64,000 nt of DNA from Chlorokybus atmophyticus (lineage: Eukaryota > Plantae > Mesostigma and Chlorokybus algae): NCBI GenBank assembly GCA_009103225.1, contig RHPI01001965.1, positions 623,580-687,579 of the forward strand, given 5' to 3'. Shown here piece after piece: positions 1 through 64,000 of this stretch; position 1 is the stretch's first letter, and every line of letters begins with the position of its first letter. Position numbers and translations under genes: made by a program. The notes below the pieces were generated by a model that worked only from the letters and a program-made list of their open reading frames with translations, was not told the origin of the DNA and ran no database searches.

Positions 1-1146
1 TGTACGGGCACGCACTAAAGTAGGTCAGAAGCTCCCTCGTGATCTCGCACAAAAAGTTGAGGGCCACCGCATGTTCATTACCCTCATGAAGGAGCGGCAC
101 AAGTATGCCTCCAGTCAGGTCGTCAACATGGATGAAGTTCCAGTCACGGTGGACATGCCCGCGACTCGCACGGTCAACCAGCAAGGCAGCCGCACTGTCA
201 CCATGAAAACAACAGGTGAGGCATGCATGCGCATGCAATCATGCAATCATTGCATGCTGAGGCACACACGTGTGAGTGGGTCGAGGCGGTGATGCGCAAG
301 CGGCCGAAGCGGGTTTTTGGCACGAGAGCGCTGCTTGTCTGGGATTCCTTTTCAGCACACATGTGTGAGTCCGTGAAAGCAGCAACGCAGGCTGGCGGTA
401 TCGATCAAGCTGTCATTCCGGGTGGGTGTACGCCTATTCTTCAACCTTTGGATGTAGGGGTGAACAAGCCTTTCAAAGACATGCTTCGTGCAAATGTGAG
501 TTGCTAAAATGTGCATGTGCTGATGTTGTGAGGAGTGCACAACTCACACGCTAGGTTGCATGTAAGTTTGTGTGCGTACCACCTGGGTGAGCTGCTCTTG
601 GGTAAGGTTGCAATAACGGTTGTCATCTTAGGTTGTCAGTCATGATTAACATTGTGCTTTGTTGGTGTATGCAGTGGGCGTTGTGGATGGCAGACCCAGC
701 CAACCATTCCTACACTGCAGGCGGCAACTTGCGGCACGCGGACTGGTCAACCGTAGTGTCGTGGGTGCATCAGGCTTGGGAGGAGTTGTCAGTGCAGACC
801 ATCATCAATGCGTTCAAGAAGGCGGGCGTGTGTGAAGCTGATTGGACCCCGGAGCAGGTCGTTGATGACAATGCGGACAATGTCGTCGATGTAGATGAGT
901 TGCCGCTGGAGGTACAGGAAGAGCGTGTGATCTCAGAGTTGGAGAAGTTGCGTGTGCGCGATGAGGCCAATGCTTCAAGGGCTAACCATATCGAGCTGTC
1001 CAGTGATGAGAGCGAGCTTGATAGCATGTGTACTAGCAGTGATGATGATGCACAGGAGGATGACGGTGATGACTCTGATATGATCTTGTGTGGTGAGAGA
1101 TTACTTGAATTGGATGTTGTTGCTAGCATGTGTGATTCCCTCGCAC

Positions 1147-1178
<32 letters not shown>

Positions 1179-1337
1179 GCGCACACAGCAGGCAGCGCGC
1201 GTTATATGTCAATACAGTCCCCCTCAAGGAGGATACTAAAATGGGGGGGGGACTCTAAGGTCAAAACACAGTCCCCCCCCCAAATTTGCTGGGGGGGACT
1301 GTGTTCGGGGGGGGACTGTGTTGGGGTAAATACGGTA
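1..1337 (+). mobile_element. Pogo/Tigger-type (DDE_1) DNA transposon, 3' part, internally deleted and spliced transposase remnant
   Basis: Translated segments VVNMDEVPVTVDMPATRTVNQQGSRTVTMKTTG, ALLVWDSFSAH...VIPGGCTPILQPLDVGVNKPFKD and VVSWVHQAWEELSVQTIINAFKKAG are pogo DDE_1 motifs. The region between KTTG and WVEAV appears missing. The terminus GGGGTAAATACGGTA (1323-1337) is the reverse complement of the pogo-type end TACCGTATTTACCCC and ends in TA. Confidence 0.85.
1142..1187. repeat. Alternating purine-pyrimidine tract (CA)n(CG)9(CA)n
   Basis: Read directly; (CG)9 at 1164-1181. Confidence 0.9.
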
Positions 1338-2880
1338 CTCAAATGGTTAGGTACTTAGAAATTATGGCCGCATTAGTGGTAAAGGCTCTACCGTAAAGCC
1401 CTGCTAGACTCTGCAAGAAGTTACGGCTAATCTGCCCAGACCGAAGTTAGCTCAAGTCATTTTATAAGCGTTTTCACCACACTTCACCCTTTGAGAGAGT
1501 GGTGCAAACGCGCCTGTTAATTATTTGGTAAACCAAGAAGTGCACCGAATAGCCCATCCCGTCAGCTTTCCAACAAGCCTACCCACGACCCAAACGGACA
1601 AACAATGCGCCCGTACCGGCTATTCTTAATTAGGTGTCCGAAGTATGCAACACTTACCCTAGTGTGACTCTACATCATCTTGTGGTTCAACACCAATTTA
1701 TCCACATGCGGCCCTTGGAGTTTTGTGAAACGGAATTTACCTAAATTCAAAATTCATCATAAATGTTTCATGAATAGTTCGTAGTAATACCATCATCGCA
1801 GACACACAATGCATTCTTTCTTGTGATTGACATTTGCATGCTTATGTGTTTCACGGGGAAGGCGAGTAGTGTAGTGGTAGTGTATATATATAATTTGTCT
1901 CGGTGGTGAATTACATAGCATGCCGTGTGCTATGTATGATTAATGAATGCCACCGTGTGTATAGCTATACATGACACCCCTTGCATGCAACATATGAAGC
2001 GTAACATCTTTTGTATACTTGTTGGAAGATTATCTCTTTATAAAGGCGACAAATCCGCATTTGCGCATGAAGATACAACAAGGGACATTAGGCTCACATT
2101 ACGCCAATTTTTAGGCATCTTAAAACGCATTATAGCGTACGGATGATTACGCGATGATGACGCATGATGTTGCCTCGTGGCGAGGGCAACATCATCCTCT
2201 GCATATGTGAGCTCCACCTATAAACATCTTAGCAATGGGAAGTGGATGCTGCTAACAAGGTCGCGCTATGCGCAGCTGCCCACAAAATCACGCGCTTGGG
2301 TGTATACCTCGTACCACAGGTATTGGGCACCAGACTTACTGTGCGCCTACTACCGAAATGTCCAAGCTCGTGTGCGGTGTGGCAATCATGTTGTCTCAAG
2401 TGTGGGTGCATGAACCTCCTTGTCCTCACATGGATGCGGTGCTATCGCCGTCTGTCCTTCCAAAGGTAATGGCCATCCATCAGCAGAAACACAATAATAG
2501 TAATCCTCACTGCCCCGCCGGCTATGTAGCGATCAAGATTCTCCAGGGGCACTAGCAGATTCACAGACGGTTGCAGGCACTTAGCCCGGCAGCGGGCAGT
2601 TCTTTGCTGCACGAGAGCAGCAATGGGTTTAATAAGGCACAAAGGTAGAGAGGCCGCAGGTTTTAACGAATGGAAGCCGAGCAGGGCACGGCCAAGCAGG
2701 GCATTGACGAGCACAGTGCGTTAACATGCACCTGCTTTATGCGGTGGGCCTAATGCACCCTTTGTTACAAGCTATGCTCCCTGCAAGTGTTGGTGATACA
2801 CATGCTGTTGTTACCCAACTTGCTGCGACAAGTGCTCTAGTCAACCCCATCACCGTGCTCAGATGACCCACAGTCACACT

Positions 2881-5817
2881 TCATACTGCACGCAATCGCC
2901 CAAGGGACTCTGCGTCTGAAGGCTGCCCAGAAGAAGAGCTATGCCCACTACCATAACCAAAGTCATTGGTTACAGTATGCAATGCTTTGCGCTTCTGCTG
3001 CCGACTGCTCTCGACTACGAGTGCTGAGTATGCTGATGACGCTAAGCTGGGCTTGTACTTAGTCCGTACGCCAATGAACACCACAGTGCACAAGAGCACA
3101 GTGATTGCGCACGATCGGAACAAAACAACTGCACGAACGCACGCCATAAGCATGCAATCTTGATACACCAAATGTTGCACAAGTGACACACGTCTCACCT
3201 GCACCAAAATGGTCGTACACAGTGCCACCAATCAACGAACCCACGCCGAAGCCCAGCCCAAATATGCAGCTGGTCATTATGCTCTGCATGGTGCTTTCGA
3301 GCCCAGGCGGCGCCAGCTCAGACGACTGCAATGTGCCGGAGGCATACGCGCAGCCAAATGTGATGCCGTGCAATGGCTCCACGAACAACACCGTCCAGGC
3401 TGAAGGCATGATGGAATAGAAACCCAGCCTGCGCAACACATACCACATTCAACAATGACATGTTGATGCCGGGCAAGCAATGAGTGCTGACCAACACTGC
3501 CAGGAGATGGTACCTTACGAAGTAACAGAGAAGTACCAATACAAGCGTGCCTTGAATGGTCAAGAGTTCAATAATCCTGCCGCTGAAGAACAACACAGGG
3601 ACTTCCGCAATGCATGTGACGGTCAGCGACAGTCCCATCAAGGTTTTGGAAGCGTGGAGCTCCTGCAGGTATAAAAATAGGTAGTTTTCAATTATTCCCA
3701 TGCACGCTCCGATGACGCACATGATGGCGTAGAAGCTCGCGGTGTAGATGTCCTTGACTACGACCGAGAAAGCCTCGATGTAATGTTGCAAAAAGGTCGG
3801 GGCTGCAATTGTGGGCGCTCTTGCTCGCGAGCGCAACATTGGCTCATCATCGCTGGACGTAGCCCCAGAAACGTTGCCATTATTAGACTCGACTTGAAGC
3901 TCTGTTGTCGGGAGCTTCACGAGTGTAACCCTTTTGCGAAACGGATATATTGTCGCCAGCGCCATCGTCATTGCAGCAACTGCGACACACAATCGCGCTT
4001 GCTTGAGCATGACCTTTACACGCCAACACTTCTTATATCGACAATGGATCTATGTTGTTTCCCTATCCTTGACAAAGTGTAATATAAGGTCATCTGGCAG
4101 TGTGCTGCCGAACGACTTGTACTCACTGATGATGTGCATGTAGAAGAGGGAATTCATGGCAGTTGCATCGATGACAGCGCCCGTGATAAGGCTGAAAGTG
4201 CCCCAACCTACGGCTCCCCACGCTCGCTGCCACGCCACATTCGTCAGCTCAACGATATGCGACTGGTGATTTCTCAGCTACTCCCACTGTGCAGCTTCCG
4301 CATGCTACAATGTCTCATCTGCACATGCGCATGAGGTGCTTGCCTTAACTGTGTATAATCAGTTCAAACGAACAAATATGTGTGCAGCTGATGACGATGA
4401 GCGCATGATGACACAACACCCACCTGCTTGCCAAAATCGCCCTTGTTCTCCAGTATGTCGAGCGCCCCCGAGTCCATCAATGGAGCAGCTGTTGAGTTGA
4501 AAGACTGCCGACATAATACATTCTCCGTTAGCGAGACGAACGTCTTTTCTCTCAAACTCAGCTGAGTTGACTGTTGCTTGCCTCAGACCAAATGACAAGC
4601 AGCAGCAGCGGCCAGAAGCCTCGCGGGTATTTGGTGCAGAAGCGTGCCACCGTCGCCACTGCTAGGGTGCCAAAAAGGATGTACTGCAAATATCACATAC
4701 TCAGTGCAAAGCAAGGCACTGTTACATCCACAAGTCGTCACGCAGAACAGCAAGACAACCTTTTTGTGACCAGTTCTGTCGGCGAGCGCACCCCACAACG
4801 GAGCAGTTGTGGCCGAGACAAAAGGGCGTACCTAGTTGCATGCGAACAACAAGCATGAAGTAGCAGCGCGTACAACCGTTGCTTCTGCAGGCCTTCTCAC
4901 ACATTGTCGAACATGGGTGGGGTTCAGGGGTTCAGCTTCATAGCTAATGCAAACTACTAGTTATATACTGCATGCATTGCAACTCCTGCTGAACTTATAC
5001 TCTCAGCCCACTACTGCATATTGCATGCCATGTTCAAGCTCAAACAGAGCTCCAGCCGCTACCTCTTGGGCAAGCTGGTAGCCTAAAACTATTAACTGGA
5101 TGCGTACAACCGTCAAACAGCCCGGGGGGGGGGATGGCATTATATAATGCNNNNNNNNNNNNNNNNNNNNNNNNNNNNNNNNNNNNNNNNNNNNNNNNNN
5201 NNNNNNNNNNNNNNNNNNNNNNNNNNNNNNNNNNNNNNNNNNNNNNNNNNNNNNNNNNNNNNNNNNNNNNNNNNNNNNNNNNNNNNNNNNNNNNNNNNNN
5301 NNNNNNNNNNNNNNNNNNNNNNNNNNNNNNNNNNNNNNNNNNNNNNNNNNNNNNNNNNNNNNNNNNNNNNNNNNNNNNNNNNNNNNNNNNNNNNNNNNNN
5401 NNNNNNNNNNGGGGGGGGGGTATTGGTAACGTATACCTGCTACTTACCCCAGTGAGAATGCCGATGTACGACTCTGATATTCCAATCATCTTGTAGTAAA
5501 CTGCACCCACACAATGCATGCCCAATGGTTAAGTACCATGCTCTAGCATGTCAAAAGCAAGCAGGTGCAAGCATTGAACACGCTCAGGCAGAGGAGCAAC
5601 CATGCTGCAGCCGTGGTCTGTTGTTGCTTCTACCAATACTATGTACAAGTCACAATAGCAAAGAAACAATGCTAGCTGCCAAACCTGGCAGGTAGGGCAG
5701 CACGCACACAAGGCTTCCGAAGTACCCGCAGTATGCTGCCTTCACCACTAGCAGCCGCCTGTTCACGCCTGGCCACCATCCAGCTTGGTGATGATCATGA
5801 TGCTCGTCGTCCACCAT
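2881..5817 (-). CDS. MFSD6-like major facilitator superfamily transporter (multi-exon)
   Basis: Exons give MVDDEH...NRRLLVVKAAYCGYFGSLVCVLPYLP|VYYKMIGISESYIGILTG, WGALADRTGHKKVVL, QRAWGAVGWG, GIIENYLFLYLQELHASKTLMGLSLTVTCIAEVPVLFFSG and VEPLHGITFG...FGLGFGVGSLIGG, with GT-AG junctions. ATG at 5817, stop at 2881. Confidence 0.88.
5151..5410. other. Assembly gap (N run) inside an MFS gene intron
   Basis: 260 Ns. Single Ns also occur at 21263 and 37681. Confidence 0.99.
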
Positions 5818-5973
5818 GGCTCCAAGCGAACATGCGCCGCACCCTCACAACCACCGCCGCCGCTTCTCCCACTCTGCTGACGCTTGAGCTGGCTACTGTA
5901 CGTGTGTCAGCTGCTGCTTATTGGCGGCGGCGGCATTGAACTGGAGCGGAACGCCGTGGAAGGAAGGGAAGGC

Positions 5974-7367
5974 ATGCCGAAGAAAGGCAAGACAGGCTTG
6001 CTTACAGAGTCGCGTCTGTGTGTTGGTTGCAGAAGTGCAGCGTTTACAAGCTGGTCTGGGCCAGGGATGCTGCACTGAACCCAGCTGCTGCTGCCCGCAG
6101 TGCCCGAGAGGCAATTGCTTTGTTTACTATTTGTGCAACATGCAGCATTGCTAACCTACTTGCTCGCTTGTCTGCTTGCCTGCCCTCCTTGCTTATAGCA
6201 TTGGTCCAAAGTAGTTCGAAGCAGCTGCGGCTGGCTGCCTTGTGAACTTTTGCTTTACACGAACAGCGTCATTGAAAGCATACTGACGGCTCTTGCGGCA
6301 TGCATGCACATGTGCTTAAGCACTGCTGGGACATTCATACATTGCAGCAAAGCATGCGCAAAAACTCTACAATACTTGTCGGACTTGCGGGTAGTTGATG
6401 CATTGAATCACGCAGTGAAAAATAGTTGGGAGTACCGAGTGAACCACAAGCTCCCCGCCAACGATCTCGCGGCCGCGGCGAGCCTCCTGAGCGTGGTCCA
6501 TCTCTTCAAGGGAGTGCCCGAGCAGGAAGAGCGCGCGGACGTGTACTGGCGCACTCCCGACAACATTTCCCTCAAAGAGCGCGGAGGTGGTGCCGACCTC
6601 CTTGAACTAAAGGTACACACCACTGTGCTGGTTATTCGGCACAGACTGAAACTACGTGTATCTGGAAATAACAACACACCTATACCATATGTACAGTAGC
6701 AGTTCAAGTGACCACACCCATCAATAATAGTAACTACACTCTCACCAGTGACACCCACTGGCAGACCACCTCCAAGCACTGGAGGTGGTCTGCCAGTGCT
6801 TCTGAGAACAAAAGCAATCCATAATGCCATCAAGCTACCAAGCTGCCAACCCAAAGCCTGCAACGCATTTGTTTCTACTCAACTGTAGACCACTTTGCCG
6901 CCAAAGTGGTCTACAGTTGAATACCAACATACAACATTGACTGCATGTGACAGGTTTGCAAGGCGCAGCATCCTCAGTGCTTTGGGCTGGAAGATTGGGT
7001 GAAGCATGCTGTGGACGGGCAGGCGGACTTGGAAAGCAAGCTGTTGATGGAGGGGCTGCATCCGACTGCGCTGACGGACTCCCTGGCATCGCCTCTGCGC
7101 ATCATCACGCGCAAGCGACGTGTGCAGGCCAAAATGTCCATTGCTCAGGGCGTCAAGCTGGAGCAAACTGATTTGGTCATTGAATTTGTTGGCACAAACA
7201 TCCCGCCCTCGCACTGGCGAAGCATAGCTCTTGGCGGCAAGGCTCCTGAAAGCCTGCAAGCTGCCCTCCCAATGCTTGCCCAAGCGGGTCTCCCCAACTC
7301 CAATGCGAGCACCGTGTTTGTAGGAGCATACCCCGCGCTCTTCAACTACATCCTGCAGGGAGGATGA
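5974..7367 (+). CDS. CYTH-like domain protein, 207 aa, model join(5974..5986,6416..6612,6954..7367)
   Basis: Exon lengths 13+197+414=624 nt, phase-consistent. Protein reads MPKKVKNSWEYRV...EERADVYWRTPDNISLKERGGGADLLELKVCKAQHPQCFGLEDWVK, matching the E-x-R / R-x-D-x-Y / LKxRG / LELK / ExWxK pattern of bacterial CYTH-like proteins. First intron is GC-AG. Confidence 0.65.
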
Positions 7368-8145
7368 AAGCTGAAGTAATGCAACTCTGAAGGTATGGTT
7401 GTTGATTGCCGTTGAAGTTTGTTGGCTCGGCAGCAGCGGCTATAACATCAAGGGCTGGTGCTGCAGTGCTCAGCAGAAACTGCTCACAAGAGATACAATA
7501 AGATTGACAAGGAAACCTGCCCTTACGCGGATCTCCATTAGTATCTTTTTACTAATATAGCGTCGAGATGCGCCGCACAGCCAGATGTTTTGTGTGTTGG
7601 TGCCGCACTACTGGTACAAGCTGAGCCACGGACGGCATGCAGCTCTTAGCTAAGTCAGGTTGCACCCTTACGTCAACTGCTAGTCGTTGCATAGAGAGTA
7701 TATAGCTGCCAAGGCAGTAGTCTACTTATTGCAATAGTCTGCTTAATGGTGAGTACCAGGATGATTGAGCTTTGTACGAACCAGTGCACACATCATCATG
7801 ACTGATAGCAGCCTCACACCTGCGGTGTCAAATTATGGACATATATTCGTGCTGTTACATTGTGAAATCAGGCAACTCGCAATGCTACTCCATGCAGGGA
7901 TGTGTGAACAGTCACCAGCAACTCAGCAGCCAGGTGTCGACCGACCCATTGATGTGCAAACGAGGCATTCTGCCAAAGCTGCAGGCCAGGCCCAAATGTA
8001 TAAAAGCCCAAAGCTGAACACTGCACACTACTATGATATATAAACAACGGGTCCTTTAAGTATACACAACCAACCATTATTTGGTCTAAGTGGCGCACGT
8101 AACACATTGCTGCTTATTGACACTAAACGTCAACACCACTGACCA

Positions 8146-11100
8146 TCAATTAATGTGCGCAAAATGGTTAGACTTGGCCATCATGTCGTCCAAGTCGACC
8201 CAGTGGTTGCCGTTGTTGTCAGACCTAACATCGCGGTTGAGCTGCATCTGCTCAGCCAAATTGTTCATCCTGTCAAGCCCCTTGACACTCTGAAGCAGGA
8301 TGCCATCATGGCCATTGCCGTTGCCATGGCCGTTCGGCTGCAAGCGCTCCATTCTGCTCCTCCACAGCTGCGCAGCATTTGTGATGAGCTCTGCTGCCGC
8401 GTCTGTGCCCATCCCCAACATCTGACTGATCTCCTGAACGCGCTCGTGCTCGGAGGTCAGGTTCTGAATTGCCGTGATGGCACGACCGTCATCAGTCTTG
8501 TGCTTGACCACCTTGAGGTGCTTGTCGGCGAACACAGCCACCTGCGGGAGATGTGTCACGCACAGCACCTGCGTGTTGCCAAACTCCGAAAGTCGGCGCA
8601 GTGCGTCTCCCACGCGAGAGCCCAACCGACCACCCACACCGCTGTCCAACTCGTCAAAGACAGCAACAGGCGAACCAGCTGTGCCCGAAGCACCTGTTGA
8701 CACATCACTCAGTCAACATCACCTACGATTAACATTTAATGCACTGAAAGTTACTGCTTTGCACTCTCGACAACTCACCTGGTGTGGTCTTCAAGGCAAG
8801 CATGATGCGGGCGCTCTCTCCACCGGATGCAACATGGGCGAGGGGGCGGAGGGGCTCGGCCGGGCTGGCGGCCAGAAGGAAGGTGACGCTGTCGAGGCCG
8901 TTGGAGGTGTACTTGTACAGGGCGTCCGGCTCTTCCCCGAGCTGTTCTGCCTCACCGACTCTGAATGAGTTGGACCCGCTGCCCCAGAGCGGCACATCCC
9001 CGTTCTCGCCGCCATCCAGACCCAAGCCCATTACACGGTAAGCCGAGGGGTCCGCCTCAGTCCAGTTGATCTTCACATGGAACTGGCTACCCTCCATCCC
9101 AAGCTGGGCGAGGGAGCTCTCAACGGCCTGCTTCAGCCCGCTCACAGCCTCGCGCCGGCGGCGGCTCAGCTCCACTGCCGCCTCGCCCATCTGCCGCGCC
9201 AGCTGCCTGCGCTCGTGCACAATCGACTCCTTTCGCTGCTGCAGATTTTCGAGATCGTCCAGTGTGGACTGCGCCTCCTCTGCCGCAAGTAGCAGTGCGT
9301 CAAAGCTGGGTTGCCTGTACCGGTACTTCAACTTGTCAAGGTCCTTCAGACGCTTGGACACCACGTCATAGCGACGATCTGAGAACTGCGTCCCCATCGC
9401 AAACGTCTCAACCCGAGACTCCGCCTGCACATGCAAAGACATTGGTTTACTCCACGCAGATGCAACAAGTTGCCAGCAGCGCATAGCATGCGTCATGCCA
9501 CTGCATGAGAACGAAGGCAAGGCCAATGACCGGTATGTACCTCCATCAGCAGGGTCTCTGCCTGCATGACCAAGTCAAGCGCGTCGTTGATGAGCTTGGC
9601 GCCGTCATCCTCCTCCAGTAATTCCTCTTCTTCTGCCAGCTCATCATTGTCATCGTCAGGAGGCGGCCCCTGCTGCTCCGCCTGCAAGCCCTGCAGCTCC
9701 CGCGTGATGGCCTTCAGAGTGCTGTACACGCTCCCCGAGGATCCGTGACTGGTCACCACCCCGGCAGAGAACGCAGAGTGCGCACGCTGGCAAGCTTCAA
9801 TGGTGGCACGGCTGTTTTCAAGCTGCCTCAACTCCGCACGCAACTTGACTTCCTCTCCCTGAATTATGTTCGCCGCAGCAACGTCCTGTAGACAGTTGCA
9901 TGCATGAATAACATGGCTGCTTGAAGGCATGACTGGTATGCATAGAAGCGGAGAGGACACTTGCATGTAAAACTTAGGTGCAAGTTCACTATGGCTTACC
10001 TCGATCAGGTCCATCAGATCATCGGCATCGGTGTTGGTGGCACGGTTGATCTGTTCAGCAGCTTCACCAAGGGAGCGCGCCTTGAGGGCAAGCTGTGCAA
10101 ACTCCATGGCCGCCTGCGTGGTGCCGGCATAGCGGTCGAGCAGGGCCAGTTGGGCACTTTCGCTGAGCAACGTGTTCTGAACGTTCTGCCCGTTGATGTC
10201 AACAAGGGCAGATCCAAGCGCGCGAAGCACCCGCAGGGGGACGATCACGCCATTAACGCGGCAGATTGTCTTCGCACGAACATAACCGGAAGAGGTCATC
10301 CCATTTGACGTGCTCGGCTGATCGTCAAGGACAATCTCTCTACGCAAATACAGCCGGCAGCCGTCCTGGCTGAGAGAAGCAGTCGGCAGAGCACTCTCAT
10401 AGTTGGCGAGCACGCTCTTTATAGCACGAATCTGGTGCCCCGCAACAAGGACTTCACCCTCTATGAGAGCACTTGTTGCAGGAGGACGCACGCAATCATC
10501 TATGAGGGGAGCTCCAAGCAGCTGCAGATGATTTCGGTTAGCAAACAGACGGACAGCTTAAGCGCAAGACTGTGGACCACATGCTGATCAAAGAGACACA
10601 AGGTTACCCGGCTGGCAAGATGAAACACAGCCAAGCTATGCTGAGATGGTCACCTGAGAAACAGCGCCCAACAGGACGGATTTGCCGGCACCACTCTCGC
10701 CAGTAACAACATTCAGCCCGGGCAAGAACTGCACCATCTGTTCTTCTATCAATGCAAAGTTCCTGAGAACACAGAAGACGTATCAGACCCATGCTTTCAC
10801 GCTTTCAAAGGTTTCCCCACTGCCTGTGTCAATCAACATCATAGATGCCTGCTTGATATTATTGTAGACAACAGGCATGGCGCTAACCAGTGCTGTGCAA
10901 GATGGTGCCACAAGAAGGATAGCGACCACTGACATCGCCCACACGCAACTAGAATTGTCTGCCATTTCCAGCAAAACACGTTCTTGACGGCAAAAAGGCA
11001 GCAGCGTTGAGTGTGATGCTTGCTTGCTCACCTGATGTTGATGCCACGGATGTACGTGTGGTGGATGGGAAGCATGAAGTCGGCGTCCGAGGCGCCGTTG

Positions 11101-11492
11101 GTCATCATGGACGAGGCGGAGAAGGCCTTCCTGGCTCTGCCTCTGGGCTTCCTGGGGGAGCTTGGGACGGGAGAGGCGGCGGTGGCCGGGGGTGGCGGTT
11201 GCGTTGCTGCCGGGACAGGCATGTGCGGACCGGAGGCGGTGGCTCTGATCGTGGTGGAGATGGTGGAGGTGGAGGTGGAGGATGACGAGCCAGCTGCAGC
11301 GGAGAGGCGCCGAAGCTGAACCTGAACCTGCGCCCACTGCAAGCTGTTGCCGCCAGCCTTCCACGCAACCCCTCCCTCATGCACCGGCAGCTGCCTCCCT
11401 GCAACCCGCCTGCCCAGCCGCCCCAGCGCCGCTGCCGTCGCCATCGCGGCCGGCACCGCTGCCGGCACGGCGGCCGCCGCCGACGTCGGCAT
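8146..11492 (-). CDS. recN: DNA repair protein RecN (bacterial SMC-like ATPase) with long N-terminal leader, multi-exon
   Basis: IRGINIR|NFALIEEQMVQFLPGLNVVTGESGAGKS (Walker A), PLRPLAHVASGGESARIMLALK (signature), AVFDELDSGVGG (Walker B/D-loop), QVLCVTHLPQVA and ERVQEISQMLG. The exon 1/2 junction (11032 to 10762) is phase-consistent. Confidence 0.92.
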
Positions 11493-12507
11493 GCCTGCTG
11501 CCGCCGCCTCACAACCCCCACCTCCACAACCCCACTAACTAAGCTCCCAAACACACCCCTGACCTACCCCACACCGCCGCCCGAGCTGCCGCCGCCGCCG
11601 CCGCCAACTACAACCACAACTACAGGCCTACGGATGGCAGCGACAAGCACATGCGCGAGCAGAGGAGAGTCTCCGCCACAGGCCAGGCTAGCAGAGCCGC
11701 AGCCTCAGCCGCAGCCAGCATGGCTAATGAAAAGCAAAAGTGCAGTTGTGTGGCAAATTTAGCAATTGCATGAGACTGTCTGCCACTGATTTAGACACGA
11801 CTACGGTGAGACACCGTGTACAGAGCTGCCCGTTGAGGGATAGATTGGGATTTCGTTGTTGTGAATTTCATGCATTCCGGGCTCGCGGAGTGAAGCTGAG
11901 CCACAAATCATGGGCGTGGAAGGCGATTTAGGACGGCAGCAATCACACGTGGCGTAGGGAAAAGGGAGTGGGGCCCACTCAGTGGGCAGCGGAATTACCA
12001 CGCATAAAGTGTGGCCCACACTTTATGTCTCGGTACTCAATGGATATGCATCCCACCCATTATCCGGATCGGTTGTTTGCTAGCAACGGGTCGTTAGTTA
12101 TTGTCTGCGAGCTGACTTTGCGCCGTACGGATACGGGCTAAACGGAATCGGCTTTCCTCAACGACGGCCTGCCGCTGCCTGTACGACTGTGAGGTTCCCA
12201 TGGCTAATTCGGGGACAACCTCCAAACTCTTGCCTACATCTTATCGCAGTCCACTAAGCTTTGCAAGGATTGCTGCGGGGTGCGGTAGAATTTCTACCGC
12301 AGCATCCACATTCTGCGCCTGAGTTTCCAAGCCACGAGTCTGGCTTGTCACTGACAAGTTGCCACGCACGGGGAAAAGTTTCCCGACGACAAGTCAGACT
12401 CGTGCATGGTATGAGCCGGTTCTGTCGGCGGCCGTTGCAACGGACCAGTCTCGACCCCGATCGCGGGCGCTCAGCTCGTGATCAGGCGCCACGTGATCTG
12501 GACTCAG

Positions 12508-15500
12508 ATGTTCAGTGAAGCCCTGATCAGCCAGTGGTTGAAGGCGCACACGTCAGCGACGACGTCGTTGTCGGCATCGGCGTTGCGAGAGAAAACGGGA
12601 GGAAGAGGGTTTTGCTTTCGGGCGGTAACTGAGGCTGCGAAGGCCCAGCACGCAGCTTTCCAGGCCCTTTAGCCCGCAGCTCAGTTGCTTAGCAAGTGCC
12701 AGGCAAGGCAGCTTGGGATTGTGCTGAATTGTTCCGCAACAGTCTGTTAACAGTGATTTGGTCTGCGTGCTTGTGAGAACTGAAGATTGTCAGGGGTTGA
12801 GTATTCAATCGTTTCCCTGCATTGTTCTTATTACGCATGCATCTGCAACCCTCCCTAGATCAACTTTCTACCATCAACCTGTGCTATGGGGGACGAGGGG
12901 GACTGGTCGCCTGTGCTGCCTGCTGTGGTGAGCAAGACGCAGTCATCTACACTGTCTCTCTGTGTGTATAGGTGTGCATGCGTGTGCACCTGTGCGTGCA
13001 TGCGTGCGTCAACTGGTGTGCTACTCGTGGACAGTTTTACAACTGTTGCGTGATCGCAGGCGAATTTACCAGCAGCAGCGCTGCCCAAAGCTTCAGTAAA
13101 GCAGCTGACTCCCCACCCAAATTTCACCGGCACACTTAGGCGGCTACATCTGAACGAGTGCCCTTACCCACCTTCCCCAAAGGTACGCCACTTCCCACAT
13201 CACCACACACTGTCTCTTTGGTCAACCAACTCAACGAACCAAATGCCCACTTACACAGGTTCAGGAAGCCATACGCAAGGCTGCTGAGACGGTCAACCTC
13301 TATCCCGATCCGCGCTGCGAGGAGCTTGCGTCTGCGCTTGCGGCGAGGCTCCAAGTCGATGCGGCGCAGATTGTTGTGGCCAATGGCAGCGAGCAGATCC
13401 TGCATGTGAGACACACAACCGCACAAGTGTATTCGTGCATATGCGTGTGCGTGTGTATATGCATGCGAGCGGATGTGCATGTGCGTGTTTGTGGGCGTGC
13501 ACATTTGCGTGTGCAAGTGAGTGCGTGTGCATGTGGTTGCGTGTGTTTGGTTGTTGATGCTCGGACATCCATTGCTGTGTGCGTGCGTCTGCTTGAGTGT
13601 TCACATGTGAGTGTGCACGTGTGCATACGAGTACGCTTGCACATGTGTGGTTGTTTACACTCAAAGTTACATAGCTGTTGTTGAGGTGTACAGGGCATAG
13701 CGCAGCTGAACCATGACTCGTCTGGTGGCATTGTCATCCCCGACCCCTCATTCCCACGGTACGCTGCGTCCGCGGCAATCTTTGGAGCAGAGGTGCGCAG
13801 GTAGAGGGCAACAAACACACATGTGGTGTATGCGACCGGCACATAACACGTGTTGGAAAGCTGTTGTTTGATCTCTGTGTCTTGGAAGGTTGTGCGCGTG
13901 CCGGTGACATCGACGGGTTGTTGCGACGCTAGTGCGATGCTTGCGACGGTGACGTCAAAGACTAGAGCACTCTTTGTCGCGAACCCCAACAACCCAACGG
14001 TATGTCCCTCGTCCTTCTGCATGTCTCTGTTGTGCAACATGTGTTCAGCTCACGCGCACTCAGACGATGCTGTGTTGCGCATGCAGGGTGGCATGATGAC
14101 CGAAGCAGAGTTGCAGGAACTTGCCGTTAATGCGCCTGAGAATGTTCTGCTGGTTCTAGATGAGGTCAGATCTTTACATTTAACCACGCACACCCACATA
14201 TGTACATGTGAGCATACGCATGTGCACAGCACACACATATTCTCGGATTCACACTTACACACGTGACTCACCCCATTATGCTGGCTATGCTGTCGCCCGT
14301 ATCGGATTCTGCTGTCAAAGAGAGTATACGCGCGCACGCTTGTTTCCATAGCATCCACCACCTAACCTGATGTTGATGGAGAGCTTGCATGCCTTTGTGT
14401 CACGTCCTTTCCTTACAACAACACACACTGGACAGGCGTACTACGAGTTTGCAAGGGCTGCGGGAGGACCGGATGGACTGAGGCTGTTGCTGAAGCACAG
14501 AAGAAAAGGTATTTGACCTCACGCACACAACATGGTTGTGAGTCTGCGTTCGTTGCTGGTTGGATCCAACTGGTATCAAAAGCAGGTACATGACACGACA
14601 TGACACGACATGCGCACGCATGCGTGTACCCGCGCGCACATACGTGTGTGTGGGGTGAGGGGGGGAGGGGGGGGGTAATGTACCGGTTTGCTAAATGAAT
14701 CTCATTCAGGCCCTTGGATCGTGACACGGACATTCTCAAAGGCGTTTGGTATGGCCGGCCTGCGCGTGGGATACGCCGTCTTCTCGTCTGCGTCTCTCGC
14801 CAGCAACTACCTCAAGCTGTCGCCCATATTCCCCATGTGCTCGCTGAGTGAGGTGAGAACAACATATTGGGCAAAAACATTTGCTTCTTCAGTGTCTGCC
14901 GTTTTGATCAAGCTGCAGTCTAGTCTAGTCTTGTCTGCTCTGGCCTAGTCTAGTGTAGTTTGGTATAGTCTAGTCTGGCTGAGAGATGGCAACAGCTGTC
15001 CTTGCATTGGGCCATGTGTGGTTGTGTGCTTGTTGTGTGTCTTGTTTGCAATGGTGCACGTGTTCATGTATATGGCATTGTGTGGCAGCCAGCTGCGCTT
15101 GCCGCTCTGGCAGACGAAGCGTACTCAGTGCAACTCGTGGGACGGATATCGCAAGAAAGAGAGCGCATGTCATCAGCATTGCGGTAATACTTATTGATGG
15201 CGTTATTGCCCATCCGGCGTTATCAATGACACAGTTTTTGTGTCTGATACAGGCAGCTTGGGCTCGAGCCTTTGCCATCGTTCGCCAACTTCGTCGCTGT
15301 CAAGGTGTCAAAATCAGCCATGACTGTTATACAGGTATCAACAACACCCAAGAACTGCGAAGATCGAAATCAAAAACTACAAAACAGAGGCGATTGCATG
15401 CATGGTGCACGCCGCCGTGAATGGTACTCCGTTTCAAGTATTGCAAGTCATCACCAGGTTGTTGTGTTGCAGGAGTTGGCAGGGCGAGGGGTCTTTATCG

Positions 15501-15610
15501 GTCCCATTAGGTCAAGCGGACCCGCGTATAACAATTACATCAGGATTGGTGTTGGGACTTTGGAAGATACTGATGCAGTCATTGCTGCGCTGAAAGAAGC
15601 GCTTATGTGA
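12508..15610 (+). CDS. Histidinol-phosphate aminotransferase-like (HisC family, PLP class I/II), multi-exon; alternative ATG at 12886
   Basis: [36 protein letters not shown]|G, VLDE|[23 protein letters not shown] (PLP lysine), PSFANF and IRIGVGT, joined by phase-consistent GT-AG introns. Confidence 0.85.
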
Positions 15611-15759
15611 TTGTAATTGATGCACTTCGCAATTCGCCAGGAACAGGTAAGCTGCTCAACTCGCTTTTGTGTGGTGGCCTTTGCCAACTTGCGCTACAGC
15701 TGTGTAGTGTAGTTAGCTAACTACACTATAGGGTGGCTCACAATGCGGCAATGGCGATC

Positions 15760-16450
15760 AACCATCGAAGGCACAATAGTTGCGAATGCGCATTTGTCTT
15801 ATGCTTACGTGCCTATTGCACGTACACACGGATTGACATTCAAGGACCAGGTATGGTCCTTTCACGGACCCCCCGGACCATGCATGGTCCGCGGGGGACG
15901 GACCGTTCCTGGTGCGCAGTCACGCACCAGACGTGGTGCGCGGCCGGACCAGGCATATTGCCGGTCCGACTGACAATGGGTGTACGGACCATGCGTGGTC
16001 TGGACCACAACAATACCGGACCATATATATTGCGGTGAATGAAACCAATGTGATTGATCCGAACCACAATGATTGGGCGGATCGTAGCTGGTGCACGTTC
16101 AGCTTATCGGTCATTTTAGACAAGCAGCATGCAGCATGCATGGTCTGCCGCCTTAACAAGCTCTTACTAGTCCACATTTCCAACAAATTGCGGACCATTT
16201 AGGGTCCTTGATCGAACCAAGCAGCTATTGGTCCACATTGTCGTATAATTGCGGACCATGCATGGTCCTTGACTTCACCAAGCTCGTCCTGATCCAAAGG
16301 TGGGAGAGTACGGAGCATGCATGGTCGGTCCTCCATGATTGCTGAACCATGCATGATTCTAGGTTGGTTCGCAGGACAATGATTGGATGGAGCATCGCTG
16401 ATGCACGCTCGGCTCCTTAACAGTCGCACCATGCATGGTGCGACTGTCAA
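15760..16450. repeat. Subterminal region with repeated GGACCAT/ATGGTCC and ACCATGCATGGT palindromes
   Basis: GGACCATGCATGGTCC at 15875 and 16253; perfect 28-bp palindrome at 16420-16447; several degenerate copies. Confidence 0.8.
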
Positions 16451-17809
16451 GGATAAGCTAAGAATAACTTGAGCTATGTCTTGACAAACAATCGGCTAGT
16501 AAGATGGGTTATGCTCAGCTTCACATCCTTCTACACGGCAGCCATGAAGGATGCAGATGAGTGGGGGTCCATTGACGACCTGAGGTAGAAACATACTTGC
16601 GTTATGTAGCACCCCTTAGCTGGATTTCCGCAGAGGCTGGGCTAGCAGGCTTAGCCTCTTATAATCGTCAATCCAAGCATATCGAATGGTGTGCAGTTAC
16701 TCCATAGAGTCAAGCACCGTGCATAGTGCAACAGTCAACTCACGTGCATAGACTCAGAATACTGTGGTCTGTGCAGTAGGGTTTTACCGCTCAGTGAGGT
16801 GGCGCCGGCGGAGGGAGCAGGCGGGGGCGCTGTTTTGTTGTGGCGGCGGCGGCCTCTTGGCGGTGTACTTGGTGGCAAATGCGCAATATTAATAGCAAGC
16901 AAGAAGCTGTCAAGTTTGCCAGGGACATCGGTAATAAGCTGGGAATCAACTTGCAACCAGCCGATAAGAGGAACACCAGTTGTAGGCACCGCCGTTGCAA
17001 CCAACAGAGTTCCCTTGCCGAAGCAGGCGGCTGATGTGCAGCACGATGTTGACAACCCACAGCCTGCCCATGAAGCTGAGGCCACGCATGACCAGCAAAA
17101 TGGCGAGATCAGTCAGCATCATGAGCAGTAAGTTAACTTGCTGACCTTACTTGCTTTTCAGCAATGTTTACGCGGTCTATTGTGCATGCCACCTGCAATT
17201 GTTGCTATGACAGCCTTCACTAATAATATGTTCTTCACATGCTAGGAGACTGTCAACAGCTGACTGTCAATGTGGCCAGCATCACTACCAGTGGAGTGGC
17301 AGCCACATTTTACCCAAGGCAACATGTGGACAGCCGACGGTCGATGTTGCCAGCACCAGCAGTGCCGCAACAGTTCCACTGCAATTTAATTAACAATCGA
17401 CTGTTAACATGGCTGCGGGCACCGGCAGTGCAGCGACAACTCCACTTCAACATCAGCCTGATCCACAGCCGACTGTCAACATGGCTGGCACCGGCAGTGC
17501 TGCCCCTCTCAGCAACCATAGCAACAATGAGACCTGCAAGAGACTGTTGACGTGCCAACCGACAACTTGCATGCACTGACTAGTGACGAAGAGGCTGTAG
17601 CAGAACCCGAACAGCAAGAAGTCTCTTAAAGGATTTGCTTCCGCCTGAGGTGCCATGGCAAGGTGTGAATTGTTGCTCACGCTTACTCAACATAGCGCGC
17701 GGTTGTTAGAGATGCATTAAGGCTGTCCAGCGACTGTCATGTCCGTTCACTGCTATGCGCAACGTTGAGAACCATACTTCGTTTGTTTACAGCACGTTTC
17801 TTCTGACAG

Positions 17810-21800
<3,991 letters not shown>

Positions 21801-22284
21801 GACTAGCAAGTGCCCACCAAGCCTGCCGCAGTGGGTGGTCAACAAGGGCTGTTGCAACCAAAAGGTGTCACCCATTGCGGTAAAAATGAATGTGAACTGG
21901 CAGCAAGTTGAGTAGAACAGATGGCAACAGCAGCCAACAATTGAGGTGGTGTGCATGTTCTATGACAGACATGTCATGTACTACAAGGCAGGATAGCCTG
22001 AGGCAGGTACGCATCACTGCGTTTTTACCTAACAGTCCGTGTGGATGTCAATGTGACTGTCGTTGCGGCTATCAAATGTGCTCATGTGTGGTTGCTTATG
22101 AGTGGTCATTATAAAAACAAGGCATAAAAACATTGATGGTCATCTTTGGCATTAACACACTTATACATTACACAGATTATGCACATCAAGAAGGTTCAGA
22201 TGTACCCCATAATCCGCTGGTAGTACGCAAAGGCAATCGTTCGAGGTAAACTGCCTATCAAGGGCTAAGGTATGCATGGTTGGT

Positions 22285-24906
22285 TCAGCCCATCCGACAA
22301 GCCTTTCGGTATCTCGCTAATGCGTCCATTCCTTTGGGGGTATGCAACCACCGCAATGCAGCTTGGAAATGGGCCGCGGCTGTCAGCACGGCAGGCTGCA
22401 CTTGACGCGCAGACATCCTCTCGTGAAGCCGCTCCAGGAAGTCCAAGAATGTAGGCATGGTTAGCAACATCGTGTCAAAAATTGAAGTGATGTTGACTTC
22501 ACGGAGCACTATAGCTTCGCGCGGAATGCCAGTGTCGTGTGCATCCCCGTTGCGGTAAAAGTTGAGGGAACCAGCCAGCAAACCCTCCCACTCTTGAAAT
22601 CCCTTTCCACCTGATGCTGCGATGTTGCACATCCCTGAGTTAGATTAAACGCTGTTTGAAGTGACGTTGCCATGCCGAGCCCCCTGTAAACCTGATGGTC
22701 CAGCCGGCAAGCATCCAATACAGACCATCAACCAGTACGTCGTCACGCTCGTAACCTCGCAAGTTTACAAAGTTGTTCGTCACCAGGCGTGCTCATGAAT
22801 GGTGTTGATGAAGTCATGCGCATGGTGACGTTGAAGCTGCTGGTGCATCTGAAGCTGGTGCTGCTGGTTCTGAAGCTGCTTTTTTGGTTATTGCGATGGC
22901 TGCGGAAGCTGTTGTTTGAGATGGTCTACCTTATCTTGGAGGGCTTCCTTCTCCGTTTTCTTGATTGTACTTCCCATCTGAGCAGTCGTACTAGTCCTGC
23001 ACTCAATCCGGTGCCGCTTAAAGGACGTCCAATGATTCTTGATTAAGCCGCTTACCGAGTGCAGCGTACAGCTCCTTCGATAGCATTTGCAGCCTTTCAA
23101 CGTCTCTCGGCGTCTCCCCCACCTGTTGATGCACCTCTTCCAACTGCTTCTCTGCTCGCTCAGCTCGCACTATCACTTTGTTGACAGCCTCAGTGTCGAT
23201 CTGCGCGTGCCCCAATTGTTGCTCCACCTCTCAATTGTGGGCTCGCACCTCTTTCAACTGCTTCTCTGCCCGCTCAGCTGTCTCTGTCATCACGCTGACA
23301 GTCTCAGTGTTTACAGCCACGTCGCAAAATGTTTCCCATGCCGGCCGACCGAATATTGGCAACGGCCGTGCACTTGAGGATATCCATTTAAACTGTCGAC
23401 CTTCAGTCTACCGGCGATCTCGATACAAAGACCTGAGCATAACGGCCGTCACCATTGGTCGGCGGCCGTCTGCATAAAGGGACTGACCCTAATTGTTGGT
23501 ACCTTAAGGTACCTAACAATTTCCTACCGTTAATGATGTGTACTTTTCAAGGAACCTGCTGGTACCGCTCAATCATGATTAGGTGTTACACGTGATTGTC
23601 GTCATCAGCTGTGCAAGAATGCGTGACAAAAAATAAAAATAAAAAAAAATAGAAAAATAGTTACAATATGATATACTGAGCTACTGCTTTTGCTAGTACA
23701 ACTAGACTACCACTACTGCTACCACTACTACTACTGCTACTACTACCTTAGATACCACTGCTAGTACTACCCTTGTACTAAGCTGCGGCTCCTGCGCCGC
23801 CCGCTCCAGCTCCGCCGCCAGCGTTCCTTCTCCGCCGCCGCTGCCGCCGCCTGGCCTGGTCTGGCCTAGCCTGGCCTGGTCTGGCCCAGCCTGGCCTGGC
23901 CTGGCCGCCCTAAGGCAAGGAGGGTGGTTAGATGGCATGCGGTGTTGCGCGTAGTACAACGTTAGCAACCAAGCTCACCTACTGTTAGCCGTTGCCGCTG
24001 CCGCCACCGCCCACAACGCTCTGTTCAACTTGAAGACGTTGAGCGTTTGAATAACTTGGGCAGCCCAAGTTATTCATACGCGTTGTCGAAACGTGGCTCG
24101 CAACGGCATTACCGTATTATTATAATGCTACGAAAGTACCATTGTCGCAATGGCATTATCGTACCATTGACATAGTACGGCGGCTGCATTGCACCAGCGT
24201 CCGGACTTGCCGACCTTTAGGGACCGGCGGTCACTTGCTTATCATACTTGACACACAGTTAGTAGGTCGCCGCCGCGTTAAGTGCACGACTGGCGATCGG
24301 CCATCACTTAATAAACGCGGTAAGGTCACCTGATAGGGACCAACGGTGACTGGCTTGCCAAAGTAGGCAGGCCGTCGCGCATACTTTTCGACGATCAGGG
24401 TACGATCGACGGTCGTCACTATATGTGACCAAAACGTGACTTATCTGCTATACAGATGAGTCGCCATCGCGCAAATGGGACGATTGACAATCGGCCGTTA
24501 CCTTAAAGCGCGGTGTTGCCGTTATCGGCAGGCCGCCGTCAATTGTACTTATCGGTCGACCGCTTGCCGTCGGTATATGTTGCTTGATAGTATTGGCCGT
24601 CCAAAAAAGTCCCTTTACGGACCAATTTGTTACGTCAGGTAGGGTTAGGCAGGGTCAGGCACCCGTCAGTCCCTCAGTCCCTTGTCAGTCACCGTGTAAA
24701 ATTTACGACGCAGTAACAGGGTTAGCCGCTTGCTGCTACAGCTGGAGTAGCTATTCCCTTGTACGTTGCAGCTCTTCACCAACTTTGGCCGCTTGACTTA
24801 AGGTGGACTCTAGCTGCACCCGTTGCAAGAGGCTAGCGTTGCGCTGATGGTACTCGTAAAGCATTGCATCGGTGGAGCGCCAACGGTTCTCTGCCTCTGC
24901 CGCCAT
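22285..24906 (-). pseudogene. Coiled-coil protein pseudogene interrupted by a 1.39-kb insertion
   Basis: MAAEAENRWRSTDAMLYEYHQRNASLLQRVQLE...E*LLQL*QQAANPVT continues in frame as AVNTETVSVMTETAERAEKQLKEV after removal of 1391 bp. An internal duplication of about 110 bp lies at 23130-23310. Confidence 0.5.
23320..24710. mobile_element. Non-autonomous 1.39-kb DNA element with short imperfect TIRs (CGTCGCAAAAT / CGTCGTAAATT)
   Basis: Removal restores the host ORF frame. The left 120 bp aligns without gaps to 51698-51820. Confidence 0.55.
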
Positions 24907-24942
24907 GGTAATAATTATTGCATTTGATGCTTCAACCTGCTG

Positions 24943-26980
24943 CTAAGCTTGATGCAACTGCCGGCGCAGACTGTCAACCTCCTCGGCATTGGACTTTGCT
25001 GCTAACTCCCTTTGCCGCCGCAGCTCCTCAACATTTGATGCCGCTACCAACTCCCTTTGCTGCAGCTCCTCAGCATGGGATTTTGCTGCCAACTCCCTTT
25101 GCAGCTCCTGCAGCTGCTGCCGCATGAGTTTGTCTTTACGGGTGAAATTGTCAGCCAGCAGCCTACGCTGCCGGTGCGACTCCTCCAAATTGTTGAGAGC
25201 ACGTTCAAGTTGCTCCTTGCGCATCTTATTGAAGTTGCGCAAGGAATCTTGCAAGAGCGTGCGACTGGGTTGCGCCCGCTTGTTGGCATCCTGCAGCAGC
25301 AAAACAAGAAGTGAGTCCACACACTAGCAGAGCATTGCCAACATGCATCAAACTCTGTGACAATCGTCGACGCAAACCATTGAGGACTGTCAACAGCAGT
25401 TTGTGCCCATACGGGCGCAAACCATATGCTGCAAGCCTTGTTGACAGCCAGCATAAATTAACAACTATTGTCGAATGTGTATGAACTTTTCCTTTGCTGC
25501 AAATGCCAGGTGTTGCACGGCTTGCAATGCAGCGTCGAGGTCGGCGGCGTGCACGCTAGTGGCCCTCTCGCATCTTTACAAGCACCTCGGGCTCAGCGCC
25601 GGGAGTCAGGTCCCGGGTGACATTTTGCAGAGGTGAAGGCGGCCGGCCCTGTGGCGTACTTGGTGTTGGCGTATTCGTAAGTGGTGTCGAACCTGCAACA
25701 ATCTTTCGCAGACGTTCTTTGCACGAAGAGCCTGATAGCTGCAAGGTTTCGGTAGGGGTGGACTGACCAATTGATGGCGTGGTTGATTAGAGTTTCTTCT
25801 GTGGCTGCTGGCAGGTCTTGGCGCTGCTTTTCCAACGATGGTGGAATAAGAGGAGGGGGACCTTTTGTTCTCCTGGTAGGTAGCTTGGGACTGTCAACAC
25901 GTGGAGGGTCTGGGGCTGTTGTACTGGTATCAGGGGGAGGTGCCGGTGGGCCATGGGGATTGTGAGGGGGACTGTTACGTGGCCTGTCAGAGTGCATGGG
26001 CCTTGGACGCATGTTGGCGCGCTTGAGCCAAGTCCACAAGGGATGCGAATTAATCTCTGTATCTGTATCACTCATAGGGTTCATAGGCTCAAGCCTAGCA
26101 GGCACAGCCTGAGCCACAATGGAAGGCTCTGTCATGGCTTCCAATGCACATGCTACATCACCCTCCTCCTTCTTCTCATCGTACTTGATCTGCTCGTTGA
26201 CGATGGCACGCAGCGCGTCTTGCAGCGCCTCGAAAAGGACCTTTTCCAAGCCGTTGTAAAGAATAGCTGCTATCTTTTTCTCCCAATGCTTTTCCCTTTC
26301 CTCCTGCCGAAGTTCAAGCGATACAGCCAAGTAACAGCTTTCTTTCTGACAGCCAGGCCAAGTGTTTGAGCTTGGTGCGCTTCGAAGGTCTTAGTGTAGA
26401 TGGCGGCCATTCTATCCTATAAACACAGGTAACAAGTTAGGGCTCTGTGTGGAATGTCTAATGGCCTACATGGCAACGTACCCTGAGCAAATGTCTTGTT
26501 TAACCCGTAGCTCTAATTCTCCAATAACTTGTTTGAGGTTGTCCACTTGTCTGTTTGCTGCCTCTTTCATAGGCAGCGTCATGCACAGCTTTACAGAAGT
26601 GAACAGATACTTGGCGCTACACATGAGCTTTCGGGTCTATCAATTGACAGACGTGCAAACTTTATTGGTTGTTGGCATGCAATCCGCGGTGCAATTTACG
26701 AACTGCACCGGGATTTGCACGCCAACAAAAGGGACTGTCAATGTACATGCACTGCCTTTCTACAAGAGTACATAACTTACCATTTTTTTGGTGCGCTTCA
26801 ATTTGACAGCACGGGTGAGCAACCGTCTGGAATGCGCCCAGGCACTCTCGCCCGGCTCCTTTGGCGCCTTGCTCGTTACTAGCCACATATCGTCCTTCAT
26901 GGCCAGCCCCCAGCCATATACGAACTTCTGCGCAACATCTTTCATTCTTCACAGTTGGGTCTGCGACGAGAAGGCCAGTT
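24943..26980 (-). CDS. Uncharacterised element-borne ORF segments (coiled-coil repeats, Pro-rich region); exon structure unresolved
   Basis: ORFs 24943-25320 (RELAAKSHAEE-type repeats), 25593-26330 and 26760-26945; no family recognised. Confidence 0.35.
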
Positions 26981-27060
26981 AGTGTCCTGTATCAAATTGA
27001 CAGTCTGCATTGACAGTCTGGCGTTGACATCTGCCTAACAAGCAAGCTGACAAGCATGCA

Positions 27061-28375
27061 TCAACCACTTACTCTGTTTGTCTGCCCATCAGGTGGCCCA
27101 CGAAAAGGGTCAAAATTCAGTAATGGCTCCTCTCTTGCCTGTATGTCCTTAATCGCATATACAATGACATCCGGCTTGATGGTGCCATCGAAGTCCGACC
27201 AGAGCCTGGCGTTGGGCTCACGTTGTTGCCCGTGTACGGAATTAATGTAAGCTGCCACATTGCCAGTGCGGGGGTGGCCATTAATGACATTCTGATATCT
27301 TTTGGTTGCGTTTGGCGGGAACAGGTTGACGTGATATTGTCTAGTGTGTTGAAAGCCGGTTGTTGGCTGGCAACTGCGGAAGACATCCTCCTGCTCATGG
27401 TATGTAAACCATTTGCCGTCGTATGGCATCAGGTACTCCTCTACAAACATGCACACAAGTCATCAGTCATAAGCACACAGGTGTACACACAAACACATCG
27501 CGCGTATACACGTGCACGCACCTTTTGCTATGTCCTGGCGGGCGAACAGTCCCAGTGTAATACCAGTGTATGTGGAGTCCTTGATCTCCCAATTGTGCAG
27601 ATGATACTTGAATTCCTCTTTGACGGGGATGCTTGTGGATTCTTTCACATCCTTTGAATAGTTCAGCCGCCACAGCTGGTGATTGTCTCCAGCTCCACGA
27701 TGAATGAGCTCAACCACTTCCTTTATCTGTCGGCCCATCAGGTGGCCCACGGAAAGGGTCATAACTTAGCAGTAGCTCCTCTCCTGGTTGTATGTCCTTG
27801 ATCGCATACACAGTGACAGCTGGCTTGCCGGCACCATCGAAGTCCAACCAGAGCCTGGCGTTGGCTCACGTTGTTGCCCGTGTACGGAATTGATGTAAGC
27901 TGCCACATTGCCAGTGCGGGGGTGGCCATCGATGACAACCTGATATTTGTTGGGTGTGTTTGGCGGGAACAGGTTGACGTGATATTGTCTGTGGTGTTGA
28001 AAGCCAGTTGTTGGCTGGCAACTGCGGAAGACATCCTGCTGCTCATGGTATGTAAACCATTTGCCGTCGTATGGCATCAGATACTCCTCTACAAACATGC
28101 ACACAGGTCATCAGTCATAAGCACACTGATGTACACACATACACATCGCGCGTATACACGTGCACGCACCTTTCGCTATGTCCTGGCGGGCGAACAGTCC
28201 CAGTCTAATACCAGTGTATGTGGAGTGCAGTCCTTGATCTCTCAGTTGTGCAGATGATACTTGAATTCCTTTTTGACGGGGATGCTTGTGGATTCTTTCA
28301 CATCTTTTGAATAGTTCAGCCGCCACAGCTGGTGATTGTCTCCAGCTCCACAATGAATGAGCTCAACCACTTCCT
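27061..28375 (-). pseudogene. Tandemly duplicated (about 650 bp) SET-domain gene segment
   Basis: After splicing: GITLGLFARQDIAK|EEYLMPYDGK...GNVAAYINSVHGQQREPNA...VYAIKDIQ(P/A)(G/R)EE(L/P)LL(S/N)(Y/F)D, a SET-fold motif order. The two copies are bounded by TCAACCACTT at 27061, 27710 and 28363. The right copy has a TGA and indels. Confidence 0.7.
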
Positions 28376-28775
28376 TTAAAAATATACTGCCTTGACAGCC
28401 GTCCCGCTTCGTCCCACATTTCTTGCGTCTGTAACCTTGGGTTAGTTTGCATGGTGCAATGATTGGTGTAAAACCTCATCCACTCACCCATCCTGGGATG
28501 GCCATGACTTTTGCCATTTTGTAGTACTTCAGCAGCGCGACCCTTGGATGAGGGTGGGCCGGGTATTGATTTTGTTACTGCAATTCTGCTGCTGGTAAGT
28601 TTCTCGTGCAATGGATTATATCACGCAAACGTAAGTTGATAGCAAGGCTTGTAGACCAAAACAACACCATGCATAACAAATGACATGCACATGATCCTAG
28701 CAGTGACTGTCAATGTGCTGCGCGATGCGCCATACAGCACAGAGCATTGACAGCCCGGGCATGTCGTAAACAATT

Positions 28776-29111
28776 TTAATTGTTGAACGTTCTTACCCTG
28801 ATTAGTTTCTGGAGTTCAAACCCCATAGCCTTGCACGCATCCTGGTCCTCCCTACCGCGTCCGTTGTTCATCATGCGCACGACTCGGCACACCCGCATGT
28901 TGAAGTGCTGTCCGATTTTAGTGGCCTTGGTCTCTCCCCTAGTTGGTTGACCCCTTGCATCACGGTGACCAGCTTGCACATTGCACAAACAGAACGGGCA
29001 GCCCCAGACAAACGGCGCCCCTGTGAACGACCGTCTTCGTTCCATGATGTCCATTTGCTTAGCAATTTTTTCCCTAGCGACTGTCTTGTACAACTCCTTA
29101 CAGCTCCGCAC
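28776..29111 (-). CDS. C2HC-type Zn-finger exon upstream of the SET segment
   Basis: CPFC...HFNMRVC spacing, with a donor-like AGG|GTAAGA near 28797. Confidence 0.35.
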   Translation of the reverse strand: MRSCKELYKTVAREKIAKQMDIMERRRSFTGAPFVWGCPFCLCNVQAGHRDARGQPTRGETKATKIGQHFNMRVCRVVRMMNNGRGREDQDACKAMGFELQKLIRVRTFNN

Positions 29112-31192
29112 ACCTCTTCTCGCTTCACCCTGCGCCCTGAGCTACACCCACAACAACAACAGCAAACTATACCAGCGAGACCTTGCAATGGTTGTATACA
29201 CCGCCAACCTCCCGTCCAATCAATGATGTCCCATCAATGATAGCCGCTAAGTTAGTGAGTCCCTAGCCCTAACCCTTGACACCGCTTGTTTTATTAATGC
29301 AATGTTGTTACAATACTCAATGCATTTTGTTGTAACAATGCGTTTGGCGTCGATTCGCCGTCCAATAGATGACAACCGCCAGATATAAAGTGAGTCTAGG
29401 AGATTGGCAGCCGCGTCGCTAGCTTTGAAGGTCCCTTGACTTCATTAACTGTGGGACTACATATGGCACTGCACAAGTATGGCTTGTGCGGCGGTCACAA
29501 GGCTTGTGCAGCTTGTGCGACTGTCAATATGAAATATAGTAGGACTTGACAGTCGCAGCAGCAGCTTGGTAATTGAGTAGTTCGCTTGCGAGTTTGCATG
29601 CGCCCTCGTTTTGTGTTGCTTGAATACTTCACTAGTCGTTTGTGGTTTGCTGCTTGAGCTGTCAGCGCTTACTTGAAAGATGTTTGTTTTGCCTTGAAGC
29701 TTCCATGCCTTGTTGCTTGCACGCCAAGTCACTGTCTATGCACTGAGTTCAATTACTGGTTCAGCCTCAGTCTGTGCACTGAGTTCAATTACTGGTTCAG
29801 GCTTCAGCTGACACCATGGCTACTGGGCCGGGCAGCCAAATGCCTGCCGCAGCTGATTGCTTTAGGGCCAAGGGTAACAATTTGCTGGGCCAGGTGACGG
29901 GTCAGCAGTTCTTGATGAAGGAGAAGTGCAAGCATATGCGCACAACGCTGATGGTCAACCAAGAAGCCGAAAAAGGAGATGTTGAGCATGTGGCCACTAC
30001 CCCAAGGTATGAAAGGCAAGGACTTCAAGATGAATGCTGAGCACCGGCAGGAGCTCAACAAATTATGCCAGGCAGTCTTGCACCAGTCACTTCCACTGTC
30101 TTTTTACGCAAACCACTCGCTCATGTGGACAAAAGGTGAGCTGCTTTCTTAATGACATGTGCTCTTTGAATGGAACCCAAATTCAATTGTGTTGAAGTGA
30201 GCTTTCAAGCATGTCGTGCAGCTTTCAGTTCACTCTGTGTGCTTTGCTGTATTGCTGTTGACAGTCCTTACCCTGGTTGCTGTCGCTGTGTTTATGTGCA
30301 AAGTTGCTTCAGTGACCTGTTGCGATATGCTGTCTATTGTTAGCTAGCAGCTTGCAACAGCTGAGTGCTGTCTATGCATTGTGTTGCCATTGACAATTCT
30401 TGCCCTGGTTGCTGTTGCTATGTTCGTGCTTGTTGCTTCAGTGCCCAGTTGCGAAATGCTGTCTTTGAGGCTGTCTTCTGGTAGATGGCAACTTCCAATA
30501 GCTGAAAGTGCTATGTGCTGCTGTCTTGCCGTTGATAGTCCTTGCCGTTGGTACTTTGCTATACTCTTATCTGCGTGTGTTGCAGCACAAATCAAGCAAT
30601 TTGTACTAGTGTTCTAATACTCCGTTGGCGCGAAGCGTGGCAGTGGTAATGGCCAGAGCTGCCAAGAACGCAATGAAGACAAAAAGCGAAAGCGTGCCAG
30701 CGACAGGGAAACTACACAAGGCAGCCGTGCTGCTCAAGCTGAAGCTGGCTAGGGCATGACATTTTGTCTTGGGAGTGACATGAAGGCCACTTAGCAGGTG
30801 GTCATGCTTGCACCTTTAACCGCTGAGCCTTTCTCAGACGCTGAGTTTCGGGCCACTTGGCTAAAAGAGAGGTAAGCAACCATGGTGCTGTCGACCGTCA
30901 ATCCCTGTTCTACTATTGCCTCCATATTGGCGTCACAAATGGTGCCTGCTACTCTGCCTGCTACTCTGCATGTCAAGATAGGGGTGCGGACGGATATGCC
31001 GAAGATCAGGTGTTCGACATCTGTAACAACGAAGTTGTTGTTGCAAATGTCATTTGTTATTGGCGTTGCCACCAACGATTCCGAATGCGAGCCAGACCAA
31101 CCAATGCGCACGTATCTAGTCTTTGTTAACCACTTGATGGCAGTGAAAAGCGAGGATGGCAACCTTGCCGTTCAACTACCTGTGAAAAGAGG

Positions 31193-31304
31193 CATTTTTT
31201 CGATGGCATGCTGGCAAGCAGCTGCCATAGCGGCGTACTTTATAGATACATTTTTTCGATGGCATGCTGGCAAGCAGCTGCCATAGCGGCGTACTTTATA
31301 GGTA
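31193..31304. repeat. 56-bp direct tandem duplication
   Basis: CATTTTTTCGATGGCATGCTGGCAAGC... starts at 31193 and 31249. Other local duplications lie at 29735-29805 and 30245-30550. Confidence 0.85.
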
Positions 31305-31578
31305 CATTGCTTGCTGTAGATTTGCACGTGCTCCTGCTATGACTGTATGTGGTGGAGTCCATGCTTGCATTGTTTGTGTTAAACACAACAACATGCAGGG
31401 CAGGAAAATAGAGTGGCCCATAATATTCTTGGCCAGCGGAGGCATCTGCCCATGTGAGGCATGCGCTAACAATGAGCGCATTGCGGTGCCTGGTTGCATA
31501 AAGAACCTGCTGCCTACGCACGCAGCCCGGCACAACACAGACATAGAGGTTAAGGGCTGTTGTTAGGCTGCTGTCACA

Positions 31579-34325
31579 TATTGAGATTTAGACACTACTG
31601 ATCATGCATGGAGTTGGTGCAAGCACAAGCACACACACTCTACAAGAGCATACACACAAGGCTGATCCAAAAAGGCTTTCCAAGGATTACAACGAAGTCA
31701 CACCGCGGGCTTTTACACCCGCCAGTTTCGCACCTGTCTACTCTAGAAGTCACCACGACTTCTACACTCAACCGATTCCTGCGCTCTAATTTGCACCACG
31801 TAGCTACTTTCAAGAGCTCTCCAACAAGCTATAACACGCGCCATACAATGATGTAACCACCGAGCTACAACGGGGGATGGAAGTCTTCAGACTCCGGACT
31901 TGACTCCACGCCTGGAACCTTCTCGACTGAAGTTCTCGCCTGGACCTTTCTCGCGCCTGAATCTTCTCTTGGCTATTCTTATTCACAGGGCAAGCTGACC
32001 GGACATAAGGATATCCTCAACACTCCCACGCGGACAGCTTGGCCTTAAACACCTCCAATGCCAACTCCTTGCGTACTCATGCGCGAATAACTCCCACGCC
32101 ATCCTTTGCTCTTCCAACCATCTTGAAGACACTTTCCGCACCTCTCAGGAGCGCCTCTTTGAAGCTCTTCACTTGCACACGCTTGTTGTTACTCTCAAGG
32201 TCATTTGCATGTGCTCCCACGTGCTCACTCTTGGCAACGTCCTGTACAACACCACCACAATGCTTCTGCTTCTTGTTCTTGCTGATGCCAACGCCTGCTT
32301 CAGCTCCCACGGGCTTCGGGACTGCGTCTTCAGCCTTCTTGACACCATCAGCAACCTCTACACGTGGAATCACTCCACGACTCGCATGTGACGCGCTCTT
32401 GGTCATTATCACTTAAGCTCCCGCTCCTTTATCAGCAACAGGCACAACATACGTCTTCTTCATTTTCGTCACATCCGGTGCGGACTTGGGCACCTCCACC
32501 TTGGTCTTCTTGTGCATCTCCGCACCCTTGACCTCTTTGATGATGTAGAGCCCTCCAACATTGATGCCAACCAACTCTGTGACACCACGCAGCACTACCC
32601 TTCCTATGTCCCCATTAAACACTATCACAGCACCAACTCTCGCCGCGATGCGCACAGAGAATAGGCAAGCCTCTAGCCCCGAGACATACAGCACCTCTCT
32701 CAACAACACTTGCCTCGTCCTTCCTTCAATCTAGGATAGGATCTTTACTTCTCCTACACCAACTGCGAGCACCTCCGTCTTGCCAAACTTCACCTTAATT
32801 GGCTACTCTAAGACCTTGTACTTCGCTTACTTCTCATGATCACCCGTCATATGCCTCGTGCAACCCGAGTCCAACACCCAACCAGCTGCCTGACCATCCG
32901 TTGTTGCATGAAAGGCAATAGGCGTCTCTTGAACACGTCCCGTCATGGCATGATGATTCTCTCCACCACGCTCCTCTTCGTGCTGCTTCCTCATCGAGCA
33001 ATGCACCTTGATGTGGCCCACATCAAGGTGCATTGCTCATTCTAGACGCTCCACCACCACTACCACTACCACCGCCACCATCACTATTAAAACGCCCAGA
33101 CCCATGCTGAAAACGATCAGCACCTCTTGCTGAGGTCGCTGAGAAAGCCGTCGCCTCCGGGCCTTTCTCAAGCTTCTTCGCCGGCCTTGACTCCACCTGC
33201 AGCAATCTTAAAACCACCTCTTTCACCGTGGGTTCTGCCTCCAAGCCCTCCAAGACCGTGATCACCGTGTCGTAGTCTACAGGCAACCCAAACAGTACTT
33301 GCCACACCAACTCGGACTCTTTCACCTCATAGCCAACGCCTTGAAGGTCCTTCTGCAACTCTCGTGCACGCGACATTTACTTGGTAATAGGCTCCGCTGC
33401 TCCTTGCTTCTTCAACCCAGCAAGCTCTCTCATCAGCTGCACCTTCCTCGCGCTATTCTTCGCCTTGAAGTGCGATGCCAACTTCTCTCAAGCTTCTCGT
33501 GCCGTCCTGCAGCCGTCCACCAACACCAAGTGATGGTCCCTCACGTTGAGGCCGATCACGGCAAGCGCTCTCCCACTTTATTGCTTCCACACCGTGCTCT
33601 GCCTCATGAGATCCGCTTCCTCCGTATCCACGTACTCCCATAGGTCTTTGTGCACCAGCAACATCTTCATGCGCACGCTCCATGTGTTGTAGTTGTCCAC
33701 GCCCAAAGGCTCTATGTTCACCTTGTCGTAGTAAGTTGCCATCTTCAAGGACTCAACCCAACCTCACAAGACTCAGCTAGAACTCCTTGCCTAGCCTACT
33801 ACCGTTATCACGCCTCTGGACACTTGCTAGACCAGCGTTGTGTGGGCCCATAACCTATTGAGATTTAGAAACTACTGATTATGCATGGGGTTGGTGCAAG
33901 CACAAGCACACACACTCTACCAGAGCATACACACAAGGCTGATCCCAAAAGGCTTTTCAAAGATTACAACAAAGTCACACCGCGGGCTTTTATACCCGCC
34001 AGTTCTGCACCTGTCTACTCTAGAAGTTACCACGACTTCTGCACTCAACCGATTCCTGCGCTCTAATTTGCACCACGTAGCTACTTTCAAGAGCTCTCCA
34101 ACAAGCTATGACACGCGCCATACAATGATGTAAGCACCGAGCTACAACGTTTCTTCTACAGCGCCTGGAAGTCTCCAGGCTCCGGACTCGACTCCGCGCC
34201 TGGGACCTTCTCGACTGAAGTTCTCGCCTGGACCTTTCTCGACTGGCACCTTCTCGCGCATGAATCTTCTCGCGGCTATTCTTATCCATAAGGCAAGCTG
34301 ACCGGATACAAGAATATCTTCAACA
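31579..34325 (-). mobile_element. Ty1/copia LTR retrotransposon, internally deleted (gag-protease only); LTRs 33856-34325 (5') and 31579-32022 (3')
   Basis: LTR pair reads TGTTG...CAATA on the minus strand. PBS GGTTATGGGCCCA follows the 5' LTR and PPT GTGGGAG precedes the 3' LTR. Gag MATYYDKVNIEPLGVDNYNTWSVRMKMLL starts at 33742; protease WVLDSGCTRHMTGD. No integrase or RT. Confidence 0.92.
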
Positions 34326-34948
34326 ACGTGTGTAGCGCACTCCGTGCATGCTGCATTGGCCAGCGAACTTATGTACACGCTCCGCACACAATAGACACAA
34401 CTCGGCAGCCTAGCATTACACACAGCATTTGGCTCCCACTCCATTACAATGATTGACGCGAGCGCAACGTTCACTACCTTCATGGCGAAAGAGGACCTGG
34501 GAACTGGTGCCAAACCCGGCAATGCTCCCACGACTGCTGCATCTTGCTGTAATTGCCATTGCCCGCGCTCGTTGCAAAATGCAAGCCACTCGCTTTCAGC
34601 ATAACGGCACAACATAACCGCCCCTTACATTGTCAAAGTTCTCCTAGCGTGCCATGTTCTACATGGCCATTAGGTTTAAGGGGTCTCCTCGCGGGTGGTC
34701 GCTATACATTCGCCGTTCCGTTGCAACTGCCTCAGTGCCCCCCACGCCTGCTAGTGTCCATATTGCACAAGCCATAATGGTGATGTCGGGAAGTAGCTCA
34801 TGTCTCGAAAGGTTCCAATCCCCAAAAGTTCAGCCGTCGGCTCTGCTATTCCACAGGATAAGCGGCTTGTCCACAAATCTAGTTTGTGTATGATAGCATA
34901 CGCACATAGCAGCATTGGTAGCACTGGCACAGCACTAATGCGACGAAC

Positions 34949-36918
34949 ATGCCAAATGCTAGCTCGGAGTACCAAGCAATGTCCAAGCACAAGTCTGGGT
35001 ATTTTGTTGGCTCTTGGCACAAAGCCTCAAACGGGGAGCATTGTTATTATGAAATAGAGCAAGAATCTATTTCGTCTGAAGGTTTGCAGCAAGATCGTAG
35101 GTATCCTTCAAGGGAAAGGAAGCAGCCTGACTGGCTATCTCTAATATACAAAGCAAAAACCGCACATGTGGAGGAGCCTGAGCCAAGTACCTTCAAAGAA
35201 GCTTTGCGTGGTCCTGATGCTGAGCTATGGCAGCAAGCGATGAACGAGGAAGTTGCATCGCTGCATGAGAACAACATTTTGAAGCTGGTGTTAAAGCTGA
35301 TTTTTCCAAGTGTGTGTCACGCTTAAATGGCTGCCAAGTCACCATCAGATTTGTTGCTTATGTAGTAATAAAGACGGACTAAGTGAGACTTTCGCTTGTC
35401 AAGCTGTGTAGTGCTTGGCAGGTGTGCTCATGCAGTCATGCATGCCTATATAGTCAAAGACACAATACTACACATAAGATTGATATGGACGAGCATGGAG
35501 TCCATACAAAATGTTCATCATGAACAGTTCATGGCCACATCGGCCTAGTCTATCACTATTATATAACAATGGTGACCAGATGTAACACTCTGAAGGCAGT
35601 TTTAAAATACCTGTGGCAGTTTACATCAACGTGACACTGACTGCCATCCTGTGTTTGCTACAAGCAATATGAAGCCATTAATGGCATCATGCGTCGTTCT
35701 ATGGCAGACACTTCAAGGTTGATGTCCTGCGATGGGACATGTTCTGTGTTGGACATGCAGCCTATGAGCAGCACCTCCGACCTATGTCGATGTTTCCGAG
35801 CTGAGATTTTGAGTCCCTTGGTGGGACAGGTTATTGGACAGGTCAGCACACAGTAACAAGGCCTCCATGGTCTTTTACATTGTTGTGTCGGGAGAGCAGC
35901 AAGTGAGTACATGAGCTTGTGTAAGCTTAATGTAGGTATTATTATGTGTGGTGCACTACAGCAAAGCCATTGTGTGTGTGGTGCCCAATTCAGAGCTGTT
36001 CAAGGGGCTCTCGCCCTCTACCATCCCTTGTGGGCTGGTGGTGTACTACTGTAAGTGTGGGAGCGTAGTGTGGGGTTGTAGTGATCGGTGGGCGTCCTCT
36101 TCTCCTGGAGGTGGCGCTGCTGGACCTCCTCCACCTGCTATTGCTTGCGTGTGTTCGGTGACAAGTCCTTGTGTGTGTGCCCAAGTCTAATACGCTACCG
36201 AGCAGGCAAGTAAATGTAGAATTGTTACAGTGGGTTTACAAGCGGAAGCGTGATATTTTTGAATAAATTGAGCGGTACAAGGCGCGATTGGTTGCAAAAG
36301 GCTTCTTACAGCAAGGAGGGGTGGACTACAACGAAGTCTTTGATCTGTAGAAAAGCTATTTACATCTTGGACTTTTGCTCGCTGTAGTTGTTGCTAATGA
36401 TCTAGAACCTCACCACCTGGACCTCGAGACTGCTTTCTTGTATAGAGAGCTTGAAGAGGAGATTCTCTGTCAACACAACTTAAGGGTTTTAAGAAGGAGA
36501 TCCTGAATTTGCTTGTGGACAGAAGAAGGCCATGTATGGTTTAGATCATGCGCCTGCGTCTCGCACATTTGGCGATGCAAGGAACTTGAATAGTCGAAGT
36601 TTATGGCATCCACTGCAGCTGCCGGACTGTTTTTGCACAGATTGTTTGAAGACCATGGAGGTCTGGCTACTGATTTATATAGACATATATGTGGATGACA
36701 TCCTAGTTGGTGGAAGACAGCTTGAAAATTTGGAACATGTCAAGATGAGGATTGGAGCTGAGTTTGACGTGAGAGATTATGGAGAGGCTAAGCTGTTCTT
36801 GGGGTTTGTCATTAAGAGGGACATAGCCAACAAGGCTGCGAAGATCAGTCAGCCACCGATGGCTGCTGAGCTGATTAAGAAGTTTGGGCAAGATGTAATG
36901 CTGATTGATGTGAAATAG
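34949..36918 (+). pseudogene. Degenerate copia pol (RT N-terminal part)
   Basis: PSTFKEALRGPDAELWQQAMNEEVASLHENN, RYKARLVAKG and IYVDDILVGG...LFLG; split by an insertion of about 0.9 kb (about 35299-36190). Confidence 0.85.
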
Positions 36919-38874
36919 GCTAAGAAGGGCTTATAAGGCATTGATAAGTAGTACACAACCTCTGCTGGTAGCGACTGTCGCTACCATAGCCTAGTCGGCT
37001 AAGCCCCGCGTTACACAAGCCGAGGCTAAGCTTAGAACCGTGCCCATGGCTGTAGGTCTGCACTTGCAGAAGGCTGCTTCTGGTGCTGAGCCTTTAAACA
37101 AAGTGAAGTACCCCTACAACCGCCTTTGTAATAACACCACCATCGCCGGTGATGCCCCGCAATACTCTATCCCAACACCCACACCGCCAATGACAAGCCT
37201 GTCAAGCCGCCGGCAGCATGACGTTGTGGCAGAAGTCTGAATGATGTCTCATCAGCTCATGAGACCTTTCATGTTGAGTCGGTTTTCACTATAACTTTTC
37301 GATATACAAGTTCATACCAGATATCATCCATATTAATAGGGTTACCGATAAAAATCTAACGTGAGCCAAGTAAGTGATAGATATAAAAAGGCATATTCTC
37401 GAGAATATGCTCATTGAAAATCTAACGATAAGGTACCTACGATAGGATACTTATTGACGAGGTACCTCACTTGATGTTTGCCTGTAGTGATCACATATAT
37501 GACACTAAAATAGGCTTGAAGTTATTGAAAGTATAATAAAATAACATAAGTTAGCTTTGATAAGCGAGGAACTATAAAAAAAGGTACAAATAAATATTTA
37601 AGTATACATACTCATACAAAATGTCGTTTTGGGGTAGCAATAATACCTGTATTGTTATTTCTTTTGTTACCCCCCCCCCCNCCCCCCTAAGACTTTCAAC
37701 GTCCTCGTTGAACTCAACTTGATCAGTCTTGGTTTTAAGTAATTGTATTAATGAGATAGCGGAAAATGACAGGGTGGTGATGAAACTGCATTGCCAGTCT
37801 GTGATCAACCAAGCGAACAATTTACGAGTCGGGATGTGAATCCTTAACAGCTTGAAGCAACTCGCGGCGGTGCGTAAGATGCCTCTCGGGCTCCCAACTG
37901 TTACGTTCCGACCATATCCTTTTCACTTCACAAAATAACAGGTTGCGCGTCATCAACTAGTTAGTTTATGGTCCGGTATAGCTTTCATCTTGTATTCGAG
38001 CTCGCTGTCCGCCTCAACTAGTGGTGGTGGAGGCTGCGTTCTTCCGTTTAAGCGGTTAGGTTTCAACAAGCTCACATGGAACACGTTGTGTATACGCACA
38101 CTTGGGGGCAATTGCAGGCAATAAGCGTGCGTACCAACTCTGTCAGTGATAGAGAAACGAATTCAATCATTGGGGCAGCAACTTGCGAGCATCCGTACCT
38201 TTGATGGTCATGTTCTTTACGTTAAGCAATACTTTATCGCCGACATCGAAAGTGGCCATTCTTCAATGTGTATCAGCAAAAGCTTTTCGCCTGTCTTATG
38301 CTTTTGACAAACATAGCTTGGCTCGAGCCAAGTGTTCCTGCATAGCAATGCTAACACCCGTTGCCGCTAGTACAGTAAGGGCATTGCGAGATACGCGCAA
38401 TGACGCTGGTGTGTTTAGCATGGTCACAAGGTACGCGACTTTTAGACCAATAGTACGCGTTTGGACGCGTACAGAGACCCCGCGTACCTAATACGCAGTC
38501 TGTACGCAGTCTGTACGCCAGTGTAACTGGGTTACGCTCCAGTTACGCTGAGATACAGCTTAGCACTGTATCTCAACCGTAACTGGTCAGTCTAGTGTAA
38601 CTAGGCGGCGGTGCAGGCAACATAGTTGGCGGCAGCGGCGGCGTTAGCGGCGGCAGGCAGGTGGGAACGGCGCTCCTTTAGCTGCAAGCTTCATCTCTCA
38701 AGCTACTGTAGCTGCGCCTGATAGCCATTAGCTACAAGGTGTGTGCGTGGGTATGCACTGGTTGCCTGCATGCTTGGCTATGCGCCCATCATACATCATG
38801 CAGCCTGCAAGTCATACCATCAACGTGCTATATGTGATTTGCATGTGTTCATAATAGTGTTTGTTTATGTTAGA

Positions 38875-41393
38875 ATGACGCAAAGTGCGCTGTGGAAGCA
38901 CGTCGACATAATAGAGAGAAAGCCTCATGGCAACTTTCGTGTGAGGTGTGTTTATTGCGAGCACGAGTGGACAGGAAGTGTTTCACGTATTGGTGCCCAT
39001 CTGAGTGGTGAACGTGGAGTCACCAAGTGCACAACCCCTCCCGAGGAGATCGTCTTGCAACTTACACAAGCCAAGAAAGACAAGGAGAAAGAGGGTGAGA
39101 AGAGGAGGAGGTTGGACTTGCTAGATCAACTCACATCCGCCATTGGGGATGCTGGTGCAGGTACTTGAATGCATGCGTGCATGCATTGAAGCTTGGCAAG
39201 CAGTGGTGCTGCTCATCACGCATCAAATCAATCACATTGTGCTATAGATTCAAGCGCCACCGTTCCTTCTAGTCAACAACAAACTCTTGATGCAACTTTC
39301 AAGCGTGGGGATAAAGCGCATGTGGATGAAGCCATTGCTCGGTTTTTCTTCAGCAATGGCATCCCCTTCAACGTGGCAAGGTCCCCTTACTTTATCGCAG
39401 CAATGAAAGCGGTTGGCAAGTTTGGCGCTTCATATACCCCTCCCTCATCCGAGGCGCTTCGCACAACCTTGTTGGAAAAGGAGTATGCTAGGGTGAATGG
39501 CGAACTTGCAGTCATCAAGGACTCAACACGAGAAACCTCATGCACAATTGCTAGCGATGGATGGTCGGACACGTCCAACCGTCCATTGTTGAATGTGCTC
39601 ATGGTGAGTCCTAAAGGAGAAGTTTTTCTTCAAGCAATCAACACGGAAGGGAAGGAGAAGACGGCGGAGTATGTATCCGAGCAGCTGATCTCCACCATTG
39701 ATGAAGTAAGTGGTGCACTCGTTCATTGCCATTATAGATTGTGTACACAACCATGCTAAGTAACACATGCAAGCACTGACTGGCAGCACTTTATGAGCAC
39801 ATGCATCACACGCGCATGCTCATGCTCGCACCCGACACAAGTACGCATGCGTGTGACACATGCATGCACTGACTGGCAGCACTTTGTGAGCACATGCATT
39901 ACACGCGCATGCTCATGCTCGCACACAACACAAGTACTTATGCGTGTGACACATGCACGCACTGACTGGCAGCACTTTGTGAGCACATGCATCACACACG
40001 CATGCTCATACACGCACACAACACAAGTACTTATGTGTGTAACTTGCAGGTGGGGTCCGCGAATGTGATACAAGTTGTCATGGACAATGCAAGCGTGTGC
40101 GTAGCTGCTGCACGTCTGATCACTAGCGAATACCCGCACATCACATGGACGCCGTGCACCGCGCATTGCTTGGACTTATTGCTTGAGGATATAGGCAAGT
40201 TGGAGTGGGTTAAAAGCGTGGTGGCTGATGGCAAACGCATAGTGAAGTTCATTACCAACCACCATCGTTCCTTGGCCATCTTCCGCTCCAAAGCCAAGCT
40301 AGAGCTGCTCAAGCCAGGTGAAATAGCATGCGTGCATGTGTGTAGTTAGAGATCAACTTAGTACAAGCGCAAGATTAATGGTAGACAGCAACCATGTGAA
40401 ATTGCAGCTGATTGCCCGCGCATGCATGCATGCTCATGTCATGCGCGTGCTTGTTTGCTCATAGCTACTTGTTGTGCAGGAGATACTCGCTTCGCAACGT
40501 CATTCATAACTCTTGCAAGGCTAGTCGAGGTCAAAGACGCTCTCGACGAGGTGGTGGTGAGCAGGGACTGGAAGGCTTGGGCCGACAAGGGTGTGCATAA
40601 GCAAGAAGCTGCTGCAGTCAGAGCGTTGATCTTGGCACCAGATTTCTGGTCACAAGTGGCATTAGTGAATGCGGTGTCGGCCCCCATCGTGGATCTGCTG
40701 CGTTTGGTTGATGGGAACTTGCCCACCATAGGCAAAGTGTACGCCAAGATGTTTCGTGTTGGCGACCAGCTCAAGCATCTGAAGGGCATGACTGAACAAC
40801 AACGACTTGATGTGCGCGCCTGTTGGAGGGACAGGTGGATCATGCTGCATAGTGACATGCATGCAGCAGGCTATGTGCTGGATCCCGAATATTGGGGTCA
40901 TGAGCAGCACACCAATGAGGAAGTTATGGAAGGCTTTGCAACGATGGTGGAGAGGGTCCTGCAGTCCCATGACAAGGTTGACTTGGCGTTGCAACAGCTA
41001 CACATGTACCGAAGTAAGATGGGGCTGTTCGGCAAAGAGGCAGTGCAACGAGCGGCTCTCACAATGCCCGCGCATGCTTGGTGGCACATGTATGGTGGTA
41101 GTGTACCCGAGTTGCAGCAGCTAGCGATGCGCGTGTTGGCTCAACCATCATCAGCTTGTAGCTGTGAGAGATCCTGGAGCACGTACGACTTCATCCACTC
41201 AAAGAGAAGGAATCGGCTGCAAGCACGCAGGGCAGAGAAGTTGGTGTTTGTCTTCACCAACTTGAGGCAGCTGAAGAAGATCCACAACCCACATTATGTG
41301 CAGGAGTTTGTTGAGTGGGAGGCAGACTCTGATGTGGACGTGTTGTCTAGTAATGATGATGAGGGGGGCGAGTCTGATGATTACTCGGTGTAA
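38875..41393 (+). CDS. hAT transposase (BED finger, DUF659-type catalytic region, hATC dimerisation), 641 aa, join(38875..39160,39248..39705,40050..40317,40480..41393)
   Basis: 1926 nt, all junctions phase-consistent GT-AG, no internal stop. Motifs RCVYC...HL, SDGWSD, VVMDNA, WTPCTAHCLDL, KPGDTRF and SSACSCERSWS. Confidence 0.93.
39765..40045. repeat. 93-bp x3 minisatellite in hAT intron 2
   Basis: ACTGACTGGCAGCACTTT recurs at 39775, 39868 and 39961. Confidence 0.93.
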
Positions 41394-44300
41394 CTAGGCA
41401 GACACATGTGATGGGCTATGTCTGCACACATGCTTCGCTGTAACATAGTGTTCTCTGCTCATTGTTTACTGTTGTGCACATGTACGCAAGTAGCATGCTT
41501 GATGCTCGTGAAGCAACACGACAAAACTGCCACTGTAGCGTACTGCCACGTACTGGCATAAATGGGTACATGTATGTACGCGTACACCACCGCTCACGTA
41601 CTAAACGCGTACTGTGTACCATGTGACCATGGTGTTTAGGTGAATCCCATAATCAAGAAAAAATGGCGGTTCCTTTACACTTTCCTGCCACGCATTGTTT
41701 ACGGCGAATTCTATCATCAGCAGGTGCCTGTCCCAATTAGAATGATCACGAGCCACATATTGTGGGTGGAAAGCCATTGACATGCTTTGTTTCACCCCAA
41801 ATAATTCACAGACCTCTCAAAAACTCGAAGAAAAAGTGAGGATCCCAATCCGTGATGAGTTCACGAGGCACACCGTAAACTCTGAAGATCGTTGACACAA
41901 ATAAATGTGCCAAGTTCCGTGCACTTTCAGTTGTGCAACACGGGGCAATGCACCATGTCGGTCAAACAATCAATAAAAACCACAATAGCAGTGTATTTAG
42001 CTACTGTTTTAGGCGGGTCAGTAATTGGATCCATATTGACACTAGCCCACGTCTATTTTGGGATTGCCAACAGCTTCAGCAATCCTGCTTGTTTTGTTGT
42101 GGTGGTTTAATACATTAACACACGTCACATGTGCGAACATATTGATCCACATCAGTCGACATCCATAGCCACCAATACAACAATTGCGCAGCTTTGAGCC
42201 TTTTGTGTTTCTCCAAATGCTCAGCATCCAGCAAGTCATGCATTGATTGCAAGCATTGCTTACGCAAGTCGGTTAACTTGGGAATTTCCAACTGCTCCCC
42301 TTTATACCACAACTTGCCAACAGCAGTAAGATATTGGCAAGTTGGTTCGACTGCGAAACCAATCATCTAAGACATAAACCGTGAACATTTCTTTTCTTAA
42401 GAGGTCATCAGGCTGTTGCGCATTACGCGTACTTCGAGACTGCGTAAGTGGTAAAAGAGCAGGGCTACGACTTAGTGGATCCACCACATAGGTGCGATCC
42501 GGATGGTATTGCCAAGTGAAAGTGAAGCGAGAAATGAACTCGTTCCACCTAGCTTGCCGTCTCAATAAAACGTTGCGTATGGCAAATAGTTTCTTAATGA
42601 TTAGTAATTACTAAAAACTCCAAACCTTCCAAGTAGCTACGCCACGTGTGTGACGCGTGCACAACCCCGAGCAGTTCTTGCGCAGTAGCTTTGTAATTGC
42701 GCTCAGCAGGATTGAACTTTTTTCTTATATATGCAGATAGCCTGTCATCTTGTAAGGACTGCCCCACACCCAATGATGGAAGCATCACCAATCACCACGA
42801 AAGGTTTTATATGGTCGAGGAAGGCTAATACAGGGGCTTGTGTTAACGCACCTTTAATGCGTGTACATGCAACCTCGTGTGCCTCCGTCCACACAGATTT
42901 AAACATCCGTCCGTCCGAAGTAAAAATGCTAATGGATTTGCCATGCTAGAGTATGCTCGCATGAACTTGCGGAAATAATTGGCCAGTTCAACGAAAGCAC
43001 GTAATTGATGTACATCTTTAAGTGGTGGCCAATCCTTCACCGCACACACCTTTTGAGGATCTGGCTTTAATTCTTTTTTTGCAAATCACATGCCCCAAAA
43101 AAGGTATTTCGTCCGTCGCAAAATTGCATTTGGACCAGTTGGCATAGAATTTGTGTTCGCGCAACTTAGACAGGATTAATACCACATGACTGTGGTGTTC
43201 CTCCCGCGTTCTAATGAACACGCTAATGTCGTCAAGATATATTAATATCAATTTGTACAAAGCATCAGCAACACCGCATTTCTTAACCCAAAGGGCAACA
43301 CTTTGTGCTCAAAGTAACCTATTAGGGTGCGAAATGCAGTTTTCTGCATGTTCAATAGATAGATGTTAATTCGATGGTAACCACTGCTCAGATCCAGTGT
43401 GCTAAACACTGTTGCACCTGACAGCTTATCAAACAAGTCATCAATTCGAGTTTCCACAGTCACCTTGTTTAATGCACGGTACTCAACACACACGCATAGC
43501 TTGCCATTCTTTTTGAGCACAAACAAAATTGGTGTTCCCAAAGGAGATATGCTTTTGTAATCAAACTTTTATGTAATAACTTTTTAAGCTGTTGTTCCAT
43601 TTACGCGTGTTATAAAGAACTTACCTCGTAAATTCGCCGCAAAGGTGGCTTTGCCCCTTCTTCTAATGTAATAGTATGGTGTATGTTTCTATCAAGAGGC
43701 GCCTTTGGGAGTTCATCCTAAAATACATCTATGTATTGTTCCGTAAGTGACTACACCACAGGATCTAAGACAACGTGTGTAGCTAGTGTTAATTCTACCT
43801 GTCGTAAGTGCATCAAATACACCTCTTCACGTATGCGCATGCAACACTTCAGTTGCATAGTAGAGGGGCGGAACATTGTCGCAAGCAACACGTGCAACTG
43901 AAGGCGCAGTCACCTTACGTTACCTTTACGAATGGTGCAAATATTGGCTCGAGAGTTTAATTGCAAACCTGCTTCAGTGTGCCATTGTTCCCCTAAAACA
44001 ACATCCGCCCCGGGGATACTAATATCCATTTTTCTCCCCCCTTGAATAATCTTGATTATGGGTCATGATATTGAGGGATGACTATGCATGCACTGATGGC
44101 ATGTTGTAGTTGCAATTCGTGTAATTGCTTGATAGCAGTTGCCAACTCAGCAAATGGTACATTGATCAAAACACCCATTTGTGTTAGCTAACACTGGTGG
44201 TGTGCTCATTTCAGTCCATACATTTGGCACATCATCAAGCAAAGAAACTTTATCAAAATGTACAGAGTTTTTAACTTCATTCTGCTCGACTATGCTACCA

Positions 44301-45929
44301 ACCATGGACAATTCCTATTTCTTGTCCTTTTGCTGCTTGGCCTTTTGTGCGTTCTGCTTTGAGTAGCGCTTTGCCTGCATGTGGCCCGGCTTCTTACAGT
44401 AGTTGCAAGTGAGGTTGGGCGGAGTTTGAGGGGCCAGCAGGTCTTGATACTGATGCTTTGGCCTTTTTTGGCAAAACGAGGCTTGCTGTCAGTGGTAAGC
44501 CGCTTGGGAGCCGAAGATGGTGCCGCAGTTGCAGTCCTTAATTAACGCACCGCATTGTCAACAGCTGTCACCAATGTGATGAGCATGAGTAGCTCCTCAG
44601 CGCGCCGATCCAATTGTGTGGATGTGTTGACGGCGCAATGCTTCAGTAGCTTGTAATCCAAGCCACGCCAAAACATGTCCAACTCATCAGCTTCGCTGAT
44701 TTGTAAACGACCAGCATTGATCTCGCTCACACATGGTTGGAAGTCCTGCACATATTGCTGTACAGAAAGCCCATTCTGCTTCATAATGTGAAGCTCGTTG
44801 CGAGCTTGCTACAGAGGATCTATGCCATCGTGACGCTGCTTCATAACAGAGAATAACATGCAATATTGATCCGGTGGTGTCACAACCCTTCCGCCGATAC
44901 CACTCAGCAAGTGCATCATCCGGGAACAACAACTCAGCCGCACGCAGCCAAAATGGCTCGATAAAGTGGAAAACGTGACATACGCCTTCAACTTCATCAT
45001 CTAGTTAAAGCTGGCGCCTGACTTCTTTCGTTTGACTGCTCGCGTGCCAACAATTCAACGGGGCTGCGCAGTACGTTCCTGGCGTTATGGTTGCTGTGCT
45101 TTTATCGCCGCAACCTTAAATTCCAGATTATGTACTTCTACCCCATACAACATAGAACCCATCAATGATTTCAACCACTCCACGAGGGTCTATGTCAAAG
45201 TAAATGCAATATCCGGCGCAGAATGTAGATGTTTTAAAACAGCGTTATCCACGATATTGTTATTCTCGGGATCAGATGGAAGTGGCACCTCCTCCATTGA
45301 TGGAAACTCCTTCTTGCGAGACAGCTTCTTGTTGGATTCATCTCCCTTTACAGAGGGAGCTGCCACAGATTCACTTTCCTCAACCATTTGCCTTGCAGTA
45401 AGGCAAAATGGAGAAGTGAAAATCCTACCAATGAACTCGTTTTAATAATGGATCACAACGACCCAAGTTAATGTAAGTTCCAAACAGTCCAAACCAGTCC
45501 CCAATAAGGAAAGGTTGAATCGGGAGTGTCACCAGAGAAGAGGTAAAGATAAGTATTTAAGTATACGTATAAATATAGTATAAGTATAGATATAGATAGA
45601 TATAATATAAGTATGGGTACATTATAAGTATAGAAGTATAAGTATAGATAAGTATTTGAGTATACTTATTCATCCAAGATGTGTTGTTTATGTAGCAAAA
45701 ATACCCCTGTTATTACTGCTCCCGTTGCATTCCTCTTTTCTACGGTTCTTCATTTATTGAAGCTTGTAGTAATTTATTATAGCTTTGACAAGCGAAATAC
45801 CGTAGAAAAGAGGTATAAATAAGTATTTTAGTATACCTGTTAATACAAGATGTGTTATTTATGTAGCAACAACTTGATTGAATACCCCTGTTATTATTGC
45901 TACTCAAATTACATTACAGCCTGACTTGA

Positions 45930-46600
45930 AGTCTGCTATCCTTTTTATGGCAAGGAGGCCTGATACTACTTATGCAGCGGGAGTATTAGCAAGGTTTACG
46001 TTCAGTCCTACTATAAGACCGAACATAAAGTACCATAGAGCACTAGAAAGCTGCAGTTGCAGTGAAATACATTGGCATGACTACATCAATTGACGTCTTA
46101 GCCCGAGAAGAGACTAAGCCTAAAAGCTATTGTGATGCTAACTTTGCTAGAGATGTGGACAACCGCAAGTCTACATCCAGGTTTGCCTTCATGCCGAATT
46201 GAAGTTTGGTGAGCTGGAGTTCTAAACTGCAAGCTACCGTGGCAATTTCAACTGCTGAGGCTGAGTACGTCGATGCGTCCCATGCTGTGAAAAAAGCGAT
46301 GTGATTGAAAGTGTTAATGGCTAACCTGGGCTATGAGCCAAGCTGTGTGATGTTCTGATGTGACAACCAGAGCGCCATCAAGCTGAAGAAGCACCAACTT
46401 GCTTCAATGCGGGCTAAGCACATTGATGTGGTTCATCAAATTGTGCGTGAGAGAGGAAGCTGCAAGAAAGGAAGTGCAGTTTAACTATCGCAAGACTGAA
46501 GACTTGCTGGCGGACGTCTTCACTAAGGCTCTTCCTCTGCCCACGTCTAAGACATGCTGCTCTGGACTTGGCATTTCCTGGCTGTCTACGTGGGAGTCGG
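45930..46600 (+). pseudogene. Degenerate copia RT C-terminus and RNase H (continuation of 34949-36918)
   Basis: RRPDTTYAAGVLARF, YCDANFARDVDNRKSTS, SWSSKLQATVAISTAEAEY, KHIDV and LADVFTKAL; PPT-like GTGGGAG near 46589. Confidence 0.85.
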
Positions 46601-48599
46601 AATATAGACCGCCTGGTTTTATTATGTTGAAGTAGACCTGTTTGAGGTTTACTCAGGTTGTCATAAAACTACCCGGTCTGAAACTCGGTTTGTACAATAG
46701 CATATACTAGCCGTGGTTATATAACATCTATATTACTTGTATGCATGCCTTGTACAGATTGCTTGCGCATGTCACGAAGATAGTTCTAAGCTATATGCAT
46801 TCTATGAATGATGAATAAATGGGTTGATTGAGGTTGCAAATTATGAAGTTATTAGTTATGTGGTCAAGTCTACGTGTGCAAGAATCGCTTAAGTCCGTAT
46901 TAGGGACTTGCAACCAAAAAGTTGCAAATAAAAATGAAACATTACACGTGAGCAAACTCACGCATAATGGCGGAAACGCTTTTGCGGTATCAACCTGAGT
47001 AGGTACTAACCTGCTACAGACCCATGAATCTTGTAGTGAGCCAAGCGCTAACTACCAATAGAGCGGTGGTTGAATCTAAGTATTTATTATAGGTAAATGT
47101 TTATTTAGACGAAAAAAGCTATTGAATTGTGCAAAGGCATTTGTTGGAATAAATGAGTGTGGGCTCATCTCGGGCGGTGCTCTGCTACGATTGATAAGCC
47201 TTTTTTGAATTGTAATTATAGACAACCCAAGAAAGACCTGGTTCGATTTGGTTTAATGACTTTTGGAGCATGGGGCACGCAATTGCATCACTATTTTGGT
47301 TACCTGTGACAGTTTTTCCTATGACGTCAACGGGAAGCAAGGTGCACGGTGTTGGAGGTGCTAAAGAGCTGCATTAGGTGAAACTCTCATGACACATCTA
47401 TGCACACGCTTCTCCAAGCACATGTATACAAGATTCATGGTGCGGAATTGTTAGAAAGAGTTAGCAAATGATCCCCTTAAGGATTTGGGTTGGGTAATAC
47501 AACAAAACATTGAAGAACGCAAGTTTAATTGCATCATATGTTGATTCAAAATTAAGCAATCAATAATCAATATCTTAGGGCCGAGTAGTTGAAATTACAA
47601 AGTCTTCATGCTAGCTTCGCATAGTCGCGAAAATTTCCAAGTCCTTGACTCCCACTTGAAGTGGGAGTCAAGGATCAAGTTAGCACGCACGTAAGAGCAC
47701 ATCAGTTACGACGTCGTAAGAATTCGTAAGTGTTTGGCTTGTTAAATACTACTTGCACGTAGGCCAAGGTCACATACGGTAGCCGCCGACTCCTACGACC
47801 GCAAGTAGATTTAAGCAAAATAAAACGTCATGCGCGTTTTTGTGACCTGTTAAAGACACGCCACCTCGCTTAACTGGAGTGAGTTCAGTCTAATATTAAG
47901 TTGGGGGGAACAAAAAGCCGAGTGGCTGGTACTTCTCCTTTCTCTCCCACTATTGGGTGCCTCACCGCGCCATGCTTGGCCGGAGTGAATGATTTACCGG
48001 GCCGAGCATAGTCCTCAGCGAAGTTGTTACGTGAACTATCGGATTGGGGAAATTGAAGCCGAGATAGGTCTCGGCCGGGGAAACGCGAAGTCGCGAATCG
48101 GTTTCGAATTGGCGGAGTTGCGCAGGTTCGAATTCAACGATTGCCAATTGAAGTCATGCGGCGAGAGAATAAAGTCGCTACTATCAAATGTCAAAGCGAA
48201 CCGACGAATTCTTTGCCGTTCGAGTGAGTTACAACGAGGTAAGATAAAGGGCCCCCGTTACAAGGTATAAATAGCTGATGTACTGAGTTCGAAACTAAAG
48301 AGAGCCCCCACTTTGAGTCTGAACTGGCACACTAGCGGCTAGGGTTTATATGATGTGCATGGTTGCATGCACTATGAGCTAGCATGTTTAAGTAGCCGAG
48401 CCATTCAGTTGCATACAGGAGTTAAACCCGTCGTAGTCTACTCTGCGAGCCTGATCACAAAGTTCTCATGCTGTTTTAAAGAAGGTTTTGCCGTTGGCCT
48501 GCTCTACCCGCTCCAAGACAACACTTGACACATGCAAGGAAAAACTTCGTGCACAATGCTATGACTGACGGTGTCAGCGTAGCAAGTTGGTTGCCAAAC

Positions 48600-49520
48600 C
48601 ACAGAGTAATGGAGGCTCTCACAAGGGTCTTCACGGCACAACAACTGCACGCTTCTTTGATGTTCGTGCGTGATGACGTGTTTGTGTAAACCACCACAAA
48701 CAGGGTGTACACTGTACCTGGCAGGCAAACCATTGGCATACCCATGATAGGTATGCCAATGGTTTGCCAGTGAGTAATCAGTGTGTAACAATGCCGGCGT
48801 TTACCTGGCTAACATGCACCTGCTAGGCTTTGAGCTCCGATGGGTGTGACGCCTCACGCCCTTGATTACCAGACCTTTGTTGGCAAAGTATGTGTACGGG
48901 GTGCTGAGATACATGGATGATCTCATTGTCGTGGACATGCCTTTGAGAGCTTTATGTACATTGCTAATGATGCCTTGGCTGGGGCTTATCCACCTGCATA
49001 CCAACAATGGCACGCACAGCTACATGTGTGTCAGTGCCGTATCTCACTGTGTTTCAGATGCGTGATGTCGGAATCTGTGCTCGCATATACAAACTGACCG
49101 AACCTGTTTTTTGCCCACATTGATGTGCAACGTGCAACCGCTATCGGGTATGGCCATGTCCGAGAAGCTCGACATCAGCGTGTCACATGTACACCGTTTC
49201 ATGCAAATTAACCCTTAAATATAAAAAACAAAGATTACTATTGTGACTAATCCTTTATTAACAACATGCTATTGTTTCTTTTAGATTTTCGTCTTCAGGT
49301 ATGTTGCTGATTACACACAGTGTGTCAAGTGCAGGGGGGCCTTTTCAGCCCCCCAGCAATTCTGATTCATCTCGGCCCGCAATTGGAAGGACAACCTATC
49401 GTGCTCACGTCGTCCATGAGCTGGTGCGGTTGATTGGTGACATGGTGCATGCAGGGTACTGGTGTAGGCAACTGCTGGCCAATTGCAAGCTGCCTCGTGA
49501 ACAGAGTGTGGTATGAAGTT
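48600..49520 (+). pseudogene. Penelope-like element reverse transcriptase remnant
   Basis: QTIGIPM, YLANMHLLGFE and LRYMDDLIVV in the order expected for PLE RT; fragmented. Confidence 0.5.
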
Positions 49521-50425
49521 GTTCAAGGGTAAACATATTTTTGCTGGTGTGCAAGGCCGAACGAGAATGAACGAAATGATGAGCTATCCAATACGAGACA
49601 CCTCAGGTAAGTGGAGGTGAGCGTGGGTAAGTAGATGCCGGGAGCACTTCGTGCCCACATACTGAGTCAATTGGGACTTGTTGGTTATTTGGTACTGTTG
49701 GCTATGTGCATGTCGTATTGCTGGCTTGGTGCATTGTCATTAAATCACTCATGTTACTGTAACTGCATGAGCTTTGCATTAGGGCTATTTCCCAATTTAC
49801 GTCGTACTAACGCTCTATCCTAACGGCAAGTGCGTGTGATGTGATAAAACAGTAGCGGTGGGGTGGGGTGGGTGGCGTTGTTGGCGGTGGTGGGGGCGTG
49901 GGGTCCAGCTCACGCACTGCACAACACAGCATTACACTGCCTTTGCCTGTATTATTGGTGCCTGTATTATCGGCGCCTTAACCACTAGGCTAAATGGCAT
50001 GGTATGACATTCCTACGGCAGCAAAAGCCGCTGCCATAGGAGGAGCCACATGCCATGTAACCATATCCCATACCATGGTATGACATTCCTCCCATCTCAC
50101 TTCCTGTGGGCTAATGTCATCCCCCACGTCGCCCATCAGGGTCGCGGCGACGTGCCTGCGGCCGCGCAAGTCGCGCGCCGCATCTAACCCTCGTCCCTGT
50201 CACCAAGGCACCGGACCCTCGTGATATTGCTTGCCTACTGACCGACACACAATAAATCGCAACCGCTTCGACCGTAGGTCATGCGTACCATTGCTTCAAC
50301 AAGTGCGACCACGCGCGGTGCTTTCAATCAATAATTTGCCAATATATGCCTTGGATCGAATTTCACGGCAACTAGCAATTCTTGTCCCTAAGGGTGGGAT
50401 TCAGATCTGTGCCGCTCAGCTCCGT

Positions 50426-51690
50426 GTAGCGGCGTATGCTTATTCATCGTGTTTTATTAACGCCGCATTATCATGCTCATAGTCAGACAGCGAGTCTACG
50501 CGCTTCAATAGAATGCGAAGATAGATATTGCATTGACCAACAGCGTGCATTCCTTTTCTCATCTCTTTCACATACAGACACAGAGCGAATATGCCACAGT
50601 TGTGCCCTATTTAAGCGGGCACCTTTCTCATTCTTTATTTAATCTGCCTTGCTATACCGCTCAGCGTGCCCTTACTATGTGCATATTGCTGTGCCGCCGA
50701 TATTGCAACTGCCGACATTACATTGGCGGAGACGCGGGGCAAGTGCCAATTCATCACTCACCGCCCCTTATTCTAACATATTCCGTTTATTTACATCTTT
50801 TGGCATTGCCATAAGCTTATTTTTAGCAAGCTTTATCCTTTTAACGCCAACCGCGTTTACTCAAGGCTACGACACATGCTGCAGCAGCCGCTACAAACGC
50901 TGCAGCAGGCGGCTCGACGACAGTAGCAGAATCCTCGTTCGCCACTGTGGCCAACGTACTTAACCGCATCGTGGGCAGGCTTGAGCAGCTGTCTGCCACG
51001 AACAACGTCATTGCACAGTCCGCATCTCAGGGGACGTGACAGGCGGGCACGGCCTATAAAGTTCTCAGGCGAGCGCACGCAGGTAATACGACACTGGCGG
51101 AGTAGCAGACTCTTCGTTTGTTGCCGTGGCCAACGTACCCGAGCGTATTGTAGGCAGGCTTGAGCAGATGTCGCCCACGAACAACGTTGCCGCATAGTCA
51201 GCATCTCTGGCGAGACATAACAGGCAGGCGCGGTCTGAGGTGTTTCAGACCGGGTGAAAAAGATAAAGAACATCTGGCATGTTTCCAACATGTCGAGCGT
51301 AGCTCTTCCTTCTAAAAAAAGGGGTAATGTAGCGGCGTATGCTTATTCACAGTGCCTGATTTGTGTCGCATTATCAACATGCTCATTGTCAGACAGCGAG
51401 GCCACGCGCGTGAATGAATTGCATAATGGACATTGCATTAGCCAGTAGAATGCATTCCTTTTCTTGTATCTTTCATGTACAGACGCATTAGCAACATGCC
51501 ACAGTTGTGCCCTATTTAAGCGGGCAGCCTTCTCATTCTTGATTTAATCTGCCTTATTATTCCGCTCAGTGTGCCCTTGCTATTTGCATGTTGCTATGCC
51601 GCCGTTATTGTAACTGCCGACATAACATCTGTTACCACTGTAACATTGGCAACTTAACCACAGGCTACGGCAGGAAAAGTCGCTGCCATA
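50426..51690. repeat. Diverged direct duplication (about 390 bp at 50426 and 51328) flanking an internal duplication with a period of about 180 bp (about 50930 and 51110)
   Basis: GTAGCGGCGTATGCTTATTCA starts both large copies; GTGGCCAACGTAC...GCAGGCTTGAGCAG occurs twice between them. Confidence 0.8.
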
Positions 51691-51880
51691 GGAGGACGTC
51701 GCAATATGTTTTCCCTGCCGGCCGACTAAATATTGGCAACGGCCGTGCACCTGAGGACGCTAATTTAGACTGTCGTGGCTCAGGCCGCCTGTAATCTTGA
51801 TACAGGGACCTAATAGTAACTTTCGTTACTGTAAGGCCCTTTTTGTTACAATTAGTCTTTAACAGTTGACTATGTCTAAC

Positions 51881-52145
51881 TAACAGGCGCCTGTTAGTTA
51901 CCTATCAGGCCTTAACAGGTGACTTGAAATAATTAACAGGCACCTGTTAGTCACACACCAGGCCTTAACAAATGACTTTGTGTAATTTACAGGCAACTGT
52001 TAGTTACACATCAGACCTTGTTAGGTGACTACAACTAATCAACGGGCACCTGTAAGTTACACATCAGTCTTACCTAGGTGACTCAGCCTATGTGACAGGC
52101 ACCTGCAGGTTACACACCAGTCCAGCGCAGGCGACTAAGCCTAAT
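51881..52145. repeat. 53-bp tandem array (5 clear units), each with an imperfect palindrome TAACAGGC(A/G)CCTGTTA
   Basis: Unit starts at 51881, 51934, 51987, 52040 and 52093. Confidence 0.9.
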
Positions 52146-52516
52146 TCACAAGCACCAACTAGGTAATTATTGACAAAATAAGGCATTATTTAACAACTGA
52201 AGGTGACCAATGCCTAACTGTCGTCATATGTATTTGCATAGCTTGACTACACGCGACTGTTACTGACTTCCAGCATTGTTATGTGCCTGTGCTGTGTACA
52301 TGTATCTGAAATGTGTGCAGTGTCTCTCAGTCACTTGCCAAGGCTTGTAGTTCGATCATGTGACTCGAATGCAGTTCTGTTGTATATCATAGGGATGCAC
52401 GTATTGATGTGCATGAGCATAATGACGATTGACTGAGCTGGTTTAAGATGCACAACACTCAGTCACAAGAGCCTTGTAGCTATGTACACTACCAGCTAAA
52501 CGGACTACCAACTGCG

Positions 52517-54344
52517 CTACAGCTCCTCTCCATCATCGCTGGTCTCGTCATTACGGAACAAAGCACCACGCGCTAGGGCCTGTGGAGGAGACGCCGGAGC
52601 TTGCTCTTCCTCCTCAAACGGTTGTGCCAGCCAATCAAATGCCGCTTCTGCCTCAGCGAGTGGGTCACGAGCTGCTGTCTCTTGCGGCCGGCGCCGATTG
52701 GGATCTTTCAGGTATTCGACACAAGATGCAGTGCGGCGTTTCACAAGGGTGAATGGCTGGAGGGCTGCGTACCGTTGCCTCATCTCCCGCTTCATTGACA
52801 TGATCATGGTGTTGATTTCGCTGAGGTACTCTTCATGTGTGTCTATGCTGGCAGCTAGGAGAGGGTCTCCATCCTTGCCCTTTAGGATGCGCTCCACCTG
52901 CGTAGTTTACAGGCATGTCTTAGTGGCATCGAAAGCCACTATTCACTGCAACGCGTCTGCAAGCCTGTAGTTTGGGGCTACAGCGTTCCTGAATCGCTAA
53001 TGATGGAGTTCAGAGTGCTCACCGTAAGCAACAGGTATGCGAGGTGGTTGACTGTCAGCTGCCGGCGACCAGGTGTAGTGACGGCGTAAGACCAGCATTG
53101 CACGATCATTTGCCAGATTATGGGATTGCCCCATTCATGGATGTATCTCCTCCGCTCCGGGTCTGCAGTGTCGGTCACCTCAAATCTCCGCCATGACTTG
53201 TCTGCGACAGTCATACCGACAAGGCATTAGTCACGAAATAGATAGTTCAAGTTGAGCCTGCACCAGGCTAGAATAGTGCCTGTGACTTACTTTGGAGCGC
53301 GTTGCGCATCTGGGCTTTTTGGGTCTCGGGGTCCATTAGGGCGTCGATGTGCCTGATTGAATCGGTTACAATAGGCGAGATGAGTACGTGTGTATGGAGG
53401 CTGAGTAAGAAGGCAGTGTTGCATAGCAGACATGGTGGTGAGGGACCCAACTCACTTGCGCTTGTTGCTGTTAAACAGTGTCCACTTGTACTCCTTCTCA
53501 AGGACATGCTTGATCTTGGTGACGTTCTCAGACCGGACCTGCGTAGCTTTCTTCAGGGCGACACTCCAGTGGAAGGGGCACTCCTTGGGAGTCCAGTACA
53601 CCTCATAGAACTTGGCCGCATCGGCCTCGTCGTCATGGTCGAAGCCAACTACCTGTCACGGGCAGGTTGGTCAGTGTCACGGTGCAGTGCGGTCATGAAG
53701 CATTCACAGCACCTGACACATGACGTTACGAATAGTGTCCTCCTTGGGATAAACGTGGCTCTCTACCCAGTGGCCGTTTATGATTTCAACGACGGCATCT
53801 CGCAAATGCTGTCCACAGAAGAACAATCCGTTACACACATACACACAGTGTCACAGTGTCACACAGTGCTTACCTCGTTGCCAATCTTCCACTTGCTTGG
53901 GGAAGGGTTGCTGACGGCCGAGGTTGCCACGTCACGGCCAAATGCGTTTGGGTTGGGGGTTCCAATCGACCCTCTGCAAGCACAACCACATGAGTCATGC
54001 TGCCAGCCATGAAAGATGCAACCCTCACAGTTGCAAAAGAAGAACAACGTGCACAGTGTATCCAGAACGCATGCAGTGAGTCACTGTGCTAGTCATGATA
54101 GAAGCAAGCATCCAAGTTAGAAGTTGAGCAAGAAGCAACGTGCACAGTGCATCAAGAACGCATGCAGTCTAGCTTGCCCTTGCGACTGCGGTGTCAGGTG
54201 GAGTTGTTGTGATGTGCTGGGCGTTAGCGCGGGGTCTTGCTGCGATTGGTTGGCGACGGTTGCCTGGTTGAACACTGGGGGCAATGTGGACAACTGGCGC
54301 CGACCTCCACGACGAGGTGCACTTACGGATGGACCACGAGGCAT
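52517..54344 (-). CDS. Uncharacterised spliced protein (about 7 exons), element-borne
   Basis: Phase-consistent exon chain MPRGP...QG|GSIGTP...GNE|HLRDAVVEIINGHWVESHVYPKEDTIRNVMCQ|VVGFDH...KRK|HIDALMDPETQK...|KSWRRFEV...LLT|VERILKGKDG...GEEL*. The first intron is GC-AG. Confidence 0.65.
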
Positions 54345-54745
54345 CTCTCCAACTGATAGTCGGGTGCCGCCTGTTTAGCTGTAAGTGGCGCTGCCGCCTC
54401 CAACGCTGCCGCCGCCGGTTGGCCCGCCCGAATGTATGAGGCGCGAAAACGAAAATGAGGCGGTTTTGAACGTCTAGAGTCCCGCACTAGAGTCGCACTT
54501 GTAGTGCGTCCTTGCTCCTATGGTTGATGGTACGACTTATGCATTCGTGCCATGCATGCTTCGTACAACCATTGTTACCAATGGTTGTGTCGTAACATTT
54601 ATGGTACGACAGAGGCATCTCTCGTCCAACCCCAGCGATTGCCGTACAATGGCTCTGTCGTACCATCCATGGTACGACAGAGGCATTGCTCGATCAGCCC
54701 AAATGGGAGTTAGCATGCACTCACCCAAACACGCTTCATTGATGG
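54345..54745. promoter_or_regulatory. Divergent intergenic region with ATGGTACGAC repeats
   Basis: ATGGTACGAC at 54527, 54601 and 54669, inverted copy at 54657; ATGGTACGACAGAGGCAT occurs twice. Confidence 0.5.
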
Positions 54746-54749
54746 CCGG

Positions 54750-57700
54750 ATGATGGCACGCAGGGGCACCAGGTCGATGACGGGTCGAATGTCAGGCTTG
54801 ATGGGCCTGGGTTCGACTAGGAGGCGGAGGACCAGGAGTCGGAGGAGGCGGCGGCGGCGGCGGCGGCGGCGTGGAACATCTTGCGAGAAGTTGTGGTCGT
54901 AAGAGTTCAAGCAGCGAAGCCAGCTACTACCGGTCGCCACGTCATGGATCATGGCAGGCGTCAGCAATGGGGCTGTCCAACATGCATCACCAACATTGGA
55001 CAAACCAGCAGGCAAGCCATTAAAGACCATCTTCACATAGAGAGCTGCTTGGTGGCTCGCTTTCTGCAACAGGGAGCGGATCAGGAGCTGCAGTCCTTGG
55101 AGCCCCTTGTCAGAACCATGCGGGACCAATTGCGGCTGTGGGAACAAGCACAAAGGAATGCAGAGGTACGCTCAACAGTCACATGCATTTCCTTGCAAGA
55201 GCAATTTGTTTTTTAGCGCAGTCCATGTGATATATGTAGCGTGGCTGCAGGCCTCCACTATTCACCCATACCCACCCTACAGTCAAGCCAACATTGCGGA
55301 AGCAAGAGCAGATAGACAGAGCTGGGCGGCGGTATGTTGTTGCCAATCTTGCTGTGCATGTTGACTGCAATGTCGGCTCCAATGCATGCCTACCTTTCCA
55401 TGCTAGGATGTGCGTGAGCGTGCGAAGTCGCGCGCGCGTGCCGAACGAAGTAGGCTGGGTTTGAGCACAGGAGCGCGTGGCCATTCGTCCGGCATTCAAC
55501 CAATAGTGCATCAACCAGCAATGACGCAGTCCATGCAATCATTCGTGCATCAACCAGCAATGCCGCAGGTGACTGTTCGAAGCAACCAACTGATGACGGT
55601 GTGACGCAGTTGACTATTGCAATTGCAGTGTCGCAAGCATGCAGCTAACCCACATGTGATTGGTTGACAGCACCACAGTGCACTAAGTCCTGTTGGAGCT
55701 CCTATGCAAGCCTGGATTCAATTCCGTCGACTGGTCCTTCAATCCCACTTGCTGATGGGCGCGGCGGCAATGCGACATCAGTTTAACATGCACGTTGGCC
55801 TGTTAAATTTCGACATGTCCATTGGGGCAGTGGCGCATGATGTGCCCATGGCTCTAGAGTTCCGTGACGAGTCTGCCATTGAGGGTGGCGGGGAGAGTGC
55901 AGCCAATACCACCTTGTCAGCCCCCATGGCTTCCCCTGCTCCATGCAGCCCACGGGCCATTGAGGTAAGTCGCTGTCTTTTATGCTCGTGCCTTGGTAAC
56001 AATGCGTCAGGCACTGCATAAGCTTATATTCGTCCTTTGCAACATTGTGAGCCATCTTATCCTGGGTCCTGTATACAGCCCCCCTTGCTGCATGCACAAG
56101 TGGTCTCACCTGCAGCTCCTGCTCCCCTCCCAGCCAGAGCGCAACCACCTTCCGCGGCACCAGTCCTTCGTGCACTGCCATCTCCTCCACGAGCAGCACC
56201 GGTGATTGCGGGGCAACAATCCTTCTTGCCGCCACCGGCGAGCCTACAGCACAATGCAACAACCGATGTGGCTTCTGCACCTACCTTACCCCACCCGCTG
56301 CAAGTTGAAGCCGGCAGGCTGCCCCAAACTCAGGTACTTTATCAGTCATTGTGACTCTTGCCGTTCACAGTTGGACACACCATGTGAGTGCTGTATGCGC
56401 ATGCAGCAGGGGTCACCACCTGCCAGCGAGTCATCAGAGGAGCTGGCCGCAACCCGCATACGGCCATTAGTCATGCTAGGTGGCCAGCTCGCCTCATGGG
56501 ACCACTTCAATGCGCCAACGGATGGTAACTGCTTCTACCATTGTGAATTTCGCGCCAGGCCATCCATAGCGCAAAGTGTCTTGGATGATCACAAGTGCCT
56601 CAGCTCGAGCAGATTTTGGGCCATGCTGGACACCATGGACGACGACGGCAGGGGGCACACTCTCCGCAAAATCACCGCCAAGGCTGTCGATGCAGGCGTG
56701 GCGAGCAGAATCCTAGACTTCTGCAGAGCCACTGGTGCCGCGGGAGAGATGGCGCAGTATTACGACAAACTGCCTGCGACCATGTTGGCTGATATCAACT
56801 GCAACATTGACCCAGCCATGGCCAAGGTGCGACAGATCGTGCGGAGAAAAGATGTGTACGTCGAGCACCTGCAGATGGCCATGTTTGCCAACAAGCTGGG
56901 CTTGTTGATTGGCTTCGTGACCGTTCAGCGCGAGCATGGGGAGTGGGTGCCACGGCCCGGCAGCGCAGTCTGGGTTGGAAATAAAGAAGCCCCCAACTCA
57001 GTCCTGGTGGTGGGCAACACTGCTCCTGATGAGCCAGAAGCACACTTTTGGCTCCTCAAGCCTGCAAGCACCGAACAGTGGTCGTGGCCTATGCATGAAG
57101 TGCCACCGGAGGTAACACACCTGATCGGAGAGTGGCGGCATGGCGTTGCCAATTCCCCGCTACCACCGGCTGTGACCCAGAGTGCTGCGCCAACGCCTCA
57201 GGCCTCGCCTTCGTGTGCTAGGCAAGAAGTAGCCGAGTGTTCTGCACATCCTGCCTCCCCTCAACCACAGCCACATGCTCGCAATCCCAATTCAGCACCC
57301 TCCCTTCCTGCCGCGGAGACTCACTTGCCACCGCACTCTGACCATCCGGAGGCATCTCCATCAAGAAGCAGCTGTAGCTCGCCCTCTCCCTCTAAGCTTG
57401 CCACATTGATCCCAGCCTGTCTTGTTGGTAAAGAGATTGATCGAGGTGTCCTGAAAGCTGCGCTGAAAGACAAAGGCTTCATGCTCGACCTCATGAAGCA
57501 ACATGAGGTCGTGGAGGAACGGGAGGCAACCAACAAGCGCAAGGCTGTGGAGCAAGAAGATAACGCCTTACCTCCTCTGAGTGACAGTGCCACGGAGAGC
57601 GCCTGCCAGGATGTGCAGGGTGACAAAAAAAAAAAGAAGAAGGTTGTTGGAACAAAGGACGCTGACAGGACCAAAAAAGGAAAGGTGAGGCATCGTTACA

Positions 57701-58795
57701 ACATTAGAAGAAGCACAGCGCCTTGAAGCCTCACTGGGGCTGACTGTGTGTCCTGAGTAGGCACAGGCGGGTTTACAGCGTCAAGTGGCTGCTCAGCATC
57801 GTCCAGAGAGACAGCCGGTGCGGCACGAGCTGCCTAAGCTCAAAGCACCGACGCGCAGACGCTTTGGGGGGCTGACTCGTAGTGCAAAGGAGTTGATCAC
57901 CCTACAGTACGCCCAAGACGCGCTGCATCACCGCATGCGGCATGCCTCGAGGTGGGTGACGAAAGTTTGCAATAAGTGGGAGCAAACGCGGAGAATGCGG
58001 TCTAAACAGACCTCTGGGGATTGGCCGTGGTTGGAACCCATACACGATATGGCCATCCGTAGTACGTTGTTGCCCCTCGCCGTCCTCGATATGATGGTGT
58101 TGTTGCTGCCGCAGCACCCCGGCAATGTGCAAGAGCTATCTGCGGAGCAGAACTTCGACCTGCTGCAGCAGATGTACCTGTCGATGTCGACTAATGCGGG
58201 TCGAGATGTGTGCCACTACCTGAGCAAACATACTGGGTGGCAAGTAAAACCATTCGAGCTGTACTTGGCATGCTTTGGCTGGCAGTGGCTGTATGTCATA
58301 CGGCACGTCGAGCTGATTCTGTGGAAGCTCGAAGAAAATGACGATGCGGGGGAGTACACGAGTGACGACAGCCATGTCGAGGGCCTGGATGAACGCACGC
58401 TGGACGAGACCACCAAGATTAGCAGGTGGTGTATGGCGGCAGATGGGCGTCAGGTGATCGAGCAGGCAGTGGAGCGTTATGCTGCGCCATTCAGATGGGA
58501 GTCGCTACGCCTGCGACGCGATAACAGAGTTTGGTGGCAGAGGCAGCTTGCACACCCGCGTGCACCATGTGTGCTGATTTGTCGCATTGAAGAGCCACCC
58601 CCCCCAGCGGATGGGGAGACGCCCTGTTGCAAGAAAGCGATGTGCCATGTCTGCATCATAGCACATCAGAAGACTGTGGCATGTAAATCAAAGAATCTAC
58701 AAGCGTGTCCATTCTGTAAGCAACCTCACCCGTTTTGGTCGCCACGCCTGATGCAAGACGCCAACGTGTCGGCGGTGATTTGGCCCCCGCCTTGA
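54750..58795 (+). CDS. OTU-like cysteine protease plus C-terminal RING-like finger (multi-exon; 5' exons unresolved)
   Basis: APTDGNCFYH (OTU Cys box), VEHLQMAMFANKLGLLI and EAHFWLL (His box). A phase-0 intron 57685-57778 joins it to an exon ending CVLIC...PCCKKAMCHVC...CPFC. Confidence 0.7.
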
Positions 58796-59039
58796 TGCCA
58801 ATTGTGCATGTATTGTAGTTTTGTGTTGGCTTCCAGTGAACCATGTAGGTACATGCATAGTTGCAGCATGGTGCATGGTGCACCAGAGATCATCTGTTGT
58901 TAGAAGCATTGGCTGTATATGTGTATGATGACTGCCCGGCGCATGAGTCAGTGCATGGCTTGCATACCTCGCTGGTTTAGAGCGTGGTTGACAGCAACAA
59001 ACTCGGACAGCGCTCTGGGTTCCATGGCATGACAGCACA

Positions 59040-59274
59040 GTATTACTCTACGATCGTGGTAGTATGCGAGTATCCTTGTTCTGTAGTACCATTAACAGAT
59101 AGAGTACCATTCATGTTGATGTAGTACCATGCATGGTACTGCAATAGCGTATAAGGTACAGTCGTGCTTCGCTTGAAGTTTGACCCATTTAGGGTTCGTA
59201 AGCTGGCAACCCTAAATTGATGCCCATACCCTAAAGTCTCGATTTGTGGGCAGCCGTGCCGATTCCTATTTTGC
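59040..59274 (+). promoter_or_regulatory. Putative promoter with GTACCAT repeats and three telo-box-like motifs
   Basis: AGTACCATGCATGGTACT palindrome at 59123-59140; TTTAGGGTT at 59188, AACCCTAAA at 59208 and ACCCTAAA at 59228. Confidence 0.45.
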
Positions 59275-61003
59275 ATGATGTCGGCGGCAGCAGTTGAATC
59301 ACCCTCACCTAGGAGACCATGCTTGGTGTGCCCACAATGCAATGCATACGTATGTGCCAATGGCCGTAGGCAGCAAATGCGAGCACACGTGACCGAATGC
59401 CAGCGAGTGCAGACAGTGTGCCACGGTTTTAGTGCTGCTTGCTGGCATCACACCACACACAATGTCGACGTGTTTGGCTGCCGCCGCGGCCAAGTGCTGT
59501 GCAAGGAACCCGAGTTTTTCCATTGCGTGCAGTGCGTGTGCGAATCGTGCTTGCGCTCATGCTTCGAGTGGCGAGGGGAACCCATGCGCTTCTTCACATG
59601 CACAACACCGGGACATGTGGTTAGTGGACAGGTGGTGGATGCTGTGGAGGTAACCCACAAGAGTGGACCGCGACGTATCACTGCATGTTATGTTGGGCGT
59701 ATTCTTATTTCATGCATGTTGAAGCTGTTGTCGCATTCAGAGCAGTCTTGCACGGTGTGGGCGTGGGCAGTTCCATCCCCCGGCCGCTGTAGAGGAGGCA
59801 GACCATCGACCGTTGGACAGCGCACTACATCGGCTGCGGAATGCAGTTAAGTTGGGATGCGAGCAGCTGATCGGTGTGAGTGTCATGGTGCATTGGCCGC
59901 TGGATGGGGAATGGTATGCGGGCGTTGTGGAATCATTCAAGCAAGCGTCAGGTCAGCATCGCTTCGTGGCGTGCGAGATTGAGGACGCATCATATATGCA
60001 TGGTGCAATGGAAAATGTCTTTGCAGGGCAGCACCGTATAGTATTCGATGACGGTGATCGACCACAAACCATCAACTTCAAAGGGCACAACGTATTCGCG
60101 TACACATCAGTTGACGGGGCACGCCATGTTCTGCGCGTCGGAGGGGAGAACGTCAGTCGCAAAGTAAGCCCGAACGGCATCATTGTTAGTCCCTGGCCAG
60201 CACCACGGCCAGCCTTGACCACATACACGCCATTTGACAACAAGCTGGGACGCACACGCAGACCAAGGGCACTCGACCTATTCTGCGGCGGTGGCGGTGC
60301 CAGTGTCGGTCTATACCACGCAGGCTTTGACGTGACCGGGATGGACATAAGTCCCTCCTCTGAGTACCCGCTGCCCTTCATACACCGCGATGTATGCACC
60401 CTGAGTGCAGGAGAGCTGAGCGAGTACGAGCTCATCTGGGCCAGTCCACCATGCCAGGCCTATTCAGGTGCTATCCCGGCACCTCAACGGGCGGCACATG
60501 GCACATCCTGGAGACACCAGGATATGATACCGCTCGTCCGACGTCTGCTGCTTGCAAGCCAGGTCAAGTTTGTGATTGAGAATGTGCCAGGAGCAGCTTC
60601 CTCATTCAGACCCAATCTGTCCCTTTGTGGCACGATGTTTGGCCTATCAACTTTCCGACACCGTCTGTTTGAGACACAGCCAGTGGTAGCTACCCCACCA
60701 GCACGCTGCTCGCACGCGGGCAAGGCAGTTGGACTGCTATCGCCGCACCTGTCCGCTAGCGCGAAGAAGACAATCGTGACATCAAACGCGCCACAGCAGA
60801 TGTACCCGGTCTATGGCCTTCCAAGCACCAGGGGCGGCATTGCTGCGTGGCAAACAGCGCTGGGAGTGCCATGGATGACCTCGGCCGTTTCCATAGCGAA
60901 TGCAGTTCCTCCCGCAATGGCGGAGTGCATAGGGCGTCTCATGCTTGAAACAATGGATATGCGCTGTGACTACCCTCCTGTGTCATGGAACTATGAGGCT
61001 TGA
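59275..61003 (+). CDS. Zn-finger/Cys-rich + Tudor + C5 cytosine DNA methyltransferase fusion, 520 aa, join(59275..59649,59741..59951,60027..61003)
   Basis: 1563 nt, phase-consistent GT-AG introns. Tudor: LIGVSVMVHWPLDGEWYAGVVESF...HRIVFDDGD. MTase motif I LDLFCGGGG, IV ASPPCQAYS, VI IENV, VIII FRHRLF and X ANAVPP. Confidence 0.88.
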
Positions 61004-61206
61004 GTGTGGTGCACTGTATTGATGCTTAATGCCACACGGCGGACTGATTGTTGAATGTTGCATGGATCATTCGATTGTGGTGACAGTTGTGCAGTGACAG
61101 CTGCCCGGTATTGTACACGTCCACATGCAAAAGTCTTAGCATACGATTAGCAATGCCTAACTGACTGATATGCTCCAAACTCAGAGTAGTGAGACAAGTA
61201 CATGTG

Positions 61207-63992
61207 TCACGTGGAAGTGCAGTGAACGTTCACCCAATACTTGCCCTCTTGTACACGGGCGCTGTCCTTGTCAAACATGGGGAGCAGCTGGACAATGCCT
61301 TTTACTTGCTCCAGAGTCACGACATCGAGATGTGGACCGCCTCGACGCTTTTCCCATTCCAGAGCGATGCACTTTGTGTCGCTCGTCACATCCAGCTTCG
61401 TGTACCAGCGGACAAACACGACCTCCTTCCACACGCGCTCGCCGCTACCACCCCACACCACCACGCGCAGAAAAAGGAGTGCCTGAGCCCACCACGTCAC
61501 GTTCACACCGTCCTCATCACCTTCCAACTCAAGTGTAGAGAACCAAGGCCGCCCATGGAACATCCCAGTTGCGCGCGCCATGCTGACTCCTGATGTCATG
61601 TACACCGCTGCGCCTCCGTTCACCACGCGAACAGCACGCCACCCGTCGGCCAACTCCAGTTGTTCCCTCCTCAACCAGCTGTCCAGGGTGGCAGGCAGCT
61701 TGTCGGCAAATGGAGTCTTCAAGGCGACTTGGCGGCTACGCGCAGATCCGCTCCAGTACGGGCTGGACTCCCTCCTTGTCAGCACATCCATCCGTAGCAA
61801 CTTGTCCGTCTTCTCCATGACATTACAGCACTGCTGCCGCGCCTGCGCCATGACCGAGCGCATCTCGGGATCCACGACCATGCCATCCTCTCTCACATAT
61901 TCCGCACAGCTCCATGCCTTCAGGATACGTGCCTGGTAGTCCCGGTTGTTGCCACCACGCGCCCACCGTTTGATATTTTGGGCGTGCGTCTGCTCCATGC
62001 GGTTGGCGCTGAACCAATCTGGGTGTCCACTGCTGACAATTGCCGGCCCAAAATGAGTGAGCTGATGCATCTTCTCGATCTTCCAACCTGACTTCTGTGC
62101 AGAATATGACGACAGTAGCGGATGCAACACTGCAGCTTTGAAGGCAGCCAGCTCGTTGTCGGCTGTGGTCAGGGTCTCTCTTGTGTGTTCATGCGCCTTC
62201 AGCAACTTCTTGTTCCACTGGGCAAGCGATGCGGCAGCAATGGTGAAGAAATCGTTGCCCTCACTGTCGAGCAGCAAACCGTCTGCGAGGACCGGCAGCA
62301 GCTGCAGCACCGCCACTTTCTCCACCACCTGAAAGGAGTGGTCGGACAGGAAGAAATCTACTGTGCTTGTGGGTGCCTTGAAGTGCGAAACCCGCAGAGT
62401 CGCCTTGCATGCATTCAGCCTGTGCACATCTGCTCGTGAGCACGTGTTGTTGGCTTTTGTGTTCAACACAAAAGCAACACCAAAGACGTGCCTGGCCTGC
62501 AGAATCTGTCTCGTGGATGGACGCATTCGTTCCTTCGCGGCGTCGTACACAGCAGCAAGCAGGTGGTCAATGATGCCTCCCAGCACATGCATTGCGTCAG
62601 GGGCAAGACGAGAGTAGCAGTCAGCTCCCGGCACCCGCGACTGTCGCCAACCCCACAGTGCATTCTGTTGCCAAACCACATTGCCTGGTTTCACGGAAAG
62701 CCATTCATCCTCACGAATGCCGGTAATTTGACCATTACCTCCTCGACATGCATGGAGTGCTGCTCTTTGAAAGCCTTGGCTGTCTGGCGTGCATTCCTAA
62801 CACCGCTATGCAGGTCCGCCCGCAGCTGACGTATTGCTGGTGTGTAGAAGGCCTCGGTTCTCAATTCCCGGTCCTCATCCATCTCCAACAGATCTGATTT
62901 GGTGACGAGACAAACATCGCAAGGATGTCGTGTTTGGTTGCCCGACACAGTGCGTGCGAGTGTGGCAGTCTCCTACAACACGACAAACTCAGATGTTCTA
63001 CTGACAACATCCTCCATGCACTGTTTGCTGGCGGGCTGCATCCGGTTACAACCATTCATGCCCACTACCTGCAAATCGCTGATGTAGTTGGCAAGCGCGG
63101 GAAACACACGACGCTCGATGCCATTCGGGTCGATGAGCTGCAGACCTTCCCAACTCGCCCGCTTCACATCCCCTAACACTACATTCAAAGCGTCATGAAA
63201 AATCTCACGTTTCCGAATGGAGAACGATTCCTTGCCCTGCGCCCAGGTGGGATGCCCGGCCACTGCGTGAACCACCGGCAGAAGCGCTATCATAACAACC
63301 CCCATGTTGCTAGCATACATGTCCCAACTGTAGTTGGCAAGCGATGCCATCAGAGGGTAGCCAGAGCGCTTGCCCGCGCTGTCCAGCGTGGTCTTGTCAC
63401 TGTACAGAATGGCAGGCGCCAAGTAGGACGCTTCCCCCACCTCTCTCCTCAAATCCACCTCCACATCCTTCCACCAATCGCCCGTGGAAGGATGGCCAAA
63501 GCTGTGCTCGTCACCAGTGTACTGGAGATTGAAGCCATTGGCGGCATGTGGATTGCCATACAACCGCGCGAGCCATACCTGCTCCGACCAAGAGCATTAC
63601 TTACTATGCTGGCCTCAGAATAGATACTGCATCGATACTGCATTAGGTACTGCATTTCACAGACCTTGGCCGGCATATATGTGACGCAGATGTCCTGATC
63701 CTCAGGGTCTCCAGGCTTGCGCAGGTCAGCCGTCACGTAGTTTTGATACGGCAGCACACTCGCATGTGCATATGTGACATGGCTCTAATAGTTGAAGCAC
63801 ATGCACCGCACACCGTGAACACACCTCAAACTGAGAGAAAGCAATCGTGGTCCGGAGGTAGCTGGCCGCATGCACACCGGTCTCCCACTGGAGCTTTTCC
63901 GTCAGGAAGTGTGCATTTCGGATGCACTTGATGATCCGCCCCATGTCGGAGGCCGACAGGCCTTGGCCGTTGTTGCACTGCACGAATGCCAC
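61207..63992 (-). CDS. Plavaka-type transposase (spliced, 5' end outside the window)
   Basis: STGDWW, APAILYSDKT, GYPLMASLAN, REIFHDAL, RRVFPALANYISDLQ|E, CDVC, PDAMHVLGG and KMHQLTHF...G...MEQTH...K...NNRD fit the Plavaka consensus pattern. No stops in the modelled exons. Confidence 0.85.
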
Positions 63993-64000
63993 TGCACTGC

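What the first reader, a model, noticed from the sequence alone, without database searches (positions are those of the whole stretch)
59275..61003. Reader-writer fusion: Zn-finger-Tudor-phage-type C5 DNA methyltransferase next to a Plavaka transposase
Seen: two short GT-AG introns (59650-59740, 59952-60026) splice three exons into one intact 520-aa ORF. It contains a C2HC and Cys-rich module, a PDS5/MSH6-like Tudor domain with aromatic residues (W, W, Y, F), and a compact C5-MTase with all catalytic motifs (FxGxGG, PCQ, ENV, RxR, NAVPP). Its stop lies only 203 bp from the stop of a convergent Plavaka transposase. Known: the LDLFC..GG / GFDV.G.DI / SPPCQAYS / LCG.MFGL...RHRLFE pattern with a very short target-recognition region resembles actinobacterial and phage orphan methylases rather than DNMT1/MET1, CMT or DRM. 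DNMT capture has been reported for retrotransposons, and fungal Plavaka and KDZ DNA transposons are linked to TET/JBP genes. Inference: a horizontally acquired methylase gained introns and a histone-mark reader and is carried by a DNA transposon, possibly writing 5mC on itself or on marked chromatin. I do not know of this architecture being described.
Basis: partly seen in the sequence, partly recalled or inferred. Interest (0 to 1): 0.95.

Follow-up and report, generated by a model that had tools for sequence, protein, structure and literature searches.

The report
Tudor-fused viral-type DNA cytosine methyltransferase
A eukaryotic gene appears to join a histone-mark-reading Tudor domain to a small DNA cytosine methyltransferase of the kind carried by phages and giant viruses, tail to tail with a Plavaka transposase. 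That would be an unusual way of aiming DNA methylation at marked chromatin, but expression, activity and transposon-cargo status are not shown.

Summary
Window 59741-61003 (+) is one open frame encoding an RDM15/PDS5-type Tudor domain followed by a complete compact C5 cytosine methyltransferase. All family-invariant catalytic residues are present.

- **MTase family.** It belongs to a ~230-aa family common in actinophages and many bacteria. By score and shared indels, its nearest relatives lie on giant-virus-like contigs. It does not group with DNMT1 or DNMT3.
- **Uniqueness.** No Tudor-MTase fusion of this family appeared among the 150 best-scoring matches listed from 1.84 billion protein representatives.
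- **Exon 1.** The Cys-rich "zinc finger" has no homologue and no confident fold. Its Cys count is at the edge of chance.
- **Intron 1.** An upstream exon is needed, but the intron's position is unproven.
- **Intron 2.** It is in frame and stop-free. It is a diverged tandem duplicate of the next 75 nt. Removing it recreates the aromatic-x-D-x-D methyl-lysine motif.
- **Transposon cargo.** This cannot be decided here. There is one copy in the window, no element ends were found, and the right end lies outside the window.

Verdict: a probably real reader-writer chimera, a new variant of a known kind, of moderate to high interest.

The parts
59275..59649 (+). Putative exon 1: ATG start, 125 codons, 15 Cys + 7 His. 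The domain is unassigned and it is not shown to belong to the gene.
   Evidence: ORF and start codon. Best codon-usage frame of six. No family or PDB hit. AF2 pLDDT 39.5. Cys count about the 95th percentile of chance frames.
59650..59740 (+). Putative intron 1 (91 nt, GAG|GTAACC ... TTCAG|AG). It shifts the frame from exon 1 to exon 2.
   Evidence: An upstream exon is needed because the Tudor frame has no ATG before 59885. 213 alternative frame-keeping GT-AG pairs exist.
59741..59951 (+). Exon 2: linker plus the N-terminal half of the Tudor domain, with cage residues Trp and Tyr.
   Evidence: phmmer hit to 7DE9_A, E = 3.7e-4, query residues 37-76 of window:59741-61000. Residue roles from PMC8184781.
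59952..60026 (+). Putative intron 2, or a retained in-frame 25-codon insert. It is a diverged tandem duplicate of 60027-60101.
   Evidence: GT..AG ends. In frame and stop-free. 33-35/75 identity to the next 75 nt against a null 99th percentile of 30. At protein level 9/25 aa match, and both copies begin GQHR and end NVFA.
60027..61003 (+). Exon 3: C-terminal half of the Tudor (F-D-D-G-D), a linker, the compact C5-MTase and the TGA stop.
59849..60103 (+). RDM15/PDS5-type Tudor domain. It spans exon 2, the 75-nt insert or intron, and exon 3.
   Evidence: After removal of 59952-60026 the aromatic-x-D-x-D motif aligns with Y641/D643/D645 of RDM15.
60260..61000 (+). C5 cytosine methyltransferase domain. 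Catalytic Cys codon at 60452-60454. Motifs I, IV, VI, VIII and X present. Short target-recognition region. C-terminal DYPP..W tail.
   Evidence: PF00145 at 26.2 bits. PHROG_363 at 1e-27. Invariant residues kept. pLDDT >90. C5-MTase fold.
61004..61206 (.). 203-nt spacer between the two convergent stop codons. No CACTA-type terminus on the + strand within it.
61207..64000 (-). Plavaka-type transposase gene, cut by the window end. Its coding sequence is spread over all three frames in several open segments, by introns or frameshifts (undetermined). Only 62973-63563 matches the Pfam model.
   Evidence: PF18759 at 5.7e-23. Eleven open segments of >=60 codons across three frames. A canonical GTAAGT..CAG candidate intron is seen. 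The 495-aa C-terminal ORF has no homologue.
59085..59140 (.). Cluster of AGTACCAT repeats ending in the palindrome GTACCATGCATGGTAC, 135-190 nt upstream of the start codon. It could be a promoter element or a transposon subterminal-type motif (speculative).
54485..54700 (.). CACTAG followed by three ATGGTACGAC repeats and the palindrome GTACCATCCATGGTAC. It is a candidate left end of an EnSpm/Plavaka-type element that would enclose 54.5 kb to beyond 64 kb (speculative).
   Evidence: GC content rises from 0.43-0.51 to 0.55-0.57 from about 54 kb onward.
56206..58795 (+). Two long intron-less ORFs upstream on the same strand: 506 aa with a DGNCFYH motif and a Lys-rich tail, and 336 aa with a Cys-rich C-terminus. 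Function is unknown. They could be further cargo or unrelated neighbours.
   Evidence: No Pfam or PDB hit. Codon usage is coding-like.

Best explanation
This is an intact nuclear gene of an unidentified eukaryote. It encodes a chimeric de novo-type 5-methylcytosine writer.

The catalytic half is a compact (~250 aa) C5 DNA methyltransferase. Its family is abundant in actinophages and many bacteria and has a derived branch in giant viruses. The eukaryote most likely obtained it by horizontal transfer, probably through a giant virus.

Fused upstream in the same frame is an RDM15/PDS5/MSH6-type Tudor domain. Its methyl-lysine cage (Trp, Tyr, Phe) and the two Asp that hold a monomethyl-ammonium are intact once the 75-nt segment is removed.

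Proposed mechanism (inferred): the Tudor docks on a low-methylation-state histone lysine, H3K4me1-like. It thereby tethers the otherwise non-selective mini-methylase to that chromatin, where it methylates cytosines, plausibly at CpG.

A Cys/His-rich N-terminal exon may add a further module but is unverified. The Plavaka transposase next door may or may not be functionally linked.

Shown: the open frame, the domain identities, the conserved catalytic residues and the family placement. Inferred: splicing, expression, catalytic activity, the histone target and the route of transfer.
For: - One frame carries the Tudor and the MTase whether or not the 75-nt segment is spliced.
- MTase identity: PF00145 above threshold, PHROG_363 at 1e-27, all invariant family residues kept, pLDDT >90 and the C5-MTase fold.
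- Family distribution: 309 phage records, at least 488 IMG/VR contigs, 220 tblastn-confirmed stretches in prokaryotic genomes, the 80 listed spanning many bacterial phyla, 4152 representatives at E<=1e-3.
- Giant-virus branch. The highest single-domain scores (E = 1e-54 to 1e-58, against about 1e-39 for bacterial forms) go to P0005-P0008.
  - These share an insert between motifs IV and VI, a Q-x-x-P-V-Y-G motif and a DYPP tail with the window protein.
  - Relatives sit beside a D5 primase-helicase, a PolB, and SNF2/RING/kinase genes on dense intron-less contigs.
  - The best BFVD hit is a Pithovirus LCPAC201 methylase, E = 1.8e-17 at 36% identity.
- Tudor: 7DE9 at E = 3.7e-4, with W616 and Y623 equivalents aligned. 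Splicing places F-D-D-G-D where RDM15 has Y641-x-D643-x-D645.
- CpG is depleted (observed/expected 0.63-0.89) and TpG/CpA is in excess across the whole window. This is consistent with a CpG-methylated genome.
- Sister-clade enzymes carry an MBD in the target-recognition slot, which points to CpG-methylated DNA as the clade's substrate context.
Against: - There are no expression data and no orthologue, so selection cannot be measured.
- No close relative (>50% identity) exists in the protein collections searched.
- Tudor support rests on one PDB hit of modest E-value. No Pfam Tudor model passes. The AF2 Tudor region scores only pLDDT 50-63.
- The RDM15 residues that read H3R2 (E647, Q654) are not kept, so the histone target is uncertain.
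- The 75-nt segment may be retained. That would place a diverged duplicate inside the Tudor.
- The target-recognition region is very short and lacks the MBD of the nearest relatives, so DNA specificity and even activity are unknown.
- NJ bootstrap for the giant-virus grouping is weak: 61/200 and 88/200.
Confidence: 0.6

Rival explanations
1. The gene is cargo of a giant Plavaka (EnSpm/CACTA-type) DNA transposon running from about 54.5 kb to beyond the window end. As an accessory gene it would modify the element's own chromatin or the host's. It would parallel the DNA-methylase-SET accessory gene of red-algal Plavaka elements and the TET/JBP genes of fungal ones.
For: - Tail-to-tail arrangement with 203 nt between the stop codons.
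- No CACTA terminus lies in the spacer, while CACTAG plus subterminal-like repeats lie at 54485-54700.
- A related palindrome cluster sits just upstream of the gene.
- There is a GC-richer block from about 54 kb onward, holding long intron-poor ORFs.
- Precedents: 10.1101/2025.02.11.637652, PMC12730594, and the Plavaka-flanked gene clusters of Amoebidium, PMC11244446.
Against: - Each gene occurs once in the window.
- No inverted-repeat partner is available because the right end is outside the window.
- The two motif clusters share only a 16-20-nt palindrome, and CATGCATG palindromes are common elsewhere in the window.
- None of the MTase relatives examined has a Plavaka neighbour.
- No Plavaka relative was found in viral contigs.
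- The 495-aa ORF nearest the gene is not demonstrably transposase.
Confidence: 0.27
2. The MTase is a decaying remnant of an endogenized giant-virus or other horizontally acquired fragment. The upstream Tudor-like and Cys-rich stretches would be fortuitous or belong to another gene, so there is no functional reader-writer protein.
For: - The nearest relatives are on giant-virus-like contigs.
- Exon 1 has no support beyond codon usage.
- The position of intron 1 is unproven.
- The Tudor is interrupted by a 25-codon duplicate.
- No expression data exist.
Against: - The 396-codon frame 59813-61003 is intact, and every invariant catalytic residue is kept.
- The Tudor match lies in the same frame, directly upstream of the MTase.
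- All five methyl-lysine-binding positions are preserved on both sides of the insert. Preservation of that kind is not expected in neutral sequence.
- Codon usage of exons 1 and 2 is as coding-like as that of exon 3's neighbours.
Confidence: 0.1
3. The gene is real, but the 75-nt segment is not spliced. The protein then carries a duplicated beta-hairpin that disables or alters the Tudor, and the enzyme acts as an untargeted or differently targeted methylase.
For: - The segment is in frame and stop-free.
- Its in-frame codon-usage score is the highest of the six frames of that segment.
- It is clearly a tandem duplicate of coding sequence.
Against: - It begins with GT and ends with a pyrimidine-rich TTTGCAG.
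- Its length (75 nt) matches intron 1 (91 nt) and a candidate intron of about 76 nt in the neighbouring gene.
- Its removal recreates exactly the aromatic-x-D-x-D spacing of RDM15, and the copy inside the segment has lost that motif.
Confidence: 0.15

Closest known systems
Compact C5 DNA methyltransferases of actinophages and bacteria (PHROG_363; for example the gene annotated 'DNA methyltransferase' gp82 of Mycobacterium phage Pukovnik, NC_011023)
   Same: Same catalytic family. Identity is 34-40% over 70-82% of exon 3. The motif order and the very short target-recognition region are the same.
   Different: The phage and bacterial forms are stand-alone ~210-250-aa proteins. They have no reader domain, no introns, no insert between motifs IV and VI and no DYPP tail.
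Giant-virus branch of the same family (metagenomic P0005-P0008, P0010, P0011, P0019; Pithovirus LCPAC201 methylase A0A481Z4Z4)
   Same: Highest scores. Shared insert I-P-x-x-Q-R-x-x-H-G-x-x-W, shared Q-x-x-P-V-Y-G motif and shared DYPP tail.
   Different: Most of these carry a methyl-CpG-binding domain inserted at the target-recognition slot: PF01429, 27-38 bits against a cut-off of 21. The window protein lacks that insert. It instead has an N-terminal Tudor, sits in a eukaryotic intron-containing gene, and is not on a dense viral contig.
N4CMT of bdelloid rotifers (PMC8885841, PMC10406627)
   Same: The same logic: a horizontally acquired prokaryotic-type DNA methyltransferase fused to a eukaryotic methyl-lysine reader, giving a chromatin-guided writer (titles and abstracts seen).
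   Different: N4CMT makes N4-methylcytosine and uses a chromodomain.
DNMT5b enzymes with N-terminal Tudor domains in microeukaryotes (10.1101/2021.06.11.447926)
   Same: A Tudor and a C5-MTase in one polypeptide.
   Different: DNMT5 is an ancestral eukaryotic family with an SNF2 ATPase and a long MTase domain. The window enzyme is a mini-methylase of viral/prokaryotic type without an ATPase.
Accessory genes of Plavaka/KDZ transposons: PAG2 (DNA methylase PF01555 + SET) in red algae (10.1101/2025.02.11.637652); TET/JBP in fungi (PMC12730594)
   Same: A DNA- or chromatin-modifying gene next to a Plavaka transposase.
   Different: PAG2 is an N6/N4-type methylase with a SET domain, and TET/JBP is an oxidase. 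Neither is a C5-MTase with a Tudor. Cargo status is shown for those genes but not here.
DNMT-carrying retrotransposons of dinoflagellates and charophytes (PMC5890265)
   Same: Mobile elements that encode a C5-MTase.
   Different: Those are retrotransposons with DNMT3-like or lineage-specific DNMTs inside the element ORFs. Here the neighbour is a DNA transposase and the MTase is of phage/giant-virus type.
RDM15/PDS5C Tudor domain (PDB 7DE9; PMC8184781)
   Same: The best solved relative of the reader domain. Cage positions W616, Y623 and Y641 (Phe here) and D643 and D645 are kept.
   Different: The H3R2-binding E647 and Q654 are not kept. RDM15 carries no enzyme and acts through RNA-directed DNA methylation.

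Membership tests
C5 cytosine DNA methyltransferase superfamily (PF00145) | Pfam model matched above its gathering score | tested here: met
   26.2-27.1 bits against 22, but only profile positions 3-116 of 324. TIGR00675 scores far below its cut-off.
C5 cytosine DNA methyltransferase superfamily (PF00145) | Catalytic motifs I (FxGxG), IV (PCQ with the nucleophilic Cys), VI (ENV), VIII (RxR) and X (PP) in canonical order | tested here: met
   All invariant and near-invariant columns of the 81-sequence alignment are kept. C338 of the 520-aa model lies at 60452-60454.
C5 cytosine DNA methyltransferase superfamily (PF00145) | Rossmann-type C5-MTase fold | tested here: met
   pLDDT >90 over the domain. 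Foldseek hits M.HaeIII, DNMT1 and DNMT3 at E about 1e-8, probability 1.00.
C5 cytosine DNA methyltransferase superfamily (PF00145) | Transfers a methyl group to C5 of cytosine in DNA | not testable with these tools
   No biochemical or methylome data. Window-wide CpG depletion is only consistent with 5mC in the genome.
Compact phage/bacterial C5-MTase family (PHROG_363) | Significant match over the whole domain, including the C-terminal half | tested here: met
   E = 1.3e-27, residues 70-303 of exon 3. 34-40% identity to 309 phage records.
Giant-virus branch of that family | Clade-specific insert between motifs IV and VI, the QxxPVYG motif and the C-terminal DYPP tail | tested here: met
   Alignment A2. 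Tree support is weak: 61/200 bootstraps.
Giant-virus branch of that family | MBD-like insert at the target-recognition position | tested here: not met
   The window protein has about 24 residues there and no PF01429 hit. The relatives do hit PF01429.
Giant-virus branch of that family | Location on a dense, intron-less viral genome | tested here: not met
   The window carries hAT and Plavaka transposons and an MFS gene fragment; the model of this gene needs introns; Pfam scans of the window's larger ORFs found no viral hallmark gene.
Canonical eukaryotic DNMTs (DNMT1/MET1, DNMT3/DRM, CMT, DNMT5) | MTase domain groups with these families by sequence | tested here: not met
   The family profile against PDB hits DNMT1 only at motif I (22 positions), and no DNMT3 appears in the 60 best matches listed. 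The best hits are bacterial MTases and DNMT2 at about 1e-8. No proper phylogeny with eukaryotic DNMTs could be built.
RDM15/PDS5/MSH6-type Tudor | Sequence similarity to a solved member | tested here: met
   7DE9_A at E = 3.7e-4, 40 aligned residues. No Pfam Tudor model passes; the best is PF21743 at E = 0.22.
RDM15/PDS5/MSH6-type Tudor | Three-residue aromatic cage plus two Asp coordinating the monomethyl-lysine | tested here: met
   W177 and Y184 align directly. F202, D204 and D206 fall in register only after removal of 59952-60026. Register deduced.
RDM15/PDS5/MSH6-type Tudor | H3R2-binding Glu and Gln (E647, Q654) | tested here: not met
   The corresponding positions are Pro and Gly in the model.
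RDM15/PDS5/MSH6-type Tudor | Binds a methylated histone lysine | not testable with these tools
   No binding data are available.
Zinc finger (C2HC or other) | Match to a known zinc-finger family, or a confident zinc-binding fold | tested here: inconclusive
   No hit. pLDDT 39.5. The Cys count is not clearly above chance.
Cargo gene of a Plavaka (EnSpm/CACTA) transposon | Lies between the element's terminal inverted repeats | tested here: inconclusive
   A candidate CACTAG end lies at 54485, but there is no partner because the right end is outside the window.
Cargo gene of a Plavaka (EnSpm/CACTA) transposon | Repeated copies in which the gene and the transposase stay linked | not testable with these tools
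   The host genome is not in any searchable collection. The only close Plavaka relative is on a 552-nt contig.

The most novel reading that the evidence does not exclude
A giant Plavaka DNA transposon has captured a giant-virus-derived mini C5-methylase and welded it to an H3K4me1-type Tudor reader, one of whose introns arose by tandem duplication. The element would then carry its own chromatin-guided 5mC writer. The writer would act either on the element itself or on host chromatin bearing the mark. This would be the first DNA-transposon-borne reader-writer for 5mC, and a three-way exchange between virus, transposon and host.
Probability: 0.2. Interest if true: 0.85.

Novelty: new variant of a known kind. 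Interest (0 to 1): 0.6.

Why it matters
Eukaryotic 5mC writers are usually traced to a few ancient families: DNMT1, 3, 4, 5 and 6.

This case is a phage/giant-virus mini-methylase that has acquired a eukaryotic gene structure and an H3K4me1-type reader. It would be a second, independent example, after rotifer N4CMT, of a horizontally acquired DNA methylase being wired into histone-mark reading. This time the product would be 5mC.

It also points to a giant-virus clade of methylases that pairs the same catalytic core with an inserted methyl-CpG-binding domain. That suggests repeated invention of reader-writer enzymes around this core.

If the gene proves to be Plavaka cargo, it would add a 5mC writer to the set of epigenetic accessory genes of these elements, alongside TET/JBP and the N6/N4-methylase-SET gene.

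The 75-nt segment is also a clean candidate for an intron born from a tandem duplication.

Tried and rejected
1. **Host organism.** Not identified. There are no tRNA or Rfam hits. The other large ORFs gave only MFS, hAT and DUF659. No near-identical protein exists in any collection.
2. **Further copies or linked relatives.**
   - The JGI metagenome scan found only MTase-domain relatives at <=64% over short stretches.
   - The viral-contig scan for the transposase found nothing.
   - tblastn of all local genes against the window and five relatives' loci found only the MTase.
3. **Terminal inverted repeats.** Local alignment of 54.4-54.8 kb against 58.8-59.3 kb and 61.0-61.2 kb gave only a 16-20-nt palindrome. 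Similar CATGCATG palindromes occur elsewhere in the window.
4. **Exon 1.** Pfam at E<=10, NCBIfam, PHROGs, PDB and a single-sequence AF2 run were all uninformative.
5. **C-terminal half of the Tudor searched alone against PDB.** No hit; the query was too short.
6. **Neighbouring 506-aa and 336-aa ORFs.** No significant Pfam or PDB hit. The OTU-like reading of the DGNCFYH motif rests on my own recollection only.
7. **Fold comparison.** It could not separate bacterial from eukaryotic MTases; all sit at 12-16% identity.
8. **NJ bootstrap.** Too weak to fix the branching order.
9. **Spliced protein as a query.** It could not be given to the search or folding tools because it has no reference. Those runs used the unspliced 420-aa reading or single exons instead.
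10. **Rejected reading: the window region as a giant-virus insertion.** No viral hallmark genes were found and introns are present.
Full report
**1. What is in the sequence**

A 191-codon ORF starts at ATG 59275. A 396-codon ORF runs from 59813 to 61003 in another frame.

Joining 59275-59649, 59741-59951 and 60027-61003 gives 1563 nt, or 520 codons, with no internal stop.

A note on procedure. I made that joined translation once, in a script, to test the finding's own splice model and to number residues. The script printed it and saved it as a working file. No tool predicted the two introns, and I found later that 'intron 2' coincides with an in-frame insertion.

**2. The methyltransferase half is solid**

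- PF00145 is matched above its gathering score, though only over motifs I-VI.
- PHROG_363 'DNA methyltransferase' is matched over the whole domain at 1e-27.
- In an 81-sequence family alignment, the window protein keeps every invariant and near-invariant column: motif I, the P-P-C of motif IV, E-N-V, R-x-R and the P-P of motif X.
- AlphaFold2 with that alignment models residues ~160-420 of the unspliced reading at pLDDT >90.
- Foldseek returns C5-MTases only: M.HaeIII, DNMT1 and DNMT3, all at 12-16% identity.

**3. Which methyltransferase family**

The family is compact, about 210-250 aa, with a very short target-recognition region.

- It is abundant in phages. tblastn finds 309 GenBank phage records at 34-40% identity. 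By host genus: 186 Mycobacterium, 52 Streptomyces, 28 Paenibacillus, 22 Arthrobacter, plus Gordonia, Vibrio and Rhodococcus.
- At least 488 IMG/VR contigs carry it, mostly 30-60 kb in size.
- In prokaryotic genomes, 220 candidate stretches were confirmed. The 80 loci listed span many phyla: Chloroflexota, Actinomycetota, Acidobacteriota, Pseudomonadota, Bacillota and others.
- An exhaustive HMMER scan of 1.84 billion representatives gave 4152 hits at E<=1e-3, none above 50% identity.
- A profile of the family against all PDB sequences reaches only about 1e-8: an E. coli MTase (3G7U), M.HaeIII and DNMT2. It touches DNMT1 at motif I alone, and no DNMT3 appears in the 60 best matches listed.

**4. 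A giant-virus branch**

The best single-domain hits are P0005-P0008 and P0010, at E = 1e-47 to 1e-58, against about 1e-39 for bacterial forms. With the window protein they share three features absent from the bacterial 230-aa forms:

- an insert between motifs IV and VI;
- a Q-x-x-P-V-Y-G motif;
- a C-terminal DYPP..aromatic tail.

Their contigs are dense and intron-less and carry giant-virus-type neighbours:

- a D5 primase-helicase, an aquaporin and a PLOD-type glycosyltransferase (L005);
- a 1173-aa family-B DNA polymerase on a 245-kb contig (L002);
- SNF2, RING and kinase genes (L004).

The best match in the viral structure library is the C5 methylase of Pithovirus LCPAC201, E = 1.8e-17 at 36% identity.

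A neighbour-joining tree places the window protein as sister to this branch, but with weak bootstrap: 61/200, and 88/200 for the wider long-form group. I therefore rate a giant-virus route as likely but not proven.

Most members of this branch carry a methyl-CpG-binding domain inserted at the target-recognition slot: PF01429, 27-38 bits against a cut-off of 21. The window protein lacks that insert.

**5. The Tudor domain**

phmmer of the unspliced reading against PDB gives one significant non-MTase hit: 7DE9 chain A, E = 3.7e-4. According to its paper, this is the Arabidopsis RDM15 (PDS5C) Tudor bound to H3K4me1.

That paper names W616, Y623 and Y641 as the aromatic cage. D643 and D645 are the monomethyl-ammonium ligands, and E647 and Q654 are the H3R2 ligands.

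- In the printed alignment, the window's H-W-P-L-D Trp and E-W-Y-A-G Tyr fall on W616 and Y623.
- The alignment stops one residue before Y641.
- In the spliced model the next residues are F-D-D-G-D, which is aromatic-x-D-x-D in exact register.
- The H3R2 positions are not kept.
- No Pfam Tudor model passes.
- The AF2 Tudor region, modelled from a single sequence with the insert retained, reaches only pLDDT 50-63.

I accept the Tudor call, with a methyl-lysine cage of the low-methylation-state type and an unknown histone target.

**6. The introns**

*Intron 1.* The Tudor frame opens only after a stop at 59720, and its first ATG (59885) lies inside the domain. Residues upstream of that ATG still align with RDM15. 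An upstream coding exon is therefore required.

The nearest candidate is the ATG-initiated ORF at 59275. Its codon usage is the best of six frames and slightly above the 95th percentile of random windows. However, 213 GT-AG pairs keep the frame. TTCAG|AG, 91 nt) is the most canonical-looking, not the only one.

*Intron 2* is different in kind. It is 75 nt, in frame and stop-free. It is a diverged tandem copy of the following 75 nt.

- Identity is 33-35/75, against a null of 19.3 +/- 4.2 with a 99th percentile of 30.
- At protein level 9/25 aa match, and both copies begin GQHR and end NVFA.
- The copy inside the segment has lost the D-D-G-D motif.
- The segment begins with GT and ends with TTTGCAG.

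It is therefore either an intron born from a tandem duplication or a retained 25-residue duplicate inside the Tudor. Only transcript data can tell.

**7. Exon 1**

The 'C2HC and Cys-rich module' is not verified.

- There is no match in Pfam (even at E<=10), NCBIfam, PHROGs or PDB.
- AF2 gives pLDDT 39.5.
- It has 15 Cys in 125 residues. The 95th percentile of the maximum Cys count per 125 codons across the 85 open stretches of the window is 14.8, and three stretches reach 17 or more.

**8. The transposase and the cargo question**

PF18759 (Plavaka) matches 62973-63563 on the minus strand at 5.7e-23. The gene runs off the window end.

Its coding sequence lies in several open segments across all three frames. 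At least one canonical candidate intron of about 76 nt is visible. Whether the remaining frame changes are introns or frameshifts cannot be told without relatives. The only close relative in the collections is a 134-aa fragment at 69% identity on a 552-nt contig.

The 495-aa ORF that ends 203 nt from the MTase stop has no Pfam hit and no homologue. Its assignment to the transposase rests on adjacency alone.

For cargo status:
- No CACTA terminus lies in the 203-nt spacer.
- CACTAG at 54485 is followed by three ATGGTACGAC repeats and a GTACCATCCATGGTAC palindrome.
- A related cluster (three AGTACCAT repeats plus GTACCATGCATGGTAC) sits 135-190 nt upstream of the gene's ATG.
- GC content rises from about 54 kb onward.

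Against cytosolic... against cargo status:
- Each gene occurs once in the window.
- The right end is missing.
- The two motif clusters share nothing beyond the palindrome.
- CATGCATG palindromes are frequent elsewhere in the window.
- None of the MTase relatives examined has a Plavaka neighbour.

I cannot decide this with the window alone.

**9. Literature context**

- Fungal Plavaka/KDZ elements carry TET/JBP genes (PMC12730594).
- Red-algal giant Plavaka elements carry three accessory genes, one combining a PF01555 DNA methylase with a SET domain (10.1101/2025.02.11.637652).
- Amoebidium has Plavaka-flanked gene clusters, and 10 of its 18 DNMTs lie in endogenized giant viruses (PMC11244446).
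- DNMTs occur in dinoflagellate and charophyte retrotransposons (PMC5890265).
- Tudor domains occur on some DNMT5b enzymes (10.1101/2021.06.11.447926).
- Rotifer N4CMT joins a bacterial N4-cytosine methylase to a chromodomain (PMC8885841).

Against this background, each element of the finding has a precedent. The specific combination does not: an RDM15-type Tudor with an actinophage/giant-virus mini C5-methylase.

None turned up in the searches either. Among the 150 best-scoring matches listed from the exhaustive scan, every match began within or just before the MTase part of the query.

**10. Mechanism and verdict**

Most likely (confidence about 0.6) this is a functional nuclear gene. Its product would use the Tudor to dock on a mono- or low-methylated histone lysine, and the mini-methylase would deposit 5mC nearby, plausibly at CpG.

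- The genome shows CpG depletion with TpG/CpA excess throughout the window.
- The sister clade pairs the same core with an MBD.

Cargo of the Plavaka element is a live alternative (about 0.27) and would raise the interest.

I rate the finding as a new variant of a known kind, with interest 0.6.
- the zinc finger and the transposon linkage are unsupported;
- splicing is unproven;
- Tudor-DNMT enzymes already exist;
- reader fusions to horizontally acquired MTases already exist.

Noticed in passing
P0005, P0006, P0008, P0010, P0124 (loci L001, L005): The nearest relatives, on giant-virus-like contigs, carry a methyl-CpG-binding domain (PF01429, 21-38 bits against a cut-off of 21; P0124 falls just below the cut-off) inserted between motifs VIII and IX, where the target-recognition domain normally sits. 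This would be a reader-inside-writer design in giant viruses. I found no description of it in one library search.
   Followed up: partly
window 59952-60101: The putative intron 2 is one unit of a diverged 75-nt tandem duplication of Tudor-coding sequence. The GT and AG ends lie at the unit boundaries. It is a candidate example of an intron created by tandem duplication.
   Followed up: yes
P0001, P0002, P0004, P0009, P0121: Proteins of about 450 aa that consist of two tandem copies of the compact C5-MTase domain. They gave the top scores in both protein searches. Their origin was not examined.
   Followed up: no
window 56206-57726 (+): Intron-less 506-codon ORF with a D-G-N-C-F-Y-H motif that recalls the OTU cysteine-protease catalytic motif (my recollection only). 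It also has a Pro/Ser-rich middle and a Lys-rich tail. No Pfam or PDB hit.
   Followed up: partly
window 57785-58795 (+): Intron-less 336-codon ORF with a Cys-rich, RING-like C-terminus. The only match is an insignificant hit to a TRIM RING (E = 0.96).
   Followed up: partly
window 54485-54700 and 59085-59140: Two clusters of ATGGTAC/GTACCAT repeats, each holding a GTACCAT(C/G)CATGGTAC palindrome. The first follows a CACTAG. They could be transposon subterminal repeats or regulatory sites.
   Followed up: partly
window 39193-41393 (+): A hAT-type transposase in two ORFs: DUF659 (2e-21) and the hAT dimerisation domain (1e-12). The ORFs are separated by three 93-nt tandem repeats at 39760-40043.
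   Followed up: no
window 20864-21330: Long array of an 8-nt tandem repeat: 41 overlapping 160-nt copies, up to 99% identical, lying inside a 222-codon ORF.
   Followed up: no
whole window: CpG observed/expected is 0.63-0.89, with TpG/CpA at 1.24-1.59 and GpC at 1.17-1.55 in every 4-kb block. This pattern is consistent with long-term CpG methylation of this genome.
   Followed up: partly
window 5151-5410: A run of 260 N (assembly gap), plus single N at 21263 and 37681.
   Followed up: no
window 3318-4010 (-): An exon-sized fragment of an MFS_1_like transporter gene (PF12832, 1.3e-18). It is the only evident host-type gene found in the window.
   Followed up: no
L001 460-1488: The 342-aa gene upstream of the MBD-methylase P0008 ends with motifs that recall mono-ADP-ribosyltransferases (my recollection only). 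No Pfam hit is on record.
   Followed up: no
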